From: Thermoanaerobaculia bacterium
Lineage (GTDB): Bacteria > Acidobacteriota > Thermoanaerobaculia > Multivoradales > UBA5704
Length of the DNA stretch: 64,000 bases
Assembly: GCA_044226625.1 (NCBI GenBank)
Contig: JBGAGQ010000032.1
Coordinates: 1 to 64,000, forward strand
Direction: 5' to 3'
Shown: positions 1 through 64,000 of the stretch, piece after piece
Numbering within the stretch: position 1 is the first letter of the stretch
How the letters are laid out: each line of letters begins with the position of its first letter
Position numbers and translations under genes: made by a program
Notes under the pieces: generated by a model
What the model was told of the DNA's origin: nothing
What the model saw: the letters and a program-made list of their open reading frames with translations, nothing else
Database searches by the model: none

Positions 1-501
1 AAGCTGCGCTGGGAAAATCCCGCCTAGCCATTCAGTACGCCAAGCCCGCGCGCCGGAAAATCGACCCGGCAGAGCACTCAGGCAAGCGGGTACTCCACTA
101 CGCCCGCCAGAAAATTGGCGCGACAGGCTCCGAATTTAGTTTCCGAGCGTCGAGATTCAATATTTCGCCTTGGCACTGCACTTCTCCACGTCAAAATTTC
201 CGAGCGCGGAGCGTGCAGCCGCTCCGCGAGCTGAAAAATCTGAATTCCGATCGAGGAGCCCCATGTGCGACGTCAAAATTTCGGAATTCGGGGCATCCGG
301 CCACGATACGCTCGGGCGCCGGCATCGAAGCGTCGAGATTCGGCAACTCGATCGCGTGATAGAGACCGAGGAGTTCTAAGGGAAGAGCGCAGCGTGAGAG
401 GAAGAAGCGTCGGCCGCGATCGGCGTTCCTGCGAACGCAAAGACGGCCCCGGCGGCGATCGCCGCGCCCCGACCCGCAACCCACCTCATCGCCGAGGCAT
501 C

Positions 502-930
502 CTAAGTCGGGTGTGCCCGAGAAAACGATAGTTCTGGGACGGGAATCTATTTTCGCTCCGCGGGCTGGCCCAGGCCGGGCGGCCTTCGACCCGGCGTTCC
601 GGTCCCGCGGGCGGTCCATTCGACGATTTAATCTGTCGCACCAACGGCGGAAGCCGTCGATGCGACGGCCCGATCCACCGGGTTCGTCGCCGAACCCACT
701 CCATGCGATCGCTCGATACGGTCAATGCGGCGACGGAACCGCTCCAAGCGGCCACGCGATCCACTGGGTTCGGTGGCGCAATCCTGTGGATTCGACCGTC
801 GATGCTCCCGATCCTGTCGTTCGATCCACCCGGTTCGACGTCCGAATCGGGCGCTGCTGCCTGCAAGAAAAATCGACAGACGAAGAAACTCTGCCAAAAA
901 CTATCGTTTTCTCGGACTCCTCTGAGTTAG
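502..930. mobile_element. Putative non-autonomous MITE-like element bounded by inverted repeats
   Basis: Perfect 17-bp inverted repeat ccgagaaaacgatagtt (517-533) / aactatcgttttctcgg (899-915), extending imperfectly outward to ctaa (502) / ttag (930). No credible ORF inside and no transposase seen. Confidence 0.45.
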
Positions 931-1145
931 CTTACTGGCGGGCCTGCCGCATCGCCGGCTTTCGAGCTCCCGGCTCCACCGCCCGGCGCGCCCCACGCCG
1001 CCTTCTCTTCCAACTTCCTGGCGTCGCTTCGCGTGCGACTTCAGGATCTTGGGGATCCGGGAATCCGGCCCCCCGAAGGGTCCGCTTCGATCGTGCGAAG
1101 CTTACGATTCTCGGTCTCCGCGAACGCCGAGCGCCGAATTGCACT

Positions 1146-1562
1146 TCATTCCGGCACCATCACCCTGGGCAAGATCCCGAGTTTTTTGACCTTACGGGCG
1201 AATTTCTGGTCATCAAAGGAAGCCATGCTCTCGCAGTCGCGATAGCTGGCGTGGTGAAGGGCGTCCGCCATTTCAAGTCCCGCCCCGCAATTTGCCAACG
1301 CCTGCTCGAAGGTCTCGCGGTCCTCCACCGTGACATGGGCCAAGGCCAAAAGATGGTGGAAGACTCGGGCGACTTCTTGGGGGCCGAAGCTGTAATAACC
1401 GCGCATCACCCACTCCAGCTCGAGCAGGACCGACTTGCACACCTTCAAAGGCCGTCCGGACTCGATCAATCGGCGGGCGGCTTCTTGCTGTCGAGCGGCT
1501 TCGGCGTCCGCCTTGTCCGCGATGTAGTAACGGGCAAGAACGTTGGTGTCCAGCCCCATCAT
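1146..1562 (-). CDS. vapC: VapC-family PIN-domain toxin
   Basis: N-terminal LDTNVL, LLELEWV, MADALH and SFD supply the four acidic PIN residues; 138 aa; 4-nt overlap with the upstream antitoxin. Confidence 0.9.
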   Translation of the reverse strand: MMGLDTNVLARYYIADKADAEAARQQEAARRLIESGRPLKVCKSVLLELEWVMRGYYSFGPQEVARVFHHLLALAHVTVEDRETFEQALANCGAGLEMADALHHASYRDCESMASFDDQKFARKVKKLGILPRVMVPE

Positions 1563-1792
1563 GACTTCAGCAGGCTTGCGGGATCGAAATCCGCCGGAAC
1601 GCTGCGCTTTCGGCTGGTCAGCATGCCGAAACCGCTGGCCGGCACCTCGGCGGGCGAGCTCCGAACTCGTAACTCCACGTGATCACCCGCCAAGACGAAC
1701 TCGACTCGACTTCCCTGACGAATCCCCAGCCGTTGCCGCACCGGCTTCGGGATAGTGACCTGACCTTTGCTGGTAACCGATGTCGTTCCCAT
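1559..1792 (-). CDS. vapB: AbrB/MazE/SpoVT-family antitoxin
   Basis: TSVTSKGQVTIPKPVRQRLGIRQGSRVEF is the AbrB swapped-hairpin signature. ATG at 1792 is preceded by GGAG. Directly upstream of the PIN toxin. Confidence 0.88.
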   Translation of the reverse strand: MGTTSVTSKGQVTIPKPVRQRLGIRQGSRVEFVLAGDHVELRVRSSPAEVPASGFGMLTSRKRSVPADFDPASLLKS

Positions 1793-1802
1793 GGGGATCT
1801 CC

Positions 1803-1825
1803 GGTAATACCAAGTAAGAATACCA
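1803..1825 (-). promoter_or_regulatory. Probable vapBC promoter/operator
   Basis: AT-rich patch reading tggtattcttacttggtattacc on the minus strand: extended -10-like TGgTATTCT, tggtatt twice, and near-palindrome ggta-a-tacc (1803-1811). Confidence 0.4.
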
Positions 1826-1849
1826 TGCACCGAGATCACGAGCCCGCCC

Positions 1850-3784
<1,935 letters not shown>

Positions 3785-3872
3785 GCGGCCTCCTCGCGAT
3801 CGAATCGGGCGAACGGGTGGAGGCGAGGATAAAGGCTAGGCCGAGACGAGGCAACGGCTCCGGGTCAGGCTC

Positions 3873-6323
3873 TCACTCGCGCCAGAGAGCGTCGCGCACC
3901 TCGATCGCGAGCGCCCGGCGGCCGGGCACCCAGGTCGCGGCGAGAACGATCGCCGAGACCGCCGCGGCCACCAGGAAGGCGACCCCGAGGGAGAGGCCGA
4001 ACGACACCGGGAAGAGGCGCGAAAAGGCGAAGCCGGCGAGGAGCGTCGCCGGCAGCGCGATCAGCGCGCCGACTCCGTACTGGCGGGCGCCCTGGCACAA
4101 GAGCATGCGGAGCACGTCCCGCTCCGAAGCGCCGAGCGCGCGCCGGACACCGATCTCCCGGCCGCGCCGGCCGATCGAGCGCGACATCAATCCGTACGTA
4201 CCGCTCGCGGCGAGCAGCAGCGCGAAGCCGAAGCAGAGACCGAGCAGCCCAGCGACCGAGCGCGCGAGCAAGGAGGTCTTTTCGAGCACCTCTTCGAAGC
4301 TCTGGACCGTCCCTGGCACCACCTGCGGATCGAGCGCTCCGAGCGTCCGGAAGAACGCCGTCTGCGCCGCCTGCCGGTCGCCGCGGTGGCGCAGCTCGAC
4401 CGAGGCGAAACCGGCCGCCGTCTGGGCGAGAGGGACGTAGACCGCGACCGCGCTCCGATCGCGCGACAGGGGATTGCCGAGAAGCACGTCGTCGACGACC
4501 CCGACGACCGTGCGCCACCGCGCTTCGGCGAGGCCCGAGAGGCGGATCCGCCGACCGAGTAGCGAGCCCTTCGGCCCGTAGCGGGCGGCGAACGACCGGC
4601 TCACCAGAGCGGCGCGCGCGTCGTTCTCGCGATCGCGCCCTTCGAAGAAGCGCCCTTCGACGAGGCCGAGACCGAGCGGCGCAAGGGAGCCCTGGATCGC
4701 CTGGACGAACGCTTTCGGCCGCGCGAGGGTGGGATCCTCCAGCTCCAGGGCTCCCTCCTCCGAGGAGATCTCGGCGAGCGGGGCCCGGAAGACGACGCCT
4801 TCGAGCTCCGGCCGGGCGGCGAGCCGGTCGTAGAGGGTTTCGAAGAACCGAGCGCGCGCGGCGGGATCGGGATAGCGATCGACGGGGGGCTCGACGGAGG
4901 AATCCAGGAGATTCCGCGTGTCGTAGCCGAGATCGACGTGGATCACGCGGTGCGCGATCACCCCCGACAGGCAGCCGACGAACATCAACACCGAAACCGT
5001 CGCCACCTGGCCCACGACGAGGATCCGGGCGACGCGACCTTCGCGCCGGTCGCCCGATTGCGCAGCGCCGTCTCGCAGCAGAGCGTTTACCTCGGTGCGA
5101 TTCGCGCGAAACGCGACCATGGATCCGAGTGCGGCGATCGCCAGGGTGACGAACGCCCCCGCCGCGACGACGACCGAGCGATCGAAGCCCCACACCCACC
5201 AGAAGGCGAGGTTGCCGGCGAGCCGTGCGCGGGCCCAACCGTTCAGCGCCTCGAGCGCGAGGCCGGACAAGACGGTCGCGAGCGCGCCTCCGGCGACGCA
5301 GAGGAGGGCGATCTCCCAGAGGCCTTGCAGGACCAGCCGCGACCGCGGCGCCCCGAGCGCCAACCGGACCGCGGTCTCCCGCGCCCGCTCGTTCGCCCGC
5401 GCGACGAGGAGATTCGTGACGTTCACGCAGGCGAGCAGGAGGATGAGACCCGCGACCGCGTTGAGCGCGGCGAGGACGACGGGGCCGACCTCGCCGATCT
5501 GGGCCATCGGAAACGTCTCGACCCGAAGGGCTACGGGCGCCTCGCTCTCGCGGTCGTCCGCCGAGGGGGGAGGCGCCGGAACCGGCTGCGCGCTCCGAAC
5601 CGCGAGCAGCTTCGCGGTGAGCTCGGCTTCGGCCGCGCGAGCGCTGGCTCCGGGCGCGAGACGCGCGAAGACCTCGACGGCCCGACGGTCCGGAGTCGTT
5701 TCGGCGAGGACCTCGGGGGGGATCGGAGCCCAGGCCTCGGAGGCCACGGGGAAGCCGTAGCCCGCGGGCATCACGCCGAGCACGCGGGTCGGGAGCCCGT
5801 CGAGCGTCACCCGGCTTCCGATCAAGCGTCGATCGCCGCCGAAGACGCTCCGAAACGTCGCGTCCGAAAGCACCACGCACTTCTCCGCGCCGGCCTCCTG
5901 GTCCTCCGGCCGGAAACCCCGCCCGAGCGAGGGTCGGGCGTGCGTCGCCTCGAAGACGTTCCATTCCGTCTCGGTCACCTGGATCGAGCGGGTTCCGTCT
6001 CCGGCCCCGACGATCCCTTCGCGGGAGGTATAGGCGCCGAGCGCCGCGAGGGTCGTGAGACCCGGCCGGATCGCCGCGAGGTCGGCGGCGTCGATCGCCC
6101 CCCAGCGGCCGTTCGAGACCGAGAGGATCTTCACCAGCTCCTCACCCCTCTCGACCGGCAGCGGCTTGAGCATCGCCGTGTAGAGGAACGAGAAGGTGAA
6201 GATCGCGACGCTCAGTCCCCCGGCGAGCACCGACACCGTGAGGAGCGACGAGATCGGGGTCTTCGCGAGCAGCCGGAGGGCGTGGCGGACGTCCTGGACG
6301 GAGAACCAATGCCTCGGATTCAT
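3873..6323 (-). CDS. ABC transporter permease, duplicated MacB/FtsX type (ADOP-like)
   Basis: Start reassigned to ATG 6323 (MNPRHWFSVQDVRHALRLLAKTP). LLLACVNVTNLL...RARETAVRLALGA and REIGVRRALGA give two FtsX repeats. Confidence 0.88.
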   Translation of the reverse strand: MNPRHWFSVQDVRHALRLLAKTPISSLLTVSVLAGGLSVAIFTFSFLYTAMLKPLPVERGEELVKILSVSNGRWGAIDAADLAAIRPGLTTLAALGAYTSREGIVGAGDGTRSIQVTETEWNVFEATHARPSLGRGFRPEDQEAGAEKCVVLSDATFRSVFGGDRRLIGSRVTLDGLPTRVLGVMPAGYGFPVASEAWAPIPPEVLAETTPDRRAVEVFARLAPGASARAAEAELTAKLLAVRSAQPVPAPPPSADDRESEAPVALRVETFPMAQIGEVGPVVLAALNAVAGLILLLACVNVTNLLVARANERARETAVRLALGAPRSRLVLQGLWEIALLCVAGGALATVLSGLALEALNGWARARLAGNLAFWWVWGFDRSVVVAAGAFVTLAIAALGSMVAFRANRTEVNALLRDGAAQSGDRREGRVARILVVGQVATVSVLMFVGCLSGVIAHRVIHVDLGYDTRNLLDSSVEPPVDRYPDPAARARFFETLYDRLAARPELEGVVFRAPLAEISSEEGALELEDPTLARPKAFVQAIQGSLAPLGLGLVEGRFFEGRDRENDARAALVSRSFAARYGPKGSLLGRRIRLSGLAEARWRTVVGVVDDVLLGNPLSRDRSAVAVYVPLAQTAAGFASVELRHRGDRQAAQTAFFRTLGALDPQVVPGTVQSFEEVLEKTSLLARSVAGLLGLCFGFALLLAASGTYGLMSRSIGRRGREIGVRRALGASERDVLRMLLCQGARQYGVGALIALPATLLAGFAFSRLFPVSFGLSLGVAFLVAAAVSAIVLAATWVPGRRALAIEVRDALWRE

Positions 6324-6495
6324 CGGCGCTTCTACGGCGCCGCCGGGGCGGATGTTTCGCCGCTCCCCGCGCTCGATCCACGGATCGTGCCGCCGGAGGT
6401 AACGCGCAGACGCAAACGTTCGCCAAATCTTTAAAGTAATGTCAATGCACCGAGCGCGGAGCGACCGCCGCGATCTCTCGAAAGGAGCCGGATCC

Positions 6496-8151
6496 ATGCC
6501 CAGCCGCAGGTCCACGCCGAAGAAGGTCTCCCGCAGATCCCCTCGTGCGGATCGTTCCAAGGCTCTCGAGGTCTCGGTCCGCCCCACCGGACCGAGCGTC
6601 GACGAGGTGGCGGCGCTCGAACAGCGCCTCACGTCGCACCGGCAGCTCGCGGAGTGGTTCCGCGGAAGCCGGTGCCGCCTCCTCTCGATTCGCTGGGAGG
6701 ACCCCGACGCTACGGGAAAGTCGGCGCGGCCGGCGCCGATCGACGAATTCGTCGCGACCTGGTACGACTACTCCCACCACCGGACGATCAACGCGCGCGG
6801 CCGCCTCTCCGACCTGCGGCGGCTGGAGGTGACGGCGAAAGGCGACCAGCCGCTCCCGAGCCCGGCGGAATTCGACGAAGCGTTGAGGATCCTGCTGCGC
6901 GACCCCGAGATCGGGCCTCGGCTCAAGGAACAGCGGGTCCGTCCCTATCCCCCCATGCCCCCGCTCCATTTGACAGAGCGTGAGGACGGTACCCGGGAGC
7001 GAGGCGTCACCGTCGGCCTGCTCGGTCCGGGGAGCGGCCCGAATCGAGAGCACGAGATCGTCGGGGTCAATCTCTCGTCCCGCGCGATTTCGCGTTTCGC
7101 CGAGCGGGCGCCCGCGACCGCGATCGCGAACTTCGGCACCTGCGGCCTGCCCCACGCGGTCCAGCCGACGGCGCGTAACGTACCCGGTCAGGCCTGGTTC
7201 ACCGTCAAGTACGGGGGCACCACGGTATGGAAGTTTCTCGCCGTGCGGCCGGCCGCCTCGTCCGGCACGAACGGTTCGGGCATCGAGCTCCGCTATGTCG
7301 ACTACAAAGGCGAGAGGGTGCTCTACCGCGCCCACGTGCCGATCCTGAACGTCAAATACGACGGCGATGCCTGTGGCCCGTATCGCGACTGGCAAAACGA
7401 AGAGAGCATGATCCAGGCGCCCGCGGGAAACGACGTCGCTCCCGGCTTCCGCATCTGCCCCACGCCGGCCAAGACGATTCTGGATACCGGCCTGGACACC
7501 GGCAATTTTCTCGGCGTCGGAGTCTACGTCGACGGTCTCGAGGTGGTCCTGGTGAGCGAGATGGAAGCCGGATGGTACCGGTACGTGAGCGAGTGGCGCC
7601 TTCACGTCGACGGCACGATCCGCCCGCGCTTCGGCTTCACCGCGGTCGACACCTCGTCCTGCGTGTGCAACGTGCACCATCATCATTGCTACTGGCGCCT
7701 CGATTTCGACATCGCGACCGCCGGCGGCAACCGCGTGCGCGAGTTCAATCGATTCCTCCTACAACGGGGAAAGTGGTCCACCCTGCCGTTCGAAACCGCG
7801 CGACCGCGCTCCCCCCTCTTCCACCGCAAATGGCGCGTGGAAAACGTCGCCACCGGCAAGGGCTACGAGATTCTGCCCGGGCCCACCGACGGCGTCGCGA
7901 CGCAATCTCCCGACTGGCCCTATCCCAAGGGGGATCTCTGGTTCGTCCGATACCGGTCGGATGAGATCGACGACGGCTCGGTCGCCACGGGCCCCCCCTA
8001 CGAAGCGGGGATCGACGGCTTCGTCAACCACGAGTCGATCGAGAACGCCGACGTCGTCGTTTGGTACGGGGCGCACTTCACCCACGACATCGACCACGAA
8101 GAGCCGGGCGAATTCGGCCACATCGTGGGACCCACGTTGCGATCGGTGTGA
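6496..8151 (+). CDS. Copper amine oxidase-like protein with a non-canonical cofactor motif
   Basis: AAAGGAG SD before ATG 6496. VLYRAHVPILNVKY, YRDW, GWYRYVSEWRLHVDGTIRP, HHHHCYWRLDFDI and ENADVVVWY...TH align by eye with the copper amine oxidase catalytic domain. Confidence 0.7.
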   Translation: MPSRRSTPKKVSRRSPRADRSKALEVSVRPTGPSVDEVAALEQRLTSHRQLAEWFRGSRCRLLSIRWEDPDATGKSARPAPIDEFVATWYDYSHHRTINARGRLSDLRRLEVTAKGDQPLPSPAEFDEALRILLRDPEIGPRLKEQRVRPYPPMPPLHLTEREDGTRERGVTVGLLGPGSGPNREHEIVGVNLSSRAISRFAERAPATAIANFGTCGLPHAVQPTARNVPGQAWFTVKYGGTTVWKFLAVRPAASSGTNGSGIELRYVDYKGERVLYRAHVPILNVKYDGDACGPYRDWQNEESMIQAPAGNDVAPGFRICPTPAKTILDTGLDTGNFLGVGVYVDGLEVVLVSEMEAGWYRYVSEWRLHVDGTIRPRFGFTAVDTSSCVCNVHHHHCYWRLDFDIATAGGNRVREFNRFLLQRGKWSTLPFETARPRSPLFHRKWRVENVATGKGYEILPGPTDGVATQSPDWPYPKGDLWFVRYRSDEIDDGSVATGPPYEAGIDGFVNHESIENADVVVWYGAHFTHDIDHEEPGEFGHIVGPTLRSV

Positions 8152-8190
8152 GAAGACCTCGCGCGATGCGAGGACGAGGGGAGCGGGCCG

Positions 8191-8796
8191 CTATCTCGGG
8201 CCCGCGTCTCCTCGCTTCGGGAAATCTCGATTCAGGGTCACGCGCCGCGCCTGTTCGAGATGACGTCGGGCATGACCGGCGAGGATCGCAAGACCGTCCC
8301 CCAGGGGGATGCGCAGGCGGCGGGAGATCGGCGAGCCGGTGGTCGAATACCCGAGGTCGAGGCCGTCGGCGCGCTGCAATAAACCAAGGAAATCCTGCTC
8401 GCGGTCGATGAATCGACGGTACGCGTCGGGGATCGGTCCCCTGATTCGGAGCAGCGGGGGCGCCGGGATGGGGATGCGAACCCTGGCGCCCGAAAGGGTG
8501 CGGAACAGCCGTCCGAGCCGGCTGCCGTTCCACGCTCCGCGTCGGATCGCGCCGGCGGCTCGCGTGCGATCGATCGCGCTGGCAAAGCGGGGGTGGAAGA
8601 GATCCGCGGCCTGAACCAGGTGCGTGAAGCACTCCGCCACCCCCCAACCGTTCCGGCTCGGGCGCCAGGCGAGCTGCTCCGGGGTGAGCTCGCGACAGAG
8701 CGCCTCGGCCTCCTCCGCGATCCTGGCCACCTCCCGCGCCAGACCGGCGAGGAAGGGGTCGAGGGGTAGCTTGGCGAAGGGAAGACTCGAATCCAT
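8191..8796 (-). CDS. DinB/YfiT-family protein
   Basis: LAWRPSRNGWGVAECFTHL and C-terminal HARRHLEQA His pattern; start taken at ATG 8796. Confidence 0.8.
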   Translation of the reverse strand: MDSSLPFAKLPLDPFLAGLAREVARIAEEAEALCRELTPEQLAWRPSRNGWGVAECFTHLVQAADLFHPRFASAIDRTRAAGAIRRGAWNGSRLGRLFRTLSGARVRIPIPAPPLLRIRGPIPDAYRRFIDREQDFLGLLQRADGLDLGYSTTGSPISRRLRIPLGDGLAILAGHARRHLEQARRVTLNRDFPKRGDAGPR

Positions 8797-8906
8797 TTCA
8801 GTCTCCGCACAAAGGCGGAGGAACCTCTTTCCCCAGTTTCTACGGCGGGTCCCGGGTTTCGGATGATGTTGACCCCCGAGGGCTCGGCGGCGGAGGATCG
8901 GCGCCC

Positions 8907-9902
8907 ATGGAACCGAACCCCGTCGTCCTTCCCGAGCCTTCGATGCTCTTTGCCGGCATCTGCGCGGCCGCGTTTCGGGTGCGCGAGATCGCCCACCGCA
9001 CGGCCGTCGCAACCTCACGAGCGCTCGACGAACGAACCGGCGCCCGCGTCTTCTTGAAATGCGAGAACCACCAGCGCGTCGGCGCGTTCAAGATCCGCGG
9101 CGCCTGGAACGCGGTCTCGCAGCTCCGCCCTGAGGAGAAAGCGCGCGGCGTGCTCACGTTTTCCTCCGGCAACCACGCGCAGGGGATCGCGCTCGCCTGC
9201 CGCGAGCAAGGGGTCCGGGCGACCGTGGTGATGCCGACGATCGCGCCGGCGGCCAAGCGCGCCGCGACGGAAGGCTACGGCGCCGAGGTCATCCTCTACG
9301 ACCCGGACGAAACGGCGCGCGAGGAGCTCGCCTCGAAGCTCCAGGAGGAGCGCGGGTCGGTCGTGATCCCGCCGTACGACGACCTGCGGATCATCTGCGG
9401 CCAGGGCACCGCGGCGCTCGAGCTGTTCGATCAGGCGGGCAAGCTCGACCTCCTGCTCGTCCCCTGCGGCGGCGGTGGCCTCCTCTCCGGCTCCGCGCTC
9501 GCGGCCTTCGGCGTCGCCCCGACCTGCCGGGTGATCGGCGTGGAGCCCGAAGTCGCCGACGACGCCACGCGCTCGTTCCGTACCGGCATCCTGCAAACGG
9601 TGAAGAACCCGCCCACGATCGCCGACGGCACGCGCACCCCGTCGCTCGGCAAGCTGACCTTCCCGCTCGTCCGCGCTCACGTCTCGGACATGGCGACGGT
9701 TTCCGAGGCCGCAATCGCCGAGGCGGTGCGCTTCCTTTTCCACCGCACCAAGGAGGTCGTCGAGCCGTCCGGAGCGCTCGGCGTCGCCGCCCTGCTCTCC
9801 GGCGCGGTGACCCCGAAGCCGGGGGAACGGGTGGGGGTGATCCTCTCAGGAGGCAACGTCGACGGCGAGGTGATGGGGGAGATTCTCGCGGGAACGTTGT
9901 AG
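8907..9902 (+). CDS. PLP-dependent threonine/serine dehydratase family (serine racemase / threo-3-hydroxyaspartate ammonia-lyase-like)
   Basis: LKCENHQRVGAFKIRGA (PLP lysine), SSGNHAQG, PCGGGGL, VEPSGA and ILSGGN; no ACT domain. Confidence 0.9.
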   Translation: MEPNPVVLPEPSMLFAGICAAAFRVREIAHRTAVATSRALDERTGARVFLKCENHQRVGAFKIRGAWNAVSQLRPEEKARGVLTFSSGNHAQGIALACREQGVRATVVMPTIAPAAKRAATEGYGAEVILYDPDETAREELASKLQEERGSVVIPPYDDLRIICGQGTAALELFDQAGKLDLLLVPCGGGGLLSGSALAAFGVAPTCRVIGVEPEVADDATRSFRTGILQTVKNPPTIADGTRTPSLGKLTFPLVRAHVSDMATVSEAAIAEAVRFLFHRTKEVVEPSGALGVAALLSGAVTPKPGERVGVILSGGNVDGEVMGEILAGTL

Positions 9903-9974
9903 GAGCAGCGCCCCAAGGATCGAGAAGTCAGGGGGTGGTTCGCGTCTTTAGGGCGATAGGAGGTACCTATCGCC

Positions 9975-10967
9975 GTGAACCGCCATGACCCGTTGTTCAA
10001 AGATCTGTTCCGAGCGTTCTTCCGCGACCTGCTCCGCCTCGCGGATCCCGATCCCCGAGGCGTTTTCGCGAAGCGGCTCGGAAAAGCGGAGCTTCAATTC
10101 CTGGACAAGGAGGTCTTTCACTCCGAGGGTCGTCGCCACGAGGTCGACCTGCTCGTGGAGGTTCCTCCTCAAAGGGGTAGTCCGGCGTTTCTCGTCCACG
10201 TCGAAATCGAGCGTAGATTCCGAACCGATTTCGGCCGTCGCCTCGCCCGCTACTCTCGTCTGCTCCACCTGCGTCAAGACCAGCCGGTGGTCTCGATCGT
10301 AGTCTTCCTCCAGGGCGGGCCACCCGGTGCCTGCTGGATCGAGCGAAGCGAGCGCGTACTCGGAATGGAGATCGGGCGCCTTCGCTACCTTTGCCTAGGA
10401 CTGTCCGGTCTTCGAGCGAGTGAGTTGCTCGATCGCTCGGAGCCCCTCGCTTGGGCGCTCGCTTCCCTCGCCAATCCCGAGGAGATGGGACGCGTGCTCC
10501 TCAAGATAGAAATCCTTCGGAAGATTGCGAAGGCTACGATGGCCGAGGAAGAGCGATTCCAGTTGACCAACTGTGTCGAGACATATCTACAATTGACCGG
10601 GCAGGAGGCCAACGCGTTTTTCCAATTGCGCCAGGCACCGGGATATCAGGAGGTCGAAGCCATGCAAACGACATGGGCGGAGCGTATGGAGGCGCAGTAC
10701 ATGCGAAGGGGGATGGCGAAGGGCCTCAAGCAGGGCCTGGAACAGGGAATGGAGCAAGGCCTGGAGCAAGGCCTGGAGCAGGGCCTTCTGCGCGGCGCCA
10801 ACCGACTTCGCGCGACCCTTCTTCGGCAGATCGAGCAACGCTTCGGCGCAGTTCCACCGAACGTTACGAAGCGGATCGAGGCGATCGCCTCCCTGGATCA
10901 GCTCGCCGAGCTGGCGGACCGGATCCTGGAAGTCAGATCTCTCGAGGAGCTCGGCCTCGGAAAATAG
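9975..10967 (+). CDS. Rpn/YhgA-like PD-(D/E)XK nuclease with a DUF4351-like C-terminus
   Basis: HDPLFKDLF, VDLLVEV...VHVEIE, GLEQ repeats and LLRQIEQRFG...LDQLAELADRIL tail; AGGAGG SD before GTG. Confidence 0.85.
   Translation: MNRHDPLFKDLFRAFFRDLLRLADPDPRGVFAKRLGKAELQFLDKEVFHSEGRRHEVDLLVEVPPQRGSPAFLVHVEIERRFRTDFGRRLARYSRLLHLRQDQPVVSIVVFLQGGPPGACWIERSERVLGMEIGRLRYLCLGLSGLRASELLDRSEPLAWALASLANPEEMGRVLLKIEILRKIAKATMAEEERFQLTNCVETYLQLTGQEANAFFQLRQAPGYQEVEAMQTTWAERMEAQYMRRGMAKGLKQGLEQGMEQGLEQGLEQGLLRGANRLRATLLRQIEQRFGAVPPNVTKRIEAIASLDQLAELADRILEVRSLEELGLGK
10662..10967 (+). CDS. Putative internally initiated small Rpn protein (RpnS-like antitoxin)
   Basis: AGGAGG at 10648-10653, 8 nt before the in-frame ATG 10662 (MQTTWAERMEAQY...), just ahead of the repeat/C-terminal domain. 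Confidence 0.55.
   Translation: MQTTWAERMEAQYMRRGMAKGLKQGLEQGMEQGLEQGLEQGLLRGANRLRATLLRQIEQRFGAVPPNVTKRIEAIASLDQLAELADRILEVRSLEELGLGK
10722..10787 (+). repeat. Coding 12-bp tandem repeat (GLEQ, about 5.5 copies)
   Basis: ggcctcaagcag ggcctggaacag ggaatggagcaa ggcctggagcaa ggcctggagcag ggcctt. Confidence 0.9.
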
Positions 10968-10975
10968 GTCCGGCG

Positions 10976-11011
10976 GCGCCGGTGGGGATGAGGCTCCATC
11001 CCCACCGGCGC
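10976..11011. terminator. Perfect 15-bp hairpin between convergent genes
   Basis: gcgccggtggggatg-aggctc-catccccaccggcgc; no U-tract. Confidence 0.55.
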
Positions 11012-11023
11012 AAGTCCCCTGGA

Positions 11024-13834
11024 CTAGAAGCTCACCCTCACCCCCAACCGGAACGAAGTCGGCGCGGTTCGTAGAACCGGTTTGCCGTAGCCTGAGTTCG
11101 TCGGTGTGGGCAGGGCGTTGTCCGATTCCTGGAAGCCCCAGCGCTGATCGAGCAGGATGGGCTTCTGGGCGTTCAGGGCGTTGAAGACGTCGAGGAGCAG
11201 GTTGATCGTCGCGGGGCCTGCTTTCACCGGATATCCGAAATGAAGGTCGGCTTCGCAGGTCCCGGGGGAACGACCCTCGGCGCCTCGTGGCGTGAGGAAG
11301 AACTCGTATCGGCCGTAGGCGTCGGAGTAGCCGTAGCGAGTGAGCGGCGTGCCCGATCGGTAATAGGCCGAGGCGCCGACCTGCAGCTTCCACGGCGTGA
11401 GGTAGAGGCCGGACACCTTGAGCTGATGCCGACGGTCGTTCGAAAGCGGCCCGTTGTTGGTGATCCGGGTTAGGTCGCTACCGTTGGTGAAGAAGTCGAA
11501 ATAGTCGTAGGCGGCCGAGATGTTCGGGTCGGCGCCGACGTTGGTGAACGGCGCGTATTCGCCGTCGAAATTTCCGTCGAGCTTCGAGTAGATGTAGGAG
11601 GCGAGCGCCTGCCAGTTCTTGGAGAAGCGCTTGGTCACGTCGACCTGGAGGCCCTTGTACTCCCGCTTCGGCTTGGGCGCCGGGAAGGTGCGCGAGTAGT
11701 CGAGGGTGAAGACCCGCTTGAAGAAGCCCTCGCCGGGGTTGCCGATGCAGTAGGTGCCGTCGTCGGCGCAGAGGAAATCCTCGATTACCCGGTCGTACTT
11801 GCGGAAGATGAGCTTCGCGCCGACCGCCACGTCGGGCATCACCTCGCGCTCGCCGCCGACGATCACCTCGGTGAGGTACTGCCCCTTGATGTTCGGATCC
11901 GACGGCTCGGTAAAGCCGCCGAGGATCGCCGAATCGGTCCCAAGGCTCGCCTCCGCGGCGGCGTCGGGCCGGATGTCGGTGGGCGAGAAGTTGACGATCC
12001 GGGGCTGACGCTCGAACGAGAACGAGCGGATCACCAGGTCCATCGGCAACTGCTCGTAGTAGCGACCATACGAGCCGAACACTTTGCTGCGATTGTCCGA
12101 GGTCGGGTCCCAGACGAAACCGAGGCGCGGCGCGTAATCGTCGGCGAGGTCGATCTGCTGCGTTCCCGCGGCGTCGATGATCTGCTGACGATCCCACCGA
12201 ACGCCCAGATTGAGCGTCAGGTTCGGGCGCACCGACCAGCCGTCCTGGAGGTAGAGCGTCGTGTTCTTGTGCTCGGGCGCGGCGGTGAGCTGCCCCAGCG
12301 GCGCGTTCGCCACCGTGGCGTCGGGCGTCGTCCAATAGTGGTGCACGTAGATCGGCCGGTTCGGGTTGTCGGGGTTCCGGAACACGTCGACCTGCTGGCC
12401 GCCCGACTGGCGGCGCACTACGTCCGCCTTCTCCTTCTCGTACTCGAGGCCCAGCTTCAGGTCGTGCCGTCCGAGGTAGCGCGCGACGGTCGCTCCGGCG
12501 TGGTCACGCTGGAACTCCTTGTCCTGGATCAGCCCGAAACCGCCGGTCTGGAAGAAGTTGTCCTCGACGTCGCGGAACTGCACGGTGTCGCCCGTCGCGG
12601 ACGCCGGACCGACCGAGTTCTTCTCCTCGTGCCGCGCGAGCTGGCCGGTGACGACCCAGTTCGAGGCGACGATCCCTTGGTAGCGCAGCGCGTAGTCCTT
12701 ACCCCCCAGCTCGATCCGGCCGGTGTAGGTCGCCGGGTCGCCGTTGAGCGAATGGGTGGAGTCGTTGATCGCCCCGGTGTCTTCGCGCGGATCTTGGAAG
12801 AAGCTGCCGATCAGCGACTGGCTCTCGGTCAGCCGGTAAGTGAGCTTCGCGGCTCCCAGGTCGCGGTCGGAGTCGGAATCGACCTGCTGGCCCGCGCGCG
12901 GGCCGGCCGGCAGCGAGCTCGTCAGGGTGTTGCTCACCTTGTCGTAGGCGGCAAAGAACCAGAGCTTGTCCTTCTTCAGGAATCCGCCGAGGCCGAGGCC
13001 GTAGTCCTGCCGGGAGAATCCTTCGACCGTGCCGCCGGTCGAAACCACCGGATCGGGGCTCGACTGGAGCGAATCGTTGTCGAGATAGCCGAACAGGTCG
13101 CCGTGAAACTCGTTGCCGCCGGACTTGGTGACGACGTTGATCACGCCGCCGGTCGAGCGGCCGAACTCGGCCTGGTAGCCGCCGGTCTTGACGTCGACCG
13201 CCTCGATGAACTCGAAGTTCAGCTCCTTGCCCTGGAACCCGTACTCGACCCCCGTGGTGTTGACGCCGTCGATGTAGAAGACGTTCTCGGCGCCGGAGGA
13301 GCCGTAGATCGAGATCGTCGTCTGCCCCTGGTTTTCCGGGTTCGCGTCGGAGGAGACGCCGGGGGTGATCTGGACCACGGACGAATAGTTGCGCGCGGTG
13401 GGCAGCGTTTGGATCGCCCGTACGTCGAGGTTCGAGCCGAGGGCGGTCGACGTGGCGTCGATCACCGGCGCCTCGCCGGTCACCGTGATCTGGTCCGAGG
13501 CGGTGACCCGGAGGGCGAAGTCGAGCGTGGTCCCCTTGTCGAGGCCGACGGACACGCCGGAGCGCGCGTCGGGCGCAAACCCTTCGAGGGTGGCGGTCAC
13601 GGCGTAGTTTCCCGGCGGCAGCAGGGTCAGACGGAAGTCGCCGTTGGCGTCGGCGACCGTCGTGCGGGTTCCCTGGAGCGACGGGCTCGAAGCCTCGACG
13701 GTCGTGCCGGGAAGCGGCGCGCCGCTTTCGTCGATGACCCGGCCGGAGATCGAGCCGGTCGTCTGGGCGGACAGGTTCGCGGCGGCCACCACGAGAAGGC
13801 CCGTGGCGATGCCGAGGAAACGAACGAACTTCAT
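11024..13834 (-). CDS. TonB-dependent receptor, Oar-like, with an N-terminal carboxypeptidase-regulatory-like domain
   Basis: Signal peptide; AQTTGSISGRVIDESGAPLPG; plug motif YQAEFGRSTGGVINVVTKSGGNEFHG; LTLNLGVRWD; C-terminal GVRVSF. Confidence 0.93.
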   Translation of the reverse strand: MKFVRFLGIATGLLVVAAANLSAQTTGSISGRVIDESGAPLPGTTVEASSPSLQGTRTTVADANGDFRLTLLPPGNYAVTATLEGFAPDARSGVSVGLDKGTTLDFALRVTASDQITVTGEAPVIDATSTALGSNLDVRAIQTLPTARNYSSVVQITPGVSSDANPENQGQTTISIYGSSGAENVFYIDGVNTTGVEYGFQGKELNFEFIEAVDVKTGGYQAEFGRSTGGVINVVTKSGGNEFHGDLFGYLDNDSLQSSPDPVVSTGGTVEGFSRQDYGLGLGGFLKKDKLWFFAAYDKVSNTLTSSLPAGPRAGQQVDSDSDRDLGAAKLTYRLTESQSLIGSFFQDPREDTGAINDSTHSLNGDPATYTGRIELGGKDYALRYQGIVASNWVVTGQLARHEEKNSVGPASATGDTVQFRDVEDNFFQTGGFGLIQDKEFQRDHAGATVARYLGRHDLKLGLEYEKEKADVVRRQSGGQQVDVFRNPDNPNRPIYVHHYWTTPDATVANAPLGQLTAAPEHKNTTLYLQDGWSVRPNLTLNLGVRWDRQQIIDAAGTQQIDLADDYAPRLGFVWDPTSDNRSKVFGSYGRYYEQLPMDLVIRSFSFERQPRIVNFSPTDIRPDAAAEASLGTDSAILGGFTEPSDPNIKGQYLTEVIVGGEREVMPDVAVGAKLIFRKYDRVIEDFLCADDGTYCIGNPGEGFFKRVFTLDYSRTFPAPKPKREYKGLQVDVTKRFSKNWQALASYIYSKLDGNFDGEYAPFTNVGADPNISAAYDYFDFFTNGSDLTRITNNGPLSNDRRHQLKVSGLYLTPWKLQVGASAYYRSGTPLTRYGYSDAYGRYEFFLTPRGAEGRSPGTCEADLHFGYPVKAGPATINLLLDVFNALNAQKPILLDQRWGFQESDNALPTPTNSGYGKPVLRTAPTSFRLGVRVSF

Positions 13835-13919
13835 GGCCGATCTCTCCTCTGGAAGAACGAAAGCTTGGGTTCAAAACGAGCGGGTGACAAGCTATTACAA
13901 AACCCGAGGAGCCACCACC

Positions 13920-14600
13920 TTGACGACTCCCCTCCCCCGCTGGCGCATTCCCCGGGCGCCGAGACCGCTCGATGTAGCCGACGTCGTCGGCCCCTGGGCT
14001 TGGCGGGAGATCCCCCGCCTTCCCCCGGTCGTCCGCTCCGACGGGACCGGTCCGGCGGTCTGGCCGACGGCGGTGCGGGTCTGTCACGACGAGCACGCGC
14101 TCGCGGTCCGTTTCGATTGCGTCGATCGCGCCGCGTGGGGCACCTTCTCGCGGCGCGACGATCCGATCTGGCTGGAGGAGGCGGTCGAGCTGTTTCTCGC
14201 CCTCGGGCTCGAGGATCCGCGCCACTATTTCGAATTCGAGATCAGCCCGCGCGGGGTCCTGTTCGATGCCCGGGTCGAGAATCCCACCGGTCGTCGAGCG
14301 GACCTGGCGGTCGAAACGGCCTGGGACGGACCCGGGCTTCGCTGGGGAACTGGGACGACCGACCTTCTGCCGAGGAGCTTCGAGGCGCAGGACTGGTGGG
14401 CCGTGCTGGTCATCCCCTGGGCGTCGGTCGCCGGAGCGGGCCCGATTCCCGACCAGATCCGCGCGAACTTCTATCGGATCGAACGGCCGCCGGGCGGACC
14501 GGACGAGTTTTCGGCTTGGTCGCCGACGCTCGCCGACCCGCCCGACTTTCACCAGCCGGCGAGGTTCGGCGTTCTGTCTTTCGGCGGCCGGATCGCGTAG
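13920..14600 (+). CDS. Carbohydrate-binding family 9-like (DOMON-like) protein
   Basis: RDDPIWLEEAVELFL, YFEFEISPRG, RANFYRI and AWSPT...DFHQPARFG; GAGGAG then TTG at 13920. Confidence 0.8.
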   Translation: MTTPLPRWRIPRAPRPLDVADVVGPWAWREIPRLPPVVRSDGTGPAVWPTAVRVCHDEHALAVRFDCVDRAAWGTFSRRDDPIWLEEAVELFLALGLEDPRHYFEFEISPRGVLFDARVENPTGRRADLAVETAWDGPGLRWGTGTTDLLPRSFEAQDWWAVLVIPWASVAGAGPIPDQIRANFYRIERPPGGPDEFSAWSPTLADPPDFHQPARFGVLSFGGRIA

Positions 14601-16549
14601 ACCTCGTCGCCGAGGCTCGAAAAGACCCGCTCGACCTCGCCCCCCATCCGATCGCTCCACTCGGCGAGATCCGCCCCAGAGAGATGGAGCTTTCGGTTCC
14701 GGGTGTGGAACACCAAGTGCGTTATCCCGAGCTGCCGGAGCCGCTCGAGGTCGGGCCGGCGCGGCGCGGCGCGCAAGCGGGCGGCGAGCTCCTGATGGAG
14801 CGGCGGATCGTAGCCCGAGAAGCCGTTCGCGATCGGCTTCCAATGGAGGGTCGAGTAATACATGTACGACGTCTCGGAGGGGTTCGAGAACATCGGCACC
14901 TCCGCGATCGCCAGCACCTCCGGGCGCGCCGCGAGCCAGCGGTAGACCGGCGGGAACTCGCTCTCCTGAAGCACCCGCATCCAGCGCATCGATCGCGGAG
15001 CGAGCTCCCATACGGCGAACGCGGACAGCGCCGTGGCGCAGGCGGCGACCAGGAGCAGACGCTTTCGCGGGTTGCGCACCCGGTCGGTGATCCAGGCCGT
15101 GGCGCGATCGAGGCCCAGGCCGGCGAAGGCGGCGAGGGTGAACGTCACGAACAGCCCGAAACGGGCGGAGACCCTCATTCCGGAGAGACCGGGCAGCAGG
15201 CGCATCGCCGGGACGTAAAACGCCGGGAAGGAGAGAAGGAACGAGAGCGCGCCGCCGAGCGCGAGGCCCGACCACCAGGAGGTCGAGTCTGCCGGCAAAC
15301 GCGACGGGTCGAGAAGGGGCGGCGCGCCGGCACGGCGTCGTAGCCAAAGGAAGCCGAACAGCCCGACGGCGGCGATCGCCCCGAGCGTCCACCAGACCTC
15401 TTCGGAGGGGAGAGGACCTCGACCCGGGCCGCGAAGGGTGAGCCGGTCGCCCCAGGCGAGGCTGCCGAGGGCCAACGCCGACAGCGCGGCGGCGGCCGCG
15501 GCGGTGCCTTTCTTTCGCCGCCACCAAGGCGTCTCGCCCGGTGCCCGGCGGCCGCGAGCCGCCCAGACCGCCGCCAGCCCGAGTCCGGTCGCGAGGAGGC
15601 CCGGAAACAGCGCGTTTTCCGAGCGGGTGAGCGCTCCTTCGAGCGCGGGTGCCGCTCGGCGCATCCGGTACTTCAATCCGCCATCGAAGTAGCTCGCGCC
15701 CGGAGCCGGCGAAAGGTAGCTCGCGAACGCACCTCCGAACATTCCGATGTCGGTCGCTTTCCGCTCCAGCCGGTGGGCGCGGGAAAAGTGGCGGTACGGC
15801 AGGAAGATCGGGCCGAGCCCAATCAGGGCGACCAGCGCGGTCGCCGAAAACAGCGTGAGGGCTCGGCGCGAGAGCAAGTCCGCACGCTTCTCCCGAGCCA
15901 GCCTGACCACAAACAGGGCCGCGAGCGGCACGTGGATCATGTAGGCAAGGTAGGCGCCGCCGGTGACGTGGAGCAGGTAAAACAGCAGGAACCAGGCCGC
16001 CCGGCGCGGCGTCCGCTCGACCAGCAGGCGATCGAAATGCCAGAGCGTGAGCGGCAGCCACTGCATCAGGAGCACCTGGAGGTGCCACATCTGGCTCCAC
16101 CGGTAGGGGCAGAAGGCAAACAGCGCCCCGCCGAGAAACGCCCCCGCGCGCGAGCAGCCCGCCTGGCGAAGTACCCAGGCGGTCGACGCCGCCGTGAGCA
16201 CGAACGAGCTCCAGAGCAGGAGGTTGTAGCCTGCGATCGCGCTCGGCAGCAGCGGCCGCAAGAGAAAGAGCTCGAACGCCGGCCCGAGAAGATGGTCGGA
16301 CAGCGTGAGCGTCCCCTTCATCGGAAAGAAGAAGTTCGCGTTCCAGACGTCCGGCAGGCCCAGCCCGATCTGATAGATTCCCCACTTCAGGAAATAGAGG
16401 TTGAGGATCGGGTCGCCCGGCCCCGGCGCGATGTGATCCCCGCCCATCCGCCAGATCGGGCGCAGGAAAAAGGTCGCGAGGAGGGCGTAAGCGAACAGGC
16501 CCAGAGCACCGGGCGACCAGCGAGACCCAAGGCGGCGGAGTCGTTGCAC
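14549..16549 (-). CDS. Polytopic membrane protein, GT-C-like (YfhO-related)
   Basis: About 12 hydrophobic segments; first loop GDPILNLYFLKWG...WNANFFFP; soluble tail YSTLHWKPIANGFSGY. Confidence 0.65.
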   Translation of the reverse strand: MQRLRRLGSRWSPGALGLFAYALLATFFLRPIWRMGGDHIAPGPGDPILNLYFLKWGIYQIGLGLPDVWNANFFFPMKGTLTLSDHLLGPAFELFLLRPLLPSAIAGYNLLLWSSFVLTAASTAWVLRQAGCSRAGAFLGGALFAFCPYRWSQMWHLQVLLMQWLPLTLWHFDRLLVERTPRRAAWFLLFYLLHVTGGAYLAYMIHVPLAALFVVRLAREKRADLLSRRALTLFSATALVALIGLGPIFLPYRHFSRAHRLERKATDIGMFGGAFASYLSPAPGASYFDGGLKYRMRRAAPALEGALTRSENALFPGLLATGLGLAAVWAARGRRAPGETPWWRRKKGTAAAAAALSALALGSLAWGDRLTLRGPGRGPLPSEEVWWTLGAIAAVGLFGFLWLRRRAGAPPLLDPSRLPADSTSWWSGLALGGALSFLLSFPAFYVPAMRLLPGLSGMRVSARFGLFVTFTLAAFAGLGLDRATAWITDRVRNPRKRLLLVAACATALSAFAVWELAPRSMRWMRVLQESEFPPVYRWLAARPEVLAIAEVPMFSNPSETSYMYYSTLHWKPIANGFSGYDPPLHQELAARLRAAPRRPDLERLRQLGITHLVFHTRNRKLHLSGADLAEWSDRMGGEVERVFSSLGDEVYAIRPPKDRTPNLAGW

Positions 16550-16617
16550 GGAGGGCTCGAGTTTACCCCGGGGAGGCGCCCGGCGAGGGCGACCCCCTGC
16601 GCTATCCTCCGGGGCTC

Positions 16618-18060
16618 ATGTTTCGCCGAGACCCGATCCCGATGTCGCAAGCCGCGCGTGCACCGCTCTCGTCCGGCGAGCGCGCGGCTTGGGTGGCGAT
16701 CTTTCTCTCCGGACTCGGCATCTCGGGGGTCATGGTGGCGCGCAGCCAGGTCGGCGGCGATCAGTTGAACCTGCTCGCCCGAGGCTGGCTGCTCGCGGTC
16801 GATCGAGTCTTTATTCCCTACGGCAATCCGCTCTCGAGCGGAGGCAACGCCGCCGGGGGGGTCACGACGCTCCTGGTGGGGTTGCCGCTGTTCCTATGGC
16901 GCGATCATCGCGCGACGACCGCCCTGATCCTTCTCTTTCACATCGCGGCCTACGCCCTGCTCGATCGTATCGTCGCCCGCGACCTCGGCGCGCGCGCCCG
17001 GGTGCCGTTCGCCCTCCTCTACTGGCTGAATCCCTGGCGGCTCTATCACTCGGCGTTCCTGTGGAATCCGAACTATCTGTTCCTGTTCGGCGCGCTCCAT
17101 CTCTGGTCGATACGCCGTCAGCGCGAGCGGCCCGACCTCTTCGCCTCGGCGGTGCTCGCCGCGAGCCTCGTCCTCGCGTTCCAAATCCATCCCTCCGCGC
17201 TGCTCCTGGTCGGCTCGGCCGGCCTGCTCTGGCTCCGCCGGTCGTTCCGGTTGCACTGGACGGGGGCGACCTTGGGCGCCTTCGTCGGCGCGCTGCCGCT
17301 CGTGCCCTGGGCTCTCGCCTTGGGAAGCCATCCGGAGATCTCCGACGCGAGCCAGGGGTTCCTGTTTCGCGGCTTGATCTACGTGTTTCCGCTCGCGCGC
17401 GGCCTGCTCTATTGGCTGCGCCACGCGAGCCTTTCGATCGGCGGCAAGATGGCGGTGTTCGACTTCACGCCGGCGCTGGGCGCGGAGGTCGACGCGTGGC
17501 TCACACCCGTCGCGACGGGCCTCGCCGCGGTGGCCGCGCTCACGATGCTCGGGGTCCTCTGCGCGAACCTCCGGCTGCTCCGCAAGTTCCGCCGCCGCGG
17601 CCATCTCGTGAGGCGGCCCGCCGAAGCCGACCCGTTAAACGGACGGCGTTTCCTCGAGGAATACGCCTACGTCACCTTTCTCGCCGCCGTCGTGGTCTAT
17701 TGTGGCGCGCCCACCACCGTCATGAATTGGCAGGGCCTGGTGATCCTCCATGCCGCCGTCCTTCCGCCACTGCTCTGGATCGACACGCTGCTGCGTTCCC
17801 GGAACGCTCGGCGGGTCCAGGGCGCTTTGGCCGCGACCGGCATCCTGGCCGCGCTCCTGCTCGCGGCACAGGCCGTGGGGGCGACCCACTATCGCTGCGC
17901 GGGGCGCAAAGGGCTCGACCTCGCCCTCCGCTCCGACCACCCCATGCTGCACGAGCTCCACGTCGTCGATCGCTGTCCGCTGCCGCTGGATCGCCCGGGC
18001 GGCTGGTGGCCGGACGTGCTGCCGGAGGGCACTCTGGAAGGATCCGTCGACAGGCCTTAG
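16618..18060 (+). CDS. Polytopic membrane protein, ArnT/PMT-like GT-C candidate
   Basis: Multiple transmembrane segments; GGDQ in the first loop; LNPW...LWNPNY; QIHPS. Confidence 0.55.
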   Translation: MFRRDPIPMSQAARAPLSSGERAAWVAIFLSGLGISGVMVARSQVGGDQLNLLARGWLLAVDRVFIPYGNPLSSGGNAAGGVTTLLVGLPLFLWRDHRATTALILLFHIAAYALLDRIVARDLGARARVPFALLYWLNPWRLYHSAFLWNPNYLFLFGALHLWSIRRQRERPDLFASAVLAASLVLAFQIHPSALLLVGSAGLLWLRRSFRLHWTGATLGAFVGALPLVPWALALGSHPEISDASQGFLFRGLIYVFPLARGLLYWLRHASLSIGGKMAVFDFTPALGAEVDAWLTPVATGLAAVAALTMLGVLCANLRLLRKFRRRGHLVRRPAEADPLNGRRFLEEYAYVTFLAAVVVYCGAPTTVMNWQGLVILHAAVLPPLLWIDTLLRSRNARRVQGALAATGILAALLLAAQAVGATHYRCAGRKGLDLALRSDHPMLHELHVVDRCPLPLDRPGGWWPDVLPEGTLEGSVDRP

Positions 18061-18302
18061 CTCGACGTTTTCCTTGGATTCCGGCAACGTCCCGAAGCGC
18101 GCGCCGAACCCCGCCGGCAGCCCGCCCTCGCGGCCTCGCTCCGTCCCGCTCGACGAGGTTGTTCGCGAGGCAACCCCGGGGCGTATCTCGACCCGCCCCC
18201 GAGGGCGGTCCCCCTCGGCCGGCAGGGCGCTAAGTTGAGTTCGGCAGCAGGATTCTTCCGAGAGCGACTCCCCAAGAAAACCGGCTGCCCGAGGAGGACG
18301 TC

Positions 18303-18707
18303 ATGAGAAGGTCGCTGCCGATTTTCTTGCTGATTCTCACCGCGATGCTGCTGCTTCCCGCGATCGCGCAGGCCCAGAAAGTCATCACGCTAGAGCCCAC
18401 CCGCTTCGGCCTCACCGTCAACGCCAACGGCGAGGCGAGCCTCGAACGCCTGCCGCGCGACGGTTGGAAAGCGCTCGAAATCTTTACCATCGCGGTCCAC
18501 GCCGACATCCCCAACCGCGACGCGCTCGCGATCGAGGTCGAAACCAAGGGAGGCGTTTTCCAGCTCGGAGAGCTGCGGATGCTACTCAGCATGGGAACGA
18601 TGGAGAAATGGAACTCGATCGAGCCTTCGCCGGTCTTCCCGATCGACCAGATCAGCAAGATCACGGTCCGCTACGGAAAGACGGCGATCCTGGTCGGCTA
18701 CTTCTAG
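18303..18707 (+). CDS. Hypothetical secreted protein
   Basis: GAGGAGG SD, Sec signal ending AQA, normal codon usage, terminator downstream. Confidence 0.7.
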   Translation: MRRSLPIFLLILTAMLLLPAIAQAQKVITLEPTRFGLTVNANGEASLERLPRDGWKALEIFTIAVHADIPNRDALAIEVETKGGVFQLGELRMLLSMGTMEKWNSIEPSPVFPIDQISKITVRYGKTAILVGYF

Positions 18708-18757
18708 ATCTCTTCTAGATCTCTTTCCCATCCCCGCCATTTCGGGCGAAAAGCCGA

Positions 18758-18783
18758 GGGCGACCCCAAGGGTCGCCCCTTTT
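18758..18783 (+). terminator. Rho-independent terminator
   Basis: gggcgaccc-caa-gggtcgccc followed by ctttt. Confidence 0.7.
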
Positions 18784-18890
18784 CGTTGTATCGGAGCCAC
18801 TGCTCCCGACTATGATCTGCTCCTTCCCGGGCGCGACGCGACGCCCGGTGTTTTTCGGAGCATCCGCTCATGACGAAGGCCGGGTCACGA

Positions 18891-19688
18891 ATGCGCTTCC
18901 GCGACCTCCGCACGGTCCGCTCGGGGATTCTCGCCGTCGCTTTCGCCGCGATCGCGCTGTCGGGCTGCTCGCCGAGACCGAGGCCGACGACCGTACCCAT
19001 ACCGAGCGTCCGCCTTGCGGGAAAATCGGAGAGTCGCTGCCTGTTCGTCCTCCTGCCCGGAATCGGCGACCGCAAGGAAGATTTCGCCCGCCACGGCTTC
19101 GAGCAGATCTTCGAGCAGGCGGGCACGTCGTGCGAGCTGATCGCCCTCGACAGCCACTTCGGTTACTACGCGGACGGCTCGATCGTCGCCCGGCTGCACG
19201 ACGACGTGATCGCCCCGGCGCGAGAGCGCGGCGTGGAGCGCATCGTCCTCGCCGGGATCTCGCTCGGCGGGCTCGGGGCCGCTCTCTACGCGCGCGACCG
19301 TCCGGGCGAGGTCGAAGCGCTCGTGCTGCTCGCGCCGTACCTCGGCGAGAAGGCGATCCTGAACGAGATCGAGCGAGCCGGTGGGCCTCGCTCGTGGCGC
19401 TCCGAAAGCGCGCTCGAGGACCGAGACCTCCGCCGGCTCTGGGTCTGGCTTCAAGGCTACGCGAGCGCTCCGGATCAGCCGGCGCTTCGACCGCCCCTTC
19501 GGCCGCAGATGTGGCTCGGATTCGGCGATTCGGATCGCCTCCGCCGGGGCCACCGCATGCTCGCTTCGCTGCTGCCCGCGGATCGCGTATTTCATGCCTC
19601 GGGCGGCCACACCTGGCGAACCTGGCGTCGCCTCTGGCGCGAAATCCTCGCCGCCCCTGGGCTCGCTCCGGCCTCCGCGATACGCTAG
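18891..19688 (+). CDS. Alpha/beta hydrolase lipoprotein
   Basis: Lipobox LSGC; LLPGIGD; nucleophile elbow GISLGG; GDSD; GGHTW. Confidence 0.82.
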   Translation: MRFRDLRTVRSGILAVAFAAIALSGCSPRPRPTTVPIPSVRLAGKSESRCLFVLLPGIGDRKEDFARHGFEQIFEQAGTSCELIALDSHFGYYADGSIVARLHDDVIAPARERGVERIVLAGISLGGLGAALYARDRPGEVEALVLLAPYLGEKAILNEIERAGGPRSWRSESALEDRDLRRLWVWLQGYASAPDQPALRPPLRPQMWLGFGDSDRLRRGHRMLASLLPADRVFHASGGHTWRTWRRLWREILAAPGLAPASAIR

Positions 19689-19732
19689 AGCTCCCCCGAG
19701 AGCTAAAGTACTTCCGACGAGGCCGAATCCGA

Positions 19733-21004
19733 ATGAGCGACGACCTGCTGCCGAACGACGTCTTCACCTCGACGCTCGCGTTCCTCTCCGACCTCGCGGC
19801 GATCTCCTCTCCCAGCGTCGACCCGGACGGGCTGGCACGGGTCGCGGGCTTTCTGGCCGAAGCGTTCGAGCGACGCGGTCTCGCGGTCGAGATCGAGCAT
19901 CGGCCGGCACCGACGGGAGGTGCGGAGGGGGCTACGCTGCCGATCCTCCACGCTCGCGGAGCCGCCGCGGCCAGCGAGGGATCTCGGCCCCTCCTTCTCC
20001 TCGGCCACATGGACACGGTTCTCACCGCGATCCCTCCGGTCCGAGAGGACGGCCGGCTGCTCGCGACCGGCGCGATCGACATGAAGGGAGGGCTGGCCAC
20101 CTTCGTCGGCGCCCTCGATCTGCTCGGCCGACGCGGAATCGCGCCACCCGCCGACCTGCACCTGGTCGTGGTGCCGGACGAGGAAGTGGGGGGCGAGCTG
20201 TCGCGCGAGGCGACCGCACGCTGGGGCGGACGCGCACGCGCGGTGTGGGTGCTCGAGCCCGGCGAGCCGCGCGGCGGAGCGGAGACGATGGTCGCGGGGC
20301 GCCGCGGCATGCGCAACTGGCGGTTGACCGTCTCCGGCACACCTGCCCACTCGGGGCTCCATTACTGGCAGGGGCGTTCGGCGCTCGCCGCCGCGGCGCG
20401 TTGGTGCGCGGCGGCCGAGGCGCTCTCCGGGCGGGGCGGAGGGCCGACGGTCAACGTCGGACGGCTGATCGCGGGCGACGCCGCGTTCGTCTCCGACCCG
20501 GCCGGCAACGCCGGCCTGCTCGGCACCGAGTCGCGTCTGAACGTCGTGCCCGACCGCGCCATCGCCGAGGGGGAGTTCCGTTTCCTCCGCGTCGCGGAAG
20601 GAGAATCGATCTCGGCCGAGCTGCGGCGGCTGGCCCACGCGATCGGCGAGGAGACCGGCACGACGCTCGAGCTGGAGATCGGCCACGCGGTGCCGCCGGT
20701 CGATCCGCACGGCCCCCAACGCCCCTGGTGCGAGCGCGCGGTCGCGCACGCTGCCGCCCGCGGATGGACTCTCGAGGTGGAGGACGACCGAGGTGGCATC
20801 TCGTTTCCGAACTTCCTGCCCGATCCCGGTCGGGTCCCGGTCCTCGATGGCCTGGGGCCGGTCGGCGGCGGGATGCACACGCGCGAAGAGTTCCTGGATC
20901 TCACCTCGCTCGCCCGCCGGATCGCCCTGCTCGCCGATCTTTTCGCAGCCGACCTCGCCGAAGCGAACCCGATCCAAGCGGAGCCTGCCGCGGCGCGCGC
21001 ATGA
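19733..21004 (+). CDS. M20-family metallopeptidase (glutamate carboxypeptidase-like)
   Basis: LLGHMDTV, GAIDMKGG, DEEVGG, LEPG and GMHTREE metal-binding motifs. Confidence 0.88.
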   Translation: MSDDLLPNDVFTSTLAFLSDLAAISSPSVDPDGLARVAGFLAEAFERRGLAVEIEHRPAPTGGAEGATLPILHARGAAAASEGSRPLLLLGHMDTVLTAIPPVREDGRLLATGAIDMKGGLATFVGALDLLGRRGIAPPADLHLVVVPDEEVGGELSREATARWGGRARAVWVLEPGEPRGGAETMVAGRRGMRNWRLTVSGTPAHSGLHYWQGRSALAAAARWCAAAEALSGRGGGPTVNVGRLIAGDAAFVSDPAGNAGLLGTESRLNVVPDRAIAEGEFRFLRVAEGESISAELRRLAHAIGEETGTTLELEIGHAVPPVDPHGPQRPWCERAVAHAAARGWTLEVEDDRGGISFPNFLPDPGRVPVLDGLGPVGGGMHTREEFLDLTSLARRIALLADLFAADLAEANPIQAEPAAARA

Positions 21005-21813
21005 GCGCCGCCGATCTCCTGTTCCGCGTCGGAAAAGGGGTGGCGAACTATCGCCACCCGTTCTCGCTCCTCGCCCAGCGAGCCCTGGGCCGCGAGATCG
21101 TCTCGGTCACCGACCGTCGCTCGGGGCTCTCGTTTCGCTGCCTGCGCGGCGCGGACCGGATGCTCGGCGAGATCTGCCATACGCGGGTCTACGACATCGA
21201 GTCGGCTCCGGTTCGCCCCGGCGACGTGGTGATCGACGTCGGCGCGAACCACGGTTTCGCCGCCTGCTGGTTCGCGCATCTCGGCGCCGAGGTCTACGCG
21301 TTCGAGCCCGCTCCCAGGATCTTCGGCCTGCTCCAGGGAAACATCGCGACCAACGGGCTCACCGACCGGGTCCGGGCGTTCCCGGTGGCGATCTCGGACC
21401 GGGAGGGGCTCGTGGAGCTGATGTTGAGCCCGGCGCTCGGCGGCGGCACCAACACCATCCATCCGGAGCTCGCGGCAACCTTGCCGATCTCCGGGCGAGC
21501 CGAGGTCATGGGACGGCCGCTCGGCGCCTTGATCCGAGAGCTCGACCTCGGCCGGATCCGCCTGCTCAAGCTCGATTGCGAAGGGAGCGAGCTCGCGATC
21601 CTCCGCTCGCTCGACCGCGACCTACTCGACCGGATCGATTCGCTCGCCATCGAGTACCACCCGGCGGTCTATCCGGTCGCCGAGCTGATCGAGGCGCTCG
21701 AGCAGATCGGCGATTTTCACCTGTCGAAAGTGACGACGCTGGACGTCGCGAACGCGAACCTCCACGCCGTCCGGCGGCGCACGTTCACGGAGTGGGCCGC
21801 CGGGGTTCGCTAG
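21001..21813 (+). CDS. FkbM-family methyltransferase
   Basis: VIDVGANHG, AFEP, LKLDCEGSE and IEYH; ATGA overlap with the M20 gene. Confidence 0.88.
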   Translation: MSAADLLFRVGKGVANYRHPFSLLAQRALGREIVSVTDRRSGLSFRCLRGADRMLGEICHTRVYDIESAPVRPGDVVIDVGANHGFAACWFAHLGAEVYAFEPAPRIFGLLQGNIATNGLTDRVRAFPVAISDREGLVELMLSPALGGGTNTIHPELAATLPISGRAEVMGRPLGALIRELDLGRIRLLKLDCEGSELAILRSLDRDLLDRIDSLAIEYHPAVYPVAELIEALEQIGDFHLSKVTTLDVANANLHAVRRRTFTEWAAGVR

Positions 21814-21889
21814 CTACGCTGCTGAAAAACTCTCCCCCTGTCGCGGAGTTCCCGAGGACGCCCCCGAGAAAACCGGTGAGAAGTTCGGG

Positions 21890-22294
21890 CTAGGCCTCTC
21901 GGGTTTTCGGCACCTCGCTCATGAGGTGCTGGAGCCTTCCCTCGGAATCCTTGAACACGGCGAGCCAGAGCACGCGGTCTCCGAGGTCGGCCACGGCATG
22001 CGCCTTCTGGACGATCTCGGCGCCGCCCGCTTCGAGCGCCGCCATCCCTCCTTCGATGTCGTCGGTCGCGAAGTAGAGCAGGGTCTCGGCCGTCGAGGTA
22101 CCGCTCGCCGCCTCGCTCGAGAGCATCAGCCGCACCCCGCCGCAATCGAAGAACGACAGCCCCGGGGGAGCCGCGAACAGGAATTGGAGGCCCATCACGT
22201 CGCGATAGAAGGCGGTCGCGGCGTCGAGGTCCTTGACCGCCCAGGCGATCTGACCGACGGCGTGGATACGAATCGGGTTCGACGGGTTCGACAT
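21890..22294 (-). CDS. VOC/glyoxalase-family protein
   Basis: GQIAWAVKDLDAATAFYRDVMGL, FFDCGGVRLML and FKDSEG. Confidence 0.88.
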   Translation of the reverse strand: MSNPSNPIRIHAVGQIAWAVKDLDAATAFYRDVMGLQFLFAAPPGLSFFDCGGVRLMLSSEAASGTSTAETLLYFATDDIEGGMAALEAGGAEIVQKAHAVADLGDRVLWLAVFKDSEGRLQHLMSEVPKTREA

Positions 22295-22423
22295 GGGCTC
22301 GCTCCTCGGTTGGCCAAAACGGGCGAAATGAGAACGTGAGCCTACCCCGCCGGAGCCGGTTCGAGGCCTCGCGGGCCGGTGAGGAAGCGGTGAGGAATCG
22401 ATGTTGGGGCCGGGCGGGGCAGG

Positions 22424-23839
22424 TCAGAGCAGGAGGGCGAACAGGCGGGCGCCCGCCTCGGCACAGCGCCTGGGGAAGGTCAGCTTCGCCCGGAGATCGC
22501 GGGTGATCGGCCGGGATTTTTCGAGGTCCTCCTCGAACGACCGGGCGAGCTCGGCGGTCTTCTCGCCGCCGTGGATCGCCACCACCACCTCGAAGTTCAG
22601 CCGGAAGCTCCGGTTGTCGAGGTTCGCCGTGCCGATGATCGCGAGCTCGTCGTCGACGATCAGGGTCTTTGCGTGGTGCATGCCGGGAAGGTACTCGTAG
22701 AGCCGCACGCCGCTCTCGATCAGCTCGTCGAAGAACGATCGCATCGCGGCGGTCACGAGACCGCTGTCGCCATGGCAGGGGACGAGGATCCGCACGTCGG
22801 CGCCTCGGTGGCTCGCCGACTTGAGAGCAGTGAGCAGCGCCTCGTCGGGCACCAGATAGGGCGTGACGATCCAGACCCTCTCGTCGGCCGCCGAGACCGC
22901 CGAGACGATCAGCTCGTGGATCGGATAGATCAGGCGATCCGGCCCCGAGGTCACCACCTGCACGAACGACTTCGGCCCGTCGCCGACCTCCAGCCGGGGG
23001 AAATAGGCCGCGCCGCTCGGGCAGTGGCCGGCCGCGAACTGCCAATTGTCGAGAAACGCCGCCTGGAGCCCTCCCACCGCCGGACCGGCGAGCCGCAGAT
23101 GGGTGTCGCGCCACGGAGCCTCGCCCGAAGAACCGGAGGTGTGGGTGACGGAAACGTTCATGCCGCCCGAGAAGCCCACCGCGCCGTCGACCACGATGAT
23201 CTTCCGGTGGGTGCGGAAGTTGAGAAAGCGGAAGCTCGGCAGATAGAACCGCACGGGGTTGAAGAACGCCACCTCGCCGCCCGCCGCGACGAGCGAGGCG
23301 AAGAAATCGGCGCCCGCCTTCGGCGAGCCGAGGCGGTCGACGAGCAGGCGGACCTCGACGCCGGCGCGGGCGCGCTCGACCAGACGATCGCGCAGCCTGC
23401 ACCCGAGCTCGTCCGGCGCCCAGATGTAGTACTCGAGGTGGACGTGGTGGCGCGCCGCGGCGATGGACTCCTCGATCGCTTGGAACAGCTCGGGCCCGTT
23501 CTGGTAGATCGACAGCTCGGTCGCGACGTGGAGCCGCGCGCCGCTCGCTCCCGAGGCCAAGCGCACCTGGCGGACGATGTCGGGCGAATCGATGGGAAAC
23601 TCGCGGAGGGCGGCCTCGTCGCCGCGCGCGGAGCGCGCTGCGGCGTAGCGGCGGCGCTTCCGCTCGAGCCGGCGCGGACCGAGCAGCAGGTAGACCAGGA
23701 ATCCGAGGAGCGGCAGGAACGCCAAACCGAAGATCCATGCCAAGGTCGAGGCCGGGCTGCGCTTCTCGAGCACGATCCAGAGTCCGATGCCGAGTACCCA
23801 AAACGCTTCGAGACCGAGCCAGATCCATTGATGTCCCAT
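22424..23839 (-). CDS. cls: Cardiolipin synthase
   Basis: Two N-terminal transmembrane helices and two HKD motifs (HRKIIVVD, HAKTLIVD); GTANLDNRSFRLNFE. Confidence 0.92.
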   Translation of the reverse strand: MGHQWIWLGLEAFWVLGIGLWIVLEKRSPASTLAWIFGLAFLPLLGFLVYLLLGPRRLERKRRRYAAARSARGDEAALREFPIDSPDIVRQVRLASGASGARLHVATELSIYQNGPELFQAIEESIAAARHHVHLEYYIWAPDELGCRLRDRLVERARAGVEVRLLVDRLGSPKAGADFFASLVAAGGEVAFFNPVRFYLPSFRFLNFRTHRKIIVVDGAVGFSGGMNVSVTHTSGSSGEAPWRDTHLRLAGPAVGGLQAAFLDNWQFAAGHCPSGAAYFPRLEVGDGPKSFVQVVTSGPDRLIYPIHELIVSAVSAADERVWIVTPYLVPDEALLTALKSASHRGADVRILVPCHGDSGLVTAAMRSFFDELIESGVRLYEYLPGMHHAKTLIVDDELAIIGTANLDNRSFRLNFEVVVAIHGGEKTAELARSFEEDLEKSRPITRDLRAKLTFPRRCAEAGARLFALLL

Positions 23840-23907
23840 GGCCTCGATGATCGCACGGTCGCTTCCCGGATCCGGCCTCTTCTGCCAGGATTCTCCCGCC
23901 GCGTGCC

Positions 23908-25056
23908 ATGACCGATCCCGCTCTTCCGTTCCCTCCCGGCCACCGCCGTGACGTCACCCTGATCTCGGCCGGCCTCGGGCTCGACGGTGGAGGGCGCGCC
24001 CTCGCCGGCAGGCTGGTGGCCCGCGCGGCGGTCGAGTGGGCCGTCGCGCGCGGGGTGCGCGCGGACCTCCGGACCCTCGGCGCTCCGGGCGACGTGCCCG
24101 AATTCGCGCTCCCGCTGGGTGCCTCCGCGCGCGTCCGCCGGTACGGCACGAGCTTCGGACGGCTCGCGGCCGCGACGCTCGCCGCGGAGCTCTCCCCACG
24201 GCGCCCGGCTCTCGTCTTCGATCTCTTGGGTCTCGCGCGCTCCCAAGCGTTCCTGCCCCGCGCGCTCCGCGCCCCCTACCTCGTCATGCTCTACGGCATC
24301 GAAGTCTGGCGCCCGCTCGAGCCGAGCCGGCGGCGGGCGCTCGCGAACGCGGCGATTCGGCTCTCGATCTCCCGCTACACGCTCGCCCGCGCGCGGGAGC
24401 TTCATCCCGGTCTCTCGGCGGAGATTCTGCCGCTCGCGCTCGAAGAGCGCACGGCCGAAGGTCGGGTCGATCTTTCAGTGGTCGAGCGCGCGGGCGAGGG
24501 CTTCGCCCTGATCGTCGGCCGGATGGCGTCGAGCGAGCGCTACAAAGGGCACGACGAGCTGCTCGAGGCGTTTCCCGAGGTGGCGCGACGACTCCCCGCC
24601 GCTCGCCTGGTGGTCGCGGGCGGAGGAGACGACCGGCCGCGACTCGAGGCGAAAGCCGCCGCCCTAGGGGTGGCGGATCGCGTGTTCTTCACCGGTTTCG
24701 TCTCCGAGGCGACGCTCGCCGTGCTCTACGATCGGGCCGCCCTGCTCGCCATGCCGAGCCGCGGGGAAGGGTTCGGCTTGGTCTACCTCGAAGCGATGCG
24801 CGTCGGCCGACCGTGCCTCGCGGCGCGCGGCACCGCGGCCGACGAGGTCGTCGTCGACGGCGAGACCGGCCTGCTGGTCGATCCGACCGACCGCGCCGAG
24901 ATCTCCTCTGCCCTCGCCCGGCTGCTGGGCGAGCCCGAGACCGGGCGGCGGATGGGCGCAGCCGGTAAGATGCGGTGGGAACGCGATTTCCGATATCCAC
25001 TGTTCCGCGACCGCATGGCCGCCCACCTCGATCGGCTCGCCGCAACCGGCGCTTGA
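23908..25056 (+). CDS. GT4 glycosyltransferase
   Basis: VGRM...YKGHD and EGFGLVYLEA (EX7E). Confidence 0.88.
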   Translation: MTDPALPFPPGHRRDVTLISAGLGLDGGGRALAGRLVARAAVEWAVARGVRADLRTLGAPGDVPEFALPLGASARVRRYGTSFGRLAAATLAAELSPRRPALVFDLLGLARSQAFLPRALRAPYLVMLYGIEVWRPLEPSRRRALANAAIRLSISRYTLARARELHPGLSAEILPLALEERTAEGRVDLSVVERAGEGFALIVGRMASSERYKGHDELLEAFPEVARRLPAARLVVAGGGDDRPRLEAKAAALGVADRVFFTGFVSEATLAVLYDRAALLAMPSRGEGFGLVYLEAMRVGRPCLAARGTAADEVVVDGETGLLVDPTDRAEISSALARLLGEPETGRRMGAAGKMRWERDFRYPLFRDRMAAHLDRLAATGA

Positions 25057-25090
25057 TCCACAGGATGGGCCGAGGAGCACCGAAGAGACG

Positions 25091-25945
25091 ATGCCGCCAA
25101 CGGCAGGAATCCAGGACGCCGAGGTAAAGATCGAGGTCGAGATCGGAACCGTTCCGACCCCGGACGGCCTCGAGTACGGCGAGTATCTGCAATACGAGGA
25201 CGGCTCGGCGGATCGAGCGGCCGCGCAGGTCGCGGGCCCTCACGACGAGCCGTGGCTGAACGTGAACGCCGCCTACGAGCCGGGGAGCCGGCCGCAGGTC
25301 GAACAGCTGCTCGCCCATCCGAGCCTCGCTCCTCTCGTCCGGGGTCGAGTGCTCGACCTCGGCGCCGGGACCTGCTGGGCGACCGCCCGGCTCTCTCGCG
25401 TGCCGGCGGTCGAGGAGGTTACCGCGGTCGATCTCGCCCCCTCGTTCCTCGCCGGCACCGGCAACCGGATGCTCGGGGTCTGCGAGGCCGAGACCGCCAA
25501 GGTGCGCCTGCTCGCGAGCACGTTCGAGCGGATCCCCCGTCCCGACGGGAGCTTCGATGCGGTGTTCCTGATCGCGGCGATCCACCACGCGCTGGCACCG
25601 ATCCGCGTGCTGCGCGAGGCGTTCCGCCTGCTCAAACCGGAGGGCACTCTGTTCGTCCTCGAGTCGCCCGCGCTCCCCTGGGCGATCCGGACGCGCCGGC
25701 GCCAAGCGATCTCGATCTCGCGCGCGACCCGGACGACCGAAATCGCCTACACCCGCGGCGAGCTCGAGTACCTCCTCGGCTGCGGCGGCTTCGAGGTGCT
25801 CGCGGCGGTCCCGAGCGAGGGTCTGTCGAGCCGCCGGCCGCAGCGCCTCGCGCGGCGCGCGCTCCGCGCGCTGGGCCTCGAGCGACACCTGATGGAAGTG
25901 GCCTACATCTTCGCGGCGCGGCCCGATCCCGGGCACGCCCGCTGA
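25091..25945 (+). CDS. Class I SAM-dependent methyltransferase
   Basis: VLDLGAGT, SFDAVF...IHH and LKPEG. Confidence 0.85.
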   Translation: MPPTAGIQDAEVKIEVEIGTVPTPDGLEYGEYLQYEDGSADRAAAQVAGPHDEPWLNVNAAYEPGSRPQVEQLLAHPSLAPLVRGRVLDLGAGTCWATARLSRVPAVEEVTAVDLAPSFLAGTGNRMLGVCEAETAKVRLLASTFERIPRPDGSFDAVFLIAAIHHALAPIRVLREAFRLLKPEGTLFVLESPALPWAIRTRRRQAISISRATRTTEIAYTRGELEYLLGCGGFEVLAAVPSEGLSSRRPQRLARRALRALGLERHLMEVAYIFAARPDPGHAR

Positions 25946-25977
25946 CGGCCGCGGGCCGGCCCACGAGAATCGACGCG

Positions 25978-27777
25978 ATGTGCGGCCTTTACGGTCAATT
26001 CCGATTCAGCGCGGACGCTCCGGAGATCGATCCCGCCGAGCTCGAGCGGACCTCGGCCGCGCTCGCGCGGCGCGGTCCGGACGGCGAGGGGCTCTGGCGC
26101 TCGCCCGACGGCCGCGTCGCCCTCGGGCACCGCCGTCTCGCGATCCTCGACCTCTCCCCCGCGGGCGCGCAGCCGATGCCCTCCGAGGACGGACGTTGCC
26201 GGTTGATCCTGAACGGAGAGATCTACAACTTCCGCCAGCTGCGGGCCGAGCTGGAGTGCTCCGGCGAGCGCTTTCGGTCGGAGAGCGACACCGAGGTGAT
26301 CCTGGCGCTCTGGCGGCGGCATCGGGAGCGGATGCTGCCGAGGCTCCGCGGCATGTTCGCGCTCGCGCTATGGGATGAGGGCACCCAAGAGCTCCTCCTC
26401 GCGCGCGATCCGCTGGGGATCAAACCGCTCTACGTATCGATCGACCGCGGACTGGTCCGCTTCGCGTCGCAGGTCAAGGCGCTCGAAGCGGGGGGCCGCA
26501 TCTCGTCGGGGATCGAGCCGGCGGCGGTCGCGGGCTTCCTCGCCTGGGGCTCGGTACCCGAGCCGTTCACGATCCGGCGAGGCGTCGAAGCCCTGCCCGC
26601 CGGGAGTTACCGCATCGTGCGATCGGACGACCCCGGCCGCCCGATCGCGTACGGTTCCCCCACACCGCACGCCGCGGGTTCCGATCCGGCCACCGGTTCC
26701 GCCGCGGAGCCGATCTTCGACTCCGTCGCCGCCCATCTCGTCTCCGACGTGCCGGTCGCCGTGTTTCTCTCGGCCGGTCTCGACTCCTCCCTGCTCGCGG
26801 CGCTCGCCGCGCGCGCCGCTCGGGCGAACGGCGCGCCGCCGCCCCGCGCGTTCACCGTCACCTTCGATCGGCTGGCGGGCACCGCGCTCGACGAATCTCC
26901 ACTCGCTGCCGAGACCGCCCGGACTCTCGGGTTGCCCCATACTGTGTCCAAGGTCGGACGCGAGGATTTCCTGGATCTCTGGGACGGCGCTCTGGCCGCG
27001 ATGGACCAGCCCTCGATCGACGGCTTCAACACCTACGTGGTCTCGCGCGTCGCTCGGGAGGCCGGGATCAAAGTCGCCCTCTCCGGCCTCGGCGGCGACG
27101 AGCTGTTCGGGAGTTACCCTAGCTTTCGGGAGGTGCCCCGCCTCGCCCTCGCGGCCCCATTGGCCCGCCGGATGCCGCGCGCCTGGATGGCGGCGATCGC
27201 CCGCCGCCGCGGCCAGCCGAAGCTCCGAGCCCTGGGCCGCAGCGGCTCCGGGCTCGCCGGAGCATACGTGCTCCGCCGCGGACTGTTCCTGCCCGACGAA
27301 ATCCCGGCGCTTCTCGGAGCCGACCGAGCGGCCGAGGCGCTGTCGGCCTACGACGCGCACCGCGACGCCCAGGGCGCTCTGTTCGACTGGGACCCCGCCC
27401 GCTCGACCAGCTGGAGCGCGGTGCACCGGCTCGAAACCCGCCTCTACATGCGCAACCAGCTCCTGCGCGACTCGGACTGGGCGTCGATGGCGCATTCGCT
27501 CGAGCTCCGGGTCCCGCTGGTCGATCCGATCCTCGAAGCGGCGATGGCTTCGCGCGGCTTCGAGCCAGCCAAGAGCCGCGGCAAGGCCGCCCTGGTGCGG
27601 AGCGTCGCCCCGGAGCTGCCGGCCGCCCTGTTCGACCGCGCGAAATCAGGGTTCTACATGCCGGTGATGGAATGGCTGGAGCCCGAGCGAGCGGGCCGTT
27701 CGCACGGCGACCAATCGCGACGGCTGGCGCTCCGCGTGCTCGCGGCCTTCGGGGTCGAGACGTCGGAACCGCTCTGA
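25978..27777 (+). CDS. asnB: Asparagine synthase (glutamine-hydrolysing)-like amidotransferase, probably glycan amidation
   Basis: MCG Ntn start, RGPD, HRRLAILD, NGEIYN, LSAGLDSS, SGLGGDE and ELRVP. Confidence 0.9.
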   Translation: MCGLYGQFRFSADAPEIDPAELERTSAALARRGPDGEGLWRSPDGRVALGHRRLAILDLSPAGAQPMPSEDGRCRLILNGEIYNFRQLRAELECSGERFRSESDTEVILALWRRHRERMLPRLRGMFALALWDEGTQELLLARDPLGIKPLYVSIDRGLVRFASQVKALEAGGRISSGIEPAAVAGFLAWGSVPEPFTIRRGVEALPAGSYRIVRSDDPGRPIAYGSPTPHAAGSDPATGSAAEPIFDSVAAHLVSDVPVAVFLSAGLDSSLLAALAARAARANGAPPPRAFTVTFDRLAGTALDESPLAAETARTLGLPHTVSKVGREDFLDLWDGALAAMDQPSIDGFNTYVVSRVAREAGIKVALSGLGGDELFGSYPSFREVPRLALAAPLARRMPRAWMAAIARRRGQPKLRALGRSGSGLAGAYVLRRGLFLPDEIPALLGADRAAEALSAYDAHRDAQGALFDWDPARSTSWSAVHRLETRLYMRNQLLRDSDWASMAHSLELRVPLVDPILEAAMASRGFEPAKSRGKAALVRSVAPELPAALFDRAKSGFYMPVMEWLEPERAGRSHGDQSRRLALRVLAAFGVETSEPL

Positions 27778-27780
27778 GCG

Positions 27781-29154
27781 ATGGATCTCGAGCCCGCGTC
27801 CTCGGCCGTTTCGGTCGATCCACCTGCGCCAACCGGTTCGATCGACCCGACGTCGCCGGAGCCGTCCCAACCGACGCCACGAAAGCCGCGGATTCCCGAG
27901 TGGTTCGGCCGGTGGGTGGGGATCCTCACCGCGTATTTCTCCACCCAAACGGTGACTCAGCTCACCGGCATCGCCGCCGGCCTGCTGCTCATCCGGTTCC
28001 TGCCGGTCCACGAGTTCGCCTTCTATACCCTCGCGAGCTCGGCGATCAGTTTCTTCGTGTTCCTCTCCGACCTCGGGAGCGGCGCGGCGCTGGTCTATTT
28101 CTTCCGCGAGACGCGCGGCGAGGAGGGGTTCCCGCCCTACGTGGCGGCCGTCCTATCGCTGCGCAACGTGGTCTTCGTCGGGGGCGGGCTCGCCGTCGTC
28201 CTCCTGCTGCCCTGGCTCGCGCTCGAACGCGGCTTCGCGCTGAACGAGACGCTGCTCGGGCTCGGATTCGTCCTGTCTTCGGTCTGGTTCCAGATCCGCG
28301 CCTCGTTGCGCCTGCTCCTGCTCCGCCTCGACGGCCGATACGGGACGGCCTATCGCGCGGAGCTTCTCGGCGCGATCCTTCGGCTCGCTCTCGCGCTGCT
28401 CCTGGTGGCGACCGCCGCGCTTTTCGGCTGGCTCGCGGTGGGGACGGCGACGGCGGCCACGGCGACCACCGCGATCCTCGCCCGACGAGCCCGGGTACCG
28501 GGAGGGATCGGACACGACGATCTCTCCCGCGCGCGCCGCGCTGTCGTCCGATATCTCTTGCCCACCCTCCCCGCGGCCCTCTATTTCGCCGTCCAGGGTC
28601 CCTTGCTGGTATGGCTTTCGGCGACGTTCGGCAAGACCGAGAACATCGCTCAGGTCGGCGCGCTCGGCCGGCTCGCCCTGGTGGTCGGGCTGTTCTCGAA
28701 CCTGACGGGGATCGTCTTCCTTCCCCGTCTGGCGCGCATCGTCGACGAGCGCCTCTACTTGCGACGCTTCCTTCAATTCGGAGCCGCGCTGGCCGCGGTC
28801 GCCCTCGCGATCTTCGGCTTCGCCGCCCTGTTTCCCGAAGGATTTCTCGCCATCCTCGGCCCGCACTACCGGGGCCTTCATCGCGAGCTGCTCCTGATGG
28901 TCGCCGGCTCGGGCTTCACCCTCCTCGACGGCTACCTGGTGAACATAAACCTCGCCCGATCCTGGACCCGGCTCCAGGCGCTCGCCCTGGCGATCCAGAT
29001 CGGGTTCCAGGCCGTCTTCATGGTGTTCCTGCCGCTCCGGACGACCGCGAACGTTATGCTATGGAGCCTCGGAAGCGCCTTCATCGCGTTCCTGCTCCAG
29101 GCGACGACCTCGGCGGTCGGATTCTGGCGTCCCCGGTGGCTCCATTGGAAATGA
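27781..29154 (+). CDS. Wzx-like polysaccharide flippase
   Basis: About 12 transmembrane segments, LSDLG motif in the second helix, position inside the glycosyltransferase cluster. Confidence 0.7.
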   Translation: MDLEPASSAVSVDPPAPTGSIDPTSPEPSQPTPRKPRIPEWFGRWVGILTAYFSTQTVTQLTGIAAGLLLIRFLPVHEFAFYTLASSAISFFVFLSDLGSGAALVYFFRETRGEEGFPPYVAAVLSLRNVVFVGGGLAVVLLLPWLALERGFALNETLLGLGFVLSSVWFQIRASLRLLLLRLDGRYGTAYRAELLGAILRLALALLLVATAALFGWLAVGTATAATATTAILARRARVPGGIGHDDLSRARRAVVRYLLPTLPAALYFAVQGPLLVWLSATFGKTENIAQVGALGRLALVVGLFSNLTGIVFLPRLARIVDERLYLRRFLQFGAALAAVALAIFGFAALFPEGFLAILGPHYRGLHRELLLMVAGSGFTLLDGYLVNINLARSWTRLQALALAIQIGFQAVFMVFLPLRTTANVMLWSLGSAFIAFLLQATTSAVGFWRPRWLHWK

Positions 29155-30260
29155 CTCCCTCCTCCCGGCCGAATCCTCGCGTCGCCCTGGTCTATCCGCA
29201 GTCGTTCGGCGAAGACGGGATCTACGGCGGCGGCGAGCGCTATGCGATCGAGCTCGCCAAGGCGCTCGCCCGGAAGGTACCCACCCGGCTCATCGACTTC
29301 GGCCAGAACCCCGGCCGGCGCTCCCGCGACGGCGTCGAGATCCACACCTATCGGCCGCTGCGGCTCGTCCACGGCAACCCGCTGAACCCGCTGTCGTTCG
29401 GGTTCCTCCGCTCGCTCCGCGGAATGGACGTCGTCCACGCTTTGACCTGGAACACCTTGGCGACCGATTTCTCCGTCCTCGCCGCTCGCGCGCTCGGCAA
29501 GAAGTCGTTCGTCACGGACGTCGGCGGCGGCGCGAGCCTCACCTTGAGCCAACGGCTGCCGATCGCCCGCTGGGTCAACGGCTTCCTGCTGATCGCTCCC
29601 CAGGGAGGCAAACAGTTCGAGGCCTGGAGAGCGAAATGGTCGATCCTCCTCGCGGGGATCGATACGGACAAGTTCAGCCCCCACCCGGCGCCATCGCCGC
29701 GGAACGGCGTCCTGTTCGTCGGCCGCCTGCTCCCTCACAAAGGGGTGAACTACCTGATCGAGGCGGTCGATCCGGACACGCCGCTCACCCTCGTCGGGCG
29801 GCCCTACCACGAGGAGTACCTCGCGCTCCTCCGGCGCCTCGCCGAGGGGAAGAACGTCCGTTTCCGCTTCGACGCGACCGACGACGAGGTCGTCGCCCTC
29901 TATCGTTCGAGCCTCGTTTCGGTCCTCCCCTCGGTGAACGAAACGATCTACGGCGCCCGCTTCGACCTTCCCGAGCTGCTCGGATTCGCGGCGATGGAGG
30001 CGATGTCGTGCGGCGCTCCGGTGATCTGCAGCCGCGTCGGAGCCCTGGGCGAGCTGGTGGTCGACGGCGTCACCGGATTCCTCGTGCCGCCGAACGATCC
30101 CCAGGCCATCCGCGCCCGCATCGCCGAGCTTTCGAGCGACCGCGAGCGAGCCGCCCGCATGGGCGCCGCGGCCCGGCAGCGCATCCTGGACGTCTTCACC
30201 TGGGACCAGGTCGCCGAGCGCTGCCTCGCGGCGTATCGCGGGACGGGGGACGCCTCGTGA
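29151..30260 (+). CDS. GT4 glycosyltransferase
   Basis: GGGERY, FVGRLLPHKG and ELLGFAAMEA. Confidence 0.88.
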   Translation: MTPSSRPNPRVALVYPQSFGEDGIYGGGERYAIELAKALARKVPTRLIDFGQNPGRRSRDGVEIHTYRPLRLVHGNPLNPLSFGFLRSLRGMDVVHALTWNTLATDFSVLAARALGKKSFVTDVGGGASLTLSQRLPIARWVNGFLLIAPQGGKQFEAWRAKWSILLAGIDTDKFSPHPAPSPRNGVLFVGRLLPHKGVNYLIEAVDPDTPLTLVGRPYHEEYLALLRRLAEGKNVRFRFDATDDEVVALYRSSLVSVLPSVNETIYGARFDLPELLGFAAMEAMSCGAPVICSRVGALGELVVDGVTGFLVPPNDPQAIRARIAELSSDRERAARMGAAARQRILDVFTWDQVAERCLAAYRGTGDAS

Positions 30261-30940
30261 GCGGGATTCTCGTGGTCGGGGCGGGAGGGCACGCCAAGGT
30301 CGTCCTGGACGTCCTGCGCGCGGCCGGCCGAGAGATCGCCGGCGTCACCGATCCCCATCTTCCCATGGGCGGTCTCTTCGAAGGGGTTCCCTGCCTCGGC
30401 GACGACGGCGCTTGGGAAGATCTCTTCCGATCCGGCCTCCGCACCGCGTTCGTCGCCCTGGGCGACAACCGCCGCCGACGCGACGCCGGTGCCGAGCTGC
30501 GCGCGCTCGGGTTCGAGCTCGCGAACGCGATCCATCCGTCCGCGATCCTCTCGCCGTCGACGCAACTCGGTACCGGCATCGCGATCATGCCGGGCGCGGT
30601 GGTGAACGCCTCGACCACGATCGGCGACGACGCGATCCTCAACACCTCCGCCACGATCGATCACGATGGTCGGATCGGCGCGGGCGCGCACGTCGCGCCG
30701 GGTTGCCACCTGGCAGGCTACGTCACGGTCGGAGAGGGGGCGCTGATCGGCGTCGGCTCGGCCGTCGGACGGGGGCGCCCAGTGTCGATCGGCGCCTGGG
30801 CTCGGGTGGGCACCGGCTCGGTGGTCTTCCGCGACGTGGCGCCGGGGACGACGGTTGCCGGCAATCCGGCACGAATCGTGCGAGCCGTTGCTCCACCATC
30901 GGCCCCGGCGACAGCAGACGACGAGACGAAAACTCCATGA
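30257..30940 (+). CDS. NeuD/PglD/PerB-family sugar acetyltransferase (hexapeptide repeat)
   Basis: GAGGHAKV, ALGDN, IDHD, hexapeptide repeats and GNPAR. Confidence 0.9.
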   Translation: MSGILVVGAGGHAKVVLDVLRAAGREIAGVTDPHLPMGGLFEGVPCLGDDGAWEDLFRSGLRTAFVALGDNRRRRDAGAELRALGFELANAIHPSAILSPSTQLGTGIAIMPGAVVNASTTIGDDAILNTSATIDHDGRIGAGAHVAPGCHLAGYVTVGEGALIGVGSAVGRGRPVSIGAWARVGTGSVVFRDVAPGTTVAGNPARIVRAVAPPSAPATADDETKTP

Positions 30941-32088
30941 CGATCGAAATTCCGGTCTCCTCCCCCGCCTTTCTCGGCAACGAAAAGGCCTACGTCACCG
31001 ATTGCATCGACTCGACCTGGATCTCTTCGATCGGCTCTTACATCCGCCGCTTCGAGGCCGACTTCGCCACGCTCTGCGGCGTCCGTCACGCGATGAGCTG
31101 CTCGAACGGCACGGTGGCCCTGCACGCCGCCTTGCTGGCGCTCGGCATCGGACCGGGGGACGAGGTGCTCGTGCCTTCGCTCACCTACGTCGCGAGCGCC
31201 AACACGGTCCGCTACTGCGGCGCCGAGCCGGTGTTCGTGGACAGCGACCGCGAGAGCTGGAACCTCGACCCCGAGGACGTGCGACGGAAGATCACCCCGC
31301 GCACCCGCGCGATCATGCCGGTCCATCTCTACGGCAAGCCGGCGCCGATGGCGCAGATCCTCGCGATCTCCCGCGAGCACGATCTGCTCGTCGTCGAAGA
31401 TGCGGCCGAGGCGGTCGGCGCGACGCAAGGTGGCAGGCCCGTCGGCTCGTTCGGAGACATCGCCGCGTTCAGCTTCTTCGGCAACAAGATCCTCACCTGC
31501 GGTGAAGGCGGAATGGTCGTGACGAACGACGACGATCTCGCCGAGCGGGTCCGCCGGATCAAGGGGCAGGGGCAGGATCCGAACCGCCGTTATTGGTTCC
31601 CGACGGTCGGTTACAACTACCGGATGACCAACATCGAGGCGGCGATCGGCCTCGCCCAGCTCGAGAAGCTCGACGAGCATCAGCGGGCGCGCGATCGGAT
31701 CGCCGAGGTCTACGCGGGCGCTTTTTCGGGGCGACCGGAGATCCGCTGGCCGGCGGCGGTCGAAGGCGAGCGCGCGGTGACCTGGCTGTGGAGCGTCGTC
31801 CTCGACGGGCCACCCGAGGGGACGCGCGATCGCGTCATGGCGCGCCTCGCTTCCGAGGGGATCGAGACCCGCCCGTTCTTCTACCCCTGCCATACCCTCC
31901 CGCCCTATGAAAGGCCCGGGTACGATCCGGCCTGCGCGAACGCGGATTGGCTGGCGCCGCGCGGACTGAGCCTCCCCACCTGGGTCGGGTTGTCGGACGC
32001 GCAGGTACGACGGGTCGCCGCGGCGGTGATCGCAGCGCTCGATGCGGACGAAAACGCGGTGCCTCCGTCGGACCGCGCTCGCGGTTGA
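30937..32088 (+). CDS. DegT/DnrJ/EryC1/StrS aminotransferase, GDP-perosamine synthase-like
   Basis: WISSIG, SNGTVALH, EDAAEA, FSFFGNKILTCGEGG (PLP lysine) and GYNYRMTN. Confidence 0.9.
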   Translation: MTIEIPVSSPAFLGNEKAYVTDCIDSTWISSIGSYIRRFEADFATLCGVRHAMSCSNGTVALHAALLALGIGPGDEVLVPSLTYVASANTVRYCGAEPVFVDSDRESWNLDPEDVRRKITPRTRAIMPVHLYGKPAPMAQILAISREHDLLVVEDAAEAVGATQGGRPVGSFGDIAAFSFFGNKILTCGEGGMVVTNDDDLAERVRRIKGQGQDPNRRYWFPTVGYNYRMTNIEAAIGLAQLEKLDEHQRARDRIAEVYAGAFSGRPEIRWPAAVEGERAVTWLWSVVLDGPPEGTRDRVMARLASEGIETRPFFYPCHTLPPYERPGYDPACANADWLAPRGLSLPTWVGLSDAQVRRVAAAVIAALDADENAVPPSDRARG

Positions 32089-32116
32089 GCGCGACGTCGT
32101 TCGAAGAGACCGCCCG

Positions 32117-33223
32117 ATGCGCCTCCTGATCGTGAGCTTCGTCCCTCTCTCGCCGCACCTCGGCGCCGCGCAGATCGTCCTTCGATCGGCCGCCGCGCTA
32201 CGCGCGCGCGCCCACGACGCTTCGACCTGGGCCCCCCCGCTCATCACGCCCCCCGTTCCTTGGTGGCGCCACACCGAGTGGCGCCGCGGGCAGCTGCTGC
32301 GATTCCTCAAAGCCGAGGGACCGTTCGACATCGTCGACCTCCCGCCCCTGGCGCTCGACCGGACGATCGCCCGCGAGGCGCGGACGATCGCGCGGAGCGT
32401 CCAACCGGACGGCCTCTATTTCCACGCCGAATGGCGGGAGAGCTGCCGCACGCCGGGGAAGCTGCTCCGCAGCCCTTTGCGCACGACGGTGAGCTTCGCC
32501 TTCGGCCTACGGCTGCAACGCGCGATCCGTAAAGGCCAGCGACTCGCCGACCGCGTCCTCTGCCTCGGGTCGCTCGAACGGGATGCCCTCGCCCGAAGCC
32601 TCGGGAAGCGCTGCGGAGCGAAAGCCGAGCCCGCTTTCTACGTGATGGCCCCTTCGGCCGAGGAGCAGCGCCGGATTGCGGAGGTGAGGCGAGCCCGGCG
32701 GCCCGGTCGTTCCGAGGCGGTCCGCTTCCTCTGGATCGGCCGCTGGGCGGCCCACAAGGGGCCGTCGCTTCTCGTTTCGTTTCTCGAACGCCGGCTGCGC
32801 GAGAGCCCGGACGACCGCTGCACGATCGCCGGCTGCGGGCCGGAGGCCGAGCGCGACCTGCCGAGCGATCTCCTCCGCGACGGCCGGATTCGCGTGCTCC
32901 CCGCGTTCTCCCGCGAGGAGCTGCCCGCGATGCTCGCCGAGCACGACTTCGGACTGTTCACCAGCGTCGCGGAAGGATGGGGGGTCACCCTGAACGAGAT
33001 GCTCGAGTCGGGCATGCCCGTCTTCGCCACTCGCGCGGGAGGGGTGGTCGATCTCGCGCCCTATTTTCCGCGCGGCCTCCGCCCCTTCCCGCCGCCTCCG
33101 GGCCCGATCGATCTCTCCCCCGCGGATGATCCGGAGGCCGTCGGATATTTCGAGCGTTTCACCTGGGACCGGATCGCTGAAAGCTACGAGCGCGATCTTC
33201 TCCAGCCGGCGAGGTCGGCGTGA
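32117..33223 (+). CDS. GT4 glycosyltransferase
   Basis: WIGRWAAHKG and EGWGVTLNE. Confidence 0.8.
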   Translation: MRLLIVSFVPLSPHLGAAQIVLRSAAALRARAHDASTWAPPLITPPVPWWRHTEWRRGQLLRFLKAEGPFDIVDLPPLALDRTIAREARTIARSVQPDGLYFHAEWRESCRTPGKLLRSPLRTTVSFAFGLRLQRAIRKGQRLADRVLCLGSLERDALARSLGKRCGAKAEPAFYVMAPSAEEQRRIAEVRRARRPGRSEAVRFLWIGRWAAHKGPSLLVSFLERRLRESPDDRCTIAGCGPEAERDLPSDLLRDGRIRVLPAFSREELPAMLAEHDFGLFTSVAEGWGVTLNEMLESGMPVFATRAGGVVDLAPYFPRGLRPFPPPPGPIDLSPADDPEAVGYFERFTWDRIAESYERDLLQPARSA

Positions 33224-33969
33224 CCGAGGGCGACCTCACCTCGAAAGGGGGGTCCGGCGCGCGCGCGGCCTACGAGACTTGGCACCGCTCGCTTCCCGCG
33301 AGCGATCCGGAACCGCCGCCCTGGGTCCGGATGATCCGCTCCGAGCTCGTCCCCGCACGCGACCTGGCCGGCAAACGGGTGCTGGAGATCGGCTGTGGCC
33401 GGGGCGACTTCGCGCGCTGGCTCACCGCCCGGTCCGAGCCTCCCAAGCTCCTGGTCGCGGCCGACTTCGCGGTGAGCGCCGTCGCCGCGGGACGCAGGAC
33501 CGCGCTCGATCGAAGCCTCCACGGCATCGCCTGGCAGGTGGGGGACATCGGCGCGATCGCGCTGCCCGACGCCAGCGTCGACACGGTCTTCTCGCTCGAG
33601 ACGATCGAGCATTGCCCGGCGCCCGCGCGCGCGGTGGCGGAGCTCGGGCGAGTCCTCGCGCCCGGCGGCCGGCTCTTCCTCACCACCCCGAACTACCTGA
33701 ACTTCGCGGGGCTCTATCGGGTCTACCTCCGGCTGCGGGGGCGCCGGTTCAGCGAGGCGGGGCAACCGATCAATCACCCGGTGCTCCTGCCGCGCACCCG
33801 CGCGTGGGTCCGCCGGGCCGGCTTGCGCGTGATCGCGGTCCGATCGACGGGCCATCCCATCCCGCTGCCCGGAGGGGCGATCGATTTCGCGTTCCTCGAC
33901 CGGCTCGGGCCGCTCACCCGCTGGCTCGGCATCCAATCGATGGTGGTGGCGGAGAAGCCCGGGCGGTGA
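33220..33969 (+). CDS. Class I SAM-dependent methyltransferase
   Basis: VLEIGCGRG, ETIEH and LAPGGRLFLTTPN. Confidence 0.87.
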   Translation: MTEGDLTSKGGSGARAAYETWHRSLPASDPEPPPWVRMIRSELVPARDLAGKRVLEIGCGRGDFARWLTARSEPPKLLVAADFAVSAVAAGRRTALDRSLHGIAWQVGDIGAIALPDASVDTVFSLETIEHCPAPARAVAELGRVLAPGGRLFLTTPNYLNFAGLYRVYLRLRGRRFSEAGQPINHPVLLPRTRAWVRRAGLRVIAVRSTGHPIPLPGGAIDFAFLDRLGPLTRWLGIQSMVVAEKPGR

Positions 33970-35090
33970 GGATCGTCTTCGTCCTCCACGCTCCGAGCGA
34001 TCCGAAGACGGCCGTGTACGCCCACACCGCCGATCGCGCCGAGCTCCTGCGGGCGCGCGGTCACTCGGTCGAGATCCTCACCCACGACAGCGAGCCGGAT
34101 CTTCGCCGCACCGCTCCCCGATGGTGGCCGTTCGCCTTCCCCCTCCGCGCCGCCCGCAGGCTTTCCGCCGTTCCCCCGGATCTGGCGATTTTCCACTCCT
34201 ATGCCGGCTGGGCGTTCGCGATCCTCCGCGCGATCCGGCCGCGGCTCCGTCGCGTGCGCACGATCGTCCAGTTCCACGGCGTCGAGACCCTGCACTACCG
34301 CGCGATGCGGGCCGCGGAGCGACGCCGGGGACGCGATTTTCCCCTGCGCCATCGCCTGCTCCAGTCGGCCGCGTTCCCTTGGCTCCTCCGCCTCTCGTGC
34401 CGGAGCGCGCGGCGGGTCTTCTGCCTCAATCGAGGGGAACGCGAGTTCCTCGCCGCGCGCGGTTGGGCCAAAGCCGAGCGGATCGAGATCGTTCCGAACC
34501 CGGCTCCGGCCGATCTGCTCGCGCTGGCCCCGGACCGATCGCGCCCGCCGCGACGGCTGCTGTTCGTCGGCCAGTGGCTCGAAGGGAAGGGGATCCACGA
34601 TCTCGCGGTCGCGTTTTCCGAGCTCGCGGCCGAACGGGGCGACCTCACGCTCGCCCTGGTGGGAACGCGGACGGCCGCCGCGAGCGTACGAGACGCATTT
34701 CCGGCCGCGGTTCGCGACCGGGTCGAAGTCGAACCGCACGCCGATCGGGAAGCGATCCGAGCCGCGTTCGCGGCGGCGGACCTCTTTCTCTTCCCCAGCC
34801 TCTCGGAGGGATCGAGCCTCGCCCTGCTCGAAGCCATGGCGGCAGCCCTGCCGATCGTGACCACCCCGGTCGGCGCGGCGCCCGATCTGCTGACCGAGGG
34901 GGAGAGCGCTCTGTTCGTGCCGGTCGCCGATCCCGCCGCGCTCGCCGCCGCCGTGCGGCGCCTGCTCGGAGACCCCGACCTGAGAGCTCGTCTCGGGGAC
35001 AACGCGCGGAAGGTAGCGGCCACTCAGGAGGATCCCGCCCTCCGCGACGACTACGTGCGCCGCGTCGAGTCGGCTGGAGCCGAAGCTTGA
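33966..35090 (+). CDS. GT4 glycosyltransferase
   Basis: FVGQWLEGKG and EGSSLALLEA; GTG start in a GTGA overlap. Confidence 0.87.
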   Translation: MRIVFVLHAPSDPKTAVYAHTADRAELLRARGHSVEILTHDSEPDLRRTAPRWWPFAFPLRAARRLSAVPPDLAIFHSYAGWAFAILRAIRPRLRRVRTIVQFHGVETLHYRAMRAAERRRGRDFPLRHRLLQSAAFPWLLRLSCRSARRVFCLNRGEREFLAARGWAKAERIEIVPNPAPADLLALAPDRSRPPRRLLFVGQWLEGKGIHDLAVAFSELAAERGDLTLALVGTRTAAASVRDAFPAAVRDRVEVEPHADREAIRAAFAAADLFLFPSLSEGSSLALLEAMAAALPIVTTPVGAAPDLLTEGESALFVPVADPAALAAAVRRLLGDPDLRARLGDNARKVAATQEDPALRDDYVRRVESAGAEA

Positions 35091-36181
35091 GGCCCATCGT
35101 CCAAATCGTCCCGCAGCTGCCGCCTCACGAAGAAGGGGTGGGAGGAATCGCGGTCGCCCTCGCCGAGGCGTTACGCAAGCGGGGGGTCCCCTCTCGGTTC
35201 GTCGTGCCGGTCCCTTACGGCGGGGGGGCGGTGGCGGCCGGCCTCGACGCGCTCGAGATTCCTCCCGAGCCCGAGGCGCTCGCCGAAGCGGTAGGGGACG
35301 GCCCGGCGCTCCTCCACTACGTGGGCTACGGCTACCATCCCCGCGGCGTACCGCGGTGGCTTTCCTCGGGGCTCGCGCGATCGAGCGCTCCGCTCTGGAC
35401 CCAGTTTCACGAAGTCTGGGCGACGGGACCGCCGTGGCGCAGCTCGTTCTGGCTCGCGCCGCGACAGCGCGGAATCGTTCGGGATCTCGGCGACCGGAGC
35501 GACCGGTTGTCGACCAGCCTCGACCTTTACGCGGCGATGGTCCGGAGCGCGCTTTCCGATCCGCGACGGGGCGTCGCTGTCCAGCCGGTGCTCTCGGGGG
35601 TGGGCGAGCCCGCCTCGCCTCCCCTCCCGTACGGGGCGCGCGAACCGCGCCTTCTCGTCTTCGGCGGACCGGGGCTTCGCGCCCGGGCCTACGGAGAAGA
35701 GGCTTCGACGATCGAGCGCGCCGCGCGGGCGCTCGGCCTCCGGGAAATCTGGGACGTCGGTCCCGGACCCGTGGCGCCCGCGGCCCTCGGCGACCTGACG
35801 GTCCGCCGGCTCGGCCTGCTGTCCGCGCCGGACATCGGAGCCTTGTTCGCGGGGAGCGCCGCCGGATTTCTCGCCTATCCGCTGGATCTCTTGGGCAAAT
35901 CGAGCGCGTTCGCGGCCTACGCGGCGCATGGCATGTTGCCGGTCTGCAGCGGGCGAGCGGCACGGCACGGCGAAGCGGTCCGATCCGGCCTAAGATCGGG
36001 AGACCCGGCCGGCCCAACCTTGGGGACTCACTACTGGGATCCTCGATCGACGTCCGACTCGCCCCGGGACCCGTCGGCGATTGCCGCCGCCGCCCGGAGC
36101 TGGTACGAAGGGCATTCGGCCGCCCGCCAAGCGGAGGCGATTGCCTCTTGGGCCCAGGGCGCCGATCGTCTCCGACGATGA
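35087..36181 (+). CDS. Divergent GT-B glycosyltransferase-like protein
   Basis: QIVPQLPP..EGVG, LLHYVGYGY and FHE; GKSSAFAA replaces EX7E; TTG start in a TTGA overlap. Confidence 0.65.
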   Translation: MRPIVQIVPQLPPHEEGVGGIAVALAEALRKRGVPSRFVVPVPYGGGAVAAGLDALEIPPEPEALAEAVGDGPALLHYVGYGYHPRGVPRWLSSGLARSSAPLWTQFHEVWATGPPWRSSFWLAPRQRGIVRDLGDRSDRLSTSLDLYAAMVRSALSDPRRGVAVQPVLSGVGEPASPPLPYGAREPRLLVFGGPGLRARAYGEEASTIERAARALGLREIWDVGPGPVAPAALGDLTVRRLGLLSAPDIGALFAGSAAGFLAYPLDLLGKSSAFAAYAAHGMLPVCSGRAARHGEAVRSGLRSGDPAGPTLGTHYWDPRSTSDSPRDPSAIAAAARSWYEGHSAARQAEAIASWAQGADRLRR

Positions 36182-37218
36182 AAGTCCTCCATTACTCGCC
36201 AGCGTTTCCGCCCAGCGTGGGCGGCCTGGAGACCACGATCAGCGGCATCGCGGCGGGCCTCTCGGCCCTGGGCTGCGAGGACACTGTGGTCACGACGACC
36301 CCCTCGACACGACCGGACGAATACCCCTATCGGGTAATCCGCCGCCCCGGCCGGCTCGAGCTTCTGGCCCTCGTCCGCGAGCACGACGTCTACTATCAGG
36401 CGAACGTCAGCCTTCGCGGCCTCTGGCCTCTGCTCTTCGTTCGGCGGCCCTGGGTCGTCTCCCACCATAGCTGGTACACGCGAACCGACGGCAGGATCGC
36501 CTGGCAGGATCGGCTCAAACGGTGGCTGCTGCGCTTTGCCGCGGGCTCCATCGCGGTCAGCCAAGCGGTGGCGGACGACCTGTCGCCCGTCCCCTCGATC
36601 GTCATCGGCAACCCTTATCGAGATGACGTCTTTCGTCGGCATCCGGAAATCCCCCGTTCGAAGGCGCTCGTCGGGGTCGGCCGCCTGGTGTCCGACAAGG
36701 GCTTCGGAACGCTGCTCGAGGCTCTCGCGATCCTCGAAAGGGAAGAAGGGCTCACCCCGGGACTGACGTTGATCGGCGACGGTCCGGAACGACCGCGCCT
36801 CACGGCCCAAGCCAAGAAGTTGGGGCTGCTGGACCGGATCGAGATGACGGGAACGTTGACTCACCAAGAGATCGCGCTTCGGCTCGCCGAGCACCAGATC
36901 CTGGTCGCGCCCTCCCATTACAACGAGCCTTTCGGGCTCGTCGCCCTCGAAGGGATCGCCTGCGGCTGCGTGGTCATCGGTTCGACGGGGGGCGGCCTGC
37001 CGGAAGCGATCGGACCCTGTGGGCTCACCTTCCCGAACGACGACGCCCGCGCCCTCGCCCAGGCCATCTCGCGCCTGCTCCACTCTCCCGAGCTGCGCGA
37101 GGATCTCCTCTCCGGCGCCGAGGAGCACCTCGCGGCACACCGGACCGATCGCGTCGCGGCCCGGTATTTGGAGGTCTTCGAGCGAGCGCTCCGCCCGCGA
37201 ACCGGAGGCGTCGCGTGA
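36178..37218 (+). CDS. GT4 glycosyltransferase
   Basis: PSVGGLE, VGRLVSDKG and EPFGLVALE. Confidence 0.9.
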   Translation: MKVLHYSPAFPPSVGGLETTISGIAAGLSALGCEDTVVTTTPSTRPDEYPYRVIRRPGRLELLALVREHDVYYQANVSLRGLWPLLFVRRPWVVSHHSWYTRTDGRIAWQDRLKRWLLRFAAGSIAVSQAVADDLSPVPSIVIGNPYRDDVFRRHPEIPRSKALVGVGRLVSDKGFGTLLEALAILEREEGLTPGLTLIGDGPERPRLTAQAKKLGLLDRIEMTGTLTHQEIALRLAEHQILVAPSHYNEPFGLVALEGIACGCVVIGSTGGGLPEAIGPCGLTFPNDDARALAQAISRLLHSPELREDLLSGAEEHLAAHRTDRVAARYLEVFERALRPRTGGVA

Positions 37219-38672
37219 TTCGCTTCCTGGTCCTCGCCCTCGCCGGGGCGGCGATGGTCTGGTCGATGCGCAACTGGCGCCGCGCGGTCCAGGCCGTGAT
37301 GGTCCTATTGATCCTCGAAGGCGCGATCCGCAAATGGATCTTTCCGGGAGCGCAGGACATCGTCTACTTCGGCAAAGACCTGCTCCTCATGGGGATCTAC
37401 GCCGGCTTCCTCACCCGCGAGCGGTCGGGTCTACGCCCCCCCCAGCTCCAATCCCTGTTCATGCTCCTGGGCGGCGGCGCGCTGCTCGGTCTGATGCAGA
37501 TCTTCAACCCGCACCTGCCCAGCCTGCTCGTCGGCGTGCTCGGCTTCAAGGCCTATTTCTTCTACGCGCCGTTGTTCTGGGTCCTGCCGGCTTCGTTCTC
37601 GTCGGACGCCGAGCTCACCCGCTTTCTCCGCTGGTACGGGATGATCGCGATCCCGGTCGGCTTGCTCGCCGCGGCGCAGTTCGTCGCCCCTTCGTCGAGC
37701 GCGCTCAACACGTACGCGCGCGCCGGAGGCGACGTAAGCGACATCACGACGTTCGGCTCCTCGAGCCGGGTGCGGGTGACCGCGACTTTCGCCTACATCA
37801 CCGGGTACACCTCCTATCTGTTCGCCAACGTCTCGCTGCTACTCGCCCTTCTCGGCGCGGAACGCTGGAAGATGCGGCGCAATCTCTGGCTCTTCTCCGC
37901 TTTGGGCCTGACTCTGCTCGGAATGATGATGAGCGGCTCTCGCGGCCCGATCGCGATCCTGATCGTGCTGATGCCGATCTACGGTTGGCTCGCGATCGCG
38001 CGCGAGCGGGGAGGCGGGGCGACGACCGGGCGCCTGGTGGTCGGCGTGCTCTTCGTCGGCGGCGTGGCCGCCTATTTCGGGGCCGACGCGATCACCGCCT
38101 GGCGCGACCGGGCGAGCGGCTCCACCGACGCGGGCGAGCGCATCCTCGCGCCGTTCATCTCGCCGGTTGCCGTCCTCGACCGCGCCGGATTCGCCGGGTA
38201 CGGCATCGGAGCCACCCATCAGATGGCGATGGCCGTGGTCAAAAGCTCCCGGCCCTTCGAGTGGCTCGAAGGGCCTAACGTCGAAGTCGAAAGCGGACGG
38301 GTGATGCTAGAGGTCGGGCCGATCGGTTTTCTGCTCACCTATCTGATCCGCGTGGTCCTGGTCGCTTTCGCCCTGCGGCAGGTCTTCATCCTGCGCACGC
38401 TGTTCCATCGCTCGGTGGCGGTCGGATGTTTCCTGTTCTTCCTCGCTCAGATCACCGGCACGGTGATCTTCGAGGTGACATCCGGCCTCTACTATTGGTT
38501 CTTCGCCGGCCTGCTCGCCACGGTCGTCGCCCTCGACCGACAGACGCTCCTGGCGTCGCTCGCCGCCCAGCCCCTCCCGGTCCGTCTCGCGACCACGGTC
38601 CATGCGGGCGGACGCCGCTCGAGGCCGGACCCCACCGTCTCTCCCACCTTCCGCTCGCGGAGTCTTCGGTGA
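37215..38672 (+). CDS. Wzy/O-antigen-ligase-like membrane protein
   Basis: About 11 transmembrane segments; EGAIRKW, RVTATF, SGSR, and a loop ending GYGIG...E.G. Confidence 0.7.
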   Translation: MIRFLVLALAGAAMVWSMRNWRRAVQAVMVLLILEGAIRKWIFPGAQDIVYFGKDLLLMGIYAGFLTRERSGLRPPQLQSLFMLLGGGALLGLMQIFNPHLPSLLVGVLGFKAYFFYAPLFWVLPASFSSDAELTRFLRWYGMIAIPVGLLAAAQFVAPSSSALNTYARAGGDVSDITTFGSSSRVRVTATFAYITGYTSYLFANVSLLLALLGAERWKMRRNLWLFSALGLTLLGMMMSGSRGPIAILIVLMPIYGWLAIARERGGGATTGRLVVGVLFVGGVAAYFGADAITAWRDRASGSTDAGERILAPFISPVAVLDRAGFAGYGIGATHQMAMAVVKSSRPFEWLEGPNVEVESGRVMLEVGPIGFLLTYLIRVVLVAFALRQVFILRTLFHRSVAVGCFLFFLAQITGTVIFEVTSGLYYWFFAGLLATVVALDRQTLLASLAAQPLPVRLATTVHAGGRRSRPDPTVSPTFRSRSLR

Positions 38673-39889
38673 CCGAAACCCCGCGGGTGCTCGTCACCCA
38701 CCCCGGGAGGCAGCACTCGCATCAGGCCGCCCTCGCGCTCGAAGCGGCGGGAATGCTCGCGGGCTATTGGTCCGGCGTTCCGTCGAGCCCGGAACACGGG
38801 CGCTACGTGCCGCGGCGCCTCTGGCGCCGGCTGATCCGTTACGCGCCCGTCCCGCTCCCGCCGGATCGCACCCTCTGGGCACCGGCCGCCCCGCTGCTGC
38901 GCCAGATGGCGCACCGGATGCCCCGGAGCCTCGCGAGCGAGCTCGATTTCACGGCCTGCCGCCTGTTCGACCGGTGGACCGCCCGCCGGCTCGAACGGCT
39001 GCCCGAAGCCGAGCGTCCCCAGGCGGTCCTCGCTTGCGAGATCTCGGCGCGGGAAACCTTCGAGACCGCCCGCCGGCTCGGAATCCGTACCTGGCTCGAC
39101 GCCCCTTCGCTCCACCGCTCGGCGCAGGACCGGTTGCACGGCACCTCCGACTCCCCCCGTCTTCATGCCCGGATCGCCGCGGTGAAAGACCGCGAGATCG
39201 CCCTCGCCGCTGCGATCCTCACGGTGTCCGAGCTCGCGAGGGGGACCTACGTCGACGGGGGCGCCGATCCCGACCGTGTCCGCGCCGTGGCGCTCGGCGC
39301 CGATCTGGCTCTGTTCGCCCCGCCCGCCGAGGAGACGCCACGCGGACCCGGGACCGTCTTTCTCTTCGCGGGAGCGCCGATCGTCCGCAAGGGGTTCGAT
39401 CTCCTGCTCGGCGCGTTCGGCCGGGTGTCCGCCGCCGAGCCCACCGCGCGGCTCCGCGTAGTCGGCCCACGCGGCGGAGGCGCCTCGGTTCCAGGGGTCA
39501 CGTTCGTCGGACCCGTGGGGCAGTCCGATCTCGCCGCCGAGATGGGACGCGCCGACTGTCTCGTGCTCCCATCGCGCAACGATTCCTTCGGCATGGTGGT
39601 GGCCGAGGCGCTCGCCACCGGCTTGCCGGTGGTGGTCTCGGACATGGTGGGCGCTGCCGAGCTGGTCTCACCGGGCGAGAACGGTTGGATCGTCGCCGCG
39701 GGGGACCAGGAGGCGCTCGCCGCGCGGATGCTCGCGCTCGCGCACCCGCCCGAAGGCCCGGCGCTGCTGCGCTCGATGCGCCCACGCTGCCGCACCTCCG
39801 CGCTCGGTGCGACCTGGGAGGCCTATCGGCTTCGATTCGCCGCGCTCGCCCGAGACCTGCTCGCCTCCCCTCCGGGGAGCTCGGCTTGA
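38669..39889 (+). CDS. GT4 glycosyltransferase
   Basis: HPGRQHS, RKG and DSFGMVVAEA. Confidence 0.87.
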   Translation: MTETPRVLVTHPGRQHSHQAALALEAAGMLAGYWSGVPSSPEHGRYVPRRLWRRLIRYAPVPLPPDRTLWAPAAPLLRQMAHRMPRSLASELDFTACRLFDRWTARRLERLPEAERPQAVLACEISARETFETARRLGIRTWLDAPSLHRSAQDRLHGTSDSPRLHARIAAVKDREIALAAAILTVSELARGTYVDGGADPDRVRAVALGADLALFAPPAEETPRGPGTVFLFAGAPIVRKGFDLLLGAFGRVSAAEPTARLRVVGPRGGGASVPGVTFVGPVGQSDLAAEMGRADCLVLPSRNDSFGMVVAEALATGLPVVVSDMVGAAELVSPGENGWIVAAGDQEALAARMLALAHPPEGPALLRSMRPRCRTSALGATWEAYRLRFAALARDLLASPPGSSA

Positions 39890-41067
39890 GAGTCCTCCAC
39901 GTCGTTCCGACCTACCTGCCGGCCTGGCGGCATGGCGGACCGATCCGCGCGGTCCACGGTCTAGCGCGCGCGCTCGCCGCGCGCGGCCACGAGGTCGAGG
40001 TCTTCACGACCGATCTCCATGGCACGGGCCGGCTCGACGTTCCCCTCGACCGGGCCGTCGAGCTCGACGGTGTTTCGGTGCGCTATTTCCCCGTCCGATC
40101 GCTCGCGCGGCTGGCCTATGCGCCAGACCTCGGGCGGGCGCTCGGCGACGTCTCCCGCTATAACCTCCTCCACCTGCACTCGGTCTTCCTCTGGCCGACG
40201 CTCGCCGCGGCGCGGGCAGCGGAACGGGCCGGGGTGCCCTGGATCGTCGCGCCGCGAGGCATGCTGGTGCCGGAGCTGATCGCCTCCCGAGGACGGTTGC
40301 GCAAGACGGTCTGGCTTCGGCTCTTCGAGCGCCGGACGATCGAGCGGGCGGCGGCCTTCCATGCCACGTCCGAGCTCGAGGCGAGCGACGCGGCGCGCCT
40401 CGGGTTCCGGCTGCCGAAGATTTACGTGATCCCGAACGGAGTCGAACCCGAGAACTGGTCGGGCGACCCCTCCCGCCTCTCCCCACGGGTCGCCTCCCTG
40501 GTCGAAGCGGCCGAGCCGTTCGTCCTCGCGCTCGGGCGGGTCAGCTGGAAGAAAGGGCTCGACCGGTTGATCGAAGCGATGGCCGCGGTTCCCGACGCGC
40601 TCCTGGCGATCGCGGGCAACGACGAGGAGGGGCTCACGCCGGAGCTCGAACGGCTGGCGGCCGAACGGCGCGTCGCCGACCGGATCCTGTTCCTCGGTCC
40701 GGTCGACGGCGAAGATCGGAGCGCGCTGCTCACCCGCTGTGCCTTGCTCGCGATGCCGTCGACCTCGGAAAACTTCGGCAACTCCCTGCTCGAGGCGATG
40801 GCCGCCGGACGCCCGGTGCTCGCCACACCGGGCGTAGGGCTCGCGCCGCTGATCGCCGAGGTCGGCTGCGGCCGGGTCGCCGCGGGCGATCCGGTCTCTC
40901 TCGGCCTCGCGCTACGCGAGCTCCTCGCCGATCCCCCGGCCCTCGACGAGATGGGCCGCCGCGGGCGCGCCGCCGCGCTCGAGCGCTACGGTTGGCCGCA
41001 TCTCGCCGCGCGGATGGAAGAGGCCTACCGCGAGATCGTCTCCCACGCCGGCCGGGAGCGCCGATGA
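39886..41067 (+). CDS. GT4 glycosyltransferase
   Basis: LHVVPTY...GGP, PRGML, LGRVSWKKG and ENFGNSLLEA; TTG start. Confidence 0.88.
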   Translation: MRVLHVVPTYLPAWRHGGPIRAVHGLARALAARGHEVEVFTTDLHGTGRLDVPLDRAVELDGVSVRYFPVRSLARLAYAPDLGRALGDVSRYNLLHLHSVFLWPTLAAARAAERAGVPWIVAPRGMLVPELIASRGRLRKTVWLRLFERRTIERAAAFHATSELEASDAARLGFRLPKIYVIPNGVEPENWSGDPSRLSPRVASLVEAAEPFVLALGRVSWKKGLDRLIEAMAAVPDALLAIAGNDEEGLTPELERLAAERRVADRILFLGPVDGEDRSALLTRCALLAMPSTSENFGNSLLEAMAAGRPVLATPGVGLAPLIAEVGCGRVAAGDPVSLGLALRELLADPPALDEMGRRGRAAALERYGWPHLAARMEEAYREIVSHAGRERR

Positions 41068-42230
41068 AGATCGTCTTTTTCGTCGAGCGTCCGACGCAGT
41101 TCGAGGTGCCGCTCTACCGCTTCGCCGCGGGCGACGGCATGCATTCGCTCCGCGTGATCTACACGGGCGGCGATCCGTCTAGCCCGGCTTTCGACCCCGA
41201 GCTGTCCCGACCGGTGGACTGGGGATTCGACCTCCTCGGCGGCTACGACTGGCAGGCGATGCCCCCCACGGGGCGCCGCCAATGGCTGGCCCGAGACCTC
41301 GCGCCAAGGCCGGACCTCGCGATCGTCAACGGGTACACGCAGCGGAGCTATCTCGTCGCGGCGATCGGAGCCCGTCGCCGGGGGGTACCCACCGCCCTAC
41401 GGCTCGACTCGGTCGTCTTCGGAAGCGACTCGAGCCCGGCCCTCAAAACGCTCGCCAAGCGGACGCTCTACCAAGCGGCGTTGCCCCGTCTTTTCGATCT
41501 CTTCCTGGGCGTCGGCACCGGCACCCTCGAGTTCCTGGCGGGCATGGGGATCCCCGCCGAGCGGCGAGGGCTCTTTCCCTATGCGATCGACGTCGAGAGC
41601 TTCCGCAGCCGGTCGGGGCTTTCCCCGGCGGAGCGCGTGGGTCGACGCGCGAGCCTCGGGATCGCGACCGACGCACGGGTCGTCCTCTCGCTCGCCAAGT
41701 TCGGCCGGCGCGAAGCGCCCTGGGACCTCCTGCGCGCCTTCCCCCCTCTGGCGGCATCGGATCCGCGTGCGACTCTGGTGCTGGCGGGCGACGGGCCGGA
41801 GCGCGGCGATCTGCAAGCCGAGGCGCGCTCCCTGGGCATTTCGGACCGGGTGGTCTTCCCGGGGTACGTCCCCTACCCCGACCTGCCCGCCCTTTATGCC
41901 GTCGCCGATCTCTTCGTCCATCCGGCCGCCGAGGAGCGCTGGGGGGTCTCCGTCGAGGAGGCCCTCGCCTGCGGTCTACCCGCGGTCGCCTCGGAGCGCG
42001 TGGGTGCCTCGCGCGACCTGATCGAGCCGGGGGCGAACGGCTACCGGTATCCGGCCGGGAACGTCGAAGCCCTGGGCCGCGCTCTCGAAAGCGCGCTCGC
42101 GCTCCCACCAAACCTCGTGGCGGAGACGAACCGCGGGATCCTCGCTCGCTGGGACTATGCCGCGACCTGGCGCCACCTTCTCGAAGCGGCGCGAAACGGC
42201 GCCCGGATCGACCGCTCCCGCCGCTCTTGA
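41064..42230 (+). CDS. GT4 glycosyltransferase
   Basis: AGDGPER and ERWGVSVEEA. Confidence 0.85.
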   Translation: MKIVFFVERPTQFEVPLYRFAAGDGMHSLRVIYTGGDPSSPAFDPELSRPVDWGFDLLGGYDWQAMPPTGRRQWLARDLAPRPDLAIVNGYTQRSYLVAAIGARRRGVPTALRLDSVVFGSDSSPALKTLAKRTLYQAALPRLFDLFLGVGTGTLEFLAGMGIPAERRGLFPYAIDVESFRSRSGLSPAERVGRRASLGIATDARVVLSLAKFGRREAPWDLLRAFPPLAASDPRATLVLAGDGPERGDLQAEARSLGISDRVVFPGYVPYPDLPALYAVADLFVHPAAEERWGVSVEEALACGLPAVASERVGASRDLIEPGANGYRYPAGNVEALGRALESALALPPNLVAETNRGILARWDYAATWRHLLEAARNGARIDRSRRS

Positions 42231-42288
42231 GCCGACCGGCCCAAGGTCCGCACCCGAGATTTCAAGGTACCATCCGCCCGCCCGCACC

Positions 42289-43167
42289 ATGAAGACTCCC
42301 CTGACCGTCCTCGTGACGACGCGCGACGAAGAAGCCAACATCGAGCGAACGCTCGCTTCGGTCCACGGCTTCGCGGACCAGATCTTCGTGATCGACTCGG
42401 AGAGCCGAGACCGGACGAAGGAGATCGCCCGCCGCTACGCCGACGACGTCGTCGACCTCGCGTATGAGCATGGGCGCATCATCCCCTGGATCTTCCAGTG
42501 GGGACTCGACCACCTGCCCATCCGCAACGAGTGGGTGCTGATTCTCGAGGCCGACCAGGCGGCGCCGGAGGCGCTCCGGCGAGAGATCGCGGCCATCCTC
42601 GCGCGCCCGGAAACGCCGGAGTCGGGTTTCTACATCCGCCGGCGCCAGATCTTCCGAGGTCATCCGATCGAGCACGGCGGCTACGGCGGCAAATACCTCC
42701 TGAAGCTGTTCCGACGCAGCCGCTCGGAGCTCGACCCGGTCGAGCAGGACACGCGCGTCTACGTCCGCGGCGCCACGGCGAAGCTCGCGGAGCCGCTCGA
42801 GGAGTGGAACAAGAAAGAGGACGCGATCCTCTTTTACCTCGAGAAACACCTGCGCTACGCCGAGGCGTTCGCGCGCGAGGAGTACGAGCGGCGGACGAAG
42901 AGGCTCCCGTGGAAGGCGACGCCGAGATTTTTCGGCACGCCCGACGAGAGGGTGCTCTGGTTGAAGAGCCGCTGGTATCGGATGCCGCTGTTCGTCCGAC
43001 CCTTCCTCTACTTCGGCTATCGCTATTTCTTTCTGTTCGGCTTCCTGGACGGCGCCGTGGGCACTCTGTTCCATTTCCTCCAGGCGTTCTGGTTCCGGCT
43101 GGTGGTCGACGTCCGGCTGGCCGAGCTGCTGCGCGAAGGGCGACCGCGCGAGGCGGAGCGCTCATGA
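42289..43167 (+). CDS. GT2 glycosyltransferase
   Basis: TRDEEANI, IDSESRDRT, WVLILEAD (DxD variant) and GFLDG. Confidence 0.87.
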   Translation: MKTPLTVLVTTRDEEANIERTLASVHGFADQIFVIDSESRDRTKEIARRYADDVVDLAYEHGRIIPWIFQWGLDHLPIRNEWVLILEADQAAPEALRREIAAILARPETPESGFYIRRRQIFRGHPIEHGGYGGKYLLKLFRRSRSELDPVEQDTRVYVRGATAKLAEPLEEWNKKEDAILFYLEKHLRYAEAFAREEYERRTKRLPWKATPRFFGTPDERVLWLKSRWYRMPLFVRPFLYFGYRYFFLFGFLDGAVGTLFHFLQAFWFRLVVDVRLAELLREGRPREAERS

Positions 43168-44951
43168 GTAAAGTCCTGGGCCTCTCGGTCTTCCACGCCG
43201 ACGCCTCGGCCGCGGCGGTCGAGGACGGCCGCTTCGTCGCCGGGGTCGAGGAAGAGCGTTTCCGGCGGATCAAGCACTGGGCCGGTTACCCCGAGCAGGC
43301 GCTGCGCTTCTGTCTCGACGAGCTGGGCGGCGACCTGCGCGAGATTTCGGCCATCGCGGTCGCGCGGAAGCCGCGCGCGTACCTGTTTCGAAAGGCGCTG
43401 CTCGCGCTCTCCCATCCGAGGAGCCTGCCGCGCGCGGCGTCGCGCGCGAAGAACCTCACGCAGATCGCGTCGCTCGACGAGCGGGTGGCGAAGACCTTCG
43501 GTACCGCGGCGCCCCCGCTGCGGGCGGTCGAGCACCATCTCGCTCACGTCGCCTCGGCTTTCTTCTGCTCGCCCTTCGAGGAAGCGGCCTGCCTGACCGT
43601 CGACGGCTTCGGCGATTTCGTCTCGACGATGACGGCGATCGGCCGTGGCCATCGAATCGAGGTGCTCGATCGAGTCCATTTCCCGCACTCGCTCGGACTC
43701 TTCTACTCCGCGATCACGCAGTTCTGCGGCTTTCTCGGCTTCGGCGACGAATACAAGGTGATGGGCCTCGCGGCGTACGGCGAGCCGCGTTTCGTGCGCG
43801 AGCTGCGCCAGGTCGTCCCCGCCTTGGACGGCGGCGCTTTCCGGCTCGATCTCCGCTATTTCCGGCACCTTTCCGAAGGGGTCGAGATGACCTGGGACGA
43901 CGGTCCTCCGCGCCTCGGGACGATCTACACGCCGGCGCTCGAAACGCTGCTCGGACCGGCGCGGAAACCCGACCAGGAGCTCTCCCAGGCCTACAAGGAC
44001 CTGGCGGCGTCGCTGCAGGCGGTCTACGAAGAGCGTTTCTTCGCCCTGGTGAACGCCCTCCTCCGCAAGACGGGAATGAGCCGCCTCGCGCTCGCGGGAG
44101 GGTGCGCGATGAACTCGCTCGCGAACGGCAAGCTGTTCGACCGGACCGACGCCACGGAGGTCTTCATCCAAGCCGCGGCGGGGGATGCGGGAACCTCGTT
44201 GGGGGCCGCGCTCTACGTCGCGCACGCGGAGCTCGGGGCTCCCCGCGGGTTCGTGATGGAGCACGGCGCATGGGGTCCTCGATACGGCTCCGCGGAGATC
44301 TCGGCCGCGATCGCCGCGCGGATTCCGAGCTCGAACGGACGCGACGGCCGCTTCCGGCTCGAGCAGGGGGAGATCGAGGTCGAGACCGTCGACGACGAGG
44401 CGCGCCTGTGCGCCGACGCCGCCGCGGCGATCGCGCGCGGCGAGGTGGTCGGATGGTACCAGGGTCGGTCTGAGTGGGGACCGCGAGCGCTCGGCCAACG
44501 CTCGATCCTGGCCGACCCGCGGCGCGCCGACATGAAGGACATCCTGAACCTCAAGATCAAGAGGCGCGAGTCTTTCCGGCCGTTCGCTCCCTCGATCCTC
44601 GCCGAGCGGACCGGCGAATGGTTCACCATCGACTACCCCGATCCGTTCATGATCAAGGTCTATCCGATCCGGCCGGAAAAGCGCGCGGCGATCCCGGCGG
44701 TCACCCACGTCGACGGCACTGGCCGGCTGCAAACCGTCGCCGAGCGGGCGAACCCCAGGTACCACCGGTTGATCTCGGCCTTCGAGAAGGAAACCGGCGT
44801 GCCGATCGTGATCAACACCTCTTTCAACGAGAACGAGCCGATCGTCAACCGGCCCGAGGAAGCGCTCGATTGCTTTCTACGGACACGGATGGATCGGCTG
44901 GTGCTGGGCGACGTGGTGGTCTCCCGTCGGCGGAGCGAGCCGACGTCATGA
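43164..44951 (+). CDS. O-carbamoyltransferase (NodU/CmcH/TobZ family)
   Basis: HADASAA, EEERF, EHHLAH, DGFGD, EYKVMGLA, GPRALGQRS, RESFRPFAP and NTSFN. Confidence 0.93.
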   Translation: MSKVLGLSVFHADASAAAVEDGRFVAGVEEERFRRIKHWAGYPEQALRFCLDELGGDLREISAIAVARKPRAYLFRKALLALSHPRSLPRAASRAKNLTQIASLDERVAKTFGTAAPPLRAVEHHLAHVASAFFCSPFEEAACLTVDGFGDFVSTMTAIGRGHRIEVLDRVHFPHSLGLFYSAITQFCGFLGFGDEYKVMGLAAYGEPRFVRELRQVVPALDGGAFRLDLRYFRHLSEGVEMTWDDGPPRLGTIYTPALETLLGPARKPDQELSQAYKDLAASLQAVYEERFFALVNALLRKTGMSRLALAGGCAMNSLANGKLFDRTDATEVFIQAAAGDAGTSLGAALYVAHAELGAPRGFVMEHGAWGPRYGSAEISAAIAARIPSSNGRDGRFRLEQGEIEVETVDDEARLCADAAAAIARGEVVGWYQGRSEWGPRALGQRSILADPRRADMKDILNLKIKRRESFRPFAPSILAERTGEWFTIDYPDPFMIKVYPIRPEKRAAIPAVTHVDGTGRLQTVAERANPRYHRLISAFEKETGVPIVINTSFNENEPIVNRPEEALDCFLRTRMDRLVLGDVVVSRRRSEPTS

Positions 44952-45778
44952 GCGTCCGAAAAGCGCTGCGCGACCGGGCACCCCGGCTGTTCCTCGCGCT
45001 GCGGACGCTGCGCTACGCCGTTCGCCCCGAGCGCCTGGACGGCAAGACCGCGGCGATCGCGCGGGCGCTCTGCGGAGCGGACCTCTCGGTCCTCTCCGGC
45101 CCGTTCGCGGGCCTGCGCTACCTGCCGTTTGCGAGCGGCAGCGGCCTCCTGCCGAAGCTCGTCGGCTGTTACGAGATGGAGATCCACCCGGCGGTCGAGG
45201 CGGCGTGCTCCCGCGGCTATCGCTCGGTGGTCAACATCGGCTGCGGCGAGGGCTACTACGCCGTGGGCTTCGCTCGGCGCCTTCCCGGGGCGCGCGTCCA
45301 CGCTTTCGACACGGACGTCGTCGCGCGTCAACGCACGCGCCGCCTCGTGCGGGAGAACGGCGTCGCCGACCGGGTCGAAGTTCGCGGGCTCTGCCGCTTC
45401 GAAGACCTCGCCCGATTCGCCGGTCCCAATTCGCTCGTGGTCTGCGATTGCGAGGGTTGCGAGCTCGAGCTGCTCGATCCGCGGGCGGTCCCGGCGCTCT
45501 CCGCGTCCGATCTCCTGGTCGAGCTCCACGACTTCATCGACCCCACGATCACGTCGACGCTCCTCGAACGCTTCGAGGCGACCCATCGGATCGAGCGCTT
45601 CGCGATGTCGGACCGCGCCCGGGCGAGCATTCCGTCGCTCGAGCGACTGACGCCGGAGCAGCGCGCGGCCGCCGTCTGGGAAGGGCGGCCGGCCGGAATG
45701 GAATGGGCCTGGTTCGAAGCGCGCGAAACGCCGGATCGACATCGAGCTTCGGCTCGGGAAGACGGCGAAACGGGATGA
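44948..45778 (+). CDS. SAM-dependent methyltransferase (FkbM-like)
   Basis: GCYE.E, VNIGCGEGYY, CDCEGCE and VELH. Confidence 0.78.
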   Translation: MSVRKALRDRAPRLFLALRTLRYAVRPERLDGKTAAIARALCGADLSVLSGPFAGLRYLPFASGSGLLPKLVGCYEMEIHPAVEAACSRGYRSVVNIGCGEGYYAVGFARRLPGARVHAFDTDVVARQRTRRLVRENGVADRVEVRGLCRFEDLARFAGPNSLVVCDCEGCELELLDPRAVPALSASDLLVELHDFIDPTITSTLLERFEATHRIERFAMSDRARASIPSLERLTPEQRAAAVWEGRPAGMEWAWFEARETPDRHRASAREDGETG

Positions 45779-46674
45779 TCGCCGAACGGACCAAGGCCGT
45801 TCTCGGCCCCTTGCTCGGCGAACGCGGTCTCGACGCGGTGCGCCGCGCCTGGCATCACCTGCGGGCGAGCGATCCGCGGCTCGCGGCACGGCACCGGCAA
45901 TTCGTCCGGGCGAACGCGGCGCTGCCGGCCGACGAGATCGAGATCCGTCCCGGCATTCGCCTGTCGATCGATCCGGGGGCACGGCACGGCTTCGAGCATT
46001 TCTGTTTTCGCTCGCTGGAGATGGCCCAGGAGCTCGACGGGTTCCTCGCCTGGTGCCGCGTCACCCGGCCGAAGCGGCGCCTGCTCGACGTCGGTGCCCT
46101 CCACGGCATCTTTGCCCTCGCGTTCTCGGCCGGCCGCGCCGGCGCCGCGGCGCTCGCGCTCGAGCCTTCGCCGCTCGCCTTCCCGGTGCTCGCCGAAAAC
46201 GTCCGACGGAATCCGGGGGCGGACGTCCGGGCGCTCCAGACCGCCGCGGGCGCGGCTCCGGCCACGATCGCGATGCGGCTCGACTGGCACCACCTCGAAG
46301 CGTGCGGAGAGGACGAGATCGGGGAGCCCGGTGTCCTCGCGATCCCGGTCCGGCCGCTCGACGAGATCTGCGCCGAGCAGGGTTTCGCCCCCGACGTGAT
46401 GAAGGTGGACGTCGAGGGATACGAGGTCGCGACCTTGTGCGGAGCCGAACGATTGCTCGCCGAGGAGCGGCCGGATCTCTTCCTCGAGGCGCATCCGCTC
46501 CATCTCGAACGGCTGGGGAGCTCGATGGCCGAGCTCTTCGGCCTGATGGTCGATCGGTGCTACGAAGTCTTCGATCACCGCGGCCGGCCGGTTCGCGCCA
46601 CCGCGTTCTCCCGCCTCCGCGCGGTGACGCGCTTTCGCTGCGTGCCGGTGGAGCGCGCGCGAGGCAACCGATGA
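45775..46674 (+). CDS. FkbM-family methyltransferase
   Basis: LDVGALHG, LEP, KVDVEGYE and LEAH. Confidence 0.87.
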   Translation: MIAERTKAVLGPLLGERGLDAVRRAWHHLRASDPRLAARHRQFVRANAALPADEIEIRPGIRLSIDPGARHGFEHFCFRSLEMAQELDGFLAWCRVTRPKRRLLDVGALHGIFALAFSAGRAGAAALALEPSPLAFPVLAENVRRNPGADVRALQTAAGAAPATIAMRLDWHHLEACGEDEIGEPGVLAIPVRPLDEICAEQGFAPDVMKVDVEGYEVATLCGAERLLAEERPDLFLEAHPLHLERLGSSMAELFGLMVDRCYEVFDHRGRPVRATAFSRLRAVTRFRCVPVERARGNR

Positions 46675-47477
46675 TCCTTCGCCGCCTCATCGAGCGTCTG
46701 AGCCGGGGCCGCGTCCTCCGCCGGAATCTGCCGGCCGAGCTCGGGGGCACGACGATCTTCGTGACGCCGGACGCCGCGCTCAAGTACTGGGGACGCGACC
46801 TCCGGCGGATCGATCCCGACCTGCTCGACGCCGCCACCGAGCTGGTGTTTCCTGGAGCCCGTGTTTGGGACGTCGGAGCGAACGTCGGTCTGTTCGCCTT
46901 CGCCGCCGCCTTTCTCGCGGGCGAAAGAGGGAGCGTCCTGGCGATCGAGCCCGATCCGTTCCTGGCGAGCCTTCTCCGGCGCTCGGCAGCGCACGAGCCC
47001 TCGAATCGATCCGCCAGGTCTTCGGGGGTTCTGGCGGCGGTCGAGGTGATCGAGGCGGCGGTGGCGGCGACCGATGGAGAGGTAGAGCTCCACATCGCCG
47101 AGCGGGGACGGGCCGCCAACCATCTCGCCGCGGTCGAAGGATCGTCCCAGGCGGGCGGCGTGCGCACGAGGCGCAGGGTCCGGGCGGTCACGCTCGACGG
47201 CCTGCTTCTGACCCACGCCCCTCCCGACGTCCTTAAGATCGACGTCGAGGGGGCCGAGATGCTTGTGCTCGGCGGAGCGAAAAAGCTACTCGCCGAGGCG
47301 AGGCCCCGCGTCTACTGCGAGGTCACGGAGGAAAATTCGGAGGCCGTCGGGCAGCTGTTCGCGGCGTTCGATTACGAGGTGTTCGACGCCTCGATTGCCG
47401 CGGCCGAGCGTCGCCCGCTCGGAGCGGCGCCTTGGAACGCGTTGGCCCTTCCCAAACCGAGAGAACTGCCGTCGTGA
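46671..47477 (+). CDS. FkbM-family methyltransferase
   Basis: WDVGANVG, IEP and KIDVEGAE. Confidence 0.88.
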   Translation: MILRRLIERLSRGRVLRRNLPAELGGTTIFVTPDAALKYWGRDLRRIDPDLLDAATELVFPGARVWDVGANVGLFAFAAAFLAGERGSVLAIEPDPFLASLLRRSAAHEPSNRSARSSGVLAAVEVIEAAVAATDGEVELHIAERGRAANHLAAVEGSSQAGGVRTRRRVRAVTLDGLLLTHAPPDVLKIDVEGAEMLVLGGAKKLLAEARPRVYCEVTEENSEAVGQLFAAFDYEVFDASIAAAERRPLGAAPWNALALPKPRELPS

Positions 47478-48601
47478 CGCAGGCCCAGGGCGGCCCCCAG
47501 CCGCCGATCCAACCGGCCGTTCGGCCCGCCATTCGAAAAACCGCGCGCGCGATCCTCTGGATCGCCTTGCTGATTCCGGTGTGTGAGATCGCGGTCCGAA
47601 CGGCGGAGCGTTTCGGCGCCCCGGTCGGCTCTCTATATTCGCTGATCGAGCCGCGAGCCTCCGGCCGATTCGTGCTCCGCCCGAACGCCGATCTCACGGT
47701 TCCCGAGCGCTACGGCAACATCCGATATCGCCTGAACCGCGAGGGGTATCGCGACATCGACCACCCCACGACCGCGGGAACGCGACGGCGTCTCGTGCTG
47801 CTGGGCGACTCGGTCACTTTCGGCTTGGGCGTCCCGCAGGACCGGATCTATGCCGCGAGGCTGGAGCAAGAGCTGTCCGGCAGCCAAGGCGGGCCGTATG
47901 AGGTCGTCAACCTCGCGGTCTTCGCGTACGACTCGCTCGACGAGCTGGCCGCCTTCGAGGAGGACGGCGCGAAATACCGGCCGGACCTCGTGATCCTTCA
48001 ATTTTACCTCAACGATTTTTCCGCCCGAAACAAGGTAGCGAACGTCGCCGCGGGATCCCCCGCCAAGCCAATGAGGAAGGCCCCGCCGAAGCCCACGATG
48101 GCGGAGCGGCTGACCGCGGCCAAGAACCGGGTGCTCTACGCCTCGGCGCTCTACCGCCGCCTCCACCAACTCGTCGCCGGGATCTCCTACCGGCTGTTTC
48201 ACGACCTGCGCCGAACCCGCTATCCGGAGACGCTCAACGCCGACGAGATCCGCGCGGACGCCGCCTACCTCGCCGCGAATCCTCGCGACGCCTCCGTACC
48301 CACCTTCGACGCGATCGCCCGGGTACGGTCCGCGGCCGAACGGGAGGGGGCGCGGTTCCTCCTCTATCTCTCCCCCGACGAAGTCCAGCTGTTCGACCGG
48401 CGGTACGACGCGGTGACGCGGCGGCTCCTCCGCTTCTGCGCCGCCCAGAAGATCTCCTGCTTCGATCCGCTACCGCGGTTGCGGTCGCGCGACGATCGGA
48501 GCCGCCTGTTCCTCGACGGCGTCCATTACAGCGCTTACGGTCACGAGGTGGTCGCCCGCCTCTTGGCCGAGGAGATCCGGCGCAGGGACCCGGTGCGATG
48601 A
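47474..48601 (+). CDS. SGNH/GDSL-family hydrolase with an N-terminal membrane anchor
   Basis: LLGDSVTFG, YLND and DGVH. Confidence 0.85.
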   Translation: MTQAQGGPQPPIQPAVRPAIRKTARAILWIALLIPVCEIAVRTAERFGAPVGSLYSLIEPRASGRFVLRPNADLTVPERYGNIRYRLNREGYRDIDHPTTAGTRRRLVLLGDSVTFGLGVPQDRIYAARLEQELSGSQGGPYEVVNLAVFAYDSLDELAAFEEDGAKYRPDLVILQFYLNDFSARNKVANVAAGSPAKPMRKAPPKPTMAERLTAAKNRVLYASALYRRLHQLVAGISYRLFHDLRRTRYPETLNADEIRADAAYLAANPRDASVPTFDAIARVRSAAEREGARFLLYLSPDEVQLFDRRYDAVTRRLLRFCAAQKISCFDPLPRLRSRDDRSRLFLDGVHYSAYGHEVVARLLAEEIRRRDPVR

Positions 48602-49785
48602 GCTCCACGGCCGTCGGCCCGGCGGCGGAGAAGCTCCACTTCGGGGGGCTCGACCCGCTCCGATTCCTCGCCGCGCTGTTCGTGGTGATCGGGCACATCC
48701 CTCTCAACCAGGCCAGCCGACACCTGCCGAGTCCCTCCTACGGAGCGCTGTTCTTTCGCGGCGCGCCCGCCGTTTCGTTCTTCTTCACCCTGTCCGGCTT
48801 CCTGATCACCTACCTGTTGCTCGTGGAGATCCGGCGCACCGGAACGGTGGCCGTGCGCAAGTTCTACCTCCGTCGGGTCCTGCGCATCTGGCCCCTCTAT
48901 TTCGCGGTAGTCGCCTTCGGGCTGGTGTTTTACAACCTGATCCTGCCGGCGGCGGGCATCCCGTATCGGGTCGAGTATTCGATCGCCACGGCGGCGCTGC
49001 TTTACGTCTGCTTCCTGCCCAACCTGATGAACAGCCTGTACACGGTCGGCGGGATCCTGAACCCTCTCTGGTCGATCGGGATCGAAGAGCAGTTCTACCT
49101 CGGGTGGGCGCCCGCGGTGAAGCGCTTCCACGCACGGCTTCCTCTTCTCCTCGCGGTCGTCTTCTCCGTCTCGTTCGCCATCTTCGTGGCCAATCGATAC
49201 GCCGTCTTCGGCACCGGCTGGGTCTTACTCTTCGTCGGGCAGCTCAAGTTCCACTACATGGCGATCGGCGGTCTCGCGGCGTGGGCGCTCCTGCGCCATC
49301 GCGAGCGGCTGTTCTCCGCCTGGCCTTTCGCCAGCCGGTTCGCCCAACTCCTGTTGCTCGCCTTACTCGCCGACTTCTATCTGTTCAACTGGGCAGGCTG
49401 GCGAAGCCCGGCCGAAGAGGTGGCTCAGCTGGCGCTCTACCCCTGGATGATCCTCAACACCGCGGCGAATCCCCGGCGCATCGTCTCGTTCGGTCGCGGT
49501 CGACTCGTCGGCCGCCTGCTCGACCATCTCGGGAAGATCTCGTACGGGATCTACATGCTCCACATGATCGCGGTCTACGCGACCACGACCCTGTTCGAGC
49601 ACACCACGTGGTGGCGCGACCGCGGCCTCGTCCCGTACTGCGCCGCCTACTACGCCCTCGCCATCGGTCTCGCGATCGGCCTCGCCCAACTTTCCTATCG
49701 GTTCTTTGAGTCGCCGTTCCTTCGCCTCAAGGACCGGGCCTACTCGGTCCTCGACGACGCGCCGTCGCCGTCCGCCGGTACCTAG
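48598..49785 (+). CDS. Acyltransferase-3 (OafA-like) membrane O-acyltransferase
   Basis: LDPLRFLA, FFTLSGFLI, RRVLRIWP, WSIGIEEQFY and SYGIYMLH. Confidence 0.92.
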   Translation: MSSTAVGPAAEKLHFGGLDPLRFLAALFVVIGHIPLNQASRHLPSPSYGALFFRGAPAVSFFFTLSGFLITYLLLVEIRRTGTVAVRKFYLRRVLRIWPLYFAVVAFGLVFYNLILPAAGIPYRVEYSIATAALLYVCFLPNLMNSLYTVGGILNPLWSIGIEEQFYLGWAPAVKRFHARLPLLLAVVFSVSFAIFVANRYAVFGTGWVLLFVGQLKFHYMAIGGLAAWALLRHRERLFSAWPFASRFAQLLLLALLADFYLFNWAGWRSPAEEVAQLALYPWMILNTAANPRRIVSFGRGRLVGRLLDHLGKISYGIYMLHMIAVYATTTLFEHTTWWRDRGLVPYCAAYYALAIGLAIGLAQLSYRFFESPFLRLKDRAYSVLDDAPSPSAGT

Positions 49786-50693
49786 ATTCGCCGAAGACGG
49801 CGACGCGCCTCGGTCGCCGCCAGGCCGAGGGGCGAAAGCCGGCGGGCGGGCAGGCTTCGGATTTCGATCGGCGTCTCGCCTCGTCGCGCGAGCGCCGAAG
49901 GGAGCGCCTCGGCCAGCCGGCCCCGCACCGGGCTGACGAAATGGATCGCCACCGCTTCGGACGGGAGCGGGCTCGCGGCCCTCGGGATCGCGATCTGGGC
50001 GGGATCGAACAGCCGGCATCGGCCTGATCCGGCCCTCCCCGCGAGAAGCGCCCAGGCGGTCTGCTCGGTCCAGGGGGGGGCGAAGAGGAATTCCGGCCGC
50101 GACAGGTACCACTCGACGAGATCGGGGTCGAACGCCCGGGTCCGGTAGAGGATCACGCCGGTGTTCACCCGTTCGAGCAGGCGCAGCCGCCGGTGGAGCG
50201 CGAGGTGCCAAGAGCGGAGCGAATAGGCGTTTTGCACGTCGCTCATGAACAGGGCGTCGGAGTCAGGCCCGGGGAAGCGGAACAAGCCGCGAAACGGACG
50301 CTGAAACAGGACGTCGGCGTCGCAGTAGGCGATCTCCTCTCCCGCCTCGGGAATCGCGAGGTCCACGAGTTTCAAGAACAGCGGATGCTCGCGGCGTGCC
50401 CGGGCGAGCGCGGGTCGGCGGGACAGATAGGGCGCGACCCGGTCGTCGGCCTCCTGCCGGGAGAGGAAGACCGGCGAGCCCACAGCGCTACCTAGAGCCG
50501 ACTCGAGCCGCGCCCTCTCCTCCTCACCCAGCGAACCGTCGTCCCGCAGCCTGAATCGGACCGGATCCGCCGAATGCGCGAGCAGGCTGCCGAGGCAATC
50601 GATCGCCATCTCGACCTGACGCCGCCCGAGCAGAGAATCGACGAACGGCGTGCGCGGTGTTTCACCGCCGGAAGCGGCTTCGTCTACAATCAA
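49782..50693 (-). CDS. Putative GT-A fold glycosyltransferase-like protein
   Basis: DDGSL, YCDADVLF (DxD), NTG, TEQT and IHF resemble GT8-like patterns; start codon uncertain (TTG). Confidence 0.6.
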   Translation of the reverse strand: MIVDEAASGGETPRTPFVDSLLGRRQVEMAIDCLGSLLAHSADPVRFRLRDDGSLGEEERARLESALGSAVGSPVFLSRQEADDRVAPYLSRRPALARARREHPLFLKLVDLAIPEAGEEIAYCDADVLFQRPFRGLFRFPGPDSDALFMSDVQNAYSLRSWHLALHRRLRLLERVNTGVILYRTRAFDPDLVEWYLSRPEFLFAPPWTEQTAWALLAGRAGSGRCRLFDPAQIAIPRAASPLPSEAVAIHFVSPVRGRLAEALPSALARRGETPIEIRSLPARRLSPLGLAATEARRRLRRI

Positions 50694-50763
50694 GGAGCTT
50701 TTCCACCCTCAATGGACAGGTCAGGTTGCGCGACAGGTCCGCGGCAGTATGGAGATCTCCCGA

Positions 50764-51783
50764 ATGAATTGGAAGGACAAGCAGGTACTGGTCACCGGCG
50801 GCGCATCGTTCATCAGCTCTCACCTGATCGACCGCCTGGTCGACCGGGGGGTCTCGCGCGTGCGGGTGGTCGACGACCTGACGAGCGGCAAGCTCGCGAA
50901 CATCCAAGGGCACATCGATTCGGGAGTGGTCGAGTTCCGCCAGCAAGATCTCCTCCAGCCGGGCGTCCCCCAGGGGGCGGTCGAGGGCGTCGACGTCGTC
51001 TTCCACCTCGCAGCGATCCACGGCGGGCGCGGCTATGTCGACCTCCACCAGGCCGCCTGCGCACAGAACCTCGCGATGGACGGCATGCTGATCAAGGCGG
51101 CTTACGAGGCGGGGGTGGAAAAGTTCGTCTTCGCCTCCTCCGGCTGCGTCTATCCCAACTTCATCCAACAGGACGTGAGCCAGGAGCTCTACCTCACCGA
51201 GGACATGGTCGGCCCCCCCTACGACGCCGACAACATGTACGGTTGGGCGAAGCTGATGACCGAGATGACCCTGAAGTCGTACCACAAGGATTTCGGCTTC
51301 AAAGGGGCCTCTTGTCGATTCTTCACGGTCTACGGCGAGCGCGGAGTCGAGAATCACGCGGTGATCGCGATGATCGCCCGCGCATTCATTCGCCAGAATC
51401 CGTTCGAGGTCTGGGGTGACGGTACCCAGATCCGCAACTGGACCTACGTCGGCGACATCGTCCGCGGCATGATCCTCGCGGCCGAGAAAATCGACGACGG
51501 CACAGCGGTGAACTTGGGCACCGAAGAGCGCACCCGGGTGATCGACGCGGTGCGCGAGGTGCTCCGCTACACCGGCCAGGAGGCGGAGATCAAATACCTC
51601 CCGCACATGCCGACCGGACCGCTCAACCGCGTGGCAAGCAACCGGTTGGCACGAGAGCTGCTGGACTGGCAACCCGAGATGAAGTTCATGGACGGTCTGC
51701 GCCGGACCATCGACTGGTATTTCGGCAGCCGCGAACGAGAGGCGGTCTCCGGCTACCTCCAGGAGATGCTCACGGAGCGCTAG
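50764..51783 (+). CDS. NAD-dependent nucleotide-sugar epimerase/dehydratase (GDP-mannose 3,5-epimerase-like)
   Basis: VLVTGGASFISSHL, FHLAA.HGG, ASSGCVYP, YGWAK and WGDGTQIR. Confidence 0.88.
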   Translation: MNWKDKQVLVTGGASFISSHLIDRLVDRGVSRVRVVDDLTSGKLANIQGHIDSGVVEFRQQDLLQPGVPQGAVEGVDVVFHLAAIHGGRGYVDLHQAACAQNLAMDGMLIKAAYEAGVEKFVFASSGCVYPNFIQQDVSQELYLTEDMVGPPYDADNMYGWAKLMTEMTLKSYHKDFGFKGASCRFFTVYGERGVENHAVIAMIARAFIRQNPFEVWGDGTQIRNWTYVGDIVRGMILAAEKIDDGTAVNLGTEERTRVIDAVREVLRYTGQEAEIKYLPHMPTGPLNRVASNRLARELLDWQPEMKFMDGLRRTIDWYFGSREREAVSGYLQEMLTER

Positions 51784-51796
51784 ACGTCCGGAGGGG

Positions 51797-52990
51797 ATGT
51801 ACGCCGTTTTGTCCGGACCGATGCGAAAGCTGGTGTACCTCTGCGACTGGCTGCCGCCCGACTTCGGCGCGGTGGGTCAGTACAGCCTTCTCTTCGCCCG
51901 CGAACGCGCCGCGGCGGGCGAGGACGTCGTGCTCGCGGGGTTGTCGTCGAACGGCGATTCGATCGAGGAGGAGCGGGTGGGAGCGGGGAGCCTTCGCATC
52001 GTTCGGTTGGCCGCTTCGGTCTACGACCGGGCCAACCTGCGCGATCGGGCGCTTTGGACCCTCCGGACGAACCTTCGCCTGCTGCGGCGTCTCGCCTCGG
52101 AGCTACGGCACGCCGACGAAGTGCTGTTCACCGGCAGCCCGCCGTTCCTGATCCACTTCCTGGTCCCGGCGAACCTTCTCTGGCGCCGGCGCCTCACCTA
52201 TCGCATCACCGACTTCCATCCCGAGTGCCTGATGGCCGAGCTGCCTCGGGTCCCGGCCTGGCTTCGCGCGTTTCATCGCCTGACCGTGGCGTTTCGACGT
52301 CGGGTCGACGCCTTCGAGGTTCTCGGCGAGGACCAACGGCGGCGTCTGCTCGACCTCGGTATCCCCGATCGGAGGATCCGGCTGAAGCGCGATCCGTCGC
52401 CGATCGAGATTCCGCCGGATGCCGCTCCCTTGCCCGTGCCGGAGGAGCTTGCCGGACGCGTGGTGCTGCTCTATTCGGGGAACTTCGGCGTCGCCCACGA
52501 CCACCAGACCTTCCTCGAAGGCTACCGGCGGCATCATCGCGAGGGCTCCGGGCGAGTCGCTCTCTGGCTCAATGCGACGGGAGCCCGCGCCGATCGGGTG
52601 GAAGCCGAGCTTCGCTCGGAGCGCCTGCCCCATCATCGGAGCCGCCCGGTGCCTCTCGCCGAGCTTCCGCGCCTTCTCGTGACGCCGACCGCCCACCTGA
52701 TCACCCTGCGCGACGAGTTCGTCGGCTACGTCCTGCCGTCCAAGGTCCACGCGGCGATCGAGTCCGGGCGTCAAATTTTGTTCGTCGGAAGCATGGAAAG
52801 CGACGTAGATCGGCTCTGTCGCGAGCGGTTGACCTCCGGCTCCTATCACCGCGTTTCGGTCGGGGACCCTGCCGGCGTCGCCCGGGCGCTCGAAGAGATC
52901 GCCGATTCGGCGGATTCCGCGGACTCTACGAGGGCGACCCAACCGGACCAGGCGCCGATCGAACCGTCGCTTGAGGCGGTCGCGCGATGA
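51797..52990 (+). CDS. GT4-like glycosyltransferase (WcaI/WbuB-like)
   Basis: PPDFGAVGQ, TDFHPE, YSGNFGVAH and LPSK; alternative start 51821. Confidence 0.78.
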   Translation: MYAVLSGPMRKLVYLCDWLPPDFGAVGQYSLLFARERAAAGEDVVLAGLSSNGDSIEEERVGAGSLRIVRLAASVYDRANLRDRALWTLRTNLRLLRRLASELRHADEVLFTGSPPFLIHFLVPANLLWRRRLTYRITDFHPECLMAELPRVPAWLRAFHRLTVAFRRRVDAFEVLGEDQRRRLLDLGIPDRRIRLKRDPSPIEIPPDAAPLPVPEELAGRVVLLYSGNFGVAHDHQTFLEGYRRHHREGSGRVALWLNATGARADRVEAELRSERLPHHRSRPVPLAELPRLLVTPTAHLITLRDEFVGYVLPSKVHAAIESGRQILFVGSMESDVDRLCRERLTSGSYHRVSVGDPAGVARALEEIADSADSADSTRATQPDQAPIEPSLEAVAR

Positions 52991-54114
52991 TCGAGCTCCT
53001 TCTCTACGCCGCGGGCACGTCGGCGGTCGCCGGCCTGATCACCCACCTCCTGGTGCCGCCGATCACCCGCTTGGCGATCGCGCTTCGCGTGCTCGATCAC
53101 CCCGGCGGGAGGCGTCAGCAGGAAACGCCCGTACCGCGCCTGGGCGGCGTCGCGATCGGCATGGGGCTCGCCCTCTCGGCGAGTGTGGTCGCGCTGATCC
53201 AGTGGCAGGACTGGCAGGCGAACATCCTCCGTCAGGATCTCGTGGCTCTCGGCCTCGGAACCGGGTTGGTCTTCCTGGTCGGATTGGTCGACGACCTCGT
53301 CGGGGTCTCCACGGTCAAGAAGTTCCTGATCGAGCTCGGGGCGGCGTTTCTCCTCGTCCGCGTCGGCTGGTCCTTTTCGCAGCTGCGCCTGCCGCTCGTC
53401 GGAGAGATCGATCTCGGGCTCCTCGGCCCCGCCGTCTCGCTGCTCTGGATCGTCGGGGTGACCAACGCGATCAACCTGCTCGACGGCCTCGACGGCCTCG
53501 CCGGCGGCGTGGTCGCCATCATCTCGAGCACGCTCCTCTCGCTCGCCCTGATCCAGCAGAACCCGGGTACAGTCGTCCTGATGGCCGCGACCGCCGGCGC
53601 CTGCCTCGGGTTCCTCCGCCACAACTGGCAGCCGGCGAAGATCTTCATGGGTGACGCGGGATCGCTCACGCTCGGCTTCCTGCTCGCCGCCGCGAGCGTC
53701 CATTCATCGATCAAAGCCCCTGCGGCGATCGCGATCCTCGTCCCGTTGCTAGCCCTCGGCCTTCCCGTGTTCGATACCCTGCTGGTGATGCTGGTGCGCT
53801 TCATCCACCGGCCGAAAAGCCGCTGGGCGGAACGCTTCCTCCGAATGTTCCACGCCGATCGGAACCACATCCATCACCTGCTCGAACAGACGCAAAGCGG
53901 CCGCCCCAAGGCCGTGGGTACGCTCTACGTCGTCGCGCTCAGCTTCTGCGCTATGGCGGTCCTGGTGGCGGTCACCGGGGATTCGACGCTCGGCCTACTT
54001 CTCCTCGGCCTTGAGCTCCTGGTCATCGTCCTGATCCGTCAGCGCGGCCTCGCCGCCCGTGCGAAGCGGCAGGCGGAGGCGCTGCATCGGACCGAGGAGG
54101 TCACGGAGTCCTGA
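52987..54114 (+). CDS. wecA: WecA/TagO-like undecaprenyl-phosphate HexNAc-1-phosphate transferase (MraY family)
   Basis: PRLGG, GLVDD, NAINLLDGLDGLA, IFMGDAGS and DRNHIHH. Confidence 0.9.
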   Translation: MIELLLYAAGTSAVAGLITHLLVPPITRLAIALRVLDHPGGRRQQETPVPRLGGVAIGMGLALSASVVALIQWQDWQANILRQDLVALGLGTGLVFLVGLVDDLVGVSTVKKFLIELGAAFLLVRVGWSFSQLRLPLVGEIDLGLLGPAVSLLWIVGVTNAINLLDGLDGLAGGVVAIISSTLLSLALIQQNPGTVVLMAATAGACLGFLRHNWQPAKIFMGDAGSLTLGFLLAAASVHSSIKAPAAIAILVPLLALGLPVFDTLLVMLVRFIHRPKSRWAERFLRMFHADRNHIHHLLEQTQSGRPKAVGTLYVVALSFCAMAVLVAVTGDSTLGLLLLGLELLVIVLIRQRGLAARAKRQAEALHRTEEVTES

Positions 54115-54174
54115 CGCGGGGATGTGCGGATCGACCCCGCACCGATCGCTGGGAGCCCGAGGAGGGCTCTTCTA

Positions 54175-55389
54175 CTAAACCAGCTTCAATAGGTGTCCGA
54201 GCTTTTCGCGCTTGGTCCGCAGATAGTCGCGACTTACGTCGGTGGGCGGGACCTCGAGCTGGACGCGCTCGACGATCTCCAAACCGTAGCCGTCGAGGGC
54301 GATGTACTTGCTGGGATTGTTGGTCATCAGGCGCATCTTGCGCACGCCCAGCTTGCGCAGGATCTGGGCGCCGATCCCGTAGTCGCGTTGATCCGGGCGG
54401 AAGCCCAGATGCTCGTTCGCCTCGACGGTGTCTTTGCCCTGGTCCTGCAGCTCATAGGCGCGGAGCTTGTTGATCAGGCCGATGCCGCGCCCCTCCTGAA
54501 GCAGGTAGAGCACGATGCCGCGCCCCTCGGCGCCGATGCGATCGAGCGCCTGATGTAGCTGCGGACCGCAGTCGCATCGCGCCGAACCGAAGATGTCGCC
54601 GGTCAGGCACTGGCTGTGGACCCGCACCAGGATCGGCACCTCGGGATCGATCTCCCCCATCACCAAGGCGACGTTTTCGTCGCCGGTCACGTCCGAGCGG
54701 TAGGCGTGGATGCGGAACTCGCCGTATTCCGTCGGCAGGCGCGGCGCCGCGACCTCCCTGACCAGCGTTTCGTGGCGCAGGCGGTAGCTGATCAGGTCGG
54801 CGACCGTGACCATGAGCAGCCCGTGCTCGGTGGCGAACAGGGCGAGGTCGGGCACCCGGGCCATCGAGCCGTCGTCGTTCATGACCTCGCAGATCACCCC
54901 GGACGGGTCGAGCCCGGCGAGCTTGGCGAGGTCGATCGACGCTTCGGTCTGACCCGCGCGCTTCAGCACGCCGCCGCGCTTGGCGCGGAGCGGGAAGATG
55001 TGCCCGGGACGGAGCAGATCCTCGGGCCGGGTGCGCGGATCGATCGCGGTGAGAACGGTCGCCGCCCGGTCGGCCGCCGAAATGCCGGTCGAGATCTTGC
55101 CGCGCGCCTCGATCGACACCGTGAACGCCGTGCCATAGGGGGAAGTGTTGGTCTCCACCATGAGCGGCAGCTCGAGCTGGTCGCAGCGTTCTTCGGTGAG
55201 CGTAAGGCAGATCAATCCGCGACCGAACCTCGCCATGAAGTTGACCGTCTCCGGGGTGACCTTCTCGGCGGCGATGGTCAGGTCGCCCTCGTTTTCGCGG
55301 TCTTCGTCGTCGACCACGATGACCATCCGGCCGCGGCGGATCTCGTCGATGGCCTGTTCGATCGTGGCGAAAGGAGAATGCGGAGGCAT
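54175..55389 (-). CDS. ribBA: Bifunctional DHBP synthase / GTP cyclohydrolase II
   Basis: [45 protein letters not shown] and TNNP.K. Confidence 0.96.
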
Positions 55390-55641
55390 TTCGGACTCTT
55401 TGGACGGGAACGGCTCTTTGCGCTCTCTGCACCGAGCCGGAAGGGTTCAACCAGGAGCTTCCAGGACGAAATTCGCGGGAAGTTTCCGCTTCCCGAGGAT
55501 ACGGCGCGGCGCGGCAGGCGGTCAAACGGCGGCCAGGTCCCCTCCCCGGGAGAGTTCGAGGCATGCCGCCTCGCCGAGGATTCCCTCCCGCTTTGCTAGA
55601 GTCGGAGGCTACGAGAGGACATCCCCCGAAAGGAGCACCCC

Positions 55642-56187
55642 ATGCGCCGTGATCGCCGGTCGCCGATTTTGATTCTCGCTTTCTTCCTCCCCTGGCTCGC
55701 CCCCCTCGCCACGCGAGCGGACGAGACGACCGCCGTGCCGAGCGCCGCCCAAGGATTCGACCAGATGAAGGCGCTGGTGGGCGACTGGGTCGACGCCGAC
55801 GGCAGCCTGGGGTTGAAGCCCGGCGAGGTGGCCGTCAGCTACCGGCTCACCGGCGGGGGTAAGGTCTTGATCGAGAACCAGTTCAGCGGCACGCCGCACG
55901 AGATGGTCACGGTCTATCTTCGCGACGGCGACGCTCTGGTCGCCACCCACTATTGCGCGGCGGGGAACCAGCCGCACTTCCGGTCGAAGTCGATCTCGGC
56001 GCGGGAGATCCTCCTCGACTTCGACGGCGGTACGAACCTCGATCCGGCCAAGGACACGCATATTCACTCAGCGCGGATCGAGTTCATCTCGCCCGACGAG
56101 ATCCGTTCCGACTGGATGGGTTGGGTCGGCGGAAAAGCGGACCCGAGCCACGTGGCAAAGTTCCATTTGGTACGCAAGAAGGGATAG
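55642..56187 (+). CDS. Hypothetical secreted protein
   Basis: AAAGGAG SD, signal peptide, EMVTVY...[10 protein letters not shown]. Confidence 0.75.
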
Positions 56188-56229
56188 CGGCGCCGGGCTC
56201 GAGGCCGGGGAGCTCCGCCAGAAGAGGCC

Positions 56230-57468
56230 GTGAAGATCCTGCTCGTCGTAACCCGGCCGCCGTTCCCCCCCCGGCGCGGCGATCAGATGCGCGCTCTCCA
56301 AACCCTGGAGCTCCTCGGAGCGGCGCGCGAGGTGACCCTGCTCGCGCCGGAGGGCGGCGAGCCCGCTCCCGGCCCCAGTCATCCGATCTCGAATCCGAAC
56401 AGCCAGGTCGTTCGCTATCGCCCGCCGGGCAACCTCGAACGGGCCCTCGGTGTCCTTCGCGCCGCGTTCACCTTCGCGCCGCTTCAATCGGGTCTCTTTC
56501 GGAGCCGCGACCTCGCGGCGAAGCTTCGCGACCTCGCTCCCCGCCACGACCTCGTCATCCTCCAGCTCGAACGGTTGGTCGGCCATCTTCCCGATCTCGG
56601 CACCACCCCGATGGTGGTCGACTTGATCGACAGCCTGGCGCTCAATTTCGAGCGGCGGGCGCGCTTCGACGCCCTGCCGATCCGTCCGGCCCTGAGTTTC
56701 GAGGCCCGGCGCCTGCTCGCGGCGGAGCGGCGCCTCGCCGCGCGGGCAGAGCGAGTGCTGGTCGTTTCGGAACGCGATCGTTCGTATTTGGCCGAGCGGT
56801 TGGGGCCGGAGCTCGGCGCCAAGGTCGAGGTCGTTCCCTTGGCGATGCCGGCGCCGGAGGATCTCCCTCCCACCCTCCGGATTCTGAAAAGGCAGGGTCG
56901 CGAGTCCCCCTTCGAGATCGCGCCCGCCGAGGCTCCGCTCCTCGCGATCACCGGCAATCTCGGCTATTTCCCGACGGCCGACGGCGCCCTCTGGTTTCTC
57001 GCGCGCGTCTGGCCGGAGATTCGGGCGGCGCGCCCCGATTCGCGCCTGCTGCTCGCGGGGAGCCGGCCGTCGCGGCGGCTCCGCGAGGCGTCCACCCGCG
57101 CGGGGGTCGAGTTGGTCGAATCGCCGAGCGATCTCAAGCCGCTGCTCGAGAAGGCGACGCTCGCTCTCGCGCCGATGCGGGCGGGCTCGGGTCTGCCGAT
57201 CAAGGTGCTCGAAGCCTGGTCGGCCGGCGTGCCGGTGATCGCGACACCGTGGACTGCCGCGGGTGTCGGCGGGCAGCCCGGATTCGACCTCGCCGTCGCC
57301 GATCCCGATCCGGTCGCATGGCGGGCGAAGATCCTGGAATTGCTCGACGACCCCGCCCAGCGGCGTAAGCTGGCGGAAAACGGCCGGCGGCGTTTGGTGT
57401 CCGACTTTTCGGCCGAGCACGTCGCGGCGCTCTGGCGTTCCGCCCTGTCGGCACGCGCGGCCCGCTGA
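56230..57468 (+). CDS. GT4 glycosyltransferase
   Basis: PFPPRRGD, TGNLGYFP and GSGLPIKVLEA. Confidence 0.85.
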   Translation: MKILLVVTRPPFPPRRGDQMRALQTLELLGAAREVTLLAPEGGEPAPGPSHPISNPNSQVVRYRPPGNLERALGVLRAAFTFAPLQSGLFRSRDLAAKLRDLAPRHDLVILQLERLVGHLPDLGTTPMVVDLIDSLALNFERRARFDALPIRPALSFEARRLLAAERRLAARAERVLVVSERDRSYLAERLGPELGAKVEVVPLAMPAPEDLPPTLRILKRQGRESPFEIAPAEAPLLAITGNLGYFPTADGALWFLARVWPEIRAARPDSRLLLAGSRPSRRLREASTRAGVELVESPSDLKPLLEKATLALAPMRAGSGLPIKVLEAWSAGVPVIATPWTAAGVGGQPGFDLAVADPDPVAWRAKILELLDDPAQRRKLAENGRRRLVSDFSAEHVAALWRSALSARAAR

Positions 57469-57518
57469 GTTTCTCAGCCGGCACGCCTACCCCATCCTTC
57501 TTCGCATAGAGTCCGGCG

Positions 57519-58169
57519 ATGGGACGGATGCGCCGGGTCCTCACCGCCGAGGAAGAGATCGCCAACAGCGTCACCCACGGGATCGGCCTGATCCTCGCCT
57601 TGATCGGCTTTCCGCTGCTTTTCTTCTTCGCCTCGGGACGCCAGGATCCCTGGCAGCTTATGGGTTACGGCGTCTTCGCCACCACCCTCGTCTTCCTCTA
57701 CGCGATCTCGACCCTCTACCACGCGGTCAAACCGGGTCGGGTGAAGCAGATCCTCCGCATCCTCGATCATTCCGCCATCTACCTGCTGATCGCCGGGACC
57801 TACACCCCCTTCACGCTCGGCGTGCTGCGCGGCGCCTGGGGCTGGACGCTCCTCGGGCTGATCTGGGGGCTCGCGGTGTGCGGCATCCTGTTCAAGAGCC
57901 TGATCGGCTTGAAGTTGCCGCGAGCTTCGGTAGTGCTCTACCTGCTCATGGGATGGCTCGTGGTGATCCAGATCCGCCCCCTGGCGTCCCACCACGACGG
58001 CGCGGCGCTCGCTTGGCTTCTCGCGGGCGGCATCCTCTACACGTCGGGGGTCGTCTTCTTCGCCTGGGACCGCCTCCGCTACCACCACATGGTCTGGCAT
58101 CTGTTCGTCCTCGGCGGAAGCATCTGCCATTTCGTGGCGGTGCTCTGGTACTCCGCCCCCGCGGTCTAG
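57519..58169 (+). CDS. Hemolysin III / PAQR-family membrane protein
   Basis: EEIANSVTHG, STLYH, LDHSAIYLLIAGTYTP and HMVWHLFV...CHF. Confidence 0.93.
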   Translation: MGRMRRVLTAEEEIANSVTHGIGLILALIGFPLLFFFASGRQDPWQLMGYGVFATTLVFLYAISTLYHAVKPGRVKQILRILDHSAIYLLIAGTYTPFTLGVLRGAWGWTLLGLIWGLAVCGILFKSLIGLKLPRASVVLYLLMGWLVVIQIRPLASHHDGAALAWLLAGGILYTSGVVFFAWDRLRYHHMVWHLFVLGGSICHFVAVLWYSAPAV

Positions 58170-58252
58170 CACCCCAACGCAGCCTGCCCACCCGCGGAGC
58201 GGCGCGCTCCGCCGCCGCGATCTCGTTCGTTCGAAAGCACGGTCGCATGCAC

Positions 58253-58281
58253 TTGACAGCGCGTCGCGAGCCACCTATCCT
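58253..58281 (+). promoter_or_regulatory. Sigma-70-type promoter of groESL
   Basis: TTGACA (58253-58258), 17-bp spacer, TATCCT (58276-58281). Confidence 0.8.
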
Positions 58282-58282
58282 C

Positions 58283-58309
58283 TTAGCAGTCGTCGCCGGA
58301 GAGTGCTAA
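58283..58309 (+). promoter_or_regulatory. CIRCE element (HrcA operator)
   Basis: TTAGCAgTC-N9-GAGTGCTAA, one mismatch to consensus, directly after the -10 box. Confidence 0.92.
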
Positions 58310-58384
58310 CAGCCGTTTCGTTGGCGCCCCGTTGCGATCGAGTGTGTCCAATCCAACTCAGACCTTCGAAGGAGGTATCGAGCC

Positions 58385-60356
<1,972 letters not shown>

Positions 60357-60366
60357 GAACCCCGCC

Positions 60367-60431
60367 GGGGGGCTTCGGCCCCCCAGTGAAAATGGAAAAG
60401 GCGGCCGGTCCGAAAGGACGGCCGCCTTTTT
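60367..60431. terminator. Two hairpins, the second a bidirectional rho-independent terminator
   Basis: ggggggc-ttcg-gcccccc (60367-60384) and aaaaggcggccg/gtcc-gaaa-ggac/ggccgccttttt (60396-60431), between the convergent groEL and beta-barrel genes. Confidence 0.85.
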
Positions 60432-60448
60432 CTTGCTTCGAGCGTGTT

Positions 60449-61072
60449 CTAGAAGTGGGCGCGCAGGCCGAGGTAGATCTTGGTCTGCAAGCTGTCCTGG
60501 GCATCCTGGACGAGATCGAAGCGGCCGGTGCCGAACGCCGAGAGGTGCTCGGACAGGAAGAGATCGACACCGAACTGGGCATCGACGCCGACCTTCGACT
60601 GATTGCCGGTCTTGCCCGGGTTGTCCTTGAGGAGCGCCGCGTCGATCTGATGATAGGCGGCGCCCGCGCCGAAGAACGTCTCAATGTTGCCGAACGGAAC
60701 CACGCCGATCAGGTTCGCGCCAATCAGAAGATCGCTCGCCTTGCCGCCGCCGCGCGCTTCATTGGTTTCCCAGTAGCCGATCTCCGGCTCGATGTAGCCG
60801 CGGATCCCACGGTCGGGCGAACCGTAGTCTTCCTCATTCTTGTGGCCCGCCCGAATGCGCAGCGATGCCGTGATGTACGGCTCGGTGAAGCTTCCGTTCG
60901 AGGGCTCAACCAGGCCGACTCCGACCGAGACCGCGAACCGCTTCTCTTCTTTGTAATCCGCGTAGGGATCCCGATTCGGATCGCCGTCGCGGCTCTGCGG
61001 GTCCTGAGCCCGCGCCACAATCGGCGCCATCAGGGTCGCCCCCACGGCTACCGCGGTGAGCCAACGATTCAT
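60449..61072 (-). CDS. Outer-membrane beta-barrel protein (about 8 strands)
   Basis: Signal peptide, alternating amphipathic strands, C-terminal YLGLRAHF; AGGAGG SD. Confidence 0.8.
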   Translation of the reverse strand: MNRWLTAVAVGATLMAPIVARAQDPQSRDGDPNRDPYADYKEEKRFAVSVGVGLVEPSNGSFTEPYITASLRIRAGHKNEEDYGSPDRGIRGYIEPEIGYWETNEARGGGKASDLLIGANLIGVVPFGNIETFFGAGAAYHQIDAALLKDNPGKTGNQSKVGVDAQFGVDLFLSEHLSAFGTGRFDLVQDAQDSLQTKIYLGLRAHF

Positions 61073-61135
61073 GCGCGATTCCCTCCTATTCGTTAAGGCC
61101 CACGGTCATAGTCGACGAGAGCCGCGGAATGCCCG

Positions 61136-61669
61136 CTAATGGACCTCGGGTTGATCTCCGGTCTTCAACGGTTGATCTCTAAAATCTGCAAAATTCTCGC
61201 CAATTCTAGCAAAAAGCACCGCGTGGCGTCCGTCGGCGCCGGCGGGCTCCAGCGGCGTAAAGCGCTCCGCGATCGCGGCGGGCTCACCGAGCGGCAGGCC
61301 CCGATGCTCGACCCACGCATGCGCGGCGAGGCTTTCTCCCGTCTTCCGGACCCCGATGCGCAGCTCCGTACGAATTCCGGATTCGGCGAGCAGCGCACGC
61401 AATGCAAGCGACCGTGGGACGCACAACATGGGATAGAGGTGATGACGGGCGGCGACGTCCACCGCCCGAGTCCAGGCGTCGATCGCGTCGGGCTCGAATC
61501 GAGCGGGAGGGATCGTCCTTCGTTCGAGCGAATCGGCTACCTTCGCGAACCCCCGGAGGCGCAGACGGAGGTCGATCGTGAGCAGACGCCAGGCCGCGCG
61601 CAGAAGCCGACGGCGATCCGCGGCCGGAAGGGCAGCGAGGCGGCGCCCGTCAGACAGCCACCGAGTCAT
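61136..61669 (-). CDS. Lasso peptide B2 protein (transglutaminase-like leader peptidase)
   Basis: LCVPRSLAL...LRIGVRK...AHAWVE (catalytic Cys and His); alternative start 61681. Confidence 0.88.
   Translation of the reverse strand: MTRWLSDGRRLAALPAADRRRLLRAAWRLLTIDLRLRLRGFAKVADSLERRTIPPARFEPDAIDAWTRAVDVAARHHLYPMLCVPRSLALRALLAESGIRTELRIGVRKTGESLAAHAWVEHRGLPLGEPAAIAERFTPLEPAGADGRHAVLFARIGENFADFRDQPLKTGDQPEVH
61187..61203 (-). promoter_or_regulatory. Putative sigma-54 (-24/-12) promoter of the beta-barrel gene
   Basis: Minus strand TTGGCGAGAATTTTGCA gives GG-N10-GC, in an AT-rich patch about 115 nt upstream of the ATG. Confidence 0.55.
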
Positions 61670-61964
61670 CCGGGAGGACATCGATCAACCCATGCTCGGC
61701 GAGGTCGCGAAGGACACGGCGCAGGTCGGACGCCAACGTGGAGCGATCGACCTCGAACTCGTCGAAGAGTCGCTCCTCGATCTCGCCGAACGTCGCCTTG
61801 GCGACCAGCAGAGACCACACCCGGCATCCGACCTCGTTCAGGCCGTAGTAGTTCCCGAGGTCCAGATCGAGCAGGATCATCTCGCCGCCAACCTCTCGCG
61901 CAAGCACCCCGGCCCTCGGCCGGGCGTGGCTGCGAGACGAAAGCTCGGGGATCTCTGCCGCCAT
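61650..61964 (-). CDS. PqqD-family RiPP recognition element (lasso B1)
   Basis: REVGGEMILLDLDLGNYYGLNEVGCRVWSLL...L.DL..HGLI. Confidence 0.9.
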   Translation of the reverse strand: MAAEIPELSSRSHARPRAGVLAREVGGEMILLDLDLGNYYGLNEVGCRVWSLLVAKATFGEIEERLFDEFEVDRSTLASDLRRVLRDLAEHGLIDVLPDDSVAV

Positions 61965-61979
61965 GGCCGCAGCAAGGTA

Positions 61980-62933
61980 TCACAGCGTCGGCAGGCGCCT
62001 AAGGATCTCATCGCGCACCTTCGGAAGGAGGTCGAGGCCCTCCGGGTAGACCAATCGATACACCGGAAGCCGTTCCGCGATCGCCACCAAACGCTCGAAC
62101 CGGCGACCGATGCCCACTGCCGCCTCGCCGAGCGCGCCGAGGAACGAGTGCCGAACGAGCTCGATCGTCGCTTCGCGGGGAGAGATGAGCTCGAGCGCGA
62201 TCTCCGCACCGCCGCGCGCAGGGAGCAACAGGGCGCGCGGAGAGGTGGCGGCATCGAAGAACTCCCCGAGCCCACCGGCGCCGACCGGCACGCGGCGCTT
62301 GTCGAACCCGGGATGGACCGGCTCGAGCTCGTCGGCGCCCTCCACCAATTGCTCCGCGGCGGCGGGCCAGAGGCGAATTTGGGGAAGCCCCGGCAACGCG
62401 CGGATCCCGGAAGGGTCGTCGAGATCGAGAGCGAGCACGTCGTCCGTGAGCAGTGGGTAGCCCGCGGCCAGGAAGCTCGCGGCCAAGCTGCTCTTTCCAG
62501 CGCGATTGAATCCAAGGAAGCCGACTGCGCTCGATGCCTTCACGACCGCCGAGCCATGGAGGCAGACCGAACCGCCCAACTCGAGATAGAGCGCCGAGAC
62601 CACGCCGAGAAACAGCGCCTCCGCCTCCGCGAGGGTCCCCTCCTCGAGATGTAGGTCGATCTGGTTTCCGTGGACGTCGAACGAGGCGAGCCCGGCGAAA
62701 CGGACCCGATGTCGACCGTTCCGATCGACCTGGACCTCGAGCCAAGTCTCCTCGGAGGCCATCGACTCGACCGGGAAGATCCTCTGGAAGCTACCCTCCG
62801 AAGGGGGATGATCGAGCCGCCGGAGGGTAACGTCGGTTTCCCCGGAAGCTCGCGGCAACCGGGCGACGAACGCGAAATCCGCCTCGAGGACCCGTCCGAA
62901 CCAACGCCAACGAGAGACCGGCGAGGCGATCAT
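61980..62933 (-). CDS. HPr-kinase-related kinase (PadeK-like)
   Basis: LHGSAV, Walker A GFNRAGKS and LLTDD; ATG 62933 in an ATGA overlap with the cyclase. Confidence 0.82.
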   Translation of the reverse strand: MIASPVSRWRWFGRVLEADFAFVARLPRASGETDVTLRRLDHPPSEGSFQRIFPVESMASEETWLEVQVDRNGRHRVRFAGLASFDVHGNQIDLHLEEGTLAEAEALFLGVVSALYLELGGSVCLHGSAVVKASSAVGFLGFNRAGKSSLAASFLAAGYPLLTDDVLALDLDDPSGIRALPGLPQIRLWPAAAEQLVEGADELEPVHPGFDKRRVPVGAGGLGEFFDAATSPRALLLPARGGAEIALELISPREATIELVRHSFLGALGEAAVGIGRRFERLVAIAERLPVYRLVYPEGLDLLPKVRDEILRRLPTL

Positions 62934-64000
62934 CGCGACATCCCGCGCAGCCAGGCTTCCAGAGTGAGGCTCTGCCAGAACATGGCGCCGCGCCACTGTC
63001 CGCCGGCACATTCCTCGACCGCCCGTCGCAACGCTTTGGGTTCGACGAAGCCGAGGTCCGCGGCGACCATGTCGGAGCAGAGCGCGTCGACCTCGGTCCG
63101 GCCGTGACCGGCGAGTGCGCGCACGAGCAGCTCGGTCGGATAGATCTTTTCCGGTCGATCGAGGATCTCGTCCGGCAAGAGGCCGCGCATCGCCCTTCGG
63201 ACCAGGACCTTCGAGAAGCCATCCGAGAAGGTCCAGGCGGCGGGAATGCTGCGCGCCAGCGCGGCGATGCGCGGATCGATCCACGGAAAGCGGAGGTCGA
63301 CACCGAGCTCCGCCCCCTCGTCCGCGAGCGCGGCCGTCGCGGCGAAACGGCGCGAGCTCGTTAGCATCTGCCGCCGATCGCGGTCGCCCGGCAGCGCGAG
63401 CCGGTCGACGTGCGCCGCTCGGGGAAGGCGAAGCAGCTCGTCCCGCAGCGCCGGGCCCAACCAGGACGGGGCCGCCGGCCGGCCGGCCGGCACGAGCCAG
63501 CGCGCGGCCCGCCCCAGGACGCGATAGCGAATCAGCCAGGGTACGTTGACATCGACTCGGCGCCGATACGCCCTGATCTCTCGCGCGAGGCGCAGCCAGC
63601 GACCGGTCAAGAAGAGGTCGGCGAACGGAAAGATCGACCCAAACGCGAAATCGCCGGCATGACCGGTGAGGATCGTTCGGATGCCTAGCTTGCGCGCCGC
63701 GCGAAAGGTCTCTCGCCAAGTCGGGCTATAGACGTTGTAGAGCGGGCTGCCGGGACCGGGATCGATGCCGCGGGGATCGTCGAGAGGACCATGCCGGTCG
63801 GCCGCGATCTCGACGATTTCGAGCCCGAGCCGCTCCGCGGCCCGGCGCGCCGGGCCGCTTTCGTCCGCCGACGGAACGGAGCGAGCGGTCCAGACAAAGC
63901 CGACGATTCGTGCGTCGGGTCGCGCCGCCCGCAACGCCGCGGCGACCGCGGTCGAGTCGAGACCGCTGCTCACGGTCACGCCGAGGATCTCCCCCTCGGG
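62930..64000 (-). CDS. Asparagine-synthase-like lasso cyclase (C protein), 5' end beyond the window
   Basis: Frame open to the window edge; VSSGLDST, TGHAGD, RFPWID, KVLVRRAMRGLLP...R.EK; adjacent to B1 and B2. Confidence 0.8.
   Translation of the reverse strand, partial: PEGEILGVTVSSGLDSTAVAAALRAARPDARIVGFVWTARSVPSADESGPARRAAERLGLEIVEIAADRHGPLDDPRGIDPGPGSPLYNVYSPTWRETFRAARKLGIRTILTGHAGDFAFGSIFPFADLFLTGRWLRLAREIRAYRRRVDVNVPWLIRYRVLGRAARWLVPAGRPAAPSWLGPALRDELLRLPRAAHVDRLALPGDRDRRQMLTSSRRFAATAALADEGAELGVDLRFPWIDPRIAALARSIPAAWTFSDGFSKVLVRRAMRGLLPDEILDRPEKIYPTELLVRALAGHGRTEVDALCSDMVAADLGFVEPKALRRAVEECAGGQWRGAMFWQSLTLEAWLRGMSR

Follow-up and report, generated by a model that had tools for sequence, protein, structure and literature searches.

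Copper amine oxidases (CuAOs, EC 1.4.3.21/22) make their topaquinone (TPQ) cofactor from the tyrosine of an N-Y-D/E-Y motif, bind copper through an HxH pair plus a distal histidine, use an aspartate as base and take O2 as electron acceptor. N-Y-D/E-Y is regarded as the signature of topaquinone enzymes, its flanking asparagine being the residue nearest the cofactor ring, and to our knowledge only one chemistry is recognised for the CuAO fold. Other amine oxidases with a protein-derived quinone are the LTQ enzyme lysyl oxidase and the CTQ enzymes LodA and GoxA. Escherichia coli TynA (ECAO) is made as a 757-aa precursor, which includes a signal peptide and an additional domain, D1, at the N-terminus, and is encoded in the feaB/feaR/paa phenylethylamine locus, a context that the gene described here does not have. 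For the phenylethylamine oxidase of Arthrobacter globiformis (AGAO, PDB 1av4/1avk), Y284 is described as hydrogen-bonding O4 of TPQ, and the N381A variant as still forming TPQ, 180-fold more slowly, with a 160-fold lower kcat and a ring that flips (PMC9491219). As far as this source describes the variant, loss of the flanking asparagine therefore does not abolish TPQ.

We analysed a window of 64,000 nucleotides, the first 64,000 positions of contig JBGAGQ010000032.1 from a Thermoanaerobaculia bacterium. It contains an intact gene whose translation gives 551 residues followed by a stop codon (Table 1). A start at another in-frame ATG, at 6439, would lengthen the protein by 19 hydrophilic residues, and scans for simple sigma-70 promoters and for terminators between 6100 and 8500 detected none. 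The initial annotation had described the product as a short CuAO homologue with W-Y-R in place of the topaquinone motif. All motif strings that it quoted are present, with the tyrosine codon at 7576-7578 and the histidine run placed as claimed. The shortness was also borne out, since AGAO chains have 620-646 residues and the TynA precursor is longer still. Compared to AGAO, the catalytic domain has six loop deletions of 6-14 residues, and a further deletion of 7 residues immediately precedes it.

Table 1. Positions in the window of the gene, its putative ribosome-binding site and the regions and residues of its product
Feature	Position	Strand	Basis or remark
Shine-Dalgarno-like AGGAG	6483..6487	+	read from sequence; 8 nt 5' of ATG 6496
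CDS, CuAO-superfamily protein of the W-Y-R-Y clade, without signal peptide	6496..8151	+	
N-terminal part (about residues 24-205) that corresponds to D2 and D3, the two small alpha/beta domains of CuAOs	6565..7110	+	boundaries approximate
C216, probable partner of C391	7141..7143	+	co-loss pattern
D4-like catalytic domain, a beta-sandwich (about residues 225-551)	7168..8148	+	PF01179 match, hhalign, D4-only paralogues
Y288, equivalent of AGAO Y284	7357..7359	+	all alignments agree; kept in 89/91
C293, probable partner of C389	7372..7374	+	co-loss pattern
Y296-R297-D298, candidate counterpart of the AGAO segment that holds the gate Tyr and the catalytic base (Y296-F297-D298)	7381..7389	+	
E303, invariant acid, alternative candidate general base	7402..7404	+	91/91
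W360-Y361-R362-Y363, replacing the N-Y-D/E-Y topaquinone consensus	7573..7584	+	alignment to AGAO
C389-x-C391, directly before the His strand	7660..7668	+	C389 82/91, C391 86/91
H394-H395-H396-H397; H394/H396 equivalent to copper ligands H431/H433	7675..7686	+	alignment to AGAO
H530 (FTH-D), equivalent of the third copper ligand, AGAO H592	8083..8085	+	alignment to AGAO

Membership in the CuAO superfamily, as initially proposed, held over the full length of the protein in profile, profile-profile and structural comparisons. According to the AlphaFold2 model (pLDDT 94.3, pTM 0.93), the window protein has the D2-D3-D4 fold that is also found in AGAO. All 39 Foldseek matches listed for this model were CuAOs (best E 1.1e-18). 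A VIA-align comparison with AGAO gave a Z of 27.6 and an rmsd of 4.0 Å for 442 aligned residues, spanning model residues 31-551 and AGAO residues 13-614. When the single sequence was searched, PF01179 matched with 39.2 bits (gathering cut-off 27), the match being limited to residues 443-531; phmmer found no significant match in the PDB (best E 0.22), and all NCBIfam matches were below threshold. The family profile recovered AGAO among PDB sequences (E 4.6e-14) and in the N-terminal region matched AGAO residues 37-188. In hhalign, comparison with 23 canonical actinomycete CuAOs gave a probability of 99.7 (E 6.7e-26, 496 columns), and a global run against the canonical CuAO profile reached E 7e-38 over 511 columns, starting at residue 19. 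The alignment to ECAO covered the second half of the catalytic domain (probability 95, E 3.9e-8, 193 columns) and includes GNYDY against GWYRY, the HxH pair and the third histidine. Paralogues consisting of D4 only align to model positions 224-543, and the matching clusters in the ESM Atlas were all labelled as CuAO or hypothetical.

Sequence identity to AGAO is only about 15-20%, and the alignment places W360-Y361-R362-Y363 on AGAO N381-Y382(TPQ)-D383-Y384. The precursor tyrosine is thus present at the TPQ position (Y361), while the TPQ consensus is absent: both residues flanking the tyrosine differ, as had been noted, with Trp in place of Asn and Arg in place of the acid. Conservation was assessed in 91 diverse homologues that share 31-58% identity with the query. 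Y361, R362 and Y363 are found in all of them and W360 in 90; E125, R169 and R401 are invariant as well. Besides this tyrosine and the next one, the three histidine ligands, the equivalent of Y284 and an R-L-D strand motif align with AGAO. The alignment confirmed that, as proposed, the tyrosine and the histidine triad correspond to the tyrosine that becomes TPQ and to the three copper ligands in AGAO. The predicted ligands are well conserved (H394 82/91, H396 91/91, H530 82/91). In 7 of 99 representatives H394 and H530 were both replaced, which is expected if they belong to one metal site. The subclade without these two ligands still has W-Y-R-Y, and the motif may therefore have a role other than in copper-dependent quinone formation.

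Compared to AGAO, the window clade adds the conserved residues H397, H527, R297, W299 and E303 and four cysteines. The earlier suggestion of extra His and Cys residues around the metal site applies to H397 (82/91), but not to H395 (26/91) or C398 (9/91). H527 is a further, less conserved histidine (77/91). A second metal site made from H397 and H527 was considered and is unsupported, as the two residues do not covary.

For the general base, D298 is a candidate and E303 the alternative one. D298, the aspartate of the YRDW segment, is kept in 89 of 91 homologues and R297 in 90. An assignment to D298 is favoured by a MAFFT alignment of three families, which includes an intermediate W-Y-E-Y group, by gap parsimony, by the spacing between helix and Asp, which is 9 in each of the two AF2 models compared, and, with low confidence, by transitive hhalign via the intermediate group. 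Direct hhalign, on the other hand, sets AGAO D298 on Q307, with a confidence of only 3-5 of 9, and equates the strand 302-307, on which E303 lies, with the base-bearing segment. Position 307 is variable (Q in 26, E in 13 and D in 12 of 91), so that by this alignment the classical base may be missing.

The intermediate group, unnamed and from actinomycetes (loci L118-L125), carries Trp for the consensus Asn like the window clade, but retains the acid after the tyrosine. In both, a polar residue follows H-x-H; it is Asn in the intermediate group and His in the window clade, 9 of whose 91 homologues carry Asn. Its Y-x-D-x-x-D/E-Y base motif is clear and aligned confidently with canonical CuAOs. 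In the same whole-genome PF01179 search the group scored E 1e-32 to 1e-43, compared to about 1e-5 for the window family, and hhalign linked it to the W-Y-R-Y family with E 1.6e-27 over 281 columns. Judged from these alignments, the W-Y-E-Y group is sister-like and bridges the canonical and the W-Y-R-Y forms.

The initial annotation had also reported that no signal peptide is evident. This is correct for the window protein, and none of 120 close homologues has one, but it does not extend to the family at large: 53 of 91 homologues have an N-terminal hydrophobic segment, and about half of the family has a signal peptide. From these sequences, absence of the leader is a feature of the subclade rather than of the family, and the window protein is probably cytoplasmic. 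The four conserved cysteines were all present in 88 of 99 sequences and all absent in 5, and 4 had only C216 and C391. This loss in pairs suggests two disulfides. Cysteine loss is moreover associated with absence of the leader (Fisher p = 0.003), and the four cysteines most likely form two disulfides of structural function, a legacy of the secreted forms that make up most of the family. Against this reading, the window protein is leaderless yet retains all four. A role of the cysteines as metal ligands or cross-link partners was rejected, given the co-loss pattern together with the link to leaderless forms.

The known cofactors derived from other residues were also compared. The sequences with none of the four cysteines (5/99) kept W-Y-R-Y and the histidines, so a CTQ-like or Cys-Tyr cross-link cannot be family-wide. 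No lysine reaches a conservation of 85%, which makes an LTQ-like cofactor unlikely, and the fold is that of CuAOs and not of LOX. LTQ lysyl oxidase and LodA/GoxA could be functional analogues, as enzymes of oxidative deamination with a residue-derived quinone, but their folds are unrelated.

To describe the gene neighbourhood, 3235 ORFs from 80 loci were clustered, the gene itself and overlapping frames being set aside. No conserved operon partner was found in these loci; the most frequent neighbour clusters were ABC ATPases (only 7/80), galactose-oxidase-like proteins (6/80) and Gmad2 proteins (5/80). No aldehyde dehydrogenase or amine transporter gene was a conserved neighbour in the 80 loci, so an amine-catabolic role is not backed by context. 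In its six loci, which come from four phyla, the gene for the galactose/glyoxal-oxidase-like copper radical oxidase is located downstream, and in four of them it is on the same strand; cultured carriers of this tandem include Variovorax and Flavobacterium enshiense. Given the activity of glyoxal oxidases, such an arrangement would fit a sequence from amine through aldehyde to acid. A PF01179 search of the window's own genome and of five other carriers returned members of this family only and no canonical CuAO paralogue. The own genome also encodes a secreted split pair of paralogues.

Taken together, the window gene is a real and intact gene for a single-chain, leaderless member of the CuAO superfamily, and from the residues retained we consider it somewhat more probable than not that its product is an amine oxidase of the Cu/TPQ type with a remodelled cofactor pocket. 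With Cu(II) and O2, Y361 would process itself to a TPQ-type quinone, and primary amines would then be oxidised along the Schiff-base ping-pong route customary for CuAOs, with aldehyde, NH3 and H2O2 as products and D298 (or E303) as putative general base. In the pocket, the Asn packing on the quinone ring is exchanged for Trp and the acid after the tyrosine for an invariant Arg; R297 and W299 lie on either side of the putative base, and H397 follows the second copper ligand as an extra residue. The initial annotation had proposed altered cofactor chemistry or substrate; in our reading these changes may alter the substrate range, possibly towards amines with anionic groups, and/or the dynamics of the cofactor, rather than abolish the function.

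The same residues could be read as those of a copper-tyrosine enzyme without topaquinone, in which Y361 is unmodified or otherwise modified and acts as copper ligand or radical site, on a substrate that is not an amine or on an amine by another route. The replacement of both consensus flanks by residues that are themselves kept (W 90/91, R 91/91) speaks for such an enzyme, as does the bulky Trp at the position of the TPQ-guiding Asn, where N381A alone is described as costing 180-fold in biogenesis (PMC9491219). The possible variability of the canonical base position and the recurrent galactose-oxidase-like radical copper oxidase gene (6/80 loci) point the same way. All known needs of TPQ self-processing are nevertheless retained (the tyrosine, three histidines and the Y284 equivalent), an acid near the base position, D298 or E303, shows complete or almost complete conservation, and the Cys-Tyr type of cross-link and the LTQ-like cofactor fare as described above. 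We therefore regard an enzyme of this kind as unlikely, though a serious candidate. At the level of the clade, it is a tentative and rather doubtful proposal that the W-Y-R-Y proteins carry another Tyr- or Trp/Tyr-based redox cofactor, or act on a non-amine substrate, on a CuAO scaffold that in many soil bacteria would be extracellular and would sometimes be accompanied by a galactose-oxidase-like radical copper oxidase.

That the protein is a quinoprotein or copper dehydrogenase, passing electrons to a protein acceptor instead of O2, seems very improbable. An ORF that contains the haem-binding motif CxxCH five times does precede the secreted split pair of the own genome (L126 2873-5614), but no such ORF was found beside the split pairs of L127 and L128 or beside the window gene, ORF clustering of the 80 loci gave no recurrent neighbour cluster of this kind, and canonical CuAOs use O2. 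We give the least credence to a non-catalytic relic or binding protein on the CuAO fold, although operon context is not conserved, the leader is missing where many relatives are secreted, and two copper ligands are lost in some relatives. Conservation peaks at the catalytic positions (Y361, H396 and R401 invariant; H394, H530, D298 and Y288 at least 90%), and the window protein carries the complete set of catalytic residues. The absence of the leader throughout the 120 close homologues indicates that the leaderless form is stable and selected.

The suggestion of a poorly characterised subfamily proved apt, as W-Y-R-Y defines a distinct and large clade that fixed this motif in place of the topaquinone signature and retained the copper site. 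If TPQ forms in these proteins, self-processing would follow less strict rules than has been assumed, and the enzymes would probably act on a new class of substrates; if it does not, they would represent a second chemistry, and a new catalytic type, within the CuAO fold. No structure was found for the clade in the PDB and no dedicated model in Pfam or NCBIfam, and a literature search outside subscription journals and supplements returned no paper on a CuAO-like protein with W-Y-R-Y or W-Y-E-Y; the clade is apparently unstudied. The W-Y-R-Y family comprised 1177 clusters at 50% identity, from at least 592 species genomes, and the clade extends to at least about 2000 sequence clusters. Its carriers include soil Acidobacteriota, Actinomycetota, Proteobacteria, Bacteroidota, Bacillota, Nitrospira and one Nitrososphaerales archaeon, and its members occur in secreted, surface-anchored, split two-gene and leaderless forms. 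We speculate that extracellular members could matter for the release of nitrogen from organic amines in soil. A partly similar case, compared here by description, is found in plants, where clade I (zeta) CuAOs do not keep the TPQ consensus and have no assigned function. The T/S-X-X-N-Y-D motif is reported as absent from these eukaryotic proteins (PMC12058724), whereas the window clade carries an invariant other motif around a conserved tyrosine.

The window protein, the 551-residue product of the gene at 6496-8151, is a member of the copper amine oxidase (CuAO) superfamily by fold and by profile. Single-sequence methods detect little of this kinship. The initial annotation had called the protein a CuAO homologue, and Pfam model PF01179 agreed with an E-value of 5.3e-10 and 39.2 bits (cut-off 27), though only over residues 443-531. 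NCBIfam matches were all far under threshold and a phmmer search of the PDB gave nothing significant. Among 14 control genomes, PF01179 also matched Deinococcus radiodurans and Sulfolobus acidocaldarius. From 8000 scored candidates we obtained 2087 homologues at E <= 1e-3. A search of clusters at 50% identity gave 1177 at E <= 1e-3, 304 of them at E <= 1e-30. The best 120 homologues are 58-82% identical, 471-574 aa long and named either 'hypothetical protein' or 'Copper amine oxidase, enzyme domain'. Of the homologues with a source name, the closest (P0002, at 80% identity) carries the label Thermoanaerobaculia bacterium.

Of 150 listed representatives, the 98 with a length of 480-700 aa were aligned with the query. 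From the resulting 99 rows, eight with a partial or two-stretch match (P0138, P0160, P0190, P0214, P0229, P0249, P0251 and P0264) were removed; the remaining 91, which share 31-58% identity with the query, form alignment A1. The A1 profile matched AGAO, the phenylethylamine oxidase of Arthrobacter globiformis, in the PDB at E 4.6e-14. Canonical CuAOs were taken from a PF01179 search of 151 actinomycete genomes. It matched in 39 of them: 30 reached canonical E-values (about 1e-104 to 1e-168), eight formed an intermediate group (1e-32 to 1e-43) and one, the seed genome, carries the window family (2.4e-5). When compared by hhalign, A1 and A2 (23 canonical CuAOs) matched with a probability of 99.7 and E 6.7e-26 over 496 columns, and a global comparison with 25 canonical CuAOs plus E. 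coli TynA gave E 7e-38 over 511 columns (query 19-551).

An AF2 model built on A1 reached a mean pLDDT of 94.3 and a pTM of 0.93. Every match listed by Foldseek was a CuAO (best E 1.1e-18, TM 0.60/0.54), and VIA-align aligned residues 31-551 with AGAO 13-614 at Z 27.6 and an rmsd of 4.0 A over 442 residues, so that the predicted fold is amine-oxidase-like, as had been proposed. Since these matches span the full length, the complete architecture of the two small N-terminal domains (D2, D3) and the catalytic beta-sandwich (D4) is retained. The short length, also remarked on initially, is explained by the lack of a D1 domain together with seven loop deletions of 6-14 residues each relative to AGAO.

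Residue equivalences were read from the HMM alignment in AGAO numbering, with which the TynA alignment concurs (Table). All motif strings quoted in the initial annotation were found, with Y361 at 7576-7578 and H394-H397 at 7675-7686. The cofactor Tyr and the His ligands are kept, Y361, H394, H396 and H530 aligning with AGAO Y382, H431, H433 and H592, and the W-Y-R-Y motif is almost invariant in A1 (W360 in 90 of 91 rows; Y361, R362 and Y363 in all). Of the His and Cys residues described as extra, H397 (82/91, Asn in nine), C389 (82/91) and C391 (86/91) are family features, whereas H395 (26/91) and C398 (9/91) are not. In seven of the 99 representatives H394R occurs together with H530R/K/Q/F, and one further row has Q394 with L530; W-Y-R-Y, H396 and H527 persist in these rows and H397 is Asn in two. 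This joint replacement fits both residues sitting in one metal site, and these representatives are probably a copper-less subclade. The full copper-ligand set is present in the window protein.

The catalytic base, for which the Asp of Y-R-D-W had been suggested, is less clearly placed. Direct hhalign, in three settings and one further run, put AGAO D298 opposite Q307, a variable position (Q 26, E 13 and D 12 of 91), and P-Y-R-D-W opposite P-S-R-Y-W of the first canonical sequence with a confidence of only 3-5 of 9. By contrast, a MAFFT alignment including the intermediate group favoured Y296-R297-D298 as the equivalent of AGAO Y296-F297-D298. Transitive hhalign through the intermediate group favoured the same register, with high confidence at the base motif for intermediate against canonical sequences but values of just 1-3 for the family against the intermediates. 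Gap parsimony, counted manually from the alignments, also favoured it: the 7-residue net difference is reached by -4 and -3, while the Q307 register needs +2, +3 and -12. The two AF2 models are a further point in its favour: in both, a short helix begins nine residues before the Asp, where the pLDDT of the canonical model is only 66-74. The 98% conservation of D298 likewise counts for its register. D298 is the likelier candidate base, with the invariant E303 as the alternative.

The W-Y-R-Y gene is a real feature, a variant within the CuAO superfamily. The window protein has the fold, the copper-ligand set, the cofactor Tyr and its hydrogen-bonding Tyr. Y361 may be self-processed by Cu(II) and O2 to a quinone of the topaquinone (TPQ) type, and oxidative deamination would then follow with D298 or E303 as base. 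The available text of PMC9491219 describes AGAO Asn381 as the residue nearest the TPQ ring; in N381A, TPQ was still made, 180-fold slower, kcat was 160-fold lower and the ring flipped. Going by this account, Trp360 and the invariant Arg362 should alter ring dynamics and pocket electrostatics without necessarily blocking quinone formation. Speculatively, the extra Arg residues (R297, R362) point to substrates with an anionic group. The rival explanations are that the protein is a non-quinone copper-tyrosine enzyme, a dehydrogenase or a non-catalytic relic. Because the N-Y-D/E-Y consensus of TPQ oxidases is replaced, we do not file the protein as an ordinary EC 1.4.3.21 enzyme.

Its closest relatives are the canonical bacterial CuAOs and the unnamed actinomycete W-Y-E-Y group, which is the intermediate group (8 of 151 sampled genomes). 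In contrast to the window clade, that group retains the acid after the Tyr and a clear Y-x-D base motif; its metal motif is H-x-H-N. For the W-Y-R-Y clade, phmmer and the A1 profile found no solved structure in the PDB, searches of Pfam and NCBIfam gave no dedicated model, and the literature outside subscription journals and supplementary files yielded nothing on motif or clade. The available text of PMC12058724 covers CuAOs of plants and animals only and reports one plant clade without the T/S-X-X-N-Y-D motif.

The A1 profile also revealed another W-Y-R-Y locus on contig C45 of the window genome, one that the PF01179 search missed. There, a 245-aa D2/D3-like ORF and a 364-aa D4-only ORF lie back to back, both with a hydrophobic, signal-peptide-like N-terminus, the latter with the motifs AGWYRY and H-R-H-H. 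Two further genomes of the class share this split arrangement (L127, L128). On C45, an ORF with five haem-binding CxxCH motifs precedes the pair and a secreted repeat protein, FG-GAP/VCBS-like by eye, follows it; the pairs of L127 and L128 have neither as a neighbour.

Cys 216, 293, 389 and 391 are all present in 88 of the 99 representatives and all absent in five; four rows have only C216 and C391 and two show other patterns. This co-loss suggests the pairs C216-C391 and C293-C389. The D4-only paralogue has counterparts of C216 and C389 but none of C391, which leaves the pairing only suggestive. An N-terminal hydrophobic segment was found in 53 of 91 members. The Cys set is incomplete in 10 of the 47 rows that lack a leader and in 1 of the 52 that have one (Fisher p = 0.003, though the sequences are related and so not independent). 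Eight of ten long relatives scanned (P0230, P0240, P0257, P0258, P0260, P0220, P0254, P0198) carry C-terminal P_proprotein, fn3, DUF11, Big_12, BACON or FlgD_ig domains. The leader association and these surface-type domains suggest that the family is largely extracellular and that the four conserved Cys are, most simply, disulfides. The window protein itself has no signal peptide, as first noted, nor has any of its 120 closest homologues; all have a short basic, hydrophilic N-terminal tail.

Translation of 6496-8151 gives 551 residues and a stop, the long ORF of its frame. Starting from the in-frame ATG at 6439 would lengthen the protein by 19 hydrophilic residues; the AGGAG before ATG 6496 supports the start chosen initially. 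Simple scans of 6100-8500 found no promoters or terminators. With a divergent gene upstream and a convergent one downstream, the gene stands alone, and its neighbours across 1850-13834 have unrelated functions (Pfam).

Positions of genes and motifs, and active-site residues with their AGAO counterparts and conservation in A1
Feature	Position or counterpart	Strand	Basis or conservation
Acetyl-CoA synthetase-like	1850-3784	-	Pfam
MacB/FtsX-type permease	3873-6323	-	Pfam
AGGAG	6483-6487	+	8 nt 5' of ATG 6496, read from sequence
CuAO-like gene	6496-8151	+
DinB_2	8191-8796	-	Pfam
PALP pyridoxal-phosphate enzyme	8907-9902	+	Pfam
DUF4351	9975-10967	+	Pfam
CarboxypepD_reg/TonB-dependent receptor-like protein	11024-13834	-	Pfam
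Y288	AGAO Y284		89/91
W360	AGAO N381		90/91
Y361	AGAO Y382 (TPQ)		91/91
R362	AGAO D383		91/91
Y363	AGAO Y384		91/91
H394	AGAO H431		82/91
H396	AGAO H433		91/91
R401 (R-L-D)	Arg of aligned AGAO R-L-D motif		91/91
H530	AGAO H592		82/91
W-Y-E-Y group	L118-L125		genomes G141, G096, G033, G116, G070, G093, G125, G085
CxxCH ORF	L126:2873-5614	+
Split W-Y-R-Y pair (C45)	L126:5641-7477	+	A1 profile
Secreted repeat protein	L126: about 7570-8337	+	by eye
Galactose/glyoxal-oxidase-like genes	L013:3051-4856, L057:8980-12555, L074:8623-10770, L067:9919-12537	+
Galactose/glyoxal-oxidase-like genes	L041:4760-5650, L022:6442-6843	-

A pattern scan with one genome per species gave at least 592 confirmed family loci, 80 of which were examined for context. 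These come from Acidobacteriota, Actinomycetota, Alpha-, Beta- and Gammaproteobacteria, Myxococcaceae, Bacteroidota, Bacillota, Armatimonadota, Chloroflexota, Nitrospira and one Nitrososphaerales archaeon. Within the window's phylum, 14 of 301 sampled genomes, in 12 of 185 genera, match at E <= 1e-20. The window genome is counted here, as is an unpublished one (G179) that enters no other result. No neighbour gene is conserved across the 80 loci, sixty of which have at least 2.5 kb of downstream sequence. Only one neighbour recurs across phyla, a galactose/glyoxal-oxidase-like gene (PF09118 together with Kelch or Glyoxal_oxid_N) that lies directly downstream in six of the 80, from four phyla and on the same strand in four; three were assigned by Pfam and three by similarity to them. 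A PF09118 search of the window genome detected none, but it was silent in the control genomes as well. In five of the 80 loci (L033, L044, L049, L059, L076) the gene directly upstream encodes a small protein with a Gmad2 Ig-like domain; these are four Rubrobacter or Rubrobacteraceae genomes and one unclassified Actinomycetota genome.
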